From the NCBI GenBank assembly GCA_963810095.1, contig CAWEMM010000013.1, positions 96,001 through 160,000 of the forward strand: a stretch of 64,000 bases of DNA, in the 5' to 3' direction. A model generated the notes under the pieces. That model was not told the DNA's origin. It saw only the letters and a list, made by a program, of their open reading frames with translations, and ran no database searches. This DNA is from an uncultured Chloroflexia bacterium (lineage in GTDB: Bacteria; Chloroflexota; Anaerolineae; CG2-30-64-16). Every line of letters begins with the position of its first letter. Positions within the stretch are counted from its first letter, which is position 1. Both the position numbers and the translations under genes were made by a program. Of the stretch, positions 1 through 64,000 are shown piece after piece.

Positions 1-145
1 TCCGTTCGACCGTTTTCGTGCGATAATCTCCTTGTGCTGCGGCGCGGAGGCGGCGCTTGTGGGGCTTACAGGCCCCGCTTAAGGCGTGGCAGCTTTCCGC
101 CTTACAGACTCTCTCCGTTCGTCTCAGGCACGAGGAGGTGCTCTC

Positions 146-2254
146 ATGTGGGCTGCACACCGGTCTTCGTCCGTTCGTCTCTTCATCGTCACCGCCGGCT
201 TCGTTGGACTCGCCGCAGCGTTCCTGCTGCTTGTCCAGCCGGCCCCTGCCGCCGTCTCCGCGAGCGCGCCGCTTGCTCCGACCGTCACGCCATCGCCCGC
301 ACCCACCCCACTTCCAATGGCGGGCAACTGGCGCCCGCAGACCACCGGCGCTACGAACTGGCTGTGGCCGGTGCAGTGGGTCGATCAGCAGTTCGCGCGG
401 GCCGCGGGGTCGGCGGGCAAGGTGCTCGGCACCGAAACCTCGGGGTTGACCTGGGCTCCCGTCCCGTCCGCGCCGCCCACCGCCCGCGATATTCACGACA
501 TGTGTTTCGTCGACAAATACTACGGCTGGATCGTCACCGACGGCTACCTGGGACGCACCACGGACGGCGGCAAGACCTGGCAGCAGCAGCCCTACGACGG
601 CGGAGTGAGCATGGGGTGCTATTTCCGCAGCCGGACGCGGGGCTGGGTGGTGGGCCAGGACAGGGTGCGCCGGACGACCGATGGCGGCGCCACGTGGCAG
701 ACCGTGTCGATCCCGGGCGCGACGCTGCAAGACGTATTCTTCATCGACCAGAATGTTGGCTGGATGGTAGGGCACGGCGGCGGAGTCTGGAAGTCGACCG
801 ACGGCGGCGCCACCTGGACCCCCCAAATCTCGGGCGTAACCGAGATCCTGGAAGGCGTGCACTTCTTTGACAGCTCGCACGGCATCGTCGTGGGCCACGC
901 GGGCGTGATCCTGACGACCGCAGACGGCGGCGCAACATGGACCCGCCGCCTCACCGGCTTTGCGACGGACCTTTACGGCGTGGAGTTCACGGACGCAACC
1001 TTCGGTTGGGTCAGCGGCGACAACGGCCTCGTGCTGATGACCCGCGACGGCGGCCAGACGTGGACGCAGGAAGCCACCGGCACGACCACTACTCTGCAGA
1101 AGCTGTCCGCGCTCGATGCGAACCACATACTCGTTGCAGGGCGCAACGGCACAATCCTGCGCCGCCTGCTCGACCTGGCCCTGCGGACCCGCCGGGCAAT
1201 CAACCCGCCGGCACTCGACGGCGCGCTCGACGAGTGGAGCGGCATCCCGGGCGTCTACCTGAACAAGTCGACGGCGGAGACCGTCGAGAAGGTCATTCCG
1301 AACAGCGACGACCTGGAGATGAACCTCAAGGCGACCTGGCGGCCCGACTATCTTTACCTGGCCGGGCCGATTAAGGACGACGTGCTCATCGGGAACGACG
1401 GCGACCCGGCAAAACCCTGGGTAAACGATTCCATCGAGATTGGGATCGAGTCGGCCGCGGGGACACACCAATTCACCTTTGCCATCGACGGTCGGGAGGC
1501 GGATCAGGGCGTACCGATCTCGGGTCTCGCGTTCTACACGCGCACGGTCAGCGGCGGCTGGAACTTCGAGCTGGCCATCCCCGCGTCGGCATTGGGCCTG
1601 ACCCATTTCCAGGCGGGCCAGAGCTTCAAGTTCACCTTCGGCGCCTGGGACGACGACGAGCGGGGCGGGACATCCGGCCAGTCGCACTTGATCCGCCGGG
1701 GCACCAGCACCTACGCCCCTGCCTCCAGCATCACGGGCTGGGGCGAGCTGCAGCTTCTCGACGAGGACGAGAATTTCCCCGCTGCCACGTCGACGCCGAC
1801 GGCAACCCCCACCGAGACAGCCACGCCATCGCCGACGGCCACACCGTCGCTCACTCCGACCGATACACCGACTGCCACCGTCACGCCGTCGCCCTCTGTC
1901 ACGCCCACCGCGAGCCCCACGCCGCCAAGTTACGGCTCGATCCGCGGGCGCGTCTGGTATGATCTGAACGGCGACGGCGCGATTGACGACGGGGAACTGG
2001 GGATCTTCGGCGCGGAAGTGCGGCTGTACGCGGGCGCCGTGCTGCGGGGCATCGCGCACACCGACATGAGCGGCGAGTATATGATGGCCGGCTTGCTTGT
2101 GGGCCAGTACCGTCTCGAACATACAGCGCCCGCAGGGCTATTGGCTTCCACGCCACGCCAGGTGACCGTAATTGTTGACGCGGATGCCGAAAAGGTAGTA
2201 AACTTCGGTGATTGGGCGGGCCGCCGGACCTGGCTGCCGCTTCTGCTGAAGTAG
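146..2254 (+). CDS. Secreted modular surface protein: Ycf48/BNR (Asp-box) beta-propeller, CBM9/DOMON-like sugar-binding domain, Thr/Pro linker, SdrD-B-like domain, C-terminal LPL motif
   Basis: ATG 146 after GAGGAGG RBS; hydrophobic signal peptide; repeated (T/S)xDGGxTW Asp-boxes; 'PALDGALDEW...DSIEIGI' CBM9-like; TPTATPT repeats; 'GRVWYDLNGDG' SdrD-B; ends RRTWLPLLLK. Confidence 0.85.
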   Translation: MWAAHRSSSVRLFIVTAGFVGLAAAFLLLVQPAPAAVSASAPLAPTVTPSPAPTPLPMAGNWRPQTTGATNWLWPVQWVDQQFARAAGSAGKVLGTETSGLTWAPVPSAPPTARDIHDMCFVDKYYGWIVTDGYLGRTTDGGKTWQQQPYDGGVSMGCYFRSRTRGWVVGQDRVRRTTDGGATWQTVSIPGATLQDVFFIDQNVGWMVGHGGGVWKSTDGGATWTPQISGVTEILEGVHFFDSSHGIVVGHAGVILTTADGGATWTRRLTGFATDLYGVEFTDATFGWVSGDNGLVLMTRDGGQTWTQEATGTTTTLQKLSALDANHILVAGRNGTILRRLLDLALRTRRAINPPALDGALDEWSGIPGVYLNKSTAETVEKVIPNSDDLEMNLKATWRPDYLYLAGPIKDDVLIGNDGDPAKPWVNDSIEIGIESAAGTHQFTFAIDGREADQGVPISGLAFYTRTVSGGWNFELAIPASALGLTHFQAGQSFKFTFGAWDDDERGGTSGQSHLIRRGTSTYAPASSITGWGELQLLDEDENFPAATSTPTATPTETATPSPTATPSLTPTDTPTATVTPSPSVTPTASPTPPSYGSIRGRVWYDLNGDGAIDDGELGIFGAEVRLYAGAVLRGIAHTDMSGEYMMAGLLVGQYRLEHTAPAGLLASTPRQVTVIVDADAEKVVNFGDWAGRRTWLPLLLK

Positions 2255-2379
2255 CCCGGCTGATCTTGCTCTGCTGGATCAGCCCCTGTCGCCCTACTTT
2301 CGGATGCCACACCGGCGTCGTTCACCCGACGATGCCGGTGTTGTTCGTCTCCATCCGTATCACCTCCGTGAGGATTTGG

Positions 2380-4332
2380 ATGAATCAGCGTACAGGACGC
2401 GGGCTACTGCTGCTCGGCGCCTTGGGCTTTGCGATCATCGGGCAATTCTTCTTCGCCAAACGGCCGAATAACTTCTGGGACGCCGTCGTCTTTTACGCAG
2501 CGGCGGTTGTATGCCTGCTGCTGCTGACCCGGGACGCGCCCGCGTCTGTCGAAGCAGAAGAGCAACCGGCCCGCCCGCGCACGGTCGAAGAGTGGGCCCG
2601 CATCGGGCTCGCCGCGGCGGGCGCACTGCTCGCCATTGCCACCGTGCTCCAGCTCAGCAAACCCCAGGATTCCTACTGGCCCATCTTCTGGTGCTGGCTC
2701 TTCAGCATCGTGCTCGTGCTGCTGGCCGCGCTGCCGCCATGGGCCGAGCTGCGGGGGGCAGTGGGCGGCTACTTCCGCAGCCTGCTGACGTGGGAAGCGC
2801 TGGCCGTGGCGGGGGTTGTCATCCTCGCGCTGGCCCTGCGCGTCTGGCGCATCGACAGCATCCCGTGGACCCTGGGCGGCGATGAGGGCAGCCAGGGCCT
2901 GTGGGCCCGCGACGTGATCGCTGGCCGGCTGCCCAACATGTTCGGGTTGGGCTGGCTGTCCGTGCCCAACATGTCGTTTTACTGGCAGGCAGCCTGGTTC
3001 CGCCTGTTCGGCGACGACGTGATGGGTCTGCGCCTCCCCTGGGCCGTGATCGGCGCGGGAACGGTCGTCGGAGTGTACCTGCTCGTGCGCCGGCTGTTTG
3101 ACCGTTGGCTGGCCCTACTCACAGCACTCTTGCTTGCTACCTACCATTTCCACATCCACTACAGCCGCCTGGGCTCGAACCAGATCGCGGACCCATTCTT
3201 CACCGTCTGGGCGCTGTACTTCTTGGTGCTTGGCCTGCAGTCGAAGCGGGCGTGGCCGTGGGCCGTGAGCGGGGTGATCGCCGGCCTGGCCTTCTTCTTC
3301 TATGCGGGTTCACGCCAGGTCCCGATTATCCTCGTCGCCGTGCTCGCCTGGGTGGCGCTGGTCGATTTCGAGACCGTGCGCGAGCGCGGTCGCCTGCTCC
3401 TGGTCATGCTCGGGTCCTTCGCCGTCACGGTCGGACCGATGGCGCTGCTTGCGCTCCGGTCGCCCAACGACTTCAACGCCCGGCTGAACGCGGTTGGAAT
3501 CTTCCAGTCGGGGCTGATCGACCAGATCGCGCAGGCCACGGGGAAGACCCGGGTTGAGGTGCTGCTCGACCAGGTCAAGCAGGCGTTCTTCGCCTTCAAC
3601 CTCACCAAGGACCGGGTGGTGTGGTACGGGCCGGCGATCCCCCTGCTCCAGTTCGGCGCATCCGTCTTCTTCGTGCTTGGCGCCGCCTTCAGCCTGTCGC
3701 GCTGGCGGCAGTGGCGCTACTGGCTCTTCATCATCTGGTTCGTGATCGTGATCGGGCTCGGCGGTGCGCTGACCGAGAATCCGCCTTCCAGCCAGCGCCT
3801 TGTTTCGAGCGCCGTGCCCGTGGCGTTCTTCATCGCAGTGGCGCTGGTCCAGCTTGCCCGGGCGTTCCAGTCACTCGGCCCGCTGCCGCGGGTCGCGCGC
3901 TATGTCCTGGCGGGCGCCGCGGCGCTGCTCATTTGCGTGGCGAGCCTGCAGTACTACTTCGGACCGTACCAGGCAAGCTGGGTGTACGGCGGGATTAACG
4001 CGGAGGTGGCCACCTCGCTTGGGTACTACCTGCGCGACCTCGGGCCGGAGTACAAGGAGTACTTCTTCGGCGTGCCCCGCATGTGGGCCGACTTCGGCTC
4101 GACGCCGTTCATTGCAAAGGGCACCGGCATTTACGATGTGCAGCAGCCACTCGCGGGTTCACTCGACTTCGTGGACCCGGCGAAGAAAAGCGTCTTTGTC
4201 TTCCTGCCCGAGCGAATTTCCGAGCTCGAAGCCGTGCGCCAGTTGGCGCCGGGCGGGACGGTGGAGGAGGTGCGGCGTGTGCCAGGAGACTGGGACCGCC
4301 CCGTGCTCTTCACGGCGTACCGGCTGCCCTAG
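2380..4332 (+). CDS. GT-C (family 39/ArnT/PMT-like) membrane glycosyltransferase
   Basis: Polytopic hydrophobic protein; 'ALRVWRID..GGDEG' DE motif; 'HIHYSRLG'; start placed at ATG 2380 within ORF 2212..4332. Confidence 0.85.
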   Translation: MNQRTGRGLLLLGALGFAIIGQFFFAKRPNNFWDAVVFYAAAVVCLLLLTRDAPASVEAEEQPARPRTVEEWARIGLAAAGALLAIATVLQLSKPQDSYWPIFWCWLFSIVLVLLAALPPWAELRGAVGGYFRSLLTWEALAVAGVVILALALRVWRIDSIPWTLGGDEGSQGLWARDVIAGRLPNMFGLGWLSVPNMSFYWQAAWFRLFGDDVMGLRLPWAVIGAGTVVGVYLLVRRLFDRWLALLTALLLATYHFHIHYSRLGSNQIADPFFTVWALYFLVLGLQSKRAWPWAVSGVIAGLAFFFYAGSRQVPIILVAVLAWVALVDFETVRERGRLLLVMLGSFAVTVGPMALLALRSPNDFNARLNAVGIFQSGLIDQIAQATGKTRVEVLLDQVKQAFFAFNLTKDRVVWYGPAIPLLQFGASVFFVLGAAFSLSRWRQWRYWLFIIWFVIVIGLGGALTENPPSSQRLVSSAVPVAFFIAVALVQLARAFQSLGPLPRVARYVLAGAAALLICVASLQYYFGPYQASWVYGGINAEVATSLGYYLRDLGPEYKEYFFGVPRMWADFGSTPFIAKGTGIYDVQQPLAGSLDFVDPAKKSVFVFLPERISELEAVRQLAPGGTVEEVRRVPGDWDRPVLFTAYRLP

Positions 4333-4347
4333 GAAGTTGGCTTGCCC

Positions 4348-6352
4348 ATGACTATCGATCTGTCGCCGGTGGACGCCGGACAAAAACGCGCCGGGCAGGG
4401 CGGGGGCGCGCCCGGGCTGTCTGCGCCGGGGACATGGCAGCGGATCTCTCTGCGCAACTTTGCCGCGCCGTTTCTTGCGGTGCTCGGCGCACAGCTGCTG
4501 CTGCAGGCCGGCGGCGCCGACGCGGGCGTGGGGTTGGGCGGTGGTGGCCGGCAGCGTCGTGCTCCTTGTGCTGCGGCTGCGCAGCGACGTGCCCGGCCGG
4601 TGGGCCGATGCGCTTCAGATCGCGCTCGCGTTCACGCTCAGCCTGCAGCTCAGCCTCAACCTCGACCAAGTTAAGCAGCGCCTGGCGCCCGGCGAGCAGA
4701 TCCTCGTCTGGGCCCTGAGCAGCAGCCTCGTGATCCTGACCGTTCTGAACTTCAGGCCGCGGCGCATCGAGCTGCATCTGCCCCCGTTTCGGCTCGATAA
4801 GTGGGACGGCCTGGCGATCGGCCTGCTGCTGTGCGCGGCGGCCCTCACCCGCATCCCGTCGCTCGACCGCATCCCCCTTGGGTTCGACCCGGACGAGGGC
4901 TCATTTGCGACTTTCGCCTGGGACGCAGCCAGCGGCGCAGCCCGCGACCCCTTCTCGACCGGCTGGGCGACCCACCCGACCCTGCAATTCTTCCTTAATG
5001 CGCCGCTGGTCGACGTGCTTGGCAGGAACGGGTGGGCCATGCGCCTGCCCTCCGCCCTGCTCGGCATCCTGGCCGTGGCCGCCATCTACCTGTTCAGCCG
5101 GGTAGGTTACGGGCGCCGGGTGGCCCTCATCGCAGGAGTTCTGGCAGTCGCATCCGACGTATTGATCCAATTCAGCCGGCTCGGCATCAACAACATATCG
5201 GATACGCTCTTTATGGCGTGGACGGTGGCTGCGCTGTGGATTGCGGGGTCGACGGGTTGGCCCGGTGCGTGGGCAGCGGCAGGGGCGGGGTTGGGGCTCT
5301 CGCAGTATTACTATTTCGGAGCGCGGGCGATCCCGTTCGTCGTCGCGGTCAACCTGCTGGTCTGGCTAATGGCTGACCGCAAGGGCGTGTTCCGGGCGTG
5401 GCCGCTGCTTTTAGGTGGGCTGCTGGTTACGCTGGTCGTGGCCGGGCCGCTGGCGGGACACATGCTCCGAACCCCCGGCAGCGTCAGCGAGCACATGTTC
5501 CTGACGGCACCGTTTTCGGCCGGAATTGCCGAGCAGGCGGCGAAGCTCGGGACGAGTCCGTTGGGCGTGTGGGCGCGCCATCTGTCCCAGAGCCTGGGCG
5601 TCTTTACGGTCGTCCCAGACCAGGGCAGCTTCTACCATCCCGAGCGGCCGCTGCTCGATGCCCTGCAGGCGCCCTTCTTCCTGCTCGGCTTGGCTGCCAT
5701 GCTGCTCGCGATCCGGCGGCCCATCCACCAAGCCGTGCTTCTCTCGCTGGGCGCGGTGCTGCTGCTCGGCTCGGTGCTGATGAACGATCCGGCCGCATTC
5801 CACCGGCTGCTCGGGATGATGCCCTTCGTGATCGTCGTCGTGGCCCTTGGCGTAGACACCGTGGCCTGGCTGGCCGTAAGCGTGCTGCAGGGGTGCGAGG
5901 ACCCGGGCCGAGCGCGCCGGGTGCGTATGGGGCTCGGGGCGACCCTGGCCGGGCTGATGGCCGTGACGACGCTCAATTTCTACTTCCGCAGCTACCCGGA
6001 CACGGTTGCCTACAAGCCGCCCAATCAGACGGCGGTTAGCATCGCCGCGCTGGAGTACGCCGCGGCGGGCGGGCAGGGCGCGTATTTCATCTGCACCTCG
6101 GATGGCGTCGATCCGGCAGGGAAGGTGTATCATACGCCCTTGGTCTACGCGGCCGGCGACAAGGTCAAGGGCTGCGTGCCCGAGTTGATCGCCCAGGCGG
6201 CCGGCAGCCGGCCCCTAACCTTCTACTTCCTGGCCGACCAGTTTGCGCTTGAGCAGTCGATCACGGCCCAGTTCCCGGGGGGAACGGCCGCCGACTATCA
6301 CCGGCCCAGCGACGGCCAGCTTATCATGACGCGTTATCGAGTGACGCAGTGA
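4348..6352 (+). pseudogene. GT-C (family 39/ArnT-like) glycosyltransferase with +1 frameshift near 4515 (possibly a sequencing error)
   Basis: N-terminus with a TM helix in ORF 4342..4674 continues into ORF 4460..6352 ('TRAWGWAVV'); 'TRIPSLD..DPDEG' DE motif; paralogue of the preceding gene. Confidence 0.75.
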
Positions 6353-6423
6353 CGTGGTAGGGTAAGGCAAGCGCTGCAAGCGCATACCTCACCCAAAAGT
6401 GCATTTATCACGGAGTTTTCCGA

Positions 6424-9400
6424 ATGACCCAACAGACAACCCAGGCGGGTGAGGCAGACGCGGGCGGCGCCATCAGCGCGGCCGAGCTGCGTGACAACTG
6501 GCGATCCGTGCGGACGTGGCTGCGCTCGGACGCTGCCCCGCGCTGGATCCTCATTGGGATCCTGATCGTAGGCGCGCTGCTCCGGCTGACGAACCTCAAC
6601 TGGGACCAGTTCACACACATCCACCCCGACGAGCGTTTCCTGACGATGGTCACGGCGGGCATGAAGCTGCCCGACAGCGTAGGCCAGTTCTTCGACAGCA
6701 CCCAATCGCCGATGAACCCCTACAACATCGGCTATGACTTCTTCGTCTACGGAACGCTCCCGCTCTTCATCGTCCGCGTCGCCGCCGAGTTTGCGCAGAA
6801 GCTCAATGAGGCGCTGCAGCTCTGGGCCACGCCCTCGGGCGTGCCCATCATCCTGACCGGGTTTGATGGCGTGCACCTGGTGGGCCGCTTCATGTCGGGG
6901 CTGTTCGACGTCGGGTGCATCTGGCTGACCTATCTCGTCGCACGGCGGCTGTACAGCGCCCGGGTCGGGCTCCTGGCCGCGGCATTGTACGCGTTCTCGG
7001 TCCTGCCGCTGCAACAAGCGCATTTCTACACGGTCGACACGTTCGGCACGTTCTTCGCCCTGCTCACCTTCTACTTCTGCGTCCGGGTTGCGCAAGGCGG
7101 AGGCTGGTGGCACTACGTCTGGATGGGCGTCGGACTGGGCGCCGCGCTGGCGTCACGGATCAACCTGGCGCCGCTCGCGGGCATCGCGCTGCTGGCCGCC
7201 GCGATTCAGGTGTGGGACGAAATCTCAGCCCAGCGCGGCCGGGCCGCATCCGGCTCGGGTGAGGACACGGGCTGGCTTGGCCTGCTGGTCCAGGCGACGC
7301 TGTTCCGACTCGCGCTGTTCGGGATTGCGGCCATCGTCGTCTTCCGCATGGCCCAGCCGTATGCGTTCGGCGGCACGTCGCTCATGACCTTCACGTTGGG
7401 CGACAAGTTCCGGGAGAGCATGCGCCAGATCCAGGCGCTGATCAGCGGCGCGGCCGACTACCCGCCCGGCCACCAGTGGACGAGCCGGACCCCGTTCGTC
7501 TTCCCGTTCGTCAATATGGTGGTGTGGGGGCTCGGCCTATTCCTCGGCCTGTTTGGCTGGCTGGGGTGGCTCGTCGCCACGTTCCAGATCCTCAAGGCGT
7601 TCACCATCAAGGGCGACAAGACCGACGCGAAACGGCACCTGCTCCCGGTCGCGTGGGTGGGGGGCATGTTCCTGTGGCAGGGGCTGCAGTTCGTCCAGTC
7701 CATGCGCTACCTGCTGCCCACGTATCCGCTGCTCGCCGTGCTGGCCGCGTGGTTGCTCTGGTTCCTCGTCGCCAAGGCGCGGGCGTACCAGGCCGCGCGG
7801 GCGGCGGCAGGAACGTCCTTCGGCGAGGGCCGCGGCGTGGCCGGTCGGATCTCGGCCGTCTGGCGGCGCATCCTGACCGTACCCGTCGCGTATGGGCTGA
7901 TGACGGTCGTGGTCATCACGACGATGCTATGGGGTTGGGGCTTCCTGGCCATCTACCGCCGGCCGCTCTCACGCATCACCGCGTCCAAGTGGCTCTACGA
8001 GAATGTGCCGCAGGGCAGTGTGCTGGCGAACGAGCATTGGGACGACCCGCTGCCGTTCAGCCTGGATGGCCACGTGGCCTACGGCGGCGGAGGGTATTTC
8101 CGCTCGCTCAAGAGCTCGGACGACGGCGTGATGCAGATGTACTGGGAGGACACGCCGGAGAAGCGCGAGGCGATGTACAAGTGGCTCGACGAGGCCGACT
8201 ACATTGTCCAATCGTCGAACCGGCTTTGGGGATCCATCCCGCGGCTCCCCATGCGTTTCCCGATGTCGAGCGAGTTCTACCGCCTGCTGCATGAGGGTAA
8301 GCTCGGCTTCGAGCTGGTGCAGGACGTGACCTCGTTCCCGACCATCTTCGGTATCCCGTTTAATGACACGGGCGCCGAGGAAGCCTTCAGCGTCTACGAC
8401 CACCCCGAGGTGCGGATCTACAAGAAGACGCCCGCCTACAGCGAGGCGTTGCTGCGAAGCTACTTCGACCAGGTTGACCTGGAAAATACGATCCAGATGT
8501 GGCCAAAGATGGCGTCATCTGCGCCGACTGCCTTGCTCATGACGGCGAAGGACTTCGCCACCCAGCAGGCGGGCGGCACATGGACGGACATTTTCGACCT
8601 GGACAGCCTCGTCAACCGGTCGCCGGTGGTCGCGGTGATTGTGTGGCTGGCGCTCCTCATCCTCCTCGGCATCGTCGCGTTCCCGATCACGTTCGTGGTG
8701 CTGCGCAAGCTGAGCGACCGGGGTTACGGCGTGGCGAAGATGCTGGGCATGCTGCTGCTGGCCTGGCTGGCCTGGTTCCTGCCCGCACTCAAGGTCACGA
8801 GTTACAGCCGCTCGTGGATCGCGCTCTGCCTGGGCTTGCTGGTCGGGCTGTCGGCCATGATTGCCTGGCGGCGGTGGGGCCTGATCCGCGAGTTTATCCG
8901 TGAACGCCGCGCCCTGCTAATCACCGAGGAAGTCATCTTCCTCGCCATGTTCGGGCTGTTCCTGCTGATCCGCATCGGCAACCCCGATCTGTGGCACCTG
9001 GCCCGCGGGGGCGAGAAGCCGATGGAGTTCGCGTACCTCAACGCGGTGATTCGCTCGACCGTGTTCCCGCCGTATGACCCGTGGCACGCGGGCGGCTTCA
9101 TGAACTACTACTACTTCGGCTGGGTCATCGTCGGTACGCTGATCAAGCTGACCGGCATCGCACCCTGGGTCGCCTATAACCTGGCGGTGCCGACGCTGTT
9201 TGCGCTGACCGGGCTGGGCGCGTTCTCCGTGGCGTACAACCTGGCCGAGGGCGACCGCGCGACCCGGCTGAGGGGCGACGACCGGGCTTCTGCCGGCATG
9301 CGCGACCGGCTCGTTGCTGGCCGGCCTGGCGGGTCTGTTCTTCGTCACGATCATCGGCAACCTGGGCAACCTGAAGCTGCTGATCGACCAGTTCAGTCAG

Positions 9401-11197
9401 CGCGGGACGATTGCGATCGAGAGCAGCATCCCGGGCTTCGCCAAGCTGGTCGCGGCGCTCAGCGGCGTGGCGAACGTGGTCACGAACAAGGCCACGCTCG
9501 ACTTCCCGAATGACTGGTGGTTCTGGAACGCGTCGCGCGTGATCCCCGACACCATCAACGAGTTCCCGTTCTTCACCTTCACCTACGCGGACCTGCACGC
9601 ACACATGATCGCGCTGCCGCTCACGCTGCTGGCGCTGGCGTCGGTGGTTTCGCTGGCCCTGCTCGTGCCGCGCCGGTCGCCGAATGGTGCGGAGCCGTCG
9701 CCCTGGGCCGTTTCGCTGCCCGAGTTGCTGACCATCGTCCTGCTCGGCTTCGTCGTCGGCAGCCTGCGCGCTACCAACACCTGGGACTTCCCTACCTACG
9801 CGCTTGCCGGGTTGGCCGGCCTGGTGGTGCTCGAAATCACCCGGCGCGGTCCCGTGCTCGCGGCGGCTCGGCCTGATGGCATCCAGGAGTGGCTCGCGTT
9901 TAGCCTGCGGACGGTCGTGTCGGTGTTCTGGCGCTTCATTATCCTGTTCGCCGTCGGGGCAGTTGCCTTCTATCCCTTCACCTCCCACTATGCCACTGCG
10001 TACGCGGGGCTGGAGCAATACAAGGAAGCCAAGACTGCCATCGGCGACTACCTGACGCATTGGGGCTTCTTCATCGCGCTGGCCGTCGTCACCCTGGTGA
10101 CGGAGTTCGCAGCACAGCGGCGCGAGGGGCGGCTGGGGCGCTGGCTGGCCGACGGGCTGCCCATCCTGGGCGGAGCGATGGTGGTGCTCATCCTTGCGGG
10201 CTGGGTGCTGGGGGTGCGAGTCTGGATTATCGCGCTGCCCATGGCGCTGGCCGCACTCGTGCTGGCGCTGGGCCGCGACCTGCCGCCTGCCCGCCGCACG
10301 GCATTGCTCTTCCTGGCGCTGGCCCTCGCGATCACCATCGGGGTCGAGGTCGTGCGCCAGAAGGACGACATCGGCCGCATGAACACGGTGTTCAAGTTCT
10401 ACCTCCAGGCCTGGACGCTGTTCGGCGTGTCGCTCGCGTTCGGACTCGCCAGCTTCGCGGGGCGGATGGAACACCGGCGGGCGGCTGCGGGCAAGCTGGC
10501 CTGGGCCGTCGTCGGGGTGCTGTTCCTGGCGACCATGCTGTATCCGCCGTTCGCCGCGCGCGCCAAGATCCGCGACCGGTTCTCCGCCGAGGCGTCGCCG
10601 CGGGGGCTCGACGGCATGGCCTACATGGATCAGGCGCAATACTTCGACAACGGCCAGGACCTGCTGCTGGCCGACGACAAGGCGGCGATGCTCTGGCTGA
10701 TGCAGAATGTGCAGGGTTCGCCGACGATCCTCGAGGCCCAGATTCCCGAGTACCGCTGGGGCAGCCGCTTCAGCGTGTACACGGGCCTGCCGACCGTCCA
10801 GGGATGGAACTGGCACCAGCGCCAGCAGCGCTCGATCGTGCCCAGCGCGGAGGTGGAGCGCCGGGTCAACAGCGTCCAGGAGATTTACAACACGACAGAC
10901 CTCGCCCGGGCGCGACAGCTGCTCGACCGCTACGGCGTGCGGTTTGTGATCGTCGGCCAGGAGGAACGGGCCTACTACAATCCGGACGGCCTGGCGAAGT
11001 TCGGTGAGTTGGAGAACCAGGGCTACTTGAAGACGGTGTACCAGGGCGGCGCGGTGACCATCTTCGAGGTGGTGGCAGCGAACCGCGGGCCGAATGAGTC
11101 GTATGCCTACTTCCTGGAACCGCGGCTCGACGTGCCGGCCGACGACGGGAACGGCGCCATCGCGCCCAAGACGTTCGAGTCGCCGGTGGCCCAGTAG
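6424..11197 (+). pseudogene. GT39-like plus DUF2298 (Chlor_Arch_YYY) fusion membrane protein with +1 frameshift near 9303 (possibly a sequencing error)
   Basis: 'NWDQFTHIHPDERF', 'GGEKPMEFAYLN' and 'NYYYFG' in ORF 6424..9513; 'INEFPFF..ADLHAH', 'NTWD' and 'RMNTVFKFY' in ORF 9314..11197; colinear with the intact paralogue 11207..15850. Confidence 0.85.
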
Positions 11198-11206
11198 GCG
11201 AGGGGG

Positions 11207-14200
11207 ATGCAGGCAAACGGGACGCAGGCAAACGCCGCACAGGCAGACGCCGCGCAGCCAGACGCTGCACAGGCGTCGCCCCGTGCGGCCAGGAGAATCT
11301 CGACGGGCAGGGTGTTGCCAATCATTCTGCTCGTCGGGCTATTTGTCATGGCCGCGGTGTTGCGGTTCACCGACATTAACTGGGACCAGTTCCAGCACCT
11401 GCACCCCGACGAGCGCTTCATCGTGTGGGTGGCGGACACGATCAAATGGCCGGCCGGGGTTGAGGGAGGTCTCGGCGCGCAGTTGAGCGCGGCGCTGGAC
11501 CCCGCTCGTTCGCCGCTGAACCCCCTGCGCTGGCCGCCCGACGGCAGCGATCTTGCGGGCAAGCCCCGCAACTTCGCATACGGCCACTTCCCCCTGTACC
11601 TGCTTGTCGGCGTGTCGCACGCGGCCGCGTCCGTCGGCGATTGGTTCGGACACACCACGCTCATCTTCCCCGCGTGGATGCAGAAGATCAACACGGTTGG
11701 GCGGCACCTTGCCGAGTACAACTACCTCGCGCTCGCCGGGCGTGCAATTTCGGCGGTGGCCGACCTGGGCACGCTGCTGCTGGTCTATGCGATGGGCTGC
11801 CGAGTAGGCCGGCGGCTCTTTCCGTTTGCAGAAACCGGGATTCTGGAAGAAACCTGGTTTCTCAGGACAGGTGCCGGCTTGTTGGCCGCCGGGTTCTACG
11901 CGTTTGCGGTGCTCCCGGTGCAGCTCAGCCACTTCGCCGCAGTGGATGCGCTGCTCACGTTCCTGGTCGTGGCCACCGTTGCGCTGGCCGCGCGGTACGC
12001 GGAGCAAGGCGGGCGCTGGACGTGGGCGTTTGCGGGCATCCTGGCGGGTTTGGCGGTCGGATCGAAGTTTTCGGCCGTCATGCTGGCGCTTCCGCTGGTG
12101 GCAGCCGCCTTGTTCCGCCTGCCCCCCGGGCCCTGGACGCGAAAAGCGCTCGTCGTGCTGCGCCGCGTCGTGCCCGTCGCCGCGTTGGCCTTGCTCACCT
12201 TCGTGGTCACCAACCCGTTTGCGGTGCTCGAACTGCCGGCGTACATCGGCCAGATCACCGCGCAGAACCAGATGGTCAGCGGGGTGATGGACGCACCTTA
12301 CACCCGCCAGTACATCGGGACCGTGCCGTACTGGTATTTCGTTCAGCAACTCAGCCAATGGGGCCTCGGCTGGCCCGCGGGAATCATCGCGTGGGCGGGG
12401 CTGCTGTGGGCGCTGGCGAGGTTTGGCCTGGGCCGGGCGAGCGCGGCCATGACCGTGATGCTGGCGTGGGCGTTCCCGTATTTTGTCGTCACCGGTGGAT
12501 TTCACACGAAGTTCCTCCGCTACATGGCCCCACTGCTGCCGTTCCTGCTCGTCTTTGGCGCGGCCATGGCAGTCTCTGGATACCGATGGATGGCAGGGCG
12601 GTGGGGACGTGCGGGCCGGATGGCGTGGGGGTTCGCGGCGTTCGTCACCGCAAGTGTCACGATCGCCTGGTCTGTCGCGTTTATGGGCATGTACGGGCAA
12701 GAGCACCCCTGGCTGCAGGCGTCGAACTGGATCTACCGCAACATCCCCGAGGGCTCGAAGATCCTGAGCGAAGAGTGGGACGACGCGCTGCCGCTCACCA
12801 TGGACGAACTGACGAACCGCCCGCCGCTGCGCAAGTACGAGGGTTTCGAGCTGCCGGTTTGGGACGCCGACAGCAACGACAAGGTGGAGGCCCTCGCCGG
12901 CGAGTTGGCCGGGGCAGACTACCTGGCTATCGCCAGCAACCGGGTGTACGCGCCGGTCGGGCGGCTGGCGGGGCGCTACCCGATGACCAGCCAGTATTAC
13001 CGGAAGTTGTTCGCCGGGGAACTGGGGTACGAGTTGGTGGCGGATTTCTACGCGTACCCCCGGCTGGGCAACTGGATCATCCGCGACGACCACGCCGATG
13101 AGAGCCTGAGCGTCTATGATCACCCGCACGCGTTCGTCTTCAGGAACACGGGCAGGCTGACAAAGGACCAGATCGCCCTCCAACTGCGGCGCTATCTGCC
13201 GCCCGGCGGCGCGAGGGTGCCCGCGGCCAAGGCGCCCGGGCACGCCAGCATCCGCGCCCAAGATGCCGGCCCCGATCAGCCCCTCACGCTCGCTCAACCG
13301 GTGAATACCCTTCCCGACGTTACCGACTACCGGTGGAACGCGACCGTTTCCGGCTCGACCATCTTGTCGGTGCTGCTCTGGTGGTTTGTCATAACACTCT
13401 TCGGCTGGTTCGCGTGGCCACTCCTGTTTCCACTCGCGCGCGGATTGGCCGACCGGGGTCACGCAATTTCACGCGTTTTTGGGTGGCTGCTGCTCGGGTG
13501 GGTGCACTGGATAGGCGTCAGCCTCGGCTTGTGGCACAACGCATTGGGCCCGCTGCTGCTGATCCTGCTCATCCTGGTGCTCCTGGGGCGGTGGGCGTGG
13601 TCGCGGCAGCGCGAGGCGATGGGTGAGTACCTGGCCCGGCGCCTGCGCCTCATTGCCGGCCAGGAATTGCTGTTTGCACTTGCGTTCCTCTTCTTTGTGC
13701 TCATCCGCCTGCTCAACCCGGACCTGTGGCAGCCATGGAATGGCGGCGAGAAGTTCATGGAGTTCGCATTCCTGAACGCCACGCTGCGCAGCCCGGTCTT
13801 CCCGCCGTACGATCCCTATTTCGCGGGCGGCATCCTCAATTACTACTACTTCGGTCTGTACCTGGTCGGCATCCCGATCCGCTTGACCGGCATCTTTGCC
13901 GAGGTCGCGTTCAACCTCGCGGTCCCGTCGCTCTTCGCACTGACAGCACTGGGCGCGTTCAGCGTCACGTACAGCATCGCGGACGCGGCGCGCTGCCGAG
14001 CGAAGCCTGCCGCTGCCTCCGGCGACGACGGCGTGCCTCCGACCTCGACTGCGGCAGCCGGCGGGGGTCGCACTCGGGCAGTGCGTCCCGGGGTGGCCGG
14101 CGCCTTGGCGGTCGTGCTCACGCTCCTGATCGGCAACCTGACCGGTCTTGAGTGGGCCTTTGGCGCACTCGCGCAGTTCCTCACCGGAAAAGGGTTCCCC

Positions 14201-15850
14201 GCCTTCGATTATTGGGCGGCCAGCCGGGTTGTCCCGTTCACCATTAACGAGTTCCCGCTCTGGACCTTCACCTTCGCGGACCTGCACCCGCATCTGATCT
14301 CGATGGCCTTCGGGATGCTCGTGGCGGCGCTGGCGCTCAACTGGCTGCGGTGTGGGGCCGGGTCACTGCGCCAGGCGCTCGTCCGCCTGCTGGTGCTTAG
14401 TCTCAGCCTGGGGGCGCTGGGCGCCATCAACACCTGGGACCTGCCGACCTATGCACTCCTGGTCGGTGGCGCACTGCTTGCGGCTGCGTGGCGCACCGCG
14501 ACACGAGGGGGCGACCGGCTGCTTCACCTCGCCGCGGCCGCGCTTTCGGCCCTCGGCGTCGTGGCGCTTTCGATCGCGCTCTACCTGCCGTTCTATCAAA
14601 ACTACCAGGCGCAGGTCGGCGGCGGGGAGGGCGGAGTGGTGAGCCGCTTCCTGGGCGTGGTCAAGGATTCCAGTCCCTTCAAGCCGTGGCTGCTGATTTG
14701 GGGCTTCTTTCTCTTTCTCGCCCTGAGCTACACGCTGGTCGAACTGCTGGGGCGGCGGATGGCGTCGGAGATGCGCCGGCCGGCGGAGACCGGCCTGCAG
14801 GAGAGCGCAGAGACGGCCGAGGCGCCGGCAGACGTTGCGCCGCCGCGGCCGCGGCCTGGGCGAGGATGGCTGTTTGCCGTCCTGCTGCTCTTTGCGGCCG
14901 CGGCCATCTTTGCCGCCGCGGGCCGCCCAACCGTGGCCGCGGCGGCCCTGCCGCTGATCCTTGCCATGCCGCTGGTCCTCGACCGGCGGTCGGGCGCGGG
15001 CCCGGTGTTCGTCGGGCTGTTGCTCGTGCTCGGGTTCGGAGTGATTGCGGGCATCGAGCTTGTGTACCTGCGCGATTTCCTGGAGGGCGGCGACTGGTAC
15101 CGCATGAACACGCTTTTCAAGTTCTCGGTGCCGGCCTGGCTGTTCCTCGGCCTGGCGAGCGGGTACATGCTGCCCCGGCTCTGGTTGCTGGGCGAACGCG
15201 GCCCGGCCTGGCTCGGCGCACCGTGGCAGGTTGCAGCCGCGCTGCTGCTGGCCGGCAGCCTGGTCTTTCTGTTCGTGGGCGTGAAGGCGCGGGTGGACGA
15301 CCGTTTCCCGGGCGCCCGCCCCCCAGTCGGCACCCTCGACGGGATGGCTTACATGCGGGCCGGTCAGTACGGCTGGCCGGCCGGGGATAACCAAATCCGC
15401 CTGGCAGAAGACTATGACGCGATCAAGTGGCTGCTGGCCAACGTCAAGGGCACGCCGGTAGTAGCCGAGGCGCCCGCCGGCGGCTACACTGTCAACGGCG
15501 AAGCCGTCAACTACGATTATTATCGGGCAGGAGGATTGCGCGTAGCCAGTATGACCGGCCTGCCCACTTTTGTGGGACAGCACCAGTACGAGCAGCGGCC
15601 GGGCGACCAGGTGAGTGCGCAGACTGCCAAGGGGATGGAGTTCTTCCAGACCACGAACCGGGACGTCGTGCGGCGCCTTATCGACGAGCTGCACGTGGGG
15701 TACATTTACGTGGGACCGCTCGAACGGCTCCTGTTTGGCGCCGAGCAACTCGGCAAGTTCGATTCGATGGTCGGGGCAGGGGAGTTGGGCATTGCCTATC
15801 GGAACCCGGGCGTGGTGATCTACGAGGTCCCCACGAAGCCGGCGAACTGA
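11207..15850 (+). CDS. GT39-like plus DUF2298 (Chlor_Arch_YYY) fusion membrane protein, 1547 aa
   Basis: HPDERF, GGEKFMEFAFLN, NYYYFG, INEFP, DLHPH, NTWD and RMNTLFKF motifs; GAGGGG RBS. Confidence 0.9.
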   Translation: MQANGTQANAAQADAAQPDAAQASPRAARRISTGRVLPIILLVGLFVMAAVLRFTDINWDQFQHLHPDERFIVWVADTIKWPAGVEGGLGAQLSAALDPARSPLNPLRWPPDGSDLAGKPRNFAYGHFPLYLLVGVSHAAASVGDWFGHTTLIFPAWMQKINTVGRHLAEYNYLALAGRAISAVADLGTLLLVYAMGCRVGRRLFPFAETGILEETWFLRTGAGLLAAGFYAFAVLPVQLSHFAAVDALLTFLVVATVALAARYAEQGGRWTWAFAGILAGLAVGSKFSAVMLALPLVAAALFRLPPGPWTRKALVVLRRVVPVAALALLTFVVTNPFAVLELPAYIGQITAQNQMVSGVMDAPYTRQYIGTVPYWYFVQQLSQWGLGWPAGIIAWAGLLWALARFGLGRASAAMTVMLAWAFPYFVVTGGFHTKFLRYMAPLLPFLLVFGAAMAVSGYRWMAGRWGRAGRMAWGFAAFVTASVTIAWSVAFMGMYGQEHPWLQASNWIYRNIPEGSKILSEEWDDALPLTMDELTNRPPLRKYEGFELPVWDADSNDKVEALAGELAGADYLAIASNRVYAPVGRLAGRYPMTSQYYRKLFAGELGYELVADFYAYPRLGNWIIRDDHADESLSVYDHPHAFVFRNTGRLTKDQIALQLRRYLPPGGARVPAAKAPGHASIRAQDAGPDQPLTLAQPVNTLPDVTDYRWNATVSGSTILSVLLWWFVITLFGWFAWPLLFPLARGLADRGHAISRVFGWLLLGWVHWIGVSLGLWHNALGPLLLILLILVLLGRWAWSRQREAMGEYLARRLRLIAGQELLFALAFLFFVLIRLLNPDLWQPWNGGEKFMEFAFLNATLRSPVFPPYDPYFAGGILNYYYFGLYLVGIPIRLTGIFAEVAFNLAVPSLFALTALGAFSVTYSIADAARCRAKPAAASGDDGVPPTSTAAAGGGRTRAVRPGVAGALAVVLTLLIGNLTGLEWAFGALAQFLTGKGFPAFDYWAASRVVPFTINEFPLWTFTFADLHPHLISMAFGMLVAALALNWLRCGAGSLRQALVRLLVLSLSLGALGAINTWDLPTYALLVGGALLAAAWRTATRGGDRLLHLAAAALSALGVVALSIALYLPFYQNYQAQVGGGEGGVVSRFLGVVKDSSPFKPWLLIWGFFLFLALSYTLVELLGRRMASEMRRPAETGLQESAETAEAPADVAPPRPRPGRGWLFAVLLLFAAAAIFAAAGRPTVAAAALPLILAMPLVLDRRSGAGPVFVGLLLVLGFGVIAGIELVYLRDFLEGGDWYRMNTLFKFSVPAWLFLGLASGYMLPRLWLLGERGPAWLGAPWQVAAALLLAGSLVFLFVGVKARVDDRFPGARPPVGTLDGMAYMRAGQYGWPAGDNQIRLAEDYDAIKWLLANVKGTPVVAEAPAGGYTVNGEAVNYDYYRAGGLRVASMTGLPTFVGQHQYEQRPGDQVSAQTAKGMEFFQTTNRDVVRRLIDELHVGYIYVGPLERLLFGAEQLGKFDSMVGAGELGIAYRNPGVVIYEVPTKPAN
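11209..11276 (+). repeat. 15-bp tandem repeat encoding a QA(N/D)AA-like pentapeptide N-terminus
   Basis: gcaggcaaacgggac / gcaggcaaacgccgc / acaggcagacgccgc / gcagccagacgctgc units. Confidence 0.75.
11830..11862. repeat. 33-nt palindromic element inside a CDS
   Basis: AGAAACCGGGATTCT-GGA-AGAAACCTGGTTTCT; near-perfect 15-3-15 hairpin; encodes ETGILEETWFL. Confidence 0.7.
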
Positions 15851-15907
15851 CCCGTGCGCAAGGAACGCCTGCGTTCGCCCGTTCGGGGCATTCGTGCCGG
15901 CCGGCGG

Positions 15908-15934
15908 TGACCTTTCCTTCGTGCCGCTAGTCAT
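15908..15934 (+). promoter_or_regulatory. Candidate ECF-type (autoregulatory) promoter
   Basis: TGACC-N17-GTCAT upstream of the ECF sigma gene; resemblance to ECF promoters only. Confidence 0.3.
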
Positions 15935-15951
15935 AGAGTATGTGAAGCTAA

Positions 15952-16470
15952 ATGTCAGCAGAAGCGCCCCCCGATGAGCAGGCGCGGCAGGTGGCCGAGC
16001 TCTTCGAGCAGCACCGGGCCGCCGTCTACGCCTACCTGGTGCGCCTTTCGCGCGACGCGCAGCTGGCCGAGGAGATCACACAGGAGACCTTTCTGAAGGT
16101 TTACCAGGCGCGCGACCGGCTGCCGGGCATCGAGAATCCACGGGCGTGGATTTTTCGCATAGCCACTAACACGTGCCTGACGGTCTTGAAACGCAACCGG
16201 CGTTTTCGCTGGCTGCCCTGGGAAGCGGCAGAGACCATTTCGCACGGCCGGGACGAGCCGGGCCAGGTGGGGCAGCGGGACGCGGTGGAGCGGGCGTTAG
16301 CAAGCATGCGCCAGGAGTACCGGGCGGTGCTGCTGCTGTTCAGTTATCACGGTTTCAGGATCGCGGAAGTCGCGCAAGTCTTGGGTATCAGCGAAGGGGC
16401 GGTGAAGACGCGGGTGTACCGGGCAAAGGAAATGTTCCTGCGGGCCTATAAAGAGGGTGAAGAGGCATGA
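15952..16470 (+). CDS. ECF (sigma-70 group 4) RNA polymerase sigma factor
   Basis: 'AEEITQETFLK', 'RAWIFRIATN', region 4 'EVAQVLGISEGAVKTRVYRA'. Confidence 0.95.
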   Translation: MSAEAPPDEQARQVAELFEQHRAAVYAYLVRLSRDAQLAEEITQETFLKVYQARDRLPGIENPRAWIFRIATNTCLTVLKRNRRFRWLPWEAAETISHGRDEPGQVGQRDAVERALASMRQEYRAVLLLFSYHGFRIAEVAQVLGISEGAVKTRVYRAKEMFLRAYKEGEEA

Positions 16471-17033
16471 GGGAGCACGGAGAGATCGAGCGGATCATGG
16501 CGAGTTACCGTGACGCGACGCCGGAAGAGCGGGCGCGGGCGGACGCGCATCTGGCCGGCTGCGCAAGGTGCGCGGCGCGGGCCGCGGCGTTCGACCGGGT
16601 CGATGCGACGCTGGCCACGCTGGCTCAACCCGCGCTGCCGGCGCGGCTGGCGCACCCGCTGCGCACGATCGCTGCGCAAGAGAAGCTTCCGCTCCGATCT
16701 GGCCCCCCAAGCCGGGTCGTCTTTGCCCGCACCCTTGTGCCCGCAGGGGTGGTTTTGTTGGTGCTGGCCGCGCTCTCGGTCCTGATGATGACGCTGAGCT
16801 CGGGGCGGGTGCTGGCCACGTCGACCCCCACGCTGACGACCACGCTCACGCCAACCGGCATTGCCGCCCGTGAGACCGTGCCGGCCCTGCTTGGCTTCAC
16901 CCATCCGTTGCCAGCCGGGTACCGGGCTGCGGCGGCACTGCAGCCCACCCCCGCGCCCGCGCCCGCACCGAGCACCGGAAAGACCGGCACGCTTTTGGCG
17001 GGGTATCGCGCACATGCTACAATGATTCATTGA
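16467..17033 (+). CDS. Zinc-binding (zf-HC2/ZAS) membrane anti-sigma factor
   Basis: HxxxCxxC ('HLAGCARC'); one TM helix; Thr/Pro-rich C-terminal tail; ATGA overlap with the sigma gene. Confidence 0.85.
   Translation: MREHGEIERIMASYRDATPEERARADAHLAGCARCAARAAAFDRVDATLATLAQPALPARLAHPLRTIAAQEKLPLRSGPPSRVVFARTLVPAGVVLLVLAALSVLMMTLSSGRVLATSTPTLTTTLTPTGIAARETVPALLGFTHPLPAGYRAAAALQPTPAPAPAPSTGKTGTLLAGYRAHATMIH
16995..17023 (+). promoter_or_regulatory. Sigma70-type promoter for the downstream DUF2298 gene
   Basis: TTGGCG-N17-TACAAT with extended -10 TG. Confidence 0.55.
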
Positions 17034-17063
17034 TTATGGGTTAACTTCGACACGGACTCATTT

Positions 17064-19754
17064 ATGCCTTTACTACTCTGGTGGCTGGCGCTCCAGCTGA
17101 TCGGCCTGCTCGCATTGCCTCTGACCTGGCGGCTGTTTGCCTGGCTGCCGGGGCGGGGGTATCCCTTTGCAAAGGTGCTGGGGCTGCTGCTCGTCTCGTA
17201 CGTTTTGTGGATCGGGGCTTCGTTCCACCTGCTCTCGAACACGCTGGGTGGCGTGGTCGTCGCGCTGTTGCTCGTCGCCGCGCTCTCCGCATGGCTGGGG
17301 GGCCAGGGCTTGCGCCGGACACCGGGCGGCAGCCGGCCGCTCTTCGCCTGGCTGCGCGCCAACCGGGCCCTGGTGATCGCCACCGAGCTGCTTTTCGTCC
17401 TCATCCTCGTCGCATGGTCGGTCTTCCGAGCCTACAATCCGGACATCGCGGGCACGGAGAAGCCGATGGAGTTCGCCTTCATCAACGGCGTCCTCTCGAG
17501 CCCCTTGCTGCCTCCGCAAGACCCCTGGCTCTCGGGTTACGGCATCAGCTATTACTACTTCGGGTATGTGATGCTCGCCGCGCTGATCCGGCTCACCGGC
17601 GTTCTGCCCGAGGTTGGGTTCAATCTCGGCGTCGCGATGTGGTATGCGCTGGTCATGACCTCGGGGTTCGGCGTGGTAACGACGCTGGTGGCGCTAGCTC
17701 GGGGTGGCGCGCATCCTTCGACGCCCACGCCAGACTTGAGGGCGCCCACTCAGGACCCTCCTGCAACGGCCGTCGTGGCCTCCGCTGAGGATGCCTTCGC
17801 CGCGGACCAGGATGCCTGGATGGCGTCGCAGGAGGCAGAGCGTTCGCCGGCGCGCGGGGCCATCGGCTGGGGCCTGCTCGGCGCAGTGATGCTGGGCTTT
17901 ATGGCCAATCTCGAGGGATTGATCGATGCGGGCTACCAGCGGGGCATCCTGCCCGCCGGTTTCATCAATTGGATCAACATCAAGGGCCTGACCGAGGCGC
18001 CCCCGACCGGCGACTGGACGGGCGGCTTCTGGTGGTGGTGGCGGGCGTCGCGGGTGATCCACGACCTGACCCTGCCGCTCAACGGCCAGCGCAACAGCGT
18101 CGAGGTTATCGACGAGTTTCCGTTCTTCAGCTTTCTGTTGGGCGACATGCATCCCCATGTGCTGGCGCTGCCGTTTGTGCTGTTGGCGATCCTGCTCTCG
18201 GTGAACCTGCTGGTGGGCGCGATGAGGTGGACTGGCCGCGGCGACGCAGATGGGGCCGAGGCGAGCGGCTGGCGGACGCAGCTTCGTGAGTGGGTAGAAG
18301 CGTTTGCCCATGCTACCGGGCTCGGCTGGCCCGGGGTGCTGCTGTACGCGGTCGCGATCGGCAGCCTGGCTTTTCTCAACACCTGGGATTTCCCGGTGTA
18401 CGTAGGGTTGGCCGCGCTGGCCTTCGGCGTCGGCCTGGCGCTCACAGGTGGCATCAACTGGCGTTCGGTCGGCGGCGCTTTGTTCGCCTTCGTCCTGATC
18501 GCCTTCATCGGCTATCTCCTGTATGTGCCGTTCTACGTCGGCTTCCAGTCACAGCTTGGGGGCATCCTTCCCAATCTGCTCTTCCCGAGCCGGTTCAGCC
18601 AGTTCTTCGTCATGTTCGGCCCGTTTCTCGTCATCGCGGTCGCGTTCCTGATCCTGATGTGCCGGGAGGCCGGCACGCGCACGACCACCCGCTACACCCT
18701 GCTCGCGCTCGTGTGGACGCTGTTCGTGCCGCTGATCCTGTTGGCCCTCGTCTTGATCGGCTTCGTGGCGTTGCCCTCGGGCCAGGCGCAGATCCGGGAC
18801 ATTCTGCAGCGACCGGAAATCGCCGCGAACGCGCCGGATCAAACGGTGGGCGGCCTGCTGCGGCTGGTGGCGCAGGTGCGCGCCGGTTCTCCGTGGACCT
18901 ATCTCGTGTTGGCGGTGCTGCTGGCATGGGCGATCGGCGCAGTGCTGGCGGCGCTGTCGAACCGGGCCAGTAAGACCTTCGGGGTTTCCGAAACCCCGAA
19001 GGTCTATGAGCAGCTCCCGGTCGACCTTTTCGCCGCGCTGATGATCGTCGTCGCGCTCGCGCTGACGCTGTTCCCTGAGTTCTTGTATCTGCGCGACATC
19101 TTTGGCAGCCGCATGAACACGGTCTTCAAGTTTTACTACCAGGCGTGGGCGCTGCTGGCGCTGGCCGGCGCGTACGGACTGAGCCGGTTGGCTGCGCGCA
19201 CCACCCCCGGCTGGCTGAAGGCGCCGGCGTTGGTGCTGTCGGGCGTGCTGATCCTGGGCGGGCTCTGGTATCCGCTGGCCGCGATCCCAAGCAAGGCTGA
19301 CAATTTCCAGGGGCAAGCGACGCTTGACGGCCTCGCGTACCTCCAGCGCAGCAACCCGGGCGACACCGCGGCGATCAGTTGGCTGCGACAGAACGTCGCG
19401 CGGGACGCCGTCGTGCTCGAGGCCACCGGCGGGTCGTATGGGCCGGAGGGCCGGATCTCGATGGCGACCGGCAACCCGACGCTCCTTGGCTGGGACTTCC
19501 ACGAACGCCAGTGGCGCGGGAACAAGGGCTATGACGAGTTCGCCGCGGTGCGGCCGGGCGTGATCGACCAGATCTATCGCACCGCACGGTCCGAGGACCT
19601 ACCCGGGCTGCTGAACGAGTGGGGCGTGGACTACGTCTATATCGGCAATGCGGAGCGCACCAAGTACGGCGTCTCTGACGCCGCGCTGGCCCGCTTCGAC
19701 TCGACCATGAAGAAAGTCTATGATGCGGACGGCGTCCGCATCTACGCACGATAG
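17064..19754 (+). CDS. DUF2298 / Chlor_Arch_YYY membrane protein (stand-alone)
   Basis: GTEKPMEFAFIN, SYYYFG, IDEFPFFSF, DMHPH, NTWDFP, RMNTVFKFYYQAW, GWDFHERQWR. Confidence 0.9.
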   Translation: MPLLLWWLALQLIGLLALPLTWRLFAWLPGRGYPFAKVLGLLLVSYVLWIGASFHLLSNTLGGVVVALLLVAALSAWLGGQGLRRTPGGSRPLFAWLRANRALVIATELLFVLILVAWSVFRAYNPDIAGTEKPMEFAFINGVLSSPLLPPQDPWLSGYGISYYYFGYVMLAALIRLTGVLPEVGFNLGVAMWYALVMTSGFGVVTTLVALARGGAHPSTPTPDLRAPTQDPPATAVVASAEDAFAADQDAWMASQEAERSPARGAIGWGLLGAVMLGFMANLEGLIDAGYQRGILPAGFINWINIKGLTEAPPTGDWTGGFWWWWRASRVIHDLTLPLNGQRNSVEVIDEFPFFSFLLGDMHPHVLALPFVLLAILLSVNLLVGAMRWTGRGDADGAEASGWRTQLREWVEAFAHATGLGWPGVLLYAVAIGSLAFLNTWDFPVYVGLAALAFGVGLALTGGINWRSVGGALFAFVLIAFIGYLLYVPFYVGFQSQLGGILPNLLFPSRFSQFFVMFGPFLVIAVAFLILMCREAGTRTTTRYTLLALVWTLFVPLILLALVLIGFVALPSGQAQIRDILQRPEIAANAPDQTVGGLLRLVAQVRAGSPWTYLVLAVLLAWAIGAVLAALSNRASKTFGVSETPKVYEQLPVDLFAALMIVVALALTLFPEFLYLRDIFGSRMNTVFKFYYQAWALLALAGAYGLSRLAARTTPGWLKAPALVLSGVLILGGLWYPLAAIPSKADNFQGQATLDGLAYLQRSNPGDTAAISWLRQNVARDAVVLEATGGSYGPEGRISMATGNPTLLGWDFHERQWRGNKGYDEFAAVRPGVIDQIYRTARSEDLPGLLNEWGVDYVYIGNAERTKYGVSDAALARFDSTMKKVYDADGVRIYAR
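18973..19005. repeat. 33-nt perfect palindromic element inside a CDS
   Basis: AGACCTTCGGGGTTT-CCG-AAACCCCGAAGGTCT; encodes KTFGVSETPKV. Confidence 0.8.
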
Positions 19755-19756
19755 CG

Positions 19757-19808
19757 AGAGACCAGGGTTTCCACCGCCAGCTTCGCTGGCGCTGAAACCC
19801 TGGTCTCT
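19757..19808. repeat. Intergenic REP-like hairpin related to the 33-nt elements
   Basis: AGAGACCAGGGTTTC ... GAAACCCTGGTCTCT arms around an inner CGCCAGC/GCTGGCG hairpin. Confidence 0.75.
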
Positions 19809-19831
19809 GACGCGGCAATAAAGGCAGTTAT

Positions 19832-21592
19832 ATGGCACAGGAAGCCATCGAGTATCAACCCGCCGGATCGCATGTGGCAGCCATCCCGTTCGTGGAGTGG
19901 CTGACGGTGGAGCGCGCGCTGTACGGGCTTGCCACCGTGGTGGCCGTCGGCGTGCGGCTGTGGGGGCTGGGCGACACCGCACTGGGCCCGGCCGAGGCGA
20001 CGCAGGCGCTGCCCGCCTTGGCCGCGGTTCGCGGCGCCATGCCCGACCTCGTCTCGGCCAACCCATTCACGGCAATCAGCCCCCTGCTGCACGTGCTCCA
20101 GCGCGTGACGTTCCTCCTGTTCGGCGCGACGGACGGGACGGCCCGGTTCTGGCCCGCGCTGCTCGCCGGGCTGAGCCCGCTGCTGTTCTACTTCCTGCGC
20201 GGGCGGTTGGGGCAGGGTGGCGCGCTCGCGGCGGCCTTCCTCTGGGCCGTGTCGCCGCTGGGCGTGTGGAGCAGCCGGCTGGGCGTGGGCGATGCGCTGG
20301 TGCCCACACTGAGCCTGGCGCTGCTCGCCGCCGTTGCATGGCCGGGACGAGGACGCACGTGGGCCTTCTTCCTCGGGCTGTTGGCGGGGCTCCTGCTGAT
20401 CGGCGGCTCGAACGCCTATACGACGGTGCTTGCGGCGCTCCTTGCGTTGGTGTGGTTTGCGCGGGACGTGCGTCCCTGGTGGGCGGATGTGCGGCGGCAG
20501 GGCCGCTTCGTGCTGATCGGCTTGGGCGCGACGCTGCTGGTTGCCAGCTTCTTCCTGTCCGAGCCCGCTGGGCTGGCGGCCGCGGCGGCCCTGCCCGGGC
20601 GCTGGCTGTCAGACCTGGTGCCCGGCGCCGGGGAGTATGCCACGCTGGAAATCGGCTGGCGGCTGCTGCTGACGGAGTTGCTCGTGGTTGGCTTCGGCAT
20701 CGCCGGCCTGATCCTGGCGATCCGGCGCAGGGATCGATTCGGCGCGTGGCTGGGCGCGGCGACGGGCATCGCACTGCTGGTGGCACTGGTGGGCCGCGGC
20801 CGGCTGCCGGTCGACCTCGCACTCGTCGCGCTCGGATTGACCCTCCTGTCCGGTCCGGCTATCGCCCGCGTCCTCCAGAACGCCTACGAGTACCGCCGCG
20901 ACCGCGACCACTGGCTGCTGATCCTGGTGTCCATTGCGCTGCTGATCGCGGCCGCGACGGCCATTCCCAGCGGCCTCAACCAGACGAACACGGCAGAGTG
21001 GCGCTCGCTTTACCTCGGTGTCGGCATCGCCTGCTTCATCATGGCGGTAATCGTGCTGGTCGCGTATGGCGTCTGGGACTCCTGGCGCACGGTCGGGGCC
21101 GCGCTGCCGGTGGTTCTGCTTGTGTTCGGGCTGGCCTGGCAGATGGGGCAAATGGTGTCGTTGGCCTACGACCGGGGCGCTTGGCGGCAAGCGGCCATGC
21201 TGCACGAGGCGCCGGCGACCGACTTGCAGGACCTCCAGAAGCTGCTGATCAACTTTGGCGGGCTGACCGGCGGCGGCCGCGATGCGACGATCGACGTCGC
21301 GTGGCCGAACCTGGTCACCGATCCTGCGGTGCCCGTACTGCGGTGGCAGCTGCGCGATTTTGAGTCGGCGCGCTTCTCCGCTGCTCTGCCCACCGCGCCG
21401 GCCCGGGTGGTCATCACGCCTGCGGAGCAACAGGGGCGTCTCGACGGCTACTCGGGCGAGAGCTTCGGCGTGTTGCAGCGCTGGGCGCCAACGGAGTTGA
21501 ACGACTGGCCCTCGATCCTGCGCTGGGTGCTGTACCGTGAGGCGCGCACCCCGGCCGACAAGACGCCGGCGATTTTCTGGGTCCGCTGGTAG
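19832..21592 (+). CDS. GT-C/PMT-like membrane protein, TIGR03663-related, degenerate DE motif
   Basis: 'VRLWGLGDTALGPAEA' at the DE position; 'ARFWPAL' and 'SPLGVWSSR'; C-terminal 'LRWQLRDF' parallels 'LEWYLRDY' of the next gene. Confidence 0.7.
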   Translation: MAQEAIEYQPAGSHVAAIPFVEWLTVERALYGLATVVAVGVRLWGLGDTALGPAEATQALPALAAVRGAMPDLVSANPFTAISPLLHVLQRVTFLLFGATDGTARFWPALLAGLSPLLFYFLRGRLGQGGALAAAFLWAVSPLGVWSSRLGVGDALVPTLSLALLAAVAWPGRGRTWAFFLGLLAGLLLIGGSNAYTTVLAALLALVWFARDVRPWWADVRRQGRFVLIGLGATLLVASFFLSEPAGLAAAAALPGRWLSDLVPGAGEYATLEIGWRLLLTELLVVGFGIAGLILAIRRRDRFGAWLGAATGIALLVALVGRGRLPVDLALVALGLTLLSGPAIARVLQNAYEYRRDRDHWLLILVSIALLIAAATAIPSGLNQTNTAEWRSLYLGVGIACFIMAVIVLVAYGVWDSWRTVGAALPVVLLVFGLAWQMGQMVSLAYDRGAWRQAAMLHEAPATDLQDLQKLLINFGGLTGGGRDATIDVAWPNLVTDPAVPVLRWQLRDFESARFSAALPTAPARVVITPAEQQGRLDGYSGESFGVLQRWAPTELNDWPSILRWVLYREARTPADKTPAIFWVRW

Positions 21593-21612
21593 CGCTGAAC
21601 GCTCATGGATCG

Positions 21613-21688
21613 TCACAGAAAGAACCAAAGAAACCAAGGCTCCACAAAGAGCTTTGTGCAACTTGTGTTCTCGGGTTCTTCGCGGTGA
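21613..21688. repeat. Imperfect palindromic intergenic repeat (AAG/CTT 9-nt-periodic family)
   Basis: tcacagaaagaaccaaagaaaccaagg...cttgtgttctcgggttcttcgcggtga; near-copy at 25133. Confidence 0.75.
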
Positions 21689-21727
21689 ACGAACGCTCCC
21701 GCAAAAGACATTATCACGGTGGTAACT

Positions 21728-24700
21728 ATGCAGAACGCCGAAACAAAGTCTCCCGGCTTTCTTGACCGGGCCTTTATCACATTCCTGAAACTCGACGGCG
21801 AGAAGATCGCGTGGATCGTTCTGATCCTGATCGCGCTGCTGTCGCGCACCATCATGCTCGGCGCGCGGGCGATGACCCATGACGAGAGCCTGCACACGGT
21901 CTACTCGTTCCAGCTCTTCGACGGCCGCGGTTACCAGCACCAGCCGATGATGCACGGGCCGCTCAAGTTCCTGCTGAACCCCGTCATGTACTTCCTGTTC
22001 GGGGTGAACGACTGGAGCGCACGCATCCAGGTCGCGCTCTTCGGCACGGTCATGGTCGCGGTCGTCTGGGTCATGCGCCGCTGGCTGGGCCGCACAGGCG
22101 CGTTCCTGACGGCCCTCATGTATACCGTTTCGCCTGCGCTCGTGTATCACAGCCGCTACATCCGCGACGAGGTCATGCTGACCAGCCTGCTGGTGATCCT
22201 CGTGATCTGCATGTTCCGCTACCTCGAGGAGCGGTCGCTGCCCTGGCTCGTCGGCACGGCGGTAACGCTGGCATTTGCGTTTCTGACGATGGAGGCCTCT
22301 TTCATCTTCGGCGGGGTGTTCGGCATCTTCCTCGTGCTTGCACTGGCCGCACAACTGCTCACGGCGACGTGGCCGGGGCAGAACGGCGGCGCGCGGCGGG
22401 GCTCGTTCCGGGTTCTTGTCGCCGCGGCGCTGCCCCTGCTGTTTGTTGGCCTGCTCCTGGTAATCTTCAAGGCCAAGATTCCCGGCTTCGCGGCACTTGG
22501 CCTGGGCGGTCTGCTTGCACTCCTGGCGGTCGTGCTCGTCCTGAGCCAGTGGCGCTGGCGGCTGCGCATCTTCCGCGAGTTGGACCTGATCGTCTTGCTC
22601 CTCACGCTGGTGCTGCCGTTCCTGTCGGCCGTCGTGCTCAAGGCGGTGGGCTGGCAAATCAGTCAATTCAACAATCCGGGTCAGATCACGCTCCCGATGG
22701 TGTGGCAGGGGTTCCTCGTCCTGGGCATTCTGTTCGTGATCAGCGCCGTGCTCGGGTTCCTGTGGCTTCGTGAGCGATGGTTTGTCGCAGCGGGCGCGTT
22801 TTGGGCCATCGAGATCCTCTTCTTCACCACCTTCCTCACCAACGGCCAGGGCCTAGGCACGGGCTTGATCGGGTCGCTGGGCTACTGGATCGATCAGCAG
22901 GAGGTCATGCGTGGCGGTCAGCCGTGGTACTACTTCTACCTGATCGTGCCACTGTACGAGTTCATGCCGATGATCCTCAGCTTGATCGGCGGGGTCGCGG
23001 CCATCGTCTGGCTGGTCCGCCACGGCCGCGACGAGGCCCCGGTGACTGCCGAACAGGCGCGGCAGACCGCCGCGGGTGCGGCGGCGGAAATGCCGGCCCT
23101 GGGCGCGCAGAAAGTGGCGCTTGCAGACGCAGCCGGTGCGGCTGACGACGGCGGTTCATCCGCTGCTCCGCTCTCGGTGCGGACGCTTTTCGTCGCCTTC
23201 CTCATATTCTGGCCCACGGCGACCTGGGCCATCTTCACGTATGTGGGCGAAAAGATGCCGTGGCACACCGTCTACATGGCGACGTCGATGGCGCCGCTCG
23301 CGGGCTGGTGGCTCGGCCGGGTGATCGACGGCGTCGACTGGCGGGCGGGGCTGCGCAAGGGCATCGCCTGGCTCCTGTTGATGGTTCCGTTGTTCCTGGT
23401 CGCATTGAAAGCGGTTCTGCCGACCTCGACGCGGCGGCCGTTTGCGGATGTGACGGTCGGTGGATTGAGCAACACAGCGCAATGGCTGCTCGGGCTTATC
23501 GCTGCGCTGGTGCTGATCTACTTCATTTACGACCGGATCGTGGCGCTGGGCTGGGATCAGAGCTGGCGCACGATCGTGGTGAGCCTGTCCGCGCTGCTGC
23601 TGATCTTTACCGTCAGCGTTTCCTATCGTTTCAACTTCATCAACTATGACTACGCGACCGAGCCCATGGTGTACGCCCATTCGACGCCCGACGTGAAGCT
23701 CGCCATGGCGCAGATCGAGGAGCTTTCGCGCAAGACCGCGGGCGACCACGCCATTAAGGTGTCATACGACGACGACTCGACCTGGCCGCTCGAGTGGTAC
23801 CTGCGTGACTACCCGAATAAGCTCTACTTCGGGGCAAATCCATCGCGTGACGCCGTCGACTCCCCCGTCGTGTTGGTGGGCGACAAGAACCTCACGAAGG
23901 TCAAGCCGTACCTGGGCGAGCGGTATTACGAGTTCCCCTACCGGCTGATCTGGTGGCCGCGCGAGACATACAAGGGGCTGACTCTGCAGCGCATCGTCGA
24001 CGGCATTAAGGACCCGGTGCAGCGGGGCCAGTTCTGGGATATCGTGCTGCACCGCCGCTACACGACCAAGACCGCGCAGTGGGACCCGATCCACCGGTTC
24101 AGTATGTTTGTGCGGAAAGACATCGCGTCGCAGGTGTGGCAGTGGGGGGCGGCGCCGGCGACGGGTGGCGGCGAAGGCGTGCCTGCAGTGGACCCGTATG
24201 CAGCGGGCCAGAAGCAGATCGCGGCGGTCCAGCAGATCGGCGTGACCGGGCAGCCGGGGACCGGGCAGGGCCAGCTCAACTTCCCACGGGCCGTCACGGT
24301 CGACAAGGCCGGCAACGTCTACGTCGCCGACTCGGGCAACAACCGGATCGTCGTGTTCGGGCCGGACGGCACGTTCCTGCGCCAGTGGGGCTCGACGTGC
24401 AAGCTCGACACGGGCGAGGGCTGCGTGGACGGCGGCAAGGGGCAGTTCAACGAGCCGTGGGGCATCGCAGTGGGCGCCGACGGCAGCGTGTACGTCTCTG
24501 ACACGTGGAACCATCGCATCCAGAAGTTCACGAACACGGGCGAGTTCGTCACCATGTGGGGGAGCTTCGGGTCGACCGGAGGCGAGTTGGGGCAGGAGAA
24601 CCTGCTCTACGGGCCGCGCACCGTGACCGTCGGACTGGATGGCAACGTCTCGGTCATGGACACGGGCAACAAGCGCGTCCAGGTCTTCACACCCGACGGC

Positions 24701-25129
24701 GCCTTCGTCCAGCAGTGGGGCGGCGGGGGTGTGGTCGAGGGACGCTTTGACGAGCCGGTCGGCCTGGCCCAGGACGGTGATGGCAACTGGTTCGTCGCCG
24801 ACACCTGGAACAAGCGCATCCAGAAGTTCAACCCCGTGTTCGAGTACCAGGCCCAGTGGCCCGTGAACGGCTGGCCGAGCCAGTCCGTCGTGAACAAACC
24901 GGCGCTGGCAGTCGATCCCGAGCGAAAGCTCGTGTACGCAGTGGACCCGGACAACTACCGGGTGCTGGCGTGGGACACGAACGGTGCGTTCAAGGCAACG
25001 TGGGGCATGTACGGCAACGACCAGCAGTCGTTCACCCTGCCGACCGGCATTGCCGTTGGGCCGGAGGGGAAGGTGTACGTGGCCGACGGGGACTCGCACC
25101 GGATCATGATCTTCCCGCCTCTGCAGTAG
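21728..25129 (+). CDS. TIGR03663-family (PMT-like) membrane protein fused to an NHL-repeat beta-propeller
   Basis: 'MTHDESLH' DE and 'MMHGPL' HGP motifs; 'SRYIRDE'; C-terminal repeats 'F..P.G.AV...G.VYV.DT.N.RIQKF'. Confidence 0.88.
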   Translation: MQNAETKSPGFLDRAFITFLKLDGEKIAWIVLILIALLSRTIMLGARAMTHDESLHTVYSFQLFDGRGYQHQPMMHGPLKFLLNPVMYFLFGVNDWSARIQVALFGTVMVAVVWVMRRWLGRTGAFLTALMYTVSPALVYHSRYIRDEVMLTSLLVILVICMFRYLEERSLPWLVGTAVTLAFAFLTMEASFIFGGVFGIFLVLALAAQLLTATWPGQNGGARRGSFRVLVAAALPLLFVGLLLVIFKAKIPGFAALGLGGLLALLAVVLVLSQWRWRLRIFRELDLIVLLLTLVLPFLSAVVLKAVGWQISQFNNPGQITLPMVWQGFLVLGILFVISAVLGFLWLRERWFVAAGAFWAIEILFFTTFLTNGQGLGTGLIGSLGYWIDQQEVMRGGQPWYYFYLIVPLYEFMPMILSLIGGVAAIVWLVRHGRDEAPVTAEQARQTAAGAAAEMPALGAQKVALADAAGAADDGGSSAAPLSVRTLFVAFLIFWPTATWAIFTYVGEKMPWHTVYMATSMAPLAGWWLGRVIDGVDWRAGLRKGIAWLLLMVPLFLVALKAVLPTSTRRPFADVTVGGLSNTAQWLLGLIAALVLIYFIYDRIVALGWDQSWRTIVVSLSALLLIFTVSVSYRFNFINYDYATEPMVYAHSTPDVKLAMAQIEELSRKTAGDHAIKVSYDDDSTWPLEWYLRDYPNKLYFGANPSRDAVDSPVVLVGDKNLTKVKPYLGERYYEFPYRLIWWPRETYKGLTLQRIVDGIKDPVQRGQFWDIVLHRRYTTKTAQWDPIHRFSMFVRKDIASQVWQWGAAPATGGGEGVPAVDPYAAGQKQIAAVQQIGVTGQPGTGQGQLNFPRAVTVDKAGNVYVADSGNNRIVVFGPDGTFLRQWGSTCKLDTGEGCVDGGKGQFNEPWGIAVGADGSVYVSDTWNHRIQKFTNTGEFVTMWGSFGSTGGELGQENLLYGPRTVTVGLDGNVSVMDTGNKRVQVFTPDGAFVQQWGGGGVVEGRFDEPVGLAQDGDGNWFVADTWNKRIQKFNPVFEYQAQWPVNGWPSQSVVNKPALAVDPERKLVYAVDPDNYRVLAWDTNGAFKATWGMYGNDQQSFTLPTGIAVGPEGKVYVADGDSHRIMIFPPLQ

Positions 25130-25132
25130 CAG

Positions 25133-25207
25133 TCACAGTAAGAACCAAAGAAGAGAAGGTGCACAAAGAAAACTTCGTGCACCTTTTTCTCTTTGTGCCT
25201 TTGTGGT
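25133..25207. repeat. Imperfect palindromic intergenic repeat (AAG/CTT family)
   Basis: tcacagtaagaaccaaagaagagaaggtgcac...gtgcacctttttctctttgtgcctttgtggt. Confidence 0.75.
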
Positions 25208-25249
25208 ATATCATAGGTGACGTCATCCACTCACTCAAGGAGGCTTCGT

Positions 25250-25510
25250 ATGCCCGACTTGAAAACCCAGTTCGAGCAGGCCACTCAGGACGTCCAGAAG
25301 TTGCCCAAGAAGCCCGACGACAAGACCATGCTCAGCCTGTACGCGTTCTACAAACAGGCGACCACCGGCGACGTGCAGGGCGCCAGGCCGACCGGGTTTG
25401 ACATGGTGGGCAAGGCCAAGTATGACGCATGGGCGAAGGTCAAGGGCACATCCTCCGACATGGCGATGCAGGCGTACATCGAGCTGGTGAAGCGACTGCA
25501 AGGCAGCTAA
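25250..25510 (+). CDS. Acyl-CoA-binding protein (ACBP)
   Basis: 'LYAFYKQATTGD...GKAKYDAW'; AAGGAGG RBS. Confidence 0.95.
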   Translation: MPDLKTQFEQATQDVQKLPKKPDDKTMLSLYAFYKQATTGDVQGARPTGFDMVGKAKYDAWAKVKGTSSDMAMQAYIELVKRLQGS

Positions 25511-25517
25511 TGACCAG

Positions 25518-25592
25518 ACACGAAGAACCCCAGAACCTAAGTCGCACTAAGCCGGCCTTAGTAAACCTTCGGGTTCTTCCGTTCTTTGTGTG
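25518..25592. repeat. Imperfect palindromic intergenic repeat (AAG/CTT family)
   Basis: acacgaagaaccccagaacctaag...cttcgggttcttccgttctttgtgt. Confidence 0.65.
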
Positions 25593-25623
25593 AAGACAGT
25601 GATCCCAACTGCGACACCTTCCA

Positions 25624-25645
25624 GGTGACACAATGACGTGTCACC
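25624..25645. promoter_or_regulatory. Palindromic candidate operator upstream of sucC
   Basis: GGTGACAC-N6-GTGTCACC perfect inverted repeat. Confidence 0.4.
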
Positions 25646-25687
25646 CTTTGCATTTCCCTTGGCAGCTTTGACATCAGGAGGCGCGCG

Positions 25688-26860
25688 TTGAAACTGCAGG
25701 AATTCCAGGCAAAACGCATCTTTGGACAGTATGGCATTCCTGTGCCCTCGGGCGATGTGGCGACGACCCCGGCCGAGGCCCGGGCCATTGCCGAGAAGCT
25801 CGGGGGCGCGGTCGTGGTGAAGTCGCAGGTGCTGGTGGGCGGCCGCGGCAAGGCCGGGGGCATCAAGCTGGCCAAAACGCCCGATGAGGCGGAGCAGGCG
25901 GCCGGCCGTATCCTCGGGATGGACATCAAGGGACTGACCGTCAAGAAGGTGCTCGTCGACCCCGCCGCCGACATCAAGAATGAGATTTACCTCGGCATGA
26001 TCCTCGACCGGGGCCGCCGGCGTGTGATCCTGATGGCCTCGGCCGCGGGCGGCATGGACATCGAGGAAGTGGCGGCGACCACGCCTGAGAAGATTATTAC
26101 GGTGCCGATCGACCCGTGCCTGGGGCTGCGCGAGTACCAGACGCGCGATGTGGCGCTCGCCATGGGCCTGCCGCGTGAGCAAATGGCCCAGTTTACCCAG
26201 ATTTGCCAGGGTCTCTACAACTGTTACATGGGCATCGACGCGAGCCTGGCCGAGATCAACCCCCTGGCGGTGCTCGGCGATGGCACGCTCAAGGCGCTCG
26301 ACGGCAAGATCGTTCTCGACGACAGCGCCCTGTTCCGGCACGCTGACCTGGCGGCTATGCGCGACGAGGATGAGGAGACGGCAGAGGAGAAGGAAGCGCG
26401 ACTGGCGGGGCTGAGCTACATCCAGCTCGACGGGGAAATCGGCTGCATGGTCAATGGGGCCGGCCTCGCGATGGCGACCATGGATATCATCAAGCTGTAC
26501 GGGGGCGAGCCGGCGAACTTCCTCGACGTGGGCGGCGGCGCCAAGGCCGACAAGGTGGCCACCGCGCTGCGCATTATCCTGCGCGATCCAAAGGTCAAGG
26601 CCGTTCTGTTCAACATTTTCGGCGGCATCACGCGGGGCGACGAAGTGGCCCGGGGCATTCTGCAGGCCCTCCAAGAGGTGCCGACCGAGGTGCCGATGGT
26701 CGTCCGTCTGGTTGGCACGAACGCCGAGGAAGGCCGGGCAATCCTGGCCGACGCCCAGATGATGACGGCAGAAACGCTTGCCGAGGCCGCACAGAAGGCC
26801 GTCGCGGCGGCTCTAGGCGCCGGCGCACAGGGGCCTGTCGCACAGGGAGGGCACGTATGA
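25688..26860 (+). CDS. sucC: Succinyl-CoA ligase beta subunit
   Basis: 'KLQEFQAK', 'GGRGKAGG', '[11 protein letters not shown]', 'NIFGGI'; TTG start after AGGAGG. Confidence 0.97.
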
Positions 26861-27726
26861 GCATCCTGGTCAACAAAGATACCCGCCTCGTCGTGCAGGG
26901 CATCACCGGCCGCGAGGGCGCGTTCCACACCGAGCAGATGATCGCCTACGGCACTAACGTGGTCGCCGGGGTAACCCCAGGGAAGGGTGGCGGCTGGGCG
27001 GTCGGCAATGTGCCCATCTTCGACAGCTGCGCCGAGGCGGTGAACGCAACCGGCGCCAACGTGAGCATTATCTATGTTCCGGCCAAGGCCGCGCCGGATT
27101 CGATCCTCGAAGCGGCCGACGCGCGGATCCCGCTGGTTATCTGCATCACCGAGGGCATCCCCGCGCTCGATATGCTGCGGGTCCGGGCGTACCTCGACGG
27201 CGTGAAGTCGCGCCTGATCGGGCCGAACTGCCCGGGCTTGATCACGCCGAACGAGGCAAAGGTGGGCATCATGCCCGGGTACATCCACTCCCGCGGCAAC
27301 GTGGGCCTGGTCAGCCGGTCGGGCACGCTGACGTATGAAGTGGTGTACGCGCTCACGCAGCGTGGCATCGGCCAGTCGACGGCGGTGGGCATTGGCGGCG
27401 ACCCGATCAACGGCTCCAGTTTTGTCGACGTCCTGCGGCTGTTTGAAGACGACCCCGAAACCCGCCAGGTCGTGATGATCGGCGAGATCGGCGGCACCGA
27501 CGAGGAGAAGGCCGCAGAGTTCATCGCGACCGAGATGACCAAGCCGGTCACCGCGTTCATTGCCGGGCAGACTGCGCCGCCGGGCAAACGGATGGGGCAC
27601 GCGGGCGCGATTATCAGCGGCGGCAAGGGCACGGCCGCAGACAAAATCCATGCGCTCGAGGGCGCCGGCGTGCGTGTGGCCCGGCATCCTGGCGAGATCG
27701 CCGAGCTGGTCGCTGCTCTGATGTGA
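26857..27726 (+). CDS. sucD: Succinyl-CoA ligase alpha subunit
   Basis: 'VQGITGREG', 'GPNCPG', 'SRSGTLTYE', 'RMGHAGA'. Confidence 0.97.
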
Positions 27727-27736
27727 ACCAGTCGAG

Positions 27737-27826
27737 GCCGCCACGAATTATGCGAATTGCACGAATTTGGCGAATTCCGGCTACAAGGTTCGTTCGATTC
27801 GTCGGATTCGGGTAATTCGTGGCGGC
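27737..27826. repeat. Palindromic repeat with 9-nt-periodic GAATT/ATTCG arms
   Basis: GCCGCCACGAATTA...TAATTCGTGGCGGC 14-bp terminal inverted repeat; GAATT every 9 nt. Confidence 0.8.
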
Positions 27827-27842
27827 GCCGCAGGCAGACAGC

Positions 27843-29360
27843 ATGATCGATCAAGTCATCGAGTTTGTACGACGTGAGGGGCGACCGGCGTGGCTGGTCG
27901 GCGGGTATGTGCGCGACCGGCTGATGGAACGCGAGACCCACGACCTGGACGTCATCGTTCCCGACGGCGGTATTCGATTGGCGCGCCGGCTGGCCGATGC
28001 GCTGCACGGGGCGTCCTTCATCCTCGACGCCGCCCGCGACGTCGGGCGCGCTATCATCCCACTCCCGGGCGGCGACTCGCTTGAGGTCGACGTCGCGCGG
28101 CTGCGCGAGCCGGACCTTGCCGACGACCTTGCCCTGCGCGATTTCACCGTCAATGCGATGGCGCGGGACCTGACGCGTGCGGACCTCGCCCTCGTCGACC
28201 CGTTCGACGGCCAGGCCGACCTCGGGCGCAGGCTGCTGCGAGCCGTCACCGAGGGCGCGTTTGTCGACGATCCACTGCGCATTCTGCGCGGGGTGCGCAT
28301 GGTAGCCGAGATGGGCTTCCGGATCGAAGGCGCGACGTTCAACCTGATGCGCCGGGACGCCTATTTGCTGCCTTCTGCCGCGCCCGAGCGCGGGCGCGAA
28401 GAACTGATGCGAATCATTGTCGCGCCTTCGGGCTGGCAACACCTGCGCCTGCTGTCTGAGTTGGCGCTGCTGCAGTACGTGCTGCCTGAGTCGGCCGCGC
28501 AGGTGGGGGTGGCGCAATCGCCGCCGCATTACCAGGATGTTTTCGACCACAGCCGGAGCGTGCTGGGTCACCTGTCCGGCCTCTACGCACTCATTTGGCC
28601 CGGTGGACCGTTCGGCCTGCCCGTTCCGGGCGATGACGCGACAGTCGTCGCGAGCGGGGGCCAGTGGGAGCAGGTAAGCGAGCTTCTGGCGCCCTACCAG
28701 GCAGAATTGCGCGGGCACCTGCAACTGCCCCTGGCGGCCGGCCGCACGCGGCGGGACCTGCTGTGTTGGGCCGCGGTCGCGCACGACTGGGGCAAGCCGG
28801 CCAAGCGGACGTTGGAAGGCGAGACGGGGCGCATCCGGTTCTTCGATCACGATCACTGGGGGGCGCTGTTGGTCGAGGCGCGGCTGGGCGCACTGCGGTT
28901 TTCAGGCGACGAGATCGCCTACGTGGCGCGGCTGACCGACCTCCACATGCGGCCCGGCGAGTTGGCGCACGAATACCCGTTCACCCGCCGAGCGGAGTAC
29001 CGCTTCTTCAGGGATGCGGAGAGCGCGGGGCCCGACGTGGTGCTGCTGAGCCTGGCTGACCATTTGGCCACCCATGCCCGCGCTCCCGAGGCGGGGCGGT
29101 GGGAGACGCGGCTGAAGACCAGCGCCCAACTGCTCGAATCGTTCTTTCGCGCCCATGCGCAGCGTGTGGCGCCTGCCCCGCTCCTCAACGGCCGGCAGGT
29201 CATGGCCGAACTGGACCTGCCGCCCGGTCCGCAGATCGGGCAGTTGCTCGACGGACTCCGCGAGGCCCAGGCAACCGGCGAGGTGCGCTCTGAAGCGGAA
29301 GCGTGGGCGTGGCTGGCGGCGCAGGCCGAGCCGCAGCGGGCGGTGCGAGGACAGGACTGA
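27843..29360 (+). CDS. CCA-adding tRNA nucleotidyltransferase / poly(A) polymerase family with HD domain
   Basis: 'VGGYVRD..DLD', 'RDFTVNAMA', 'DDPLRILR', 'HDWGK'. Confidence 0.9.
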
Positions 29361-30098
29361 TGCTGGCCGTCGAGATTGCGGTCGCCAAGGTTGCCAAGTA
29401 CGCGGTGCGCGAGAGCGGCGACTCGGTGGAAGTGATCGAGCGGCCCAACGGCGGGCTTTCCGTCGTGATGGTGGATGGGCAGCGGAGCGGGCTCTCGGCC
29501 AAGGCGATCAGCAATCTCGCGGTGCGGAAGGCGATCAGCCTGCTGGCGGAGGGGGTGCGGGACGGCGCCGTCGCGCGCGACGCACGACTTCCTGCGGACG
29601 CAGCGCGGCGGACAGGTCTCTGCCGAGCTGACTATCCTGTCGGTTGATCTTGAATCGCGCACGATCGTCGTGTCTCGGAACTCCCAATGTCCGGTGATGA
29701 TCTGGGAGGCGCCGTGCGAGGGCGCGGAGCCCAAGTGGACCGCGCTGGACGAGCCGGCCAGCACCGTGGGCGTGGGCAGCCGGGTCAAGCCGGTGATTTC
29801 CGAGCGGGCGCTGGCAGCCGAGCAGGTATTCGTGGCCTTCACCGACGGCGTCCTGCACGCCGGCATGCGCAGTGGGATGCCGCTGAACGTGTCGGCCGTC
29901 CTCGAGGGTCTCTGTGGAGGCGCCCTACCTGCGGCGCAGTTCCTGGCCGATTGCTTGCTAAACGCAGCCCTGCACGCGGATGCGAACCGGCCGGGCGACG
30001 ACACGACCGTCGTCGTCCTTCGGGTCTTCGAACGCCAGCCGGAAGATCCTCTACAGGTCCGGCGAATGACGGTTTCATTCCCCGTGCCGGCGGTTTAG
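29360..30098 (+). pseudogene. PP2C/SpoIIE-like phosphatase with frameshift in a (GC)n run near 29575 (possibly a sequencing error)
   Basis: 'ESGD..VDGQRSG' in ORF 29303..29647 joins 'FTDGV...GDDTTV' in ORF 29475..30098. Confidence 0.8.
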
Positions 30099-30100
30099 AA

Positions 30101-30173
30101 ACCACAAAGACACGAAGGCTCGAAGGCGCCCCAAGCTGCTCCGCATGCCTTTGGTTCTTCGGTCCTTTGTGGT
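30101..30173. repeat. Palindromic intergenic repeat (ACCACAAAG...CTTTGTGGT)
   Basis: 9-bp perfect terminal inverted repeat; AAG/CTT periodic arms. Confidence 0.8.
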
Positions 30174-30183
30174 GAGGTGGTGT

Positions 30184-30543
30184 TTGGACGAGCGAAGGCC
30201 TCTCATCGCCGTCGTTGGGGTGTGCGCATCGGGCAAGTCGACGCTGGTAGCCGGGCTGCGGGCGCATGGGTTCAACGCGCGGCAGGTGCTCCAGGAGCAC
30301 TCCTATGTCCCCTACATGTGGCAGCGCATCACCAATCCCGACCTTCTGATCTACCTGGATTGCACCATCGAGACGACACGCGCGCGCCGTCATGACCGGA
30401 ACTTCGAGCGCTGGATTCTGGACGAGGAGCGCCGGCGGCTCGAGCATGCCCGCGAGCACTGTCACCTGTATTTGTCCACGGATCGATTAACGCCCGACGA
30501 GATTCTTTCACGGGCGGTGGCGTTCCTGCGTTCGAATGCATAG
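30184..30543 (+). CDS. Small P-loop NTPase / nucleotide-kinase-like protein
   Basis: Walker A 'GVCASGKST'; 'PDLLIYLD'; TTG start after GAGGTGG. Confidence 0.75.
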   Translation: MDERRPLIAVVGVCASGKSTLVAGLRAHGFNARQVLQEHSYVPYMWQRITNPDLLIYLDCTIETTRARRHDRNFERWILDEERRRLEHAREHCHLYLSTDRLTPDEILSRAVAFLRSNA

Positions 30544-30545
30544 TG

Positions 30546-30672
30546 TTTTGTCGGGGGCGGGCGGGCCCGGTTGCCCCTGCACGGCAGGGATCTCGTCGTC
30601 GGGCCGGCGGGCCCCGTTGCCCCTTGCACAGCAGGGCTCTCGTCGTCGGGGGCCGGCCGGCCCCCAACAAAA
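30546..30672. repeat. About 47-bp tandem duplication (about 2.4 copies) enclosed by an inverted repeat
   Basis: Units begin GTCGGG at 30550, 30598 and 30645; outer TTTTGTCGGGGGC / GCCCCCAACAAAA. Confidence 0.7.
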
Positions 30673-30711
30673 GAAGCATCATTGTCCCGGTGTAAAAACT
30701 CCGTATCCTTT

Positions 30712-30740
30712 TTGACACTGCGCGACCGCGGCGGTATAAT
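30712..30740 (+). promoter_or_regulatory. Consensus sigma70 promoter of secDF
   Basis: TTGACA-N17-TATAAT. Confidence 0.9.
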
Positions 30741-30830
30741 CATTCTGTTGTGCCCCGCAAGGACCTTGCGGGGCTACTTACGCCCACGTCATTCATTCGT
30801 CGGGCCCGAGCTCATTTGCGGGAGAAGAGC

Positions 30831-32228
30831 ATGCGCCATCGCAACACATATGTGTTGATCGCCCTCATCGTGCTAGCCGCGGTGCTGTTGGCGATCGTTG
30901 TGCCGGTGAGCTATCCGAGCAACAGCTTCATCACGAAGCTGATGTTCTGGCAGCAGCCGGCCGAGTACCGTGATCTGTCCTTCAAGCAGGGCCTCGATCT
31001 GCAAGGTGGCACGCAGGTCTTGCTCGAAGCCAAGCCGCCCGTCGGCCAGACCGTCACGGAAGAAGATATGACGGCCGCGAAGACCATCGTGGAGCGCCGC
31101 GTGAATGGCCTGGGCGTGACCGAGCCACTCGTGCAGCTGCAGGGCCAGAACCGCATCATCGTGGAACTGCCCGGCATCAGCAACCCCGAGGCCGCAGTGC
31201 AGACGCTGCGGAGCACTGGCCAGCTTGAATTTGTCGAAATCCCTGACGGCACGACCGTGCAGCAGGGCGACTATATTCGCACGACCAACAACGCGACAGC
31301 GCCCGATGCGACCAAACTGGGGTCAACCCGTAACCCGTATCCTGAGCAGACCTTCACGACAATCATGACGGGTCGTGATCTCGAGACGGCCGGTGTCAAC
31401 CGCGACCAGTTGGGCGCGCCGGTCATCACGTTCACTCTGAAGGATTCGGGCAAGCAGCTGTTCAGCGATTACACGGGCTCGCACATCGGCAAGGTGCTCG
31501 CGATCGTGCTGGACAACCAGGTGCTGTCCGCCCCCTCGATCAACGGCCAGATCCCCCAGGGCAGCGGCGAGATCACCGGCAAGTTCACGCTGGAAGAGGC
31601 GAATAACCTGGCCGTACAGATGCGCTACGGCTCGCTGCCGGTCCCACTTGAAGTTGTCAACCGCAGCACGATCGGCGCAACCCTCGGCGCGGACTCGGTG
31701 CGCAAGAGCATGATTGCGGGCCTCATCGGCCTCCTGGCCGTCCTGGTCTTCATGATGGTGTACTACCGGCTGCCCGGCCTGCTGGCCTCGATCGCCCTCG
31801 TGCTGTACGCGTTGATCAACCTGGCGATCTACAAGGTCGTGCCGGTGACGCTGACGCTGCCCGGCATCATGGGCTTCCTGTTATCAACAGGTATGGCCGT
31901 TGATGCGAACATCCTGATCTTCGAGCGCATGAAGGAAGAGCTCCGATGGGGCAAGTCGATGCGCCAGGCCGTCGAGGCCGGCTTCGACCGGGCCTGGACC
32001 TCCATCCTGGACTCGAACCTGTCGACGATCATCATCTGCTTCATCCTGATGATCTTCGGCCGCACGTTTGGCGCCCAGCCGGTCTTCGGGTTCGCGTTGA
32101 ACCTGTTCATCGGTGTGTTGGTCAGCATGTTCACCGCCGTCGTCGTGACGCGCAGCCTCATGCGATTCGTGTTCGAGCGCTCCTCGGGTGAGACGCTGCG
32201 CGAGCGCGAGTGGCTGATGGGGATTTGA
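30831..32228 (+). CDS. secD: Protein translocase subunit SecD
   Basis: 'GLDLQGG', 'RRVNGLGVTEP', 'GMAVDANILIFER'. Confidence 0.97.
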   Translation: MRHRNTYVLIALIVLAAVLLAIVVPVSYPSNSFITKLMFWQQPAEYRDLSFKQGLDLQGGTQVLLEAKPPVGQTVTEEDMTAAKTIVERRVNGLGVTEPLVQLQGQNRIIVELPGISNPEAAVQTLRSTGQLEFVEIPDGTTVQQGDYIRTTNNATAPDATKLGSTRNPYPEQTFTTIMTGRDLETAGVNRDQLGAPVITFTLKDSGKQLFSDYTGSHIGKVLAIVLDNQVLSAPSINGQIPQGSGEITGKFTLEEANNLAVQMRYGSLPVPLEVVNRSTIGATLGADSVRKSMIAGLIGLLAVLVFMMVYYRLPGLLASIALVLYALINLAIYKVVPVTLTLPGIMGFLLSTGMAVDANILIFERMKEELRWGKSMRQAVEAGFDRAWTSILDSNLSTIIICFILMIFGRTFGAQPVFGFALNLFIGVLVSMFTAVVVTRSLMRFVFERSSGETLREREWLMGI

Positions 32229-32238
32229 GGGTAGCGCC

Positions 32239-33204
32239 ATGTTTCAATTTGTAGAAAAGCGCAAGTGGTACTTTCTCCTGTCGTCGCTGATTATCATCCC
32301 GGGGCTGCTCGCGATGATCTACCTGACCGCGACGACCGGGCTTCCCGTCAAGCCGGCCATCGACTTCACGGGCGGCACGCTCTGGCAGATGCGGTTCGCC
32401 AACCCGGTCGCACCTGCGGAGCTGCGCCAGGTCTTTATCGACAACGGCGCGGCGGGTGATCCCGCGGTAACGACGCTGGGGAATAACGGCACCGACCTCC
32501 AGGTGCGCCTCAAGCCTATCGACGATGCAGTTAAGCTGAAGCTGGCCGATGCCGTCAAGGCCAAGTTCGGCGATTTCCAGGAGTTGCAGTACAGCCAGGT
32601 CGGTCCGGCCATTGGTAACGAAGTTACCCGGGCCGCGGTTATCGCCATCGCGGCGGCTTCGATCGTGATCCTCGGGTTCATGATCTTCGCCTTCCGCAAG
32701 GTGCCGAACCCGTTCCGTTACGGCCTGGCGGCCATCATCGCCATGCTGCACGACCTGCTGCTGACCTTGGGCCTGATCGCCCTCGCCGGCCTGTTCCTGG
32801 GTTGGGAAGCGGACGCGTTGTACCTCACGGCGATCCTGACGGTCATCAGCTTCTCGATGCAGGACACGATCGTCGTGTTCGACCGCATCCGCGAGAACAC
32901 GCCCAAGTACCGCGGCGACACGTTCTCCAGCATCGCGGACCGCAGCCTGATGGAGACCATCCACCGGTCGCTGGCGACGCAGCTCAACGCGATCTTCATC
33001 ATGGTGGCCGTCTTGCTCTTCGGCGGCGCGACGATGAAGCAGTTCATCGCGGTCATGCTGATCGGCTTGATCTCGGGATCCTACTCGTCCATCTTCATCG
33101 CCGTGCCGCTTTTGGCCGGCTGGGTGGACAAGGACATCCTGGGGCTGCGGGTCGGCAAGAATGGGAAGCAAGGGCTCCCCGCACCTCAGCAGCCGACTGC
33201 GTAA
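32239..33204 (+). CDS. secF: Protein translocase subunit SecF
   Basis: 'IDFTGGT', 'DTIVVFDRIRE', 'YSSIFIA'. Confidence 0.97.
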   Translation: MFQFVEKRKWYFLLSSLIIIPGLLAMIYLTATTGLPVKPAIDFTGGTLWQMRFANPVAPAELRQVFIDNGAAGDPAVTTLGNNGTDLQVRLKPIDDAVKLKLADAVKAKFGDFQELQYSQVGPAIGNEVTRAAVIAIAAASIVILGFMIFAFRKVPNPFRYGLAAIIAMLHDLLLTLGLIALAGLFLGWEADALYLTAILTVISFSMQDTIVVFDRIRENTPKYRGDTFSSIADRSLMETIHRSLATQLNAIFIMVAVLLFGGATMKQFIAVMLIGLISGSYSSIFIAVPLLAGWVDKDILGLRVGKNGKQGLPAPQQPTA

Positions 33205-33217
33205 TCAAGGCTTAATC

Positions 33218-33303
33218 GGCCGCAGATTCAACTGGTCAGACTGATCTTCCTGATCTCCGTGCGGAGATCATAGGAATCTGTTCAATCAGTTCAATCTGCG
33301 GCC
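33218..33303. repeat. Palindromic repeat with 9-nt-periodic GATT/AATC arms
   Basis: GGCCGCAGATT...AATCTGCGGCC; aatctgttc-aatcagttc-aatctgcgg. Confidence 0.8.
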
Positions 33304-33324
33304 TGTCTATTTGAGTGACCACAC

Positions 33325-34303
33325 ATGCGCGCGCTTTTCTCGGACGGCTCTCTGCGAGCGAACTACCCCGATCCAATCCGCACGGGCGACGAGGCCCTGA
33401 TTAAGCTGCGCCTCGCCGGCATCTGCAACACCGATCTCGAGTTGGTTGCCGGGTACATGGATTACCGGGGCGTGCTCGGGCACGAGTTCGTCGGGGAAGT
33501 TCTGGACGCGCCCGACCGCGCGTGGATCGGTCAGCGGGTGGTGGGCGACATCAACGCGGCCTGTCACGCCTGCTCGACGTGCCGCGCGGGCCGGCATACC
33601 CACTGCCCCCACCGCACCACGCTGGGCATCGCAGGTCGCGACGGCTGCTTCAGCGACACGTTCCTGCTGCCCCAGGCGAACCTCTACCCCGTTCCCGACA
33701 GCGTTTCCGACGAACAGGCCGTGTTCACCGAGCCGCTCGCCGCCGCGTGTGAGATCCTCGAGCAGGTGCACGTTGCGCCAACCGACCAGGTCGTCGTCCT
33801 GGGCGATGGCAAGCTGGGTCTGCTGGTGGCCTCCGTCTTGCGGCTGACCGGTGCAGATCTGCTGATGGTGGGCAAGCACCCCGAAAAGCTGGCACTGGCA
33901 GCCGCTTGGGGCATTCCGACCCGCCTGGTCACCGAGCTTGCCGCGGTCCCTCCCCGGGCGCCTAATGGGGCAGACCTCGTCGTCGAGTGCACGGGCAACG
34001 CCGATGGGTTTGCGCTTCGCGCGCTCATTTTTGCGAGCGCGCGGCAGGCTAATCCTCAAGAGTACTTATCATTCGAGTATCCAGGCAGGCACTGGTGCGT
34101 TTAACCTGAGTGAGTGGGTTGTGGACGAAGTCACAATCCAGGGCTCCCGGTGCGGACCGTTCGCTCCAGCCCTGCGGCTCATGGCCGCGGGTCTTGTGGA
34201 TCCTCGCCCGCTCATTTCGGCCACGTACTCGATGGAGGATGCCCCGGCCGCGATGGAACACGCGACGGGCCGCGGCGTTCTTAAAGTGCTGTTGCAGACG
34301 TAG
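33325..34303 (+). pseudogene. Zinc-dependent (MDR) alcohol dehydrogenase with +1 frameshift near 34015 (possibly a sequencing error)
   Basis: 'GICNTD', 'GHEFVG', structural Zn cysteines and 'GDGKLG'; C-terminus 'GSRCGPF...KVLL' in ORF 33938..34303. Confidence 0.85.
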
Positions 34304-34331
34304 CTTGAACAAGCACGACCCTAACGGCGCT

Positions 34332-34360
34332 TTGACTATTCTGCCTGCTGCGAGTATTAT
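34332..34360 (+). promoter_or_regulatory. Sigma70 promoter
   Basis: TTGACT-N17-TATTAT. Confidence 0.75.
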
Positions 34361-34369
34361 CCGATGGCT

Positions 34370-34900
34370 ATGACCTTAACCGCGTTGTTACCGGCCGGCG
34401 TGCTCCTCTTTCGCCGGAGCTTGCCCTTACTTGTTCTGCTCGTAACGTCAGTGGCCCTGTTAGGCTGTCAGCCGTCCATCGAGGTTTTCGAGCCAACATC
34501 GCCCTTGCCGCCGCCGACCGTCGCGCCTGACGAGCGCGGGCTGGCAATCATGGGGGTCGATTTTGACCCCCCGCTGGAAGCCGGCCAGATCCTGACCAAC
34601 GGCGGTGTGACCCTCCTGGTGGCGCTGGAGAACCAGGGGCGCAAGACCGAGCCGGCAGCGAGGGTGACGGCACGCTTGTACGATGCGCAATCGCATCCGG
34701 GCGCTGACCTGGCAAGCGAGACGATTACCGTGCGTGCGCTGGCGCCCGGAGAACTGCGGGTCGTGCGTTTCACGCAAGTGAACGCGCTGCCGGTGCGGTC
34801 GCGCTACAAGCTGGCCGTTGAGGTGTCTCCCGTGCCTGGCGAACGGGAACTGGACGATAATGTCCGGCTTCTGGACATTATCGTGCACCCGGCAGAGTAG
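34370..34900 (+). CDS. Putative lipoprotein with CARDB-like Ig fold
   Basis: Lipobox 'LLGC'; 'LENQG', 'GERELDDN'; start uncertain (34364 or 34370). Confidence 0.7.
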   Translation: MTLTALLPAGVLLFRRSLPLLVLLVTSVALLGCQPSIEVFEPTSPLPPPTVAPDERGLAIMGVDFDPPLEAGQILTNGGVTLLVALENQGRKTEPAARVTARLYDAQSHPGADLASETITVRALAPGELRVVRFTQVNALPVRSRYKLAVEVSPVPGERELDDNVRLLDIIVHPAE

Positions 34901-34920
34901 GGGCGGAAATCACAAATGGC

Positions 34921-34951
34921 AAGGGGCAACCGTTAATGGTTGCCCCTTTTT
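34921..34951 (+). terminator. Intrinsic terminator between convergent genes
   Basis: AAGGGGCAACC-N6-GGTTGCCCCTT followed by TTT. Confidence 0.8.
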
Positions 34952-34992
34952 CGTTCCTGTGCGCTATGCGGTTATAATGATGCGTAACCTGC

Positions 34993-35235
34993 TCAGTGGC
35001 CGCAGCTCGCACAATTGCCGCCTGCGCAGCCACCGCAGCCGCCAGGCGTGCTGCTGGCGACCATCCGGCTGCCGCCGCCGGCCTCCCGGCTGATGGCTGC
35101 GAAAACAGAGATGGCGCGGCGCACGTGGGTGGCCTGACAGCGTGGGCAGGCGATTGGCGCATCAATCTGGCTCATCGGCCGCAAGGCTTCGAACCGCTTG
35201 TCGCACTCCTGGCACTGGTATTCATAAACCGGCAT
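34993..35235 (-). CDS. FmdB-family zinc-ribbon protein
   Basis: 'MPVYEYQCQEC...CPRC'; C-terminal CGGC/CASC. Confidence 0.92.
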   Translation of the reverse strand: MPVYEYQCQECDKRFEALRPMSQIDAPIACPRCQATHVRRAISVFAAISREAGGGSRMVASSTPGGCGGCAGGNCASCGH

Positions 35236-35324
35236 GGGAACCTCGGAACGTTAACGTGTGAGCTGTAGTGAGGTAGGAACCGTCACATATGAGCAGCGCC
35301 GTGCATTTTAGCGCAAAGAGGGAC

Positions 35325-36503
35325 ATGCGTCAACCTCTCGCCACATCCGCCACCCCTGCACGGGACAACCGTGGCCCGGCCGGGTTGGCGCGGGGTGGGC
35401 GCGCCGTTCTGCTGCTGGCTCCCTTGCTGCTCTTCGTTTTTCTGTGCACGGGCTTCGGGCCGCCCATTCTCACGGACGGTGGCTACCCACCCATCCGGCT
35501 GGCGCCCGAGCACATCGACGCGCTCGTACGCGCGCAGACGGTGCCTACGGTCACGGCGACGTCGGCGCTCGTCCTTGACCTGGAGAGCGGCCAGACGCTG
35601 TTCGAGAAAGATTCGACCCGGGGCTTGCCGCCCGCGTCGACTGCCAAGCTCATGACCGCGCTCGTCGTCGTGGACCAGGTGCCGCTGGACGAAGCCGTGC
35701 TCGTGACGCAGCACGCGGCGGAGACGGAAGGCAGCCGCATGGGGCTGGCGCCGGGCGAGCAACTGACCGTGGCCGAGCTGTTGAAGGGACTTCTGATCCC
35801 CTCGGGAAACGACGCGGCGGTGGCGCTTGCCGAACACGTGGCGGGCAGCGAAGCGGATTTCGTGGCGATGATGAATGCCCGCGCCCGCGCCCTGGGGCTA
35901 ACGGCGACGAACTTCGTCAACGTTCACGGCCTTGACGCGCCGGGGCAGACGACGAGTGCCGCGGACCTGGCCGTTATCGCCAAAGCAGCACTCCAGAATC
36001 CGGTGATCGAGCGTATCGTTGCGACCCCATCGGCGAATGTCGCGGGCCATGCGCTCCAGAACACGAACGAGTTGTTGGGCACCTATGAGGGCGCGGACGG
36101 CGTCAAGACCGGCACGACAGACGAAGCGGGCCAGTGCCTCGTGGCGTCGGTGACGCGCGATGGCCGGCGCACGCTGCTCGTGGAACTGGGGAGCCGGGAG
36201 CGTTTTGTGGACGCGCGAAAGCTCTTCGATTACGCCCGCGACGCGTTCGTGTGGCGCGACCCGGCCTTGCCCGCCACGTCGCTCTCGTGGCTCAACGGCG
36301 CAAATGGCAAGGCTTACCGTTTGCGGTCCGAGCAAACCTCTGCTATCTTTGTCCCGGCTTGGCAGCGGCCGTTCTTGCTGCCCACCATAGCAATTGCACC
36401 AGGAGCGGTTATGACCGGGACCGCGCCGGTCGGCGAATTGCGTTGGATGTTTGGGGCGGAGGCGGTTGCAACGGCGCCGCTATCCGTTTGGCAAGGTCCG
36501 TGA
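35325..36503 (+). CDS. D-alanyl-D-alanine carboxypeptidase (peptidase S11)
   Basis: SxxK 'ASTAK', SxN 'SGNDA', KTG triad; N-terminal TM/signal. Confidence 0.93.
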   Translation: MRQPLATSATPARDNRGPAGLARGGRAVLLLAPLLLFVFLCTGFGPPILTDGGYPPIRLAPEHIDALVRAQTVPTVTATSALVLDLESGQTLFEKDSTRGLPPASTAKLMTALVVVDQVPLDEAVLVTQHAAETEGSRMGLAPGEQLTVAELLKGLLIPSGNDAAVALAEHVAGSEADFVAMMNARARALGLTATNFVNVHGLDAPGQTTSAADLAVIAKAALQNPVIERIVATPSANVAGHALQNTNELLGTYEGADGVKTGTTDEAGQCLVASVTRDGRRTLLVELGSRERFVDARKLFDYARDAFVWRDPALPATSLSWLNGANGKAYRLRSEQTSAIFVPAWQRPFLLPTIAIAPGAVMTGTAPVGELRWMFGAEAVATAPLSVWQGP

Positions 36504-36532
36504 TCCCCCGGTCTGGCGACCGATAGGTCGGA

Positions 36533-38212
36533 GTGATGACAGAAGAGAGACTGCAAAAGCTGCTGGCACGTGCGGGCGTAGGGTCGCGGCGCGCCTGCGA
36601 GGAACTGATCCTGGCGGGCCGCGTCACGGTCGACGGCCGGGTGGTGACAGAGCTGGGGACGCGGGTCGACCCCGACCGGACACAGGTGCAGGTGGACGGC
36701 AAGCCGATCCGGCTGGAAGGCCTGCGCTACGTGATGCTGCACAAGCCGCAGGGCGTATTGTCAGGTACTGACCCAAAGGCTGAGTATCCATCCTGGGAGA
36801 CGCTGGTCAAGGTGCCTGAGCGCCTGTATGCAGTTGGCCGGCTCGACCAGGACAGTGAGGGCCTGCTCCTGCTGACCAACGACGGTGAGATGGCCCTGCG
36901 CTTGTCGCATCCCAGGTACGAGCATCCCAAGACGTATTTCGTCCAGGTCGAGGGCGTGCCGAACCCGCGGAAGCTGCGCCGGCTGCAGCACGGCGTGATG
37001 CTGGACGACGGGCCGACCTTGCCCGCGCGGGTCGCTCTCTTCCGCGAGTTGCCGGCCGAGTACGCTGGCAAGCCCGCGCCGCGACCCGATGCTGCGAAAG
37101 CCAAGGGGAACATGGAGCGGCCGCCCGCCCGGCCCGCGGCGCCACCCGAGCGGCGCACGAGCTGGCTGAAGATCACGCTGCGCGAAGGACGCAAGCGGCA
37201 GGTGCGCCGGATGGTGAGCTTGCTCGGGCACCCCGCGTTGCGCGTCATTCGCGTGGGTCTTGGCCCGCTCGCCCTGGCCGACCTAAAGCCCGGGAAGTGG
37301 CGCGACCTGACTGCGGGCGAGGTGCGTGCGCTGCGTGAGGCCGCTTTCCACGGCGAGCCAGAATCCCAGGGTGCAGCGGCGCCGCAAGCCGCTCCTGCAC
37401 CATCCGCCGCCCGCGAAAGGAAACGCAGGCCATTGTCCCCCAACACGATCGCCATCGACGGCCCCTCCGCCTCGGGAAAGAGCACCATCGGCGGGCTGCT
37501 GGCCGAAGACCTGAATTATCTCTATTTCGACACGGGCGTGATGTACCGGGCGGTCGCAGCAGTGGCTCTGGCGCGCAATGTCTCACCCCACGACGAAGAC
37601 GCAGTCACTGCGATGGCCGAGGCGCTGCGGATCGACGTGCAGCCGCCGACCATCGACGACGGCCGCGATGTGACGGTGGTGGCCGACGGGCGAGATGTCA
37701 GCTGGGACATTCGGCGCATGGAGGTGGAGAAGGCGGTGACGCCCATCTCCTCGTATGCGGGCGTGCGCGAGGCGATGCGCAAGGAGCAACGCCGGATCGG
37801 CGAAGCGGGCAAAGTCGTCATGGTGGGCCGGGATATTGGCACGGTCGTTCTGCCCGATGCCGACCTGAAGATCTACCTGGATGCGACCCTCCACGAACGC
37901 GCACGGCGCCGCTATTTGGAGCGGCAGGAGCGCGGGGAGAAAGTGACGTTCGAGCAGGTGCTTGCGGACGTCGAACGCCGGGACCGGGGCGATTCGTCGC
38001 GACAGCACGCGCCGTTGAAGGCTGCGGACGACGCGATCCTGGTGGAAACAACCGGGCTAGACATCGACCAGGTCATGGAGCGGGTCGGCATCCTGCTCGA
38101 GCATTGGCGCCATGAGCGCACGAAGCGCGCGAACCAACAGGCGGCCCGGGCCGGGAAAGCGCCCGGCCGGCGCACGGCTGGCCAGTCTGTCTCGCGCCGC
38201 GGCCATTCCTGA
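36533..38212 (+). CDS. cmk: Pseudouridine synthase (RluB/RsuA family) fused to cytidylate kinase
   Basis: S4 'RLQKLLARAG', 'GRLD' and 'EGRKRQVRRM'; then 'IAIDGPSASGKST', 'DTGVMYR', 'GRDIGTVV'. Confidence 0.92.
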   Translation: MMTEERLQKLLARAGVGSRRACEELILAGRVTVDGRVVTELGTRVDPDRTQVQVDGKPIRLEGLRYVMLHKPQGVLSGTDPKAEYPSWETLVKVPERLYAVGRLDQDSEGLLLLTNDGEMALRLSHPRYEHPKTYFVQVEGVPNPRKLRRLQHGVMLDDGPTLPARVALFRELPAEYAGKPAPRPDAAKAKGNMERPPARPAAPPERRTSWLKITLREGRKRQVRRMVSLLGHPALRVIRVGLGPLALADLKPGKWRDLTAGEVRALREAAFHGEPESQGAAAPQAAPAPSAARERKRRPLSPNTIAIDGPSASGKSTIGGLLAEDLNYLYFDTGVMYRAVAAVALARNVSPHDEDAVTAMAEALRIDVQPPTIDDGRDVTVVADGRDVSWDIRRMEVEKAVTPISSYAGVREAMRKEQRRIGEAGKVVMVGRDIGTVVLPDADLKIYLDATLHERARRRYLERQERGEKVTFEQVLADVERRDRGDSSRQHAPLKAADDAILVETTGLDIDQVMERVGILLEHWRHERTKRANQQAARAGKAPGRRTAGQSVSRRGHS

Positions 38213-38307
38213 AGGCGCGGGCGCAATGGGTAATCATCGATCTAGGTACTAATCGCTCTGCGTCTACAGAGCTCCGTGTCTTGACAGCTCTCCCAAGGGG
38301 TGCGGGC

Positions 38308-39117
38308 ATGAACGCGACCGGTGCAAACGCGACAGGTGCAAACCCGGCAGGTGAACCAGGCGGCTCAGCGCAGAACCAGGCTGGCGCGCCGCGACGGCCC
38401 TCGCCTCCGCTTGGGCGCCGCCTGCTGAACCCTATCCTCCGCCTGCTGCTCTGGCTGTTCCTTGATGTGAAGGTGACCGGCGGGCGCGCGGTGCCCCCAG
38501 CCGGGGCCGGTATCGTGTATTATAACCATATTCACTGGCTGGACCCCGTGCTGATCACCGGCCGGTTGCACCGTTTCGGCGTGCCTCTGACGAAGATCGA
38601 GGCCAGCCGTTGGCCGGTGCTGGGCTGGGTTCTGAAGGTCTACCACGTCATCTTCATCACCCGCGGGGTGGTCGACCGGGCGGCGCTCAAGGCGACCTGG
38701 GAAGTGTTGGCGGAAGGCGGCGTGTCCATCATCTCGCCCGAGGGCACCCGCAGCCATGACGGCAAGATGCAAACCGCCAAGGAAGGGCTGGCGTACGTGG
38801 CGCAGCGGGCGCCTGACTGCTGGCTCATCCCCGCGGCAGTGACCGGCACGCCTGACTTCCGGGTTAAGCTGCCTCTGATTAACCGGCCCAAGGCGAGCAT
38901 CACCTATGGCAGGCCGTTCCGGTTCGCGTGGCCGCGGGCTGCCGACGGCTCGCTGGCCCTGCCCGAAGGCCGGGCCGGCCGCGAGGTCATGCGCGAGATG
39001 ACGGAGCAGGCCATGGGCGAGATGGCAGCGCGTTTGCCAGACGAGATGCGCGGCGCGTATGCCGACCAGGTGGGAACAAATCGGAGTTGGCTAGAGTTTA
39101 TGGATGAAGGGAGGTAA
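38308..39117 (+). CDS. plsC: 1-acyl-sn-glycerol-3-phosphate acyltransferase (PlsC family)
   Basis: NHxxxxD 'NHIHWLD'; 'SPEGTRS'. Confidence 0.88.
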   Translation: MNATGANATGANPAGEPGGSAQNQAGAPRRPSPPLGRRLLNPILRLLLWLFLDVKVTGGRAVPPAGAGIVYYNHIHWLDPVLITGRLHRFGVPLTKIEASRWPVLGWVLKVYHVIFITRGVVDRAALKATWEVLAEGGVSIISPEGTRSHDGKMQTAKEGLAYVAQRAPDCWLIPAAVTGTPDFRVKLPLINRPKASITYGRPFRFAWPRAADGSLALPEGRAGREVMREMTEQAMGEMAARLPDEMRGAYADQVGTNRSWLEFMDEGR

Positions 39118-39149
39118 GAGAGCACAGGCTGATCAAGTGATAGGGAGAG

Positions 39150-39483
39150 TAACAGCGCCTGGGCGCATCACCTTTCGGTGATGTTAGCTGACGAGGAGGA
39201 GGTTCCTCACCGCGAGGTGAGTGCTAAGCCTTTCTTGGGCCATCACAACCTCGAGACCGCGTGTGATGGCAGAAGAGGGCGAAAATCGATCAGATCGGCG
39301 GAAGCCTCCAGGGATTGCACGGACACAACCCCCGTCGCCCCTAACTTTCAAGAATTGTTTCTTGAAAGCCCTCTCCCCTCCAAAACTGCCTAAGGGTTGG
39401 TGCAGGCAGCCGGCCGGCACGCGAGTTCACGCGTGCTCGAGCGCGGCCGCGGCTGCCACTGTTCACGAACACAATCGGAGGGG
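39150..39483 (+). ncRNA. glmS: glmS ribozyme (GlcN6P riboswitch) with large insertions
   Basis: AGCGCC(39154)-P1 hairpin-TGACGAGGAGGAGGTT ... ATCG-N-TCGGCGGAAGCCTCC, then GGGATTG/CACAACCC (P3-like); lies directly upstream of glmS; 3' boundary approximate. Confidence 0.88.
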
Positions 39484-39489
39484 TTACCC

Positions 39490-41337
39490 ATGTGTGGGAT
39501 CGTAGGTTATATCGGGCCGCGCAACGCTGCCGAAATCATCCTGGAGGGCTTGCGCCGGTTGGAATATCGCGGGTACGACTCAGCCGGGATTGCAGTGATC
39601 AGCGACGGCGAGATCGAGGTGCGCCGCGATGTCGGCAAGCTGAGCAACCTGGCGCGCTGCCTGGACGAGAGCCCGATCGCCGGGCATATTGGCGTGGGCC
39701 ATACTCGCTGGGCGACGCACGGCAAGCCGAGCGAACGCAACGCACACCCGCATGCCGACTACTCGGGGCAGTTGGTCGTCGTGCAGAACGGCATCGTCGA
39801 GAACTTCCGCGAGCTGCGAGCGGAGCTGGAAGCCGAGGGCATTCCGTTCCAGTCCGAGACGGACACCGAGGTCATCGCCCACCTGATCGGGCTGCATTAC
39901 CAGGCCGATACGACACTCGAGCAGGCGGTCCGGCTGGCGCTGGCCCAGCTGCGGGGACCGAGCGCAATTGTGGCTTTGTCGAAGCGCGAGCCCGGGACCT
40001 TGGTGAGCGCGCGGCTGGGCAACGCAGGCGGTGTCGCCGTCGGCTACGGCGAGGGCGAGATGTTCATCGCGTCCGACATGCCTGCCATCCTCGAGCACAC
40101 CCGGCGGATGGTCTTCCTCGAAAGCCGCCAGATGGCGGTCGTGACGCAGGAGGGCGCAACCTTCTCCACGCTCGACGGCAAGGAACTGACGCCCAAGCTC
40201 CACAACATCCCCTGGGACCCGATTTCTGCTGCGAAGGGCGAGTACAAGCACTTCATGCAGAAGGAAATCTTCGAGCAGGCGAATTCGCTTACGGACACAA
40301 TTCGGGGCCGGGTGGACCTGGGCCGCGGGGAAGTGCACCTGGAGCAGTTGACCTTGGGCGAGGTCGAGGCGCGGGGGCTGACCCAGTTGGTGAGCGTTGC
40401 GTGCGGAACGAGCATGCACTCCGAACTGGTCGGCGCATTCATGTTCGAGCAACTGGCCCGGCTGCCCGTGCGGGTGGAGTACGCCTCCGAGTTTCGCTAC
40501 CGGGACCCGGTGCTTGACCAGCACACGCTGATGCTGGCAATCACGCAGTCGGGCGAGACGGTGGACACGCTGGCCGCCATGGAGGAAGGCAAGGCGCACG
40601 GCGCGCACCTGGTATCGATCGTCAACGTGATCGGGAGTCAGGCGGCTCGGGTCAGCGACAGCGTCGTGTACATGCACACCGGGCCCGAGATCGGCGTCGC
40701 GTCGACCAAAGCCTTCACTGCATCTCTGGTCGACCAGTACCTGCTCGCGGTCCAGCTGGGCACGCTGCGCGGGACGCTGGACGCCGACCAGCGGCGCCGG
40801 CTGCTCGACGACCTCGCGCAGCTCCCCAACCTGGTGGGGAAGGTGCTCGACCCGGCGAATGTGGCCCAGTACGAGAAGCTGGCCCAAACGTTCTTCCACT
40901 ACACCAACTTCCTCTATCTCGGCCGGGGGATAAACTTCCCCATCGCGCTGGAGGGTGCGCTGAAGCTCAAGGAGATCAGCTACATCCATGCGGAGGGCTA
41001 TCCGGCGGGAGAAATGAAGCATGGACCAATCGCGCTGATCGACGAGAACATGCCGGTGGTGGTCGTGGCCCCGCAGGACCGGGTGTACGACAAGATGATC
41101 AGCCAGGTGGAGCAGGTGCGGGCTCGTGGCGGCATCGTGATCGCCGTTGCCACCGAGGGCGACGACTTCATCGCCACCAAGGCCCAGCACGTGATCACCG
41201 TACCGAAGACGTCGGAGATGCTGACGCCGGTGCTGACCGTGATCCCGCTGCAGCTGCTGGCGTACTACATGGCCGTGCGGCGGGGCGCGGATGTGGATCA
41301 GCCGCGGAACCTGGCGAAGAGCGTGACGGTGGAGTAG
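39490..41337 (+). CDS. glmS: Glutamine-fructose-6-phosphate aminotransferase
   Basis: 'MCGIVG', 'LEYRGYDSAG', 'GHTRWATHG', C-terminal 'PRNLAKSVTVE'; GGAGG RBS. Confidence 0.98.
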   Translation: MCGIVGYIGPRNAAEIILEGLRRLEYRGYDSAGIAVISDGEIEVRRDVGKLSNLARCLDESPIAGHIGVGHTRWATHGKPSERNAHPHADYSGQLVVVQNGIVENFRELRAELEAEGIPFQSETDTEVIAHLIGLHYQADTTLEQAVRLALAQLRGPSAIVALSKREPGTLVSARLGNAGGVAVGYGEGEMFIASDMPAILEHTRRMVFLESRQMAVVTQEGATFSTLDGKELTPKLHNIPWDPISAAKGEYKHFMQKEIFEQANSLTDTIRGRVDLGRGEVHLEQLTLGEVEARGLTQLVSVACGTSMHSELVGAFMFEQLARLPVRVEYASEFRYRDPVLDQHTLMLAITQSGETVDTLAAMEEGKAHGAHLVSIVNVIGSQAARVSDSVVYMHTGPEIGVASTKAFTASLVDQYLLAVQLGTLRGTLDADQRRRLLDDLAQLPNLVGKVLDPANVAQYEKLAQTFFHYTNFLYLGRGINFPIALEGALKLKEISYIHAEGYPAGEMKHGPIALIDENMPVVVVAPQDRVYDKMISQVEQVRARGGIVIAVATEGDDFIATKAQHVITVPKTSEMLTPVLTVIPLQLLAYYMAVRRGADVDQPRNLAKSVTVE

Positions 41338-41437
41338 GGGCCGGCCGGCTCCGCTCTTCAGAACCGGCCCGTGGAGACGGGACGGAACCCAGCCCGGCGC
41401 ACGGCGCGTTGCGGCTGTTCATTCTTCAGTCAGTGAT

Positions 41438-41471
41438 CTCCTGGCGACACGGGGAGCTGTGTCGCCAGGAG
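41438..41471. terminator. Strong hairpin between convergent genes
   Basis: CTCCTGGCGACAC / GTGTCGCCAGGAG 13-bp stem; no U-tract. Confidence 0.5.
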
Positions 41472-41497
41472 CAGGCTGTTGTGATTCCCGACCCGCG

Positions 41498-43027
41498 CTA
41501 CTCCACCACGAACACCGCGTCCGACATGCTGGCGATGCATGCCGCGTCGGGCGCGCGGTATGGGTCCTGGAGGAATTGCGATTGGATCGAGGTCCAACAG
41601 CGGCTGAGGAAGCCATCCGTGTGCCCCATGCTCGGAAACACGTACCGGAAAGCATGCGGCAAGCCCCGGGCGGCGACCTCGCCGAACGCGGGTGGTGTGC
41701 CCGAGTCGAGTTCACCCGACAGGATCAGCACCGGAACCTCAGTCTGCACATGCCCTTCCAGGGCGACGTGCGGCACCTTCCATACTCCGCACACGTCGCC
41801 CATATCCATGAACTCGTCGAGGACGTCTGAGGCGATGCTTTCGGGTAGCTCGCGGGCCGCGGCGATCATTCCCGCCCGCGTCGGATTGGACCACTCCTCC
41901 GCGCATTCCACAGAGTAGTGCATGCCCCAGCTCGTGGTTTCGCCCGGCTCGCCCGCCGACTGCACTTCGCCCAGCTTCTGCAGCAGCCGATAGTCACGGC
42001 GGTAAGTGTTGTGAATCAGCATGGGCAGCCAGCGGATGGTCGAAACGTCGAACATTGCATTCCAGGTCAGCTCAAGGAAGTCGCCGCCGTCGAAATGGCC
42101 GCCCCCGGGCACGGGGAGCGGCGTCCGGTCGAGCTGCTCGATCAGCCCGTAGAAGTCCGCCTTGATGTCCGGATAGGACCTCCGACACGCCGGGTCCGTC
42201 TCGCAGTGGGCGAAGAGGGCATCGAGTTGGTGCGCGTACTCTCGCACAGTGTCGACGTACCAGTTCAGTTCAGGCGGAACGACGCTGTCGAGGACGACCG
42301 CCCGCACGTGGTCGCCGTAACCCCGCAGCACCTCGTAAGCGAGGCGGGTGCCGTATGAGCCGCCGACCAGGTTGATCTGTTCGAAGCCCAGGGCCCGGCG
42401 GACGTCGTCCACGTCCGCGGCATTTTCCAACGTGTTGTACGCCGAGAGGTCTCTTCCCGCTTTGACCAGCCGTTCGTAGCAATCCTCATAATCCTCGCCA
42501 TGACACTTCAGCGACGGCTCGGAGTACCCCGCCCCTCGTTGATCGAACAGGACCAGGGGGCGCTGTGCCAGGTCGCCGACCCAGAGGTCCATGGCCGCTC
42601 GAAACTCCAGCCGGTCCCGCAACTGCCCCTCATACTCGGGCGGGGGATAGCCTTGTGTTTTCAGCTTGTCATAATCTTGAAACAGGGCCACCATGAGGCT
42701 GATCACATCCTGGCCCGGGCCCCCGCCGAGTAGGAACGTTGGCTCGCCGCGCGGCCCACTGCCGGCTTGCCGCAGCACCATCACTGCGAGGCGGATAGAG
42801 CCGCTATCGGGTTTGCTACGGTTTTCCGGCACCGAGACGAAGCCGCAGCTGGCAGTTAGGCCGGTCGGGAGCGAGCCCCAGCACGGCGCCGGTTGACAGG
42901 CGGCAGAGGTCGTCCCGGCCGGAGCAGGCTGCAGAGTCGTGGCGACGGCAGCTTTCGGCACGGCAGCCGGCTGGCAGCCCGCGAGCAAAACGAGGACGAG
43001 AGCAGCAAAGCAAGGGAAACGATGCAC
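41498..43027 (-). CDS. Lipoprotein alpha/beta hydrolase (TAP-like peptidase)
   Basis: Lipobox LAGC; 'CGFVSVPENR', 'GGGPG', 'DQRGAG', nucleophile 'GGSYG', 'SGELD', 'GH'; GTG start after AGGAG. Confidence 0.88.
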   Translation of the reverse strand: MHRFPCFAALVLVLLAGCQPAAVPKAAVATTLQPAPAGTTSAACQPAPCWGSLPTGLTASCGFVSVPENRSKPDSGSIRLAVMVLRQAGSGPRGEPTFLLGGGPGQDVISLMVALFQDYDKLKTQGYPPPEYEGQLRDRLEFRAAMDLWVGDLAQRPLVLFDQRGAGYSEPSLKCHGEDYEDCYERLVKAGRDLSAYNTLENAADVDDVRRALGFEQINLVGGSYGTRLAYEVLRGYGDHVRAVVLDSVVPPELNWYVDTVREYAHQLDALFAHCETDPACRRSYPDIKADFYGLIEQLDRTPLPVPGGGHFDGGDFLELTWNAMFDVSTIRWLPMLIHNTYRRDYRLLQKLGEVQSAGEPGETTSWGMHYSVECAEEWSNPTRAGMIAAARELPESIASDVLDEFMDMGDVCGVWKVPHVALEGHVQTEVPVLILSGELDSGTPPAFGEVAARGLPHAFRYVFPSMGHTDGFLSRCWTSIQSQFLQDPYRAPDAACIASMSDAVFVVE

Positions 43028-43241
43028 ACGTTCTCCTTGCACGACGGCGCGGCGCTTCTCCACCAACTCCTGGCGGAGATCGAACCGCCGTCGCTAACCG
43101 GCGTGCTGAACGTCACTACGTCAAAGCCCACCGCTCGGTAGCGGGCAGGCGTCGAATGTGACCTGGAACGTGCGCGCTGCGTCCACCGCTAGCACGCCGT
43201 GCTCGACGCGAGTTGCGGGGCGGCGAGGTCCGGCGCCGGTT

Positions 43242-44385
43242 CTAGTGGACCGCCGGCTCGATGTAGGTTTCGATCAGGTAGTAGATCGGGTCGTGGTTGG
43301 GCAGGTTCGCGCGGATCGCGACCACGAGGTCCTTCTCCGGGTTGACGTAGATTGTCTGGCCAAAGCGCCCCAGGGCCATGTACGCGGGGAACTTGGGGTG
43401 CGTCCACCACTGGTAGCCATAACCGTTGGCGTTGTCCGTCGTAGTGTGCTTCGCGGTGGCCGCCTGCACCCACTCGGGCGTCGCGATCTGCTCCCCATCC
43501 CATACGCCCCCGCGGAGGAACAGGTACCCCAGCTTGGCCATTTCCCGGGCCGTCAACTGGAGCCCCCAGCCACCCAGCGCAACCCCGTCGCGGCCAGGCA
43601 TCCAGTACGCCTCGGTGATCCCCAAGGGGCTCAACAGCTCCTGCTGGGCAAAATCCTGCGCCTTCATGCCCGTCACCTTACTCACAAGCGTGGTCAGCAG
43701 GTGCGAGCACCCCGAGCAATAGTTGAAGTCGGTGCCCGGCGCCGCCGCCATCGGACGATCGAGCATGAACTTCATCGGGTCGCTTGACGAGTAGAACGCG
43801 CTCAGTGTGGCATCATCATCTGTCCATACCAGCCCCGTCCGCATGGTCAGCACGTCTTCCAGCGTCATCGCCCGTTTGCGGTCGTCCACGTTTTCGTAAG
43901 CGCCCGGCAGCAAGTCCAGGATCTTGGCATGCAGGTCGGTGAGGAAGCCTTTGCGCTGTGCGATGCCAACCAGGGTGGATGCGAAGCTTTTGGTCACCGA
44001 GTACACCTCGCCGCGGCTCGTGGGACCCTGGCCCACCGCGTACTGCTCGAACACGATGTATCCGTCACGCACCACGACCACGCTCTTGACGTCCAATCCC
44101 TTCAGCCGGACGTAATCCATCATCGCGGACAGCCGCCCCGCATCGACATGCATGCGCTGCGGGTCCGTCGGTCTGCCAGCCCTGCGTCGGCCAGTAGCCG
44201 GCCTGGGGCCGCGGCGCTCCGGGCTGAAGGGTCACGGCCGGCGCGGGCTGGGCTGCGTCAGGTGCGGGGGGAGCGAGCGGGGCTGTGCGATTCGCCTGGC
44301 ATGCGGCGAGTAACGCAAGCACCAGCAGGATCAGCACGGCGAGTAAGGCGGCGCGGACGAGTGGGCTGGGCGTAATGGCTGGCAT
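43242..44385 (-). pseudogene. Lipoprotein serine hydrolase (class C beta-lactamase-like) with +1 frameshift near 44150 (possibly a sequencing error)
   Basis: Lipobox LAAC and 'YWPTQGW' in ORF 44065..44409; 'SVTKS', 'FNYCS', 'YGYQWW' and 'GRFGQ' in ORF 43242..44153. Confidence 0.85.
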
Positions 44386-44515
44386 GGTGTCGCTCCGTGA
44401 GGTTAGCATCTATCTGTAAAAGCTCTGGCCGATTTCCGACGGCCGCGAGGCCCCGCCAACGAGTGTACTCCATTCTACCACCAGAATGGTGGCTCGCCTC
44501 AACCAATAAATGCTA

Positions 44516-44545
44516 TTGACTATTGGGGATAAGTTCGGCTACAAT
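44516..44545 (+). promoter_or_regulatory. Sigma70 promoter of the clostripain-CHAT operon
   Basis: TTGACT-N18-TACAAT; GGAGG RBS downstream. Confidence 0.65.
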
Positions 44546-44577
44546 AACGTGGTGTGGCAACCCGAATGGAGGAAGAG

Positions 44578-45870
44578 ATGAGCGCGCCCAAATCTCGCTC
44601 TTGGACGATCATGGTCTACATGGCCGGCGACAACGGCAAGGTGTTCCATACGACTGCCGGTCCAATCCGGCTGATGGCCGAAATGACCAGCGCGGGCTAC
44701 AAGGATATCTGGAAGATGGGCCAGGTGGGTTCGACCCCCGCGGCCGCAGTGACGTGCCTGTTTGACACGCTGCACGGTTCCTACCTGGTGGAGGTGCGCA
44801 AGGGCAACGGCATGGCCAACAGCGTGGTCCAGGCGCTGCCTGCGGTTAACATGGGCGACCCTGAGAACCTGCGCGATTTCATCATCCGTTCGATGACGAG
44901 CTATCCTGCCGAGCGCTATGCGCTGGTGTTGTGGAACCACGGGCTCGGCTGGCTCGACGTGGACATCTACGCGCATGTCAGGCACGAGCCGGGGATGACC
45001 CCGAAGAGCGCTTCCGGTCATGCCCCAGTGTTCCGCTCGACGCCCGCCCGCATGAGCGGCGGCGAGCAGACGCGACCGATCGCGTTCGACGACACGAGCA
45101 AGGACTTCCTGGACACCGAAGGGCTGCGCCGGGCGCTCTCCGAGGCGGCGACTGCAACCGGCCACCGTCTCGACCTCATCGGCATGGACGCCTGCCTGAT
45201 GGCGATGATCGAAGGCGCCCGCGAGCTCCAGCCCTTTGCCGATTATTTCGTCGCCTCACAGGAAGTGGAACCGATGGACGGCTGGCCCTATGCAGCCATC
45301 CTCAAGGCGATCAATGCGCGGCCGCTCATGGCGCCCGCGGAGTTGGCGCAGGTGGTTGTGGACGAGTACGCCGCGGGTTATAATGGCAAGACACGCGCGG
45401 CTGAGGAAGACCCGGTTACCCAGTCGGCCATCGTGACGGCCAACACCGAGGTGACCGAACAGCTGGCGCGCGAGGTGGTCGACGCGTTGATGTACGATCC
45501 GGCCCCGGCCCTCCGGACGATGGCGCAAAGGGCAGTCGACCGCACGTTGACCTTCCAGGACCGCAACTACAAGGACCTGGGCTGCTTTGCGGCCGCGCTG
45601 GCGGTCGAAGCGGCGCAGGTAACGCACCGCAGCGGGCCGCGCATCAAGGCGGCTGCGGAGGCGTTGGCGAGCCACCTTGCCTCACGAGGCGAGGGCGCGC
45701 CCGTGCTGCGGCTGGGCTTTCTGCCCACTTATCAGGGGGCCACCGGCCTATCCGTCTTCCTGCCCCGGATGCTGAGCATGGGACGGCGGGAAGAGACGAT
45801 GCGGGTGTATCGGAAGCTGGTCTTCCCACAGCGGACGGGCTGGGACCGGCTGGTGGAGTGGCTCCTCTAA
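44578..45870 (+). CDS. Clostripain-related cysteine peptidase (C11), no signal peptide
   Basis: 'WTIMVYMAGDN', 'NMGDP', catalytic His 'LWNHGLGW', catalytic Cys 'GMDACLM', 'ASQEVEP', 'GLSVFLP'. Confidence 0.92.
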   Translation: MSAPKSRSWTIMVYMAGDNGKVFHTTAGPIRLMAEMTSAGYKDIWKMGQVGSTPAAAVTCLFDTLHGSYLVEVRKGNGMANSVVQALPAVNMGDPENLRDFIIRSMTSYPAERYALVLWNHGLGWLDVDIYAHVRHEPGMTPKSASGHAPVFRSTPARMSGGEQTRPIAFDDTSKDFLDTEGLRRALSEAATATGHRLDLIGMDACLMAMIEGARELQPFADYFVASQEVEPMDGWPYAAILKAINARPLMAPAELAQVVVDEYAAGYNGKTRAAEEDPVTQSAIVTANTEVTEQLAREVVDALMYDPAPALRTMAQRAVDRTLTFQDRNYKDLGCFAAALAVEAAQVTHRSGPRIKAAAEALASHLASRGEGAPVLRLGFLPTYQGATGLSVFLPRMLSMGRREETMRVYRKLVFPQRTGWDRLVEWLL

Positions 45871-45888
45871 CAGGAACCGGGAGGCTGT

Positions 45889-48126
45889 ATGCCCTTTCGA
45901 CGTGATCTCGCCGCTGCCACGCTCACTAATGTCGCGGCAGCGCTCCATGCGAACTGGGCGCAGCTGCCGCAGACCGGGCAGGACCAGGTCAAGCGCCTGA
46001 TCGACCAATACGGTCACGAGATTTTCCAGAAGAATGCGGCCAATCGCGCCGTAAGTATGGTGCGGCTGCTGGACGAAGTCGCGGTGGTTCCCGGCCTGCC
46101 GCCGTCTGTGACGGCCGCGTTAGCCGCAGGGAACGGCGAAACGACCTCAGGGTTCGTCCGCATCTCCGACGAGCAGCGCGATCAGGTATTGGACGCGTTG
46201 GTGCAGGTGTACGACGCCCGGCGGTACGACGAGCCGTACGAGCTGGCCGAACAGGTGCGCGGCCAGCTGCAGGCTGCGGCGGGGCAGTTAGATGCGAAGA
46301 CGCGGCTACGTTGGCACGAACTGGACCTGGTGTACCAGGCCGGCGGGAACCCCGCCGATTATCTGGACGTGCTCACGGCCGTCCTGGGCGACCAGGCGCC
46401 GGCAGTGCGGGATATGATCAATGCGGGCAAGAGTTGGGGCGCCGTTCCCAAGTTGAGCGCAGCCAAACCGCCGCCGGCGGGCGGTGCGAAGGGCCTGGAG
46501 ACGGGTGGGGATTTTGCGCTCGCCGGCCCATCCACGGGAGGCGGCCGCGGCCTCGACGAGCCATCGCCCACGCCCGTGCAGCCGGGCCCCGTCCAGGTGC
46601 AGCGCTCGGCCAACGTCTACTTCCCCAAGACCGTGCAACTCAGCCAGAAGATGATCCCGTTGATCGTCCACATCGCCCGGGAGCAAGCCGAGCAAACCGT
46701 AAAAATCCAGCAGGGGTCAAGCGGGCTGTCGCTGACCGTGGGCGATATGAAGATCTTCGTGCTGACCGCCGACTTCACCGTCGAGCGCGCGATCGGCGGG
46801 CGCGAGATCGAGGACGTGGAGTACGGGCGTATCGTGCGGGTGAGCCCGGAGGCCGACTCGGAGCCTCTTGTCTTCTTCCTCTCGCCCACCTCCGCAGGCG
46901 AGAAGCGCATCAGCATCGAATTCAAGCAGTCAGGCAAGCGCATCGGGTCCCTGGCGTTCGACGTTGCCGTGATCGAAGAGGCTGTGCCCGCGACCCGACT
47001 GGCCGGCGTCATGGACGGTCAGCCGCCGTTCCTCGTCTCTGCGGCCGGAACGACCGGCGCGGCTCCTATCGCCGTGCCCGACCTTGACCTGCGCGTGCTT
47101 GTGGAAGGCAAGACGCTGAGCTACGTCCTGAGCTCGGCCGACGGCAAGTACGACGAGAAGAAGCTCGGCTCGAAGGTGCTCCTGATCGACCCCGCGCCGT
47201 TCTTTGCGAACATCACGCAGCAGCTGAGCGACCTGGCCGCCCGGAGGCCCGAGTATCGCACCGGCGACGACAAGGCTCTCCCGGGCCAGTTGGGCGCCCA
47301 GCTTTGGGATCAACTGGCTTCCGACGAGTTGCGCGGGGTCTACAAGGACGACCTGCGGGTGAACTACTCTGGGAAGAGCCTCAAAATTACCACCGACGAG
47401 CCGTGGATTCCGTGGGAGATGCTGCGGCCGGTGGAGCTCGAGAACGGGGCCTTCGTCGTCGACGATTCGCCCCTCTGCGAGACGTTCCGCCTCACCCGCT
47501 GGCTGGACGGCCGGGGCGCGCCCGAGCGTGTGCAGGTGAAGGCGGGAGTCATCGTGGCGCCCCCCGAGGACACGCTGCCCTCCGTCCTAGAGGAACTGGC
47601 CTACTTCAAAGCCTTGCCCTGGTTTGCCGCACTTCGTACCAAGGATGAGGTCAACCGGGCGCTGAGTGCCGGCGCGGGAGACCTCTTCCACTTCTCGTGT
47701 CACGGTGGGGTGGATCCAAACGATGCCTGGCTCAAGCTTGGCGACGACTATCTAAAGGCAAGCAGCATCTTGTACGGCCGGGACGTGAATCTCTCGATGG
47801 CGTTCATTTTCCTCAACGCCTGCGAGGCAGGGCAGGCCAACCTGACCATCACCGGGCTGGGCGGCTGGGCACAGGCTTTCCTCCGCCGCTATGCGAGCGT
47901 CTTCATCGGGTCGCTCTGGTCGATCAACGATGCGCTGGCCTCGCGCTTCGCGCGCGCCTTCTACGATGCGCTGCTGGGGCTGAACGGGCAGGAGGCTCAG
48001 ACGGTCGGCGTGGCGTTTCAGGCCGCCCGGCAGGCGATCAAGGCGCTGGACCCCGACAATCCCACATGGCTGGCGTACGTCCTCTACGGCGACCCCAACG
48101 GCCGGGTGGTCGTGGAGACGAAATAG
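45889..48126 (+). CDS. CHAT-domain (caspase-like) protease with uncharacterised N-terminal domains
   Basis: 'IPWEML', 'FHFSCHG', 'FLNACEAG', 'GSLWSIND', 'AYVLYGDP'; GGGAGG RBS. Confidence 0.92.
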   Translation: MPFRRDLAAATLTNVAAALHANWAQLPQTGQDQVKRLIDQYGHEIFQKNAANRAVSMVRLLDEVAVVPGLPPSVTAALAAGNGETTSGFVRISDEQRDQVLDALVQVYDARRYDEPYELAEQVRGQLQAAAGQLDAKTRLRWHELDLVYQAGGNPADYLDVLTAVLGDQAPAVRDMINAGKSWGAVPKLSAAKPPPAGGAKGLETGGDFALAGPSTGGGRGLDEPSPTPVQPGPVQVQRSANVYFPKTVQLSQKMIPLIVHIAREQAEQTVKIQQGSSGLSLTVGDMKIFVLTADFTVERAIGGREIEDVEYGRIVRVSPEADSEPLVFFLSPTSAGEKRISIEFKQSGKRIGSLAFDVAVIEEAVPATRLAGVMDGQPPFLVSAAGTTGAAPIAVPDLDLRVLVEGKTLSYVLSSADGKYDEKKLGSKVLLIDPAPFFANITQQLSDLAARRPEYRTGDDKALPGQLGAQLWDQLASDELRGVYKDDLRVNYSGKSLKITTDEPWIPWEMLRPVELENGAFVVDDSPLCETFRLTRWLDGRGAPERVQVKAGVIVAPPEDTLPSVLEELAYFKALPWFAALRTKDEVNRALSAGAGDLFHFSCHGGVDPNDAWLKLGDDYLKASSILYGRDVNLSMAFIFLNACEAGQANLTITGLGGWAQAFLRRYASVFIGSLWSINDALASRFARAFYDALLGLNGQEAQTVGVAFQAARQAIKALDPDNPTWLAYVLYGDPNGRVVVETK

Positions 48127-48134
48127 GGGCGTTC

Positions 48135-48224
48135 ACCACTAAGGCACAAAGACACAAAGGCGCGGAGGCGGCGAGTGTGAGAAGCGGCTCTTCGTGAATC
48201 TTGGCGTCTTCGTGTCTTGGTGGT
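48135..48224. repeat. Palindromic repeat (ACCACTAAG...CTTGGTGGT), 9-nt periodic
   Basis: accactaag-gcacaaag-acacaaag ... cttcgtgt-cttggtggt. Confidence 0.8.
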
Positions 48225-48273
48225 AAGGGGTTGCCTTCGCTCCCCGGCCAATTCTCCGGTATAATACCGCCCC

Positions 48274-50904
48274 ATGACCACACCTATGCGCAGCCAGTAC
48301 CTGGCGCTCAAGAAACAGTATCCCGACATCATCCTGCTCTTCCGCCTCGGCGATTTCTACGAGACCTTCGACGACGACGCCAAGATCGTTTCCAGCGTGT
48401 GTGATGTCGTCCTCACGTCGCGGCCGGTGGGCAACGACGAGCGCGTGCCCTTGGCGGGGGTGCCCTACCACGCCGTCGACAACTACATCGCCAAGCTCAT
48501 TGGTGCCGGTTATCGTGTAGCCATCGCAGAGCAGATCGGGACGGAGCCGCCGAAGGGTGAGAAGATCGTCCCCCGGGTCGTGCGGCGGGTGGTCACCGCG
48601 GGCACGCTGGTCGAGCCGGCACTGCTGCCCGAGAAGCGTAACAACTACGTGGCGGCGCTGGTGCTGGCGCCCAACCCGGCGGCGCCCGCTGCTGCGGGGG
48701 TGGCGTTTGCCGACATCAGCACCGGCGAGTTCGCGGTCTGCGAGCTTGCGGATGGTGGCGACGTGCTGCGGCAGGCGGCCGAAGAGTTGAGCCGCTTGAG
48801 CCCGGCCGAGGTGCTGCATCCGGCCAAGGACCCGCGTTGGGCCAAGCGCACGTCAGACGGGCAGGGCAGCCCACCGGGCGACGCCATCCCGGCCTTCCTG
48901 GATGCCTACCATGTCACGCCCTACGCGGCCTGGCGCTTCGAGGAGAGCACCGGGCGGGCGGCACTCCTCGAGCACTTTCGGGCAGCTACACTGGACGGGT
49001 TCGGCTGCGAGGGGAAGCCGCTGGCGGTGCGGGCAGCAGGCGCGCTGCTGCAGTACCTGCAGGAGACGCAGAAGGAGGGCCTGCCCCAGCTTGCCGGCCT
49101 GCGCACCTACACCCTCGGCGAGTTCATGACGCTGGACGAGGCCACCCGGCGCAACCTGGAGCTGACCGAGACAATCCGGGGCGGCTCGGCGCAGGGGTCG
49201 CTGCTCGGCGTGCTTGACGCTACGCTGACCCCAATGGGTGGGCGCCTGCTGCGGCGCTGGCTGGGGCAGCCCCTGCTGGACGCCGCGGCACTCGAAAGGC
49301 GGCTGGACGGGGTCGAATCCTGGCACGCGGATGCCATCCGCCGTGCCGAGCTGCGCGAGCTGCTGCGCGGGTTGGGCGACCTGGAGCGGTGGACGAACCG
49401 CTGCGTGCAGGGCATTGCGCTGCCCCGTGACCTGGTCGGCATCCGGGAGGCGCTGGGACGGGTAGAGCGCGTGGGCGGCCTCCTCGATGCGGAGACTGAC
49501 CCGCTCGACGCCTGCCCGACCCTCGCTCGCCTCCTCTCTGAAGCCATCGGCGACGATCCACCCGCCACGCTGTCGACGTCTGGCGTGATCCGGCCAGGTT
49601 TTTCCGCCGAGCTGGACGGCATTCACCTCGCGACGCGCGACGCGAAAAGCTGGATCGCCAACCTCGAATCCGTCGAGCGCGCACGGACCGGCATTAGGTC
49701 GCTCAAGGTGGGGTACAACCGGGTCTTTGGCTATTATATCGAGGTGACGCAGGCCAATTCTGCGCTGGTCCCGGCGGACTACATCCGTAAGCAAACCCTC
49801 GTCAATGCCGAGCGCTACATCACGCCCGATCTCAAGGAGTACGAGGCGCTGGTGTTGAACGCCGAGGAGAGGGTGCTCGAGCTGGAGGGTCAGCTCTACC
49901 GCGACGTGTTGGCTCAAGTTGCAGCCGGGGCCAGCCAGCTCCTGCACACGGCGGGCCGGCTCGCCGAACTCGACGTACACTCCAGCCTTGCCGAGGTCGC
50001 CGAGGCTAACAAGTACGTGCGCCCGACCCTGGCCGAGGACGGGGCCATAGACATCCGCGGGGGGCGGCACCCGGTGGTGGAGCGGATGCTGGCGGACGGC
50101 GCGTCCTTCACGCCAAACGACGCGCATCTGTCGCCCGAGCAGGCGATCGTCGTGCTCACCGGGCCGAACATGGCCGGCAAGTCGACGTGGATTCGCCAGG
50201 TGGCGATGATCGTGCTGATGGCGCAAATTGGGTCGTTCGTCCCGGCCGACTCCGCGCGGATCGGGCTCGTGGATCGCATCTTCACCCGCATCGGCGCGTC
50301 GGATGAGATCGCGCGCGGCCAATCCACATTCATGGTGGAGATGGTGGAAACCGCCAATATCCTCCACCACGCTACCAGCCAGTCCCTGCTGATCCTGGAC
50401 GAGATCGGCCGGGGCACGAGCACGTACGACGGGCTTGCGATCGCGTGGGCGGTCGTCGAGTACATCCACAACCACCCGGGCCTGCGCGCCAAGACGCTTT
50501 TCGCCACGCACTACCACGAGTTGACCGACCTGGCCGAGCGGCTGCCCCACGTGGTGAACTTCAACGTGGCCGTGGCCGAGCAGGGGGATACGGTGGCCTT
50601 CCTGCACAAGATCGTTCCCGGCGCGGCCGATCGTTCCTACGGGGTCCACGTGGCCCAACTGGCGGGGATGCCGCGGCCGGTGGTCACCCGCGCACAGGAG
50701 ATCCTGGCCGACCTGGAGGCATCCGGCGCGGCGGGCCCGCGGCGTTCCACGCTGGGCCAGCCGGTGCTCTTCCAACTCCCGCTCTTCTCGTCCGAGGACC
50801 CGGTCATCGCGGAACTGAAGGTGCTCGACGTCAATGCGCTGAGCCCGCTCGCCGCGCTGAACAAGCTCTACGAGCTGCAGCAGCGGGCCAAGAAGGGGGA
50901 GTAA
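48274..50904 (+). CDS. mutS: DNA mismatch repair protein MutS
   Basis: 'TPMRSQY', 'GDFYETF', 'GPNMAGKST', 'DEIGRGTST', 'ATHYHE'; TATAAT at 48260-48265. Confidence 0.98.
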   Translation: MTTPMRSQYLALKKQYPDIILLFRLGDFYETFDDDAKIVSSVCDVVLTSRPVGNDERVPLAGVPYHAVDNYIAKLIGAGYRVAIAEQIGTEPPKGEKIVPRVVRRVVTAGTLVEPALLPEKRNNYVAALVLAPNPAAPAAAGVAFADISTGEFAVCELADGGDVLRQAAEELSRLSPAEVLHPAKDPRWAKRTSDGQGSPPGDAIPAFLDAYHVTPYAAWRFEESTGRAALLEHFRAATLDGFGCEGKPLAVRAAGALLQYLQETQKEGLPQLAGLRTYTLGEFMTLDEATRRNLELTETIRGGSAQGSLLGVLDATLTPMGGRLLRRWLGQPLLDAAALERRLDGVESWHADAIRRAELRELLRGLGDLERWTNRCVQGIALPRDLVGIREALGRVERVGGLLDAETDPLDACPTLARLLSEAIGDDPPATLSTSGVIRPGFSAELDGIHLATRDAKSWIANLESVERARTGIRSLKVGYNRVFGYYIEVTQANSALVPADYIRKQTLVNAERYITPDLKEYEALVLNAEERVLELEGQLYRDVLAQVAAGASQLLHTAGRLAELDVHSSLAEVAEANKYVRPTLAEDGAIDIRGGRHPVVERMLADGASFTPNDAHLSPEQAIVVLTGPNMAGKSTWIRQVAMIVLMAQIGSFVPADSARIGLVDRIFTRIGASDEIARGQSTFMVEMVETANILHHATSQSLLILDEIGRGTSTYDGLAIAWAVVEYIHNHPGLRAKTLFATHYHELTDLAERLPHVVNFNVAVAEQGDTVAFLHKIVPGAADRSYGVHVAQLAGMPRPVVTRAQEILADLEASGAAGPRRSTLGQPVLFQLPLFSSEDPVIAELKVLDVNALSPLAALNKLYELQQRAKKGE

Positions 50905-50965
50905 CGCATTTGTTCTATTGGCGCGACGGCGACCGGATGGTATAATTCACCCACGAGGTGATGCC

Positions 50966-51538
50966 ATGCTGCGGGCGAGAAAGACAAAGTTTTCCCAGGA
51001 AGAGTACCTCGCGATGGAAGAGGTCGCACAGTACAAGAGCGAGTTTCACCGGGGCGAGATCTTCGCGGTGTCTGGGGGCACCTACAATCACAGCGTAATT
51101 CAAGGCAATCTTGTTCGGCAACTCGGCAATCTGCTGGACTCGAAACCGTGCACGGTTGTAACGGCGGACCTGCGCATCCATATTGAAGCCGGGGACCTTT
51201 TCACGTATCCCGATGCGGCCGTGGTGTGCGGGAAGGCCCGGTTCTTTCCGAGACGAACCGATACGATTGTGAATCCTTCGCTTATCATTGAGGTTTTGTC
51301 ACCTTCGACACGTGACTATGATCGGGGTGCGAAGTTCGAGATGTACAAGCACATCCAGAGCTTACAGGAGTATGTCCTGGTCGAAGGCGAGAAGGCGCAC
51401 GTCGAGTGCTTCCGCCGTCGCGCAGGCGGCTGGACGCTGGCCGCCTTCAGCGGTATGGATGCAAGCTGCCGTCTCGAGTCACTTGACTGTGAAATCCCGT
51501 TGAGCCGGATTTATCAGAAGGTCACCTGGCTCGAATGA
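50966..51538 (+). CDS. Uma2-family (DUF820) putative endonuclease
   Basis: 'EEYLAME..KSEF', 'YPDA', 'IIEVLSPSTRDYDRGAKF..Y', 'EYVLV'; TGGTATAAT extended -10 at 50938-50946. Confidence 0.92.
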   Translation: MLRARKTKFSQEEYLAMEEVAQYKSEFHRGEIFAVSGGTYNHSVIQGNLVRQLGNLLDSKPCTVVTADLRIHIEAGDLFTYPDAAVVCGKARFFPRRTDTIVNPSLIIEVLSPSTRDYDRGAKFEMYKHIQSLQEYVLVEGEKAHVECFRRRAGGWTLAAFSGMDASCRLESLDCEIPLSRIYQKVTWLE

Positions 51539-51614
51539 CCCGACGCCTCGTACTTGACCGCCACGGCCCGGCACTCGTCGGGCCATTTATTTGTGTTTAC
51601 GTGAGGTTCGCTTC

Positions 51615-53807
51615 TTGACCGACTCCTTTGCCCCCATCATCGCCAAAGAGCTGGGACTCTCAGCCCACTCGGTCGGCGCCACCGTCGAGCTGCTCGACGG
51701 CGGCAACACCATTCCCTTCATCGCACGCTACCGCAAGGAGGCCACGGGCGGGTTGGATGAAGTCCAGCTGCGCCAGGTGGAGGCGCGGCTGGCGTACTTG
51801 CGCAAGCTGGCCGAACGCCGAGAGGCCATCGCGACCGAGATCACGTCGCAGGGCAAGCTGACCGACGAGCTGGCGGGACAACTCGGCGCCGCGGCCACGC
51901 TCCAGGCGCTGGAAGACCTGTATCGCCCCTACAAGCCCAAGCGGCAGACCCGGGCGGCCATCGCGCGCGAGCGCGGGCTGGAACCCCTGGCCCTGGCCGT
52001 TTTGGAGCAGGATGCCAAGGCCGATCCGGCCGCGCTGGCGGGGGCGTATCTGAGCGATCAGGTGCCCGACGTGGCCGCGGCGCTGGCCGGTGCACGCGAC
52101 ATCATTGCGGAGCAGGTGAGCGACGATCCGAACGCCCGGCTGCTGGTGCGCCAGCGGTTCGCGGCGGACGGGTTTGTTGCCAGCCGGCGAGCAAGCGAGA
52201 CGGCCGACGAGGCGGGCCGGTATCGCGTCTATTACGAGTTCCGCTGCGCGCTCCGGGCGGTGCAGCCGCACCAGTGGCTGGCCCTGACGCGGGGGGCCGC
52301 GGATGGCAGCTTGAAGGTGGAGATTACGACCCCGGACGCGGAGATGGCCGGCCAGTTGGTGCGCCGGTGGACCCGCAGCCCGGGCAGCCGTTCTGCCGAG
52401 CAGGTGCGCCTTGCGATCGAGGACGGTTACGATCGCCTCCTGCGTCCGTCGGTCGAGCGGGAGGTGAGCGGACAACTGGGTGAGTTCGCGGACGACCACG
52501 CGATCCAGGTCTTTGCCGCCAACCTGCGAAACCTGCTGCTCCAGCCGCCCCTGCACGAGCGTGCGGTACTGGGGATCGATCCGGGCTTTCGCACCGGCTG
52601 CAAGGCTGCAACTGTAAGTCCCACCGGCAAGCTGCTGCACACCGTCACGATCTATCCGCACGCCCCGCAGCATGAGGCTGAGAAGGCCAAAGCCGCGCTG
52701 GCCAAGCTGATCGAAATGGATGGGGTGAGCGTCATCGCGATTGGCAATGGCACGGCAAGCCGCGAGACTGAGGCCCTGGTGGCCGAGTTGATCCAGGGCG
52801 GCGGTGAGAAATCTGCCTTCTCCCACGTGGCCTATGTGATGGTGAGCGAGGCGGGCGCGTCGGTTTACTCCGCGTCGGACGTGGCGCGCGCTGAGTTCCC
52901 CGAGCTGGACGTCTCCATGCGCGGCGCAGTCTCGATCGCGCGTCGCTTGCAGGACCCGCTTGCAGAATTGGTCAAGATCGACCCGAAGAGCATCGGCGTC
53001 GGCCTGTATCAGCACGACGTGGATCAGGGGAAGCTGGCGGCCACGCTGGACGCAGTGGTCGAATCGGTGGTGAACTACGTCGGCGTGGACGCGAACACGT
53101 CCTCTGCCCAGTTGTTGGGGTATGTCTCGGGGATCAGCAGGCGCCTGGCCGGCGCCATTGTCGGCCACCGGGACGAGAACGGGTCATTCGAGTCGCGCAC
53201 CGACCTGAAGAAGGTCAAGGGGCTCGGGCCGAAGGCGTTCGAACAGGCCGCCGGCTTTCTCCGCGTGCCCGGCAGCCGAAATCCCCTGGACAACACGACG
53301 ATTCACCCCGAGTCGTACAACGCGACGAAAGCGCTGCTCGAGCTTGCCGGGCTCAATCTGCGAATGAAAGACTTGCCCAATTCGCTTCGGCGGTGGTTGG
53401 CGAGCGAAGGGCTGAACCTCGATGCGCAGGGGGGCAAATGGGCGGACGTGGCAGCCTTGCTCGGGATAGGGGAACCGACGCTGCGAGACATCGTCGGTGC
53501 GCTGCTCAGGCCGGGCCGCGACCCCCGCGACGATCTGCCGCCCATGGTGCTCCGCCGCGATGTGCTGAGCATCGAAGATCTGCGCGAGGGCATGGTGCTG
53601 AAGGGCACGGTGCGCAACGTGGTCGACTTCGGCGCGTTTGTGGATATTGGCGTGAAGCAGGACGGACTCGTGCACATCAGCAAGATGGGCAAGAAGTTCG
53701 TGCGTAACCCGCATGAAGTGCTCGGGGTCGGCGATGTAGTTGACGTAACCGTCGTGGGCATCGACCGTGAGCGCGGGCGGATCGGGCTGGCGATGGTGCA
53801 GGAGTAG
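51615..53807 (+). CDS. tex: Tex-family transcriptional accessory protein (S1 domain)
   Basis: 'TIPFIARYRKE', 'DPGFRTGCK', 'EAGASVYSAS', C-terminal S1 'FGAFVDIGVKQDGLVH'. Confidence 0.95.
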   Translation: MTDSFAPIIAKELGLSAHSVGATVELLDGGNTIPFIARYRKEATGGLDEVQLRQVEARLAYLRKLAERREAIATEITSQGKLTDELAGQLGAAATLQALEDLYRPYKPKRQTRAAIARERGLEPLALAVLEQDAKADPAALAGAYLSDQVPDVAAALAGARDIIAEQVSDDPNARLLVRQRFAADGFVASRRASETADEAGRYRVYYEFRCALRAVQPHQWLALTRGAADGSLKVEITTPDAEMAGQLVRRWTRSPGSRSAEQVRLAIEDGYDRLLRPSVEREVSGQLGEFADDHAIQVFAANLRNLLLQPPLHERAVLGIDPGFRTGCKAATVSPTGKLLHTVTIYPHAPQHEAEKAKAALAKLIEMDGVSVIAIGNGTASRETEALVAELIQGGGEKSAFSHVAYVMVSEAGASVYSASDVARAEFPELDVSMRGAVSIARRLQDPLAELVKIDPKSIGVGLYQHDVDQGKLAATLDAVVESVVNYVGVDANTSSAQLLGYVSGISRRLAGAIVGHRDENGSFESRTDLKKVKGLGPKAFEQAAGFLRVPGSRNPLDNTTIHPESYNATKALLELAGLNLRMKDLPNSLRRWLASEGLNLDAQGGKWADVAALLGIGEPTLRDIVGALLRPGRDPRDDLPPMVLRRDVLSIEDLREGMVLKGTVRNVVDFGAFVDIGVKQDGLVHISKMGKKFVRNPHEVLGVGDVVDVTVVGIDRERGRIGLAMVQE

Positions 53808-53817
53808 GGGGCCCGCG

Positions 53818-54558
53818 ATGAGCGTGATCGAAAGGTTGCTCGAGGAGCCTACGCCGGACGGAGTGCTGTGCGATCTCCGGGTGGGAACCCACTGGACGCT
53901 GGCGGTGCTCGAGACGCCGCAAGGCGAACGCGCGGGCCTGGCATCCACGCAGATGGTGCACGACCTCGAACATGGGACTCCGGCAGTGCGTGACGCCGGG
54001 TTGCTGCTGGGCCGGGCGGGGCAGGCTTTGGCGCAATGGGCGCTGTCGGCCAGCCTGACCGAGCGCAGTATCGGGTTCGCGGTGCTCAACGCGCTGCTGC
54101 CCGTCGACGAGGCGCGCTGCAGGCCGCTCAACGCGGAGTCATTGATCCTCGAACGTGGCCAGGGCAAGCACGTAGCGATCGTCGGCCACTTCCCGTTCGT
54201 GGATAAGGTGCGAGCGGCGGCTGGCCGCTGCTCCGTGCTCGAGCTAAACCCGCAGGCGGGCGACCTCCCGGCCTCCGAGGCTCCCCGGGTGATCCCCGAA
54301 GCCGACGTGGTGGCCATCACGGGGATGACCCTTGTAAACGGCACCTTCGAGTCGCTCGCGGCGCTGTGCCGTCCGGATGCCTATGTCCTGCTGCTTGGCG
54401 CGACGGCGCCACTTGTCCCGCTGTTATTTGATTACGGCGTGGACGCCATTTCGGGGACGGTGATCGACGACATCCCGCTGGCGGCCGCAGCGGTCAGCCA
54501 GGGCGCGAACTTCAGGCAGATCAAGGGGAAGCGGCTGCTTACCCTGATGCGGGACTAG
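53818..54558 (+). CDS. DUF364 (Rossmann-like) family protein
   Basis: 'VGTHWT', 'SIGFAVLNA', 'VGHFPF', 'ITGMTLVNGT'. Confidence 0.85.
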   Translation: MSVIERLLEEPTPDGVLCDLRVGTHWTLAVLETPQGERAGLASTQMVHDLEHGTPAVRDAGLLLGRAGQALAQWALSASLTERSIGFAVLNALLPVDEARCRPLNAESLILERGQGKHVAIVGHFPFVDKVRAAAGRCSVLELNPQAGDLPASEAPRVIPEADVVAITGMTLVNGTFESLAALCRPDAYVLLLGATAPLVPLLFDYGVDAISGTVIDDIPLAAAAVSQGANFRQIKGKRLLTLMRD

Positions 54559-54605
54559 CTTCCCTTCGACCTCTCCTACGTGCCACGGCCCGGGCAGCCT
54601 CGGCG

Positions 54606-55253
54606 CTAAGGCGCGATATAGACCTGGTCGAACAGGCCCAGCCCGTTGAGCGTGTCGTAGGCGTGGGTGCGCACGAGGCGGTTGGTGTCGTTGAGGGCCG
54701 CGTACAGGGCCGTTAGCGCTGGCAGGTACTCACGGCCATACTCGTTGAGCGTTTTGCCGGCCAGCGCCGGGCCAGCGATGCGGCCGATCGCGCGGGAGGC
54801 ACGAACGCGAACGCCGTCCCGGCGGTCCGCCATTGCGGCGACGAGGGCAGGCAGCGCCGGGACGCCGATCAACGCAAGCGCGTCGGCCGCGGAGTCACGG
54901 ACCCAACCGCTATCGTCGGTCAGGGCCGCCAGGAGGGCAGGAATGGCGGCTGCCGCGCGGAGCTCACCGAGCCCCAGCGCGGCCGCACAACGGGTCGGCT
55001 CATCCGGATCGGCGAGGTGCTCCACGAGGAGGCGCTGGGCGAGTGAGCGTTCCTCTGGGTCGGCGCCGAGCAGCGCAAGGGTGCGCACGGCCCACCAGCG
55101 GCGGTTCTCGTCCGGGTCGCTCAGCAGGGGCCGCAGGGCGGGTAAAACGCCGGGGATGGCGCCCAAAGCCCGGACCACTCGTTCGGCCTGTTCGTCGTCG
55201 TCCGCTGCGATGGCGTCCAGGAGTGCCTCGATCAGATCAGTTGTATCGGGCAT
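54606..55253 (-). CDS. HEAT-repeat protein
   Basis: Repeated 'L.D....VR..AA.ALG' units. Confidence 0.88.
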   Translation of the reverse strand: MPDTTDLIEALLDAIAADDDEQAERVVRALGAIPGVLPALRPLLSDPDENRRWWAVRTLALLGADPEERSLAQRLLVEHLADPDEPTRCAAALGLGELRAAAAIPALLAALTDDSGWVRDSAADALALIGVPALPALVAAMADRRDGVRVRASRAIGRIAGPALAGKTLNEYGREYLPALTALYAALNDTNRLVRTHAYDTLNGLGLFDQVYIAP

Positions 55254-55690
55254 TGCGTCAACGCATCCTCAATCCAAAATAGCGGCAGACCGTCGGGAAG
55301 GCGCCACAGGTGTGCGCCGCAGCCGCTCCGGCAATCGCTGCTGCCAAAGCCAAAGATGGGCGCCGAAGCGCCGGCAAGGGCCCGCAGGGTGTGTGACCAG
55401 GCGCACTCGCGGCGTTCCGGTCCGTACACGCCGGCTGCAGCGACCACGGGAGCGACGGCCGCGAGATAGTCGATGTGCCAGTGCCTTCGTTTATCGGGCC
55501 GCAGGTGGCGGTTCAGGCGCGCCGCCACGCCGCCCGGGCCCAAGGCGCTGCCCAGGTAGACATAGCGGCCCTGTTCGATCACCACTCGTCCGAGCCGGCC
55601 GACGTCGAGCACCGTGCCGGCGGGCAGATCGAGCACGAGCACGTAGGAGCCCGGCTCGCTGCGCCACCGGGACCCCGGATCCACCTGCAT
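55232..55690 (-). CDS. GIY-YIG (DUF123/Uri-like) nuclease family protein
   Basis: 'GSYVL', 'YVYLGSA.GPGG', 'WHIDYL', 'GFGSSDC..C..HL'. Confidence 0.88.
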   Translation of the reverse strand: MQVDPGSRWRSEPGSYVLVLDLPAGTVLDVGRLGRVVIEQGRYVYLGSALGPGGVAARLNRHLRPDKRRHWHIDYLAAVAPVVAAAGVYGPERRECAWSHTLRALAGASAPIFGFGSSDCRSGCGAHLWRLPDGLPLFWIEDALTQCPIQLI

Positions 55691-55710
55691 CTTCACGAGG
55701 ATATGATAGC

Positions 55711-56283
55711 ATGGAGTCGGTCGGAACGCGAAGAGAGCGGCTGTTTGACGATAAGTGGCGAAAGGTGGCAGCAGTGCGGCAGATCCTATCGGGCGTGCTG
55801 GGCGATCCGGCGTTTGCCGGCGATCACCGGCTGGAATTGCTCGGCGACGTCTTGGTGGAGCGAGTGGTGTGGCAGGAACTACCAGGGCCGCGCACGCTCG
55901 CGGGTGCGATCGTCGCTCAGACGGGCGCGATCTGGTTTCGGTTCTGGCTGCCGCGTTACGACCAGGTGGTCGAACGGTACTTTCTGCCCGACGGGACGAC
56001 ACTGGGCACGCACATCGACGTCTGCGGGCCGTTGTCGTGCGACGAACACGGCTGCCGGGCCGAGGACTATATCATGGACATCTGGATTGACTCGCAGGGC
56101 CGGGTGACCGTACAGAACGAGGACGAGTTCGAGCGGGCGGTGCTGCTCGGCGAACTGGGCGCGGAGCAGGCGCAGTGGGCGGAGCAGCATCTGCGCGACC
56201 TCACGGCAGCGATCGCGCGCAACCGTTTCCCGCCTCCTCTCGTGCGCAACTGGCAAATCGACCCGACGCGCTTCAAGCGGTAG
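55711..56283 (+). CDS. DUF402-domain protein
   Basis: 'HIDVC', 'DYIMDIWID', 'EDEFE' acidic motifs; 3' part of ORF 54667..56283. Confidence 0.75.
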   Translation: MESVGTRRERLFDDKWRKVAAVRQILSGVLGDPAFAGDHRLELLGDVLVERVVWQELPGPRTLAGAIVAQTGAIWFRFWLPRYDQVVERYFLPDGTTLGTHIDVCGPLSCDEHGCRAEDYIMDIWIDSQGRVTVQNEDEFERAVLLGELGAEQAQWAEQHLRDLTAAIARNRFPPPLVRNWQIDPTRFKR

Positions 56284-56296
56284 CAGGGCGGGGAGC

Positions 56297-56959
56297 TCAG
56301 CGGCGAGGACGCCTTGGGAAAACTCCCGCAATGGCGAAGAGCGCGGTCAGGAGGAAGCCGAGGGTCGAGAGCCAGAAGCCCCATCCGGGGTGGACCGTCT
56401 GCCGGTAGAGCGCCTCGACCGAGGGTAGAATCGGCAGAAAGCTGGACAGCGGCCAGATCGCGGCCGCAAGCGCGAGCGCGGCGATAAGCGGCAGCACGAC
56501 GGCATCGGGCAGGAAGCGGGTGACCAAGAGCAGCACGAGCGCGGCAATGCACCCGACCATGACGATCGTCTGCAGGCGGAACTCCGGGAGGGTTAGCAGC
56601 ACCGGGCTCCACGCCGGCGGCAGCATGGCGAGCGCCAGTGGGATCGCCAGCAGCCCACTGACCCACCGCAGCCAGAGCGGCAGGACGCGCCGGCTGGCGA
56701 TTAACCCCGCGATGAGGCTGCCCGCGGCCAGGGGCATGTAGAAGGACTCGCGCAGCATCTGCAGCTGGCCGGCACGGTATGCGGGCAGGAACTTCACGTA
56801 CTCGGCCAGGTCGACGCCGGTCACTACAAGGCCGGCCGCCCGGTGCCAGACCCACGCGCCGAAATAGCCAGCCAACGCGACGGCAAATGCTGCGAGCACG
56901 GGCCACCACTTCAGGCGCGGACGGGGCGGCGCAGGCCGAGGGGCGATGGAAGTGTTCAT
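56297..56959 (-). CDS. Hypothetical polytopic membrane protein
   Basis: About 6 hydrophobic segments; start 1 nt after the GT4 stop; 'DLAEYVKFLP'. Confidence 0.7.
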   Translation of the reverse strand: MNTSIAPRPAPPRPRLKWWPVLAAFAVALAGYFGAWVWHRAAGLVVTGVDLAEYVKFLPAYRAGQLQMLRESFYMPLAAGSLIAGLIASRRVLPLWLRWVSGLLAIPLALAMLPPAWSPVLLTLPEFRLQTIVMVGCIAALVLLLVTRFLPDAVVLPLIAALALAAAIWPLSSFLPILPSVEALYRQTVHPGWGFWLSTLGFLLTALFAIAGVFPRRPRR

Positions 56960-56960
56960 C

Positions 56961-58085
56961 TTAGCGTCTGACGGCCTCGTAAGCGTTGACCAACTGCCGG
57001 GCGGCGTCGTCCCACGTAAAGCGTGCCGCCTGAGCCCGGCCCAGATCTGCCAGACGAGCGCGAAGCGTGGCATCTCCCAAGATGCGGGCCATCGCGTCGG
57101 CCAGGCCGGTCACATCCTCTGCCTCGGCATAGAGTGCCGCGGTTCCCAGCACCTCAGGCAGGCTCGAGTTGTTGCTGGCCACGACGGGCGTCCCGCACGC
57201 CATCGCCTCCAGCGGGGGCAGGCCAAATCCTTCGTATAGCGACGGAAAAGCGAACAGGTCTGCGAGCGTGTAGAGCGCCGGTAGATCCTCGTCCGCGACG
57301 AAGCCGGGAAATAGCACGTCCTCCGTGAGTCCCTCGCTCGTCACCTGCGTGAATATGTCTTCGTATAGCCAACCCTTTGATCCGCTTAGCACGAGTGCGT
57401 GGGGCAGCCCCGTCTGCCGGCGCATCTCGGCATAGGCCGAAATCAGGCGGGCAAGGTTCTTGCGGGGCTCGATCGTGCCTACAAATAGAACGAAGAACTC
57501 GGGCAAATGGTAACGCTCGCGTACGGCTGCCAGCCGGGCCGGGTCGCGGACCGGACGAAAGCGCGGTTCGACGCCGGCGTAGACCACGGCAACCTTGTCC
57601 TCAGGCACAGCAAGCAGTTCGAGAATATCGCGGCGGGTGTTTTCGGAATCGGCAAGCACCCGGGCGGCCCGTGCCACGGAAGCCGGCACGCGCTCGGTCA
57701 GGTAGGCGCGCAGGCCGGGATCCGCACATTCGGGTGCCTTGAGGAACGACAGGTCGTGAACGGTCACGACGCCGGCCGCGCTTGATAGGGGTGGCAGCGT
57801 GAAGTCGGGGGAGTGGAAGATATCTGCCGCGCCGGCAATGCGCTCAGCGGGCAGCGGCAGCCTCAGCTTATGCCAGCCGGCCGTCAGGAAGCGCTCGGGC
57901 ACGGGCGTGGTGCGCACGCTGAAATTCGGCGGCCAATCGTGGTGCGCGGGCGCGTCACCGGCACAGAAGAGCGTATAGGTATTCTCGCGATCAAGCTGCG
58001 CGAGGGCGCTGACCAGGTTGCGGGTATACCGTCCGACGCCAGCACGCTGCCGTACAGCAGAGGTGTAGTCGATCGTGATGCGCAT
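56961..58085 (-). CDS. Glycosyltransferase family 4 (GT-B)
   Basis: 'TVHDL', '[10 protein letters not shown]', '[18 protein letters not shown]'. Confidence 0.95.
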
Positions 58086-58087
58086 CG

Positions 58088-58603
58088 TCAGGCGATGCCC
58101 TTATACGTCCATCTCCGGTTGACGAAGTAGTTCCAGAACAGGACAATGCCGATCGCGACGATCTTGGCGGCGATATACGCGGGTGGGTCCTGCAGGAACC
58201 GGCCAAAGAGCGGGTGCAGAGCGGCGACCACGACCTCATTGATGCCCAGACCAATCGCGTTGATGATGAAGAACTGCAGCAGTTGGCTGCTGATGGCCCG
58301 CTGGCGGCTCTCGGGGAAGGTCCATAGCCGGTTCCAGGTGAAGTTGCTCACCACGGCGACCGTGAACCCGACGGCAACTGCGAGGGTGAGCGGCAGGCCC
58401 AGCCACTCGTGCGCGATGGTCATGGTTGTGAGATCGACGACCATGCCGATGGCGCCGACGATGGCAAACTTTAGAAAGCGCTCGAACTCACGCGGCTTCT
58501 GAGCAAAACCCGTCCGGTTGATCACCGGCAGGCGCAGGAGAGCCATCACGATCGGGGATGCCTCATTTGACATGAGCGATCCCAACGGTACATCTTGAGT
58601 CAT
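58088..58603 (-). CDS. GtrA-family protein (lipid-linked sugar flippase-like)
   Basis: 'RFLKFAIVG', 'NFTWNRLWTF', 'WNYFVNRRWTY'; start 58603 or 58573. Confidence 0.9.
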   Translation of the reverse strand: MTQDVPLGSLMSNEASPIVMALLRLPVINRTGFAQKPREFERFLKFAIVGAIGMVVDLTTMTIAHEWLGLPLTLAVAVGFTVAVVSNFTWNRLWTFPESRQRAISSQLLQFFIINAIGLGINEVVVAALHPLFGRFLQDPPAYIAAKIVAIGIVLFWNYFVNRRWTYKGIA

Positions 58604-60056
58604 GCATCGTTCCAGAAAGAGATTGAGTTGACTGGGCCGCGACAGCGGGCCAGGCAATGACTGCCAGCAGCAGCGCCAGCTGCAGCTGCATGTGCTGGAC
58701 AAACAGGTTGTCGAACAGTCCGTGCACGGTCAGGTAGGTCCATGCTCCAAGAACGCCGATCGCCACGGCGCCGATCCATCCGGACCTCGCCCACCCCAGA
58801 CGGAGTGCGGTGACGGCAACACCGAACCAAAGGAGCAAGAAGGCGGCCAGGCCCAAGACGCCCGTTTCCGCCGCGAAGTTGATGAACACGTTGTGTGCGT
58901 GGCCGAGCGGGTCGTACCAGTGCGGCTGCGGGTAACTGGCGTAACTCGCCCCATAGTTGCCGATGCCCACGCCCAGCCACGGATGCTCGTCAAACATGCG
59001 AATCCCGGCTTGCCAGTGAGCCAGCCGCTCGAGCACGGAGAAGTTCTCATCCGTAATCTCGGTCCGGGCGGGGTCTGGCCCACCCACATAGCTCCCCAAG
59101 TCCTGCACCCGGCCGGCGATGGCCGATGGCAGCCACGATGTTCCCGAGAGTGCCACGGCCGCAACGAGGAGCGCGACGACCGCGGCCATGACGATCGCTG
59201 TGCGCCAGCTGCGCAGGCCGGCCACGACGACCAAGGCCGCAACCAAGCCGAGCCAGCCGCCCCGCGACCAACTCATGATGATGCCCGCGATGAGGGCAAG
59301 CGTGACCCCCGCCAGGAGTACGGTCAAGGCGAAGTCTTTGCTCTGGCGCCCTCGCCACCAGCGCCATCCGGCCCACAGGGCCAAGCTGGCTGCAACGGGC
59401 GCCAGGTAGCCCAGGTAGCCGGCGTAGGGATTCGGCTGGTTGAAGCTGCCGTAGGCCCGCAGGAACCCGCCCGGGAGAATGAACGCCTCCGGGCCCGCCT
59501 GGCGAACGAACTGGTACGCGCCTAGGGCCACCTGGCTCAGCCCGCCGGCCAGCAGCCCGGCGACCACCCACTTGCTCGACCTCGGCCCAAGCATCTGCGC
59601 GGCCACGATGTACAGCAGCGCAAACTCCACCCACTTGAACCACTCGGTGACGCCATCCCGCCACGAGAGTGCCTGCGAAAGACTCAGGCCGGCCACCCAG
59701 ACAAACAGCAGGAGCACCCCGGTCAGAACTGGGAGGCTCAACATAATCTTGCGCTCGGCAACGCCCCGCGCGAGCCAGAGCCCGACGACCAGGCCAACGA
59801 GGATGTCGGCCAGCCCGATGGCCGGCAGCGGCAGAGCCACGGAGTTGCTCCAGGGCAGAGCGACCGCGAGGACGAACAACGCGGCCGCGGGCTTGATCAG
59901 AAACCCGATGGCGAAGCCTGCCGCCGCCAGGGCAACCACTGCCAGCCGCAACGGCGCGGCGGCGAGAAAGGTGGCCAATAGCAGGAGGGCGACGACTGCG
60001 GCAAACGCTTTCAGGTGTTTGCGGGGCAGGCCGGGCGCCGCAGGTGCGACGCTCAT
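58563..60056 (-). CDS. O-antigen ligase (Wzy_C) family protein
   Basis: 'RAYGSFNQPN', 'SRGGW', 'ERLAHW', 'GVGIGNY', 'HAHN'. Confidence 0.92.
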   Translation of the reverse strand: MSVAPAAPGLPRKHLKAFAAVVALLLLATFLAAAPLRLAVVALAAAGFAIGFLIKPAAALFVLAVALPWSNSVALPLPAIGLADILVGLVVGLWLARGVAERKIMLSLPVLTGVLLLFVWVAGLSLSQALSWRDGVTEWFKWVEFALLYIVAAQMLGPRSSKWVVAGLLAGGLSQVALGAYQFVRQAGPEAFILPGGFLRAYGSFNQPNPYAGYLGYLAPVAASLALWAGWRWWRGRQSKDFALTVLLAGVTLALIAGIIMSWSRGGWLGLVAALVVVAGLRSWRTAIVMAAVVALLVAAVALSGTSWLPSAIAGRVQDLGSYVGGPDPARTEITDENFSVLERLAHWQAGIRMFDEHPWLGVGIGNYGASYASYPQPHWYDPLGHAHNVFINFAAETGVLGLAAFLLLWFGVAVTALRLGWARSGWIGAVAIGVLGAWTYLTVHGLFDNLFVQHMQLQLALLLAVIAWPAVAAQSTQSLSGTMHDSRCTVGIAHVK

Positions 60057-60143
60057 CCGAATAACATCCTCGGGGATATCCTGGGCTCCATAGACGGCTA
60101 GCAGAACCGGCTTCCGGCCGCGTGAAGCCGGCTAATCTTGCGC

Positions 60144-60204
60144 ATCATAGTGCAAAGAGGGTGCTTTGTCAATTAATTGACGCGCTTGTGGGCTATGGTA
60201 TACT
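60144..60204. promoter_or_regulatory. Back-to-back divergent sigma70 promoters
   Basis: Minus strand TTGACA(60172-60167)-N17-TATGAT; plus strand TTGACG(60177)-N16-TATACT with extended TG; palindrome GTCAATTAATTGAC at 60168-60181. Confidence 0.8.
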
Positions 60205-60280
60205 GTGTGGCTAATGCCACATCCGGAGTTGCCCGGGCAGCCCGCTCGCGCTCCGAACCACGTTTGAGGAGAAGTTCCAC

Positions 60281-60994
60281 ATGGCGAAGCAGGCGCAGAA
60301 GCCAAAATCTGCGTATTCGAATCCCGGCAAGCCGAAATCTGCACCTAAGAAGAGCACTCTCTCGCCGGCAGTGCTCCTGGGCGTGATCGCCGCGGCCATA
60401 CTTGTCGTGGCGGGTGTTATCATCCTTGCCAGCCGAGCCAACAGCCAGCCCCTGGCCGCGACAGACCGTGTAGGGGAGGGGGCAGCTTGGGGGCCGGTGG
60501 GCGCGCCGGTGCAGGTGGTGGCCTATTCGGACTTCGGCTGCTCGCATTGCCGAGACTGGGCGAATGTCCAGGAGAAGCAGCTGCGTGCGGACTATGAGGC
60601 ATCGGGCAAGGTGCGCTACGAGTACAAGAGCCAGAACATCGGCGGCACGCCGACGCGGGACGCAGCAAACGCGGCGGAATGCGCGGCGGATCAGGGCAAG
60701 TTCTGGGACTACCACGATGCGCTGTTCGCCCGGCAGGGCACGGCCGCGAACCCGTTCACAAAGCCCTTGTTGAAGCGCTATGCTGCGGAGCTGGGCCTGG
60801 ATGCGGCCAAATTCGATCCGTGCGTCGACCAGAACGCGCATTACGACACCGTGCGCGCTCAGGAGCGCGAGGCAAGCAGCAAGGGCGTCGACTCGACCCC
60901 GACCTTCTTCGTGAACGACAAGAAGGTCATGGGTGCGGTGCCTTACGATCAGTTTAAGGCCGAGGTGGAAGCAGCCATCGAGTCGGCGAAGTAG
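60281..60994 (+). CDS. DsbA/BdbD-like membrane-anchored thioredoxin-fold protein
   Basis: N-terminal TM; 'DFGCSHC' CxxC; 'GKFWDYHD.LF'; 'STPTFFVN'. Confidence 0.92.
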   Translation: MAKQAQKPKSAYSNPGKPKSAPKKSTLSPAVLLGVIAAAILVVAGVIILASRANSQPLAATDRVGEGAAWGPVGAPVQVVAYSDFGCSHCRDWANVQEKQLRADYEASGKVRYEYKSQNIGGTPTRDAANAAECAADQGKFWDYHDALFARQGTAANPFTKPLLKRYAAELGLDAAKFDPCVDQNAHYDTVRAQEREASSKGVDSTPTFFVNDKKVMGAVPYDQFKAEVEAAIESAK

Positions 60995-61316
60995 CCCGAT
61001 AAGGCCACAAAGCCAAATCAAAGGCCTCTGCGCCCTTGTTCCCCAAGGATTGCAGAGGCCTATATTGTATCCTGATATTTCGTGTAGCCAACGAAATGAG
61101 AACGTGTGTTGCGTGAGCGGGCGGAGGAGGGGCTCAATTAGGCTATGCGAAGCAGAACGGGGTGGAGCGCAAAGACGCGTGGCAGCTCGAAAGCGTGAAG
61201 CGCAAGGTGTGCCATCGCGAAACCACGGAGCCGGCCTTGCGACTCCGTGGCGGGCATCTCTTCTTGCCTCAGAAGGTTTGGCGCGCCGAACTCCTACCGG
61301 TAGGGCAGGAGGTGGC

Positions 61317-62195
61317 TTACAAGTAGCGGCCGATCAACGGCTCGAGGCGGACGGCCACGTCGGGCGGGATGGCCGACTTGTGGGTCATAATGGCATCCCG
61401 CAAGGCATCCGCGTAGGGGGAGGGGCCTGCGCCTTTCAGCCTGCGCACCGCGTTGACCACCGACGCCTTCGCGACCTCGGCGTTGGCCAGCAGCTGGCGC
61501 ACCACCATTTCGACGGTTACGGGTTCCTCGGTCTCGTGCCATACATCATAGTCCGTGACGCTCGCCATCGTCGCGTAGCTCATGCCGGCTTCCCGGGCCA
61601 GAAACGCCTCTGGGATGGCGGTCATGCCGATGATTGCAAAGCCGAGGGACTGATATACCCTGCTTTCAGCCTTCGTGCTGAAGCGAGGACCCTCGATCGT
61701 GACCAGCACGCCACCGCGCTGCACTTCGTGGCCTGTCTCGGCCACCGCATCCGCGCAAATTTGGCCGAGAGTGGGGCAGAACGGATCGGCGACCGAGATG
61801 TGGGCGACGACTCCGCCCGTGCCGGCACTTGGATCGTCGAAGAAGCTCGATACCCGGCCTCGAGTGCGGTCGAAGAGCTGGTCGGGCACCACGATGTCGC
61901 CGGGTTTGTGTGCCGGCTGCAGACTGCCGCATGCGCTGATCGAAATGAGATACTCGACGCCGAGCTTTTTGAAACCGAAGATGTTCGCGCGGGCATTGAG
62001 CCTGCCTGGGCTAACCCGGTGTCCCCGGCCGTGGCGGGGGAGAAACGCGACGGGTTGGCCCTCGATTGTCCCGACAATGTAAGAGTCAGATGGGGCGCCG
62101 AAGGGCGTGTCTAGCCGGACCTCCCGGACGTCCTTCAGCTGGCTCATGTCGTAGACGCCGCTGCCGCCGATTACGCCGATCCGAACTTGCTCCAT
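61317..62195 (-). CDS. mtnP: S-methyl-5'-thioadenosine phosphorylase
   Basis: 'IGVIGGSG', 'LPRHGRGH', 'EGPRFSTKAES', 'GMTAIPEA', 'VTDYDVW'. Confidence 0.95.
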   Translation of the reverse strand: MEQVRIGVIGGSGVYDMSQLKDVREVRLDTPFGAPSDSYIVGTIEGQPVAFLPRHGRGHRVSPGRLNARANIFGFKKLGVEYLISISACGSLQPAHKPGDIVVPDQLFDRTRGRVSSFFDDPSAGTGGVVAHISVADPFCPTLGQICADAVAETGHEVQRGGVLVTIEGPRFSTKAESRVYQSLGFAIIGMTAIPEAFLAREAGMSYATMASVTDYDVWHETEEPVTVEMVVRQLLANAEVAKASVVNAVRRLKGAGPSPYADALRDAIMTHKSAIPPDVAVRLEPLIGRYL

Positions 62196-62216
62196 GGGGA
62201 CATGCTCCTTAAAGAA

Positions 62217-63083
62217 CTACCAGATGACTCCGGGGGCCGTAGAAATGTGGGCCTGGACGCCCAGCCGCTTGACCATGCGCACCCGGTCCCAGCGGTCGCC
62301 CATCACGCCATCGTGGATTGCCCACGAGCGACCCCGCACCGTGTCTGCCAGGACGCGCCGCCGGAAGGGGCTGGATTCATCAAGCCGGGCGTAGTACTCG
62401 CCGCCGGGCTGGAAGCCGTTTTGGACCTCTTCCATTAGCGCTTTGCCCTGGATATAGCTGAAGCCGTAGCGCTCAAACAAGACTGCCGTGTGGTAGAAGA
62501 GGGGCTGGGCCACGTATTCATGCTGGTTCAGGCAGAGCATGAGCGTTTCGATGCGCTCGGCCAGCCAGCCAAACGCGTGTAGACCCCGCCGCACCTGGCC
62601 GGGCGAAAGCCCCGCCATCATCGCCCCTTCTTCGGCCACCACGTTTCGGCCCACGGTGCCGCGCATCGTCGAGCTGCCGCCCGGCAAGATGTCTGTGTCA
62701 TAGCGATGGGCCAAGGGGTCCTGCAGCGTCACCCACACGACCTCGATCTGGTTGAACTGCGTGTCGGCCAACTCGAGCTCGGCGATGGGCTCGGGAAAGC
62801 CCCCTTCATGGAACAACTCGAACTTGTAGCTGCCCTCGGCCAGCCCCTGGCGCGCAAAGAACACGGGATTGCCGGCCGGATCGGTGCCCAGGACGGGGTC
62901 GATGTGATACCTGGCGAGCACGTGGAGCGGGACCAGGATGCGGAACAGCATTCGCTGCCGCTCCAAGTCCCACTCTGTGACCTCACGCAGCGCAACGGGT
63001 TCCTTGCGCCCTTGCGTCAGGTCGACCCTCGTGCCGGCCTCCCGCTCCGCGGATGGGATGGATTTGAGCCAGGCGGGTAGCAT
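62217..63083 (-). CDS. Conserved hypothetical protein (possible GNAT-like fold)
   Basis: Operonic 288-aa ORF; 'GLSPGQVRRGL', 'PLFYHTAVLFERYGF'. Confidence 0.7.
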   Translation of the reverse strand: MLPAWLKSIPSAEREAGTRVDLTQGRKEPVALREVTEWDLERQRMLFRILVPLHVLARYHIDPVLGTDPAGNPVFFARQGLAEGSYKFELFHEGGFPEPIAELELADTQFNQIEVVWVTLQDPLAHRYDTDILPGGSSTMRGTVGRNVVAEEGAMMAGLSPGQVRRGLHAFGWLAERIETLMLCLNQHEYVAQPLFYHTAVLFERYGFSYIQGKALMEEVQNGFQPGGEYYARLDESSPFRRRVLADTVRGRSWAIHDGVMGDRWDRVRMVKRLGVQAHISTAPGVIW

Positions 63084-63967
63084 TATGCAAAACCAAAATC
63101 AGGATCGAGGCCCGCTTCGTCGAGGATGTCGCAAAGCAGGTCGGCAATCTGCCCATGCCGCACTCCGTTGCTCGCCAGGACGCCAAACCGGTTTTTGACG
63201 TTCTCCCGGTTGTACCGGATGGGGCGATTCCAGCAGTCGGTCATGAGGCCGCCGGCCTCGGAGACGATGATATCCGGCGCGCACGTGTCCCATTCCTTCG
63301 TGCCCGGGTTAGGGTGCACGTAGAACTCGGCCTGGCCACGCGCAATGAGGCCGATCTTCAGGCCCACGCTGCCGATGCTGCGCTCGCGCTGCAGACCCAT
63401 GCTTTTGATAATCGTATCGATCAGTGGCGGGCGGTGCGAGCGGCTGACCACGAGCCGGAAGCGTGCGACATCTCCCTCGTCGGACACGCGCAGCGGGTGG
63501 CGCTCGCCGAACTCTTCCACGTACGCGCCCTGGCCCTTGCTGGCGGCGAAAAGCACTTCGTTGATCGGCTGATACACCACGCCGGCCACCGGCTCGCCGT
63601 CGACTGCGAGCCCAATCATGATGACGAATTCTCCGTTGTGCGCGATGAACTCTGCCGTGCCGTCAAGCGGGTCCATGATCCATACCCGGCGCTTCTGCAG
63701 GCGGGTGAAATCGTCCTTCGACTCCTCTGCCAGGATGCCGTCTTGGGGGTAGAGCTGGTTAATCTGCTTGACGAGGTAGGCGTTTACGGCCCGGTCGGCT
63801 TCGGTTACGGGCTCGGTCGGATCCTTCCAACGTACGGTGGTCGGCACCTCGTAGAAAGTCTTGACGATTTCGCCCGCCTCGCGCGCGAGGCGGATGGCGG
63901 TGCGCAGTTCCTCGTCGTATTCCGGGCTGGGGCTGGCACTGGGTTGGGACATGGAAGTAGACGTCAC
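63083..63967 (-). CDS. cysQ: 3'(2'),5'-bisphosphate nucleotidase (CysQ / inositol monophosphatase family)
   Basis: 'PVTEAD', 'AEES', 'WIMDPLDGT', 'VSRSH', 'EWDTCA'. Confidence 0.88.
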   Translation of the reverse strand: MTSTSMSQPSASPSPEYDEELRTAIRLAREAGEIVKTFYEVPTTVRWKDPTEPVTEADRAVNAYLVKQINQLYPQDGILAEESKDDFTRLQKRRVWIMDPLDGTAEFIAHNGEFVIMIGLAVDGEPVAGVVYQPINEVLFAASKGQGAYVEEFGERHPLRVSDEGDVARFRLVVSRSHRPPLIDTIIKSMGLQRERSIGSVGLKIGLIARGQAEFYVHPNPGTKEWDTCAPDIIVSEAGGLMTDCWNRPIRYNRENVKNRFGVLASNGVRHGQIADLLCDILDEAGLDPDFGFA

Positions 63968-64000
63968 GGCTGTGTCCTTCTCGGATGCAGAGTATGCAGC

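Follow-up and report, generated by a model that had tools for sequence, protein, structure and literature searches.

The gene order C11-CHAT-mutS, in which two clan-CD cysteine proteases are encoded ahead of mutS, is on the evidence of sequence comparison a vertically inherited chromosomal arrangement of the Anaerolineae (Chloroflexota). The window, the whole stretch of DNA that was analysed, consisted of 64,000 nucleotides from an uncultured Chloroflexia bacterium (GenBank assembly GCA_963810095.1, contig CAWEMM010000013.1). Retention of the protease pair beside mutS across the class points to an undescribed C11-CHAT partnership and not to a mobile defence island. A full-text literature search revealed no paper on the C11-CHAT pair or on a protease-mutS operon, while supplements (PMC7159879, PMC8195603) could list such pairs. 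The best explanation, to which we give an even chance, is a chromosomal Anaerolineae operon of C11, CHAT and, in most genomes, mutS that would encode a coupled pair of clan-CD proteases.

The C11 clostripain-family gene was located at 44,578–45,870 on the forward strand using Pfam and orthologue alignment, and it encodes 430 amino acids. The longest ORF begins at GTG 44,554; as judged by the N-termini of the orthologues, the true start is the alternative ATG at 44,578. The Peptidase_C11 profile (PF03415) matched the protein with an E value of 2.8e-39 and 136.1 bits against a cut-off of 25.8, and PDB sequence comparison also matched PmC11 and a C11 zymogen structure. The dyad motifs WNHG and MDAC were intact, and His121 (44,938–44,940), Cys206 (45,193–45,195) and Asp204, two residues ahead of Cys206 and aligned to C11 structures, were invariant in 16/16 orthologues. 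The PmC11 paper describes the Asp two residues before Cys as the S1 Asp, the basis of the Arg/Lys preference in clostripain-type enzymes, and reports that the His-Cys loop is cut for activation at Lys147 in PmC11 and at Arg181/Arg190 in clostripain. The corresponding loop of the window C11 is variable with invariant Arg135, Arg153 and Arg166 (16 orthologues), and by its sequence it resembles the loop that other C11 enzymes must cut to gain activity.

The CHAT protein gene (45,889–48,126, forward strand; ORF and Pfam) encodes 745 amino acids. The AlphaFold model revealed an all-helical N-domain of two sub-domains (residues 1–185; 46,443 being its last nucleotide and 45,889 its first; pLDDT about 90–95), followed by a disordered Gly/Pro-rich linker (residues 186–234; 46,444–46,590; pLDDT < 50) which holds 11 Gly and 10 Pro in 49 residues and carries AKGLE and GRGLD. 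A beta-sandwich domain opening with R[YF]ANV[YH]FP (residues 236–362; 46,594–46,974) and a second disordered stretch (residues 365–394) lead to the CHAT protease domain (residues 399–735; 47,083–48,093; Pfam and Foldseek), in the domain order that the first-pass annotation had read from the sequence. The beta-sandwich gave a weak DUF7363 match (E 0.0064, below the cut-off) and Cohesin/Ig-like fold rows in Foldseek. The CHAT profile (PF12770) matched with an E value of 2.3e-13 and 50.7 bits against a cut-off of 24, and the motifs CHG and NAC were intact, with His605 (47,701–47,703) and Cys645 (47,821–47,823) invariant in 19/19 orthologues. Foldseek placed Csx29/TPR-CHAT as the best match of the domain (8eex_B, E 9.4e-14), then separase, gingipain, DdvA and SAVED-CHAT (8tl0). 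The profile, the caspase-like fold and the His/Cys dyad identify the protein as a CHAT-domain protease; a word-based homologue search with it returned only 4 matches. The earlier description of two dyad-bearing proteases devoid of signal peptides was borne out by the motif invariance and by a hydropathy scan, in which neither protein showed a signal peptide, a membrane segment or any 19-residue window above a Kyte-Doolittle value of 1.25, and both are predicted to be cytoplasmic.

Comparison of the N-domain fold revealed no match in Foldseek (best E 0.6) and, in Pfam or Foldseek, no match to TPR. A wide VIA search gave a best Z of 6.8 and a second look a best Z of 5.0, both within the background for helical bundles, and one death-effector-domain row appeared at only Z 4.6. 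The row at Z 6.8, a bacteriocin-immunity four-helix bundle, covered residues 114–185 only and was rejected as background. An EAD1-8/bDLD-type adaptor reached an Atlas feature score of 0.87, below the 0.9 mark, and is a lead only; Pfam, including EAD1-8 and bDLD, gave no match at E ≤ 5. The N-domain profile matched 46 cluster representatives of 1.84 billion at E ≤ 1e-3. Eukaryotic prosaposins scored E 6e-26 against it because about 12 near-identical repeats, each contributing about 10 bits over a 35-residue LP...YGPxI motif, were summed, and a saposin-like fold was rejected on that ground. An adaptor common to C11 and the N-domain was likewise discarded (hhalign probability 0.2%).

The neighbourhood survey revealed that the C11+CHAT pair is conserved. 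Of 30 loci in relatives, 24 have C11 adjacent to the CHAT orthologue and in the same orientation, and two of the six remaining loci end at a contig edge; in the public species genomes, a sample that overlaps the first, 39 of 80 loci place C11 upstream of the CHAT relative. Fused forms could also be observed. One genome (G017) carries a single 1186-aa C11::CHAT ORF, and a second fusion (P0019, 1211 aa) shares 42% identity with it and differs at the junction. Among 88 longer C11 relatives, four carry CHAT and six carry C14, and C11 was N-terminal in all six fusions scanned. A second cluster, CHAT-C14-C11, is present elsewhere in the window's genome. Conservation of the pair, even in fused form, makes it likely that C11 and CHAT are in some way functionally coupled. 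Such coupling would be facultative, because C11 in some lineages and CHAT in others occur alone. In four genomes of the window's genus (G002, G003, G005, G006), C11 stands immediately ahead of mutS and a CHAT orthologue is lacking; three complete Caldilineaceae chromosomes carry CHAT-mutS but contain no member of the C11 family. In the phylum sample, 28 other C11 loci had, inside a distance of 1.5 kb, neither mutS nor a member of this CHAT clade.

A consensus scan revealed a forward-strand promoter at 44,505–44,545, consisting of an AATAAAT element (44,505–44,511), a −35 TTGACT (44,516–44,521) and a −10 TACAAT (44,540–44,545). The TTGACT-18-TACAAT site agrees with the consensus at 10/12 positions; in 7.6 kb, the scan returned two such sites where 0.8 would be expected. 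Together with AATAAAT, it aligns upstream of C11 in four relatives (G007, G004, G002, G003), which makes five genomes with the promoter conserved. The site resembles the consensus and is, from its sequence, probably constitutive. An inverted repeat upstream of the −35 (CCATTCT-N6-AGAATGG), considered as a further conserved element, was not conserved. The 18-nt gap between C11 and CHAT holds a ribosome-binding site, GGGAGG, six bases ahead of the CHAT ATG. No terminator-like site was found by scanning before 51,565, that is, past mutS and Uma2, so the operon probably extends beyond two genes. The promoter and the tight gap noticed at first reading were retained.

Downstream, a canonical mutS with domains I–V (48,274–50,904, forward strand; Pfam), the best MutS_V match in the genome, follows. 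No property of either protease gene is, in these sequence comparisons, as conserved as adjacency to mutS: in 62 of the 80 public loci, mutS comes after the CHAT relative in the same orientation, and the module proposed at first as a free-standing two-gene conflict operon is instead the front of the conserved C11-CHAT-mutS arrangement. The gap is ≤ 60 nt in 31 of these 62 loci and −4 nt, an overlap, in L062 and L064. In the window it measures 147 nt, compared with 27 nt in the closest relatives, because a palindromic dispersed-repeat element has been inserted (48,135–48,224, forward strand; hairpin −65.6 kcal/mol, z −4.0; 37 matches in the genome). In 11 loci, other genes separate CHAT from mutS, with no consistent partner among them; by their translations, the inserted genes look SMP-30/gluconolactonase-like, PIN-like and subtilisin-like. 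The window neighbours are beta-lactamase-fold, hydrolase, glmS, mutS, Uma2 and Tex genes (Pfam); apart from mutS, each recurs in 0–2 of the 80 loci and Tex in 8. Distances of MutS and of the CHAT core correlate with r 0.867, a value reached in 0/999 permutations, with divergence about 1.65 times faster in the CHAT core than in MutS.

The first-pass annotation had also proposed a cascade in which C11 cleaves the CHAT linker at basic [RK]GL sites. Among 20 orthologues, the linker varied in length and sequence, and neither AKGLE nor GRGLD was conserved. R239, an invariant Arg at the border of the linker and the beta-domain, was tried as a C11 site and rejected, as it is present in C11-less relatives yet absent in many C11-linked ones. 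Modelling of C11 in complex with residues 1–365 of the CHAT protein gave a score of 0.00, which has no bearing either way. Since related genomes can keep either protease alone, C11 cannot be the obligate activator of this CHAT protein; that part of the cascade falls, and the pairs and fusions leave functional coupling likely. Under the preferred explanation, one conserved sigma-70-type promoter would drive C11, CHAT and, mostly with almost no gap, mutS. The C11 zymogen would activate itself first, and active C11 may then process the CHAT protein, or cooperate with it, at the disordered linkers, and the pair would be regulated post-translationally. The caspase-like effectors of multicellular bacteria may have a domesticated relative in this module, and descent from conflict systems is in keeping with the Gemmatales and Nostoc relatives, in which this CHAT clade is combined with TCAD9 and with pentapeptide repeats, respectively. 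Retention of the module next to mutS would follow at least from the transcription of mutS through it.

Alternatively, the two proteases could be independent, each separately captured in or retained by the mutS transcription unit with no cascade, which we consider rather unlikely. Gene order would then persist only because moving either gene cuts mutS from its promoter. The occurrence of C11 alone and of CHAT alone next to mutS agrees with this, as does the non-conservation of the linker sites, and the very short or overlapping gaps suggest a mutS without its own promoter. However, C11 is fused to CHAT or C14 in at least 10 of the 88 longer relatives, some of them not near mutS, and these repeated fusions are hard to explain without functional coupling; the second CHAT-C14-C11 cluster of the same genome also argues against independence.

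An anti-phage or abortive-infection module, in which a trigger would free C11 and a cascade through CHAT would kill or arrest the infected cell, is distinctly unlikely; by analogy, it would resemble SAVED-CHAT/PCaspase without the nucleotide sensor. A cascade of two clan-CD proteases is an established defence design (Steens et al.), and caspase-like effectors are described as enriched in multicellular bacteria (PMC7159879). The faster divergence of the CHAT core and the patchy loss of the module within one genus are consistent with such a role, as are relatives in conflict-type architectures: the window's CHAT clade occurs with TCAD9 in a Gemmatales relative and with pentapeptide repeats in a Nostoc relative. 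Against it, PADLOC-DB 2.0 contained no system matched by both genes, C11 matching 0 families and CHAT giving weak domain-level matches, such as SAVED_CHAT over residues 586–731 only (19.7 bits). No sensor domain or defence neighbour accompanies the pair; Pfam revealed no gasdermin gene among the window neighbours and no cas genes nearby, and the lack of a TPR sensor, gasdermin or CRISPR partner remarked on earlier was confirmed with PADLOC, NCBIfam and Pfam. Moreover, the locus is stable and vertical across order-level distances beside a housekeeping gene, unlike typical defence islands, and its promoter is consensus-like and probably constitutive.

Quite improbable is a module tied to MutS itself, in which the proteases would control MutS abundance or activity, or would turn a MutS-sensed lesion or mismatch into proteolysis and death of the damaged cell in the filament. 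Gene pairs adjacent over such distances usually interact functionally, and here CHAT-mutS or C11-mutS adjacency outlasts changing neighbours, with 4-nt overlaps, while MutS and CHAT co-diverge. But one member of the same family (G024) has mutS and neither protease, the fused Ardenticatena-type C11-CHAT genes of another clade are not beside mutS, neither protease has a domain suggestive of DNA or MutS binding, and the linkage is accounted for just as well by passive sharing of a promoter. Its boldest form, clan-CD proteases wired to MutS in filamentous Chloroflexota so that DNA damage or foreign heteroduplex would set off a C11-to-CHAT cascade removing the cell from the filament, is highly improbable; if true, it would give bacteria an equivalent of mismatch-repair-dependent apoptosis.

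To our knowledge, the only bacterial two-protease caspase-like cascades demonstrated to date act downstream of a nucleotide sensor. A sensor-less partnership of C11 with CHAT (or C14), seen in neighbours and fusions, offers a defined enzyme pair for the study of zymogen activation. Its fixed place before mutS across order-level distances, with other neighbours changing, is unusual for conflict-type genes and raises the question of a functional link or transcriptional hitch-hiking. Experiments may be feasible, as the source record of one fused form (P0056) is labelled Ardenticatena maritima, a named and cultured species.

Among known systems, the window C11 has in common with PmC11 and clostripain the Pfam and PDB matches, the His/Cys dyad, the Asp two residues before Cys and the interdyad loop. 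It differs from them in being predicted cytoplasmic, with no signal peptide, in its longer variable loop and in its linkage or fusion to a second clan-CD protease. In Bacteroides, fragipain-type C11 enzymes activate pro-toxins (PMC8406203) and offer a likeness as a C11 protease dedicated to processing another protein; they are toxin-directed and secreted or periplasmic, whereas the window C11 is predicted to be cytoplasmic. Craspase TPR-CHAT (Csx29, type III-E CRISPR) is the best structural match to the CHAT domain and has the same His/Cys dyad, whereas the window protein has no TPR arm and no gRAMP/Cas7-11, and the NCBIfam Csx29 model scored 19.6 bits against a cut-off of 300, which places the protein outside Craspase. 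In the type III-B CRISPR-CBASS locus of Haliangium ochraceum, SAVED-CHAT/PCaspase, one clan-CD protease cleaves and activates the other (Steens et al.). The window pair differs in having no SAVED sensor, cyclic-nucleotide source or CRISPR, in a C11 partner in place of a C14-type caspase, in a putative C11-first order and in its tie to mutS; it is alike in that two clan-CD cysteine proteases, one of them CHAT, are encoded together, and the CHAT fold matches (8tl0). For the NTP-dependent conflict systems of multicellular bacteria, the paper of Kaur et al. (2020, PMC7159879) describes caspase-like peptidase effectors and proposes paired peptidases and proteolytic thresholding; 'C11' and 'MutS' do not occur in its main text, and the window module has no MoxR, vWA, STAND or GTPase component of the kind described there. 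The same phyla and caspase-like peptidases are involved on both sides, and a relative of the window's CHAT clade carries TCAD9.

The first-pass annotation had described two genes, a promoter, intact dyads and missing signal peptides at this locus, and all of these features were found in place. For the first gene, the longest ORF runs from a GTG at 44554 to 45870; the gene's real start, set by orthologue N-termini (M-x5-9-[RK]RPWT-MVYMAGDNG), is the ATG at 44578 with GGAGGA ahead, giving a C11 gene at 44578–45870 on the forward strand (Pfam Peptidase_C11, 2.8e-39). The CHAT gene (45889–48126, forward strand; Pfam CHAT, 2.3e-13) has GGGAGG ahead of its start and follows the C11 stop at 45870 by the described 18-nt gap. 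The His-Cys dyads were invariant, as WNHG/MDAC in 16 of 16 aligned C11 orthologues and as CHG/NAC in 19 of 19 aligned CHAT orthologues. Neither protease has a signal-peptide-like start, and no membrane segments were found in either protein (top 19-residue hydropathy values of 1.08 and 1.25). A promoter-like site at 44516–44545 matched 10 of 12 positions; four related genomes keep it, along with an AATAAAT element, ahead of their C11 genes.

The AlphaFold model of the CHAT protein, with 19 orthologues as input (mean pLDDT 76.7), showed five regions: a confident helical domain (residues 1–185), a first disordered linker (186–234), a beta-sandwich (236–362), a second disordered stretch (365–394) and the CHAT domain (399–735). 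Structural matches of the CHAT domain included Csx29/TPR-CHAT (E 9.4e-14), separase, gingipain, DdvA, and SAVED-CHAT. The N-domain, modelled alone with a pLDDT of 95, had no convincing relative in structure comparisons and no Pfam family, and of 1.84 billion cluster representatives its profile matched no more than 46, nearly all of the same CHAT protein family and the rest fragments and one fusion. A module made up of the ~105 residues at its N-terminal end is tandemly duplicated in 800–830-aa CHAT relatives (loci L073, L074, L109 and similar).

Search of 61 related genomes revealed strong full-length CHAT orthologues in most of the window's family. Conservation of the pair was borne out, as C11 immediately preceded CHAT in the same orientation in 24 of 30 fetched CHAT loci, a contig edge ending two of the remaining six. 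C11 was also upstream of the CHAT relative in 39 of 80 loci taken from public species genomes under titles such as Anaerolineae, Anaerolineales and Caldilineales, a sample which overlaps the 30 fetched loci. In the related genome G017 both genes form one 1186-aa ORF, and a second fused protein, P0019, shares 42% identity with it and has a different junction. Among 88 longer C11 relatives, four carried C11 with CHAT and six C11 with a C14 caspase domain; C11 was N-terminal in all six scanned longer relatives, and likewise in P0019. On a different contig of the window's genome, a second clan-CD cluster, of three genes on one strand (L044, G000:C9:545000-560000; 5532–8980) comprises a CHAT gene (5532–6674), a C14 caspase-like ORF (within 5972–7420) and a C11 gene (7613–8980). 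Neighbour conservation, the fusions and this second cluster argue for a real functional partnership of C11 and CHAT.

A separate fused clade, C11 – M17_N-like domain – CHAT in frames of 1062–1543 aa, was present at L159, L160, L161 and L162 (genomes G231, G272, G365 and G339) in other Anaerolineae families, with mutS absent within 1.5 kb. The window's 6.1-Mb genome holds 10 CHAT-domain matches above the Pfam cut-off and three C11 loci, a large clan-CD repertoire for its size. At its locus L045 (G000:C12:292000-304000; 4609–9617), the gene next after that of a 910-aa C11 protein encodes a 670-aa protein with a C-terminal FGE-sulfatase (FGS) domain, a type which PMC7159879 describes as frequent in the conflict systems of multicellular bacteria.

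Activation of the CHAT protein by C11 through the basic linker sites AKGLE and GRGLD, as proposed earlier, did not hold: linker length and sequence vary among 20 orthologues, the two sites are not conserved, and each protease was found without the other. One arginine, R239 (in R[YF]ANV[YH]FP), is invariant and starts the first beta-strand of the sandwich; it was rejected as a C11 site, being present in cyanobacterial and archaeal relatives without C11 and replaced in many relatives with C11. Four genomes of the window's genus have no CHAT orthologue and carry C11 directly ahead of mutS, while three complete Caldilineaceae chromosomes carry the CHAT gene before mutS and a C11-family gene nowhere. 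These gene contents indicate that this CHAT protein does not strictly require C11 as its activator, and that C11 must have some purpose besides CHAT. Independent proteases in one shared operon, a reading which these solitary occurrences favour and the fusions count against, are unlikely. In the C11-less Caldilineaceae relatives, Arg-Gly stands 4–5 residues ahead of the sandwich's first beta-strand in 14 of 17 sequences (L085, L088, L094–L097, L103, L106, L118, L119, L121–L123 and L125); this dipeptide may mark a processing site conserved among them, and one that cannot be C11's.

According to the PmC11 paper, PmC11 and clostripain prefer Arg/Lys at P1, and the activating cut falls in the His-Cys loop. 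The window's C11, with three invariant arginines in this loop, should likewise favour Arg or Lys at P1, and require a cut within the loop. We give even chances to a facultative two-protease partnership, in which the C11 zymogen would activate itself, and active C11 would process the CHAT protein, with its two disordered linkers as obvious targets, or cooperate with it, the whole module being expressed constitutively together with mutS.

In 62 of the 80 loci the CHAT relative is followed by a co-directional mutS, at a gap of ≤60 nt in 31, of 90–340 nt in 19 and with an inserted gene in 11; the CHAT stop and mutS start codons overlap by 4 nt in two loci. Of the module's other neighbours in the window, Tex was met again in 8 of these 80 loci and the rest in 0–2. 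Over 45 sequences, pairwise MutS distances were correlated with those of the CHAT core (r 0.867, a value reached by 0 of 999 permutations), the core diverging ~1.65 times faster than MutS, and the scan of the locus found no terminator-like sites before 51565. The linkage, the distance correlation and the lack of an early terminator indicate an ancient module of vertical descent, whose co-transcription with mutS is almost certain. The window's CHAT–mutS gap of 147 nt is due to a palindromic element of ~90 nt (48135–48224) seated there, which folds into an extended hairpin (-65.6 kcal/mol, z -4.0). The element, absent here in the closest relatives, is one of a family of dispersed repeats that has 37 matches in the genome. 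A TATAAT at 48259–48264, 9 nt ahead of the mutS ATG, could be the promoter of a nearly leaderless mutS transcript, gained with the repeat insertion.

The module's neighbours in the window are housekeeping genes, and the C11–CHAT–mutS arrangement is unlike a mobile defence island. A 559-aa ORF at 36533–38212 looks like a gene fusion: it joins S4 and pseudouridine synthase (RluB-like) domains to an entire cytidylate kinase domain. PADLOC detected no system at the locus, and an abortive-infection cascade, which the SAVED-CHAT likeness would favour and these surroundings would not, is improbable. A functional tie of the module to MutS, compatible with the recurrent linkage, is quite improbable.

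The searched main texts of the literature yielded no report of a C11–CHAT pair or of mutS-linked proteases. The module is not Craspase, and it is not gasdermin-linked; as first described, no gasdermin partner was present among the window neighbours. Of published designs, the nearest is SAVED-CHAT activating PCaspase, in contrast to which the window's module has no sensor and has C11 as the partner protease.
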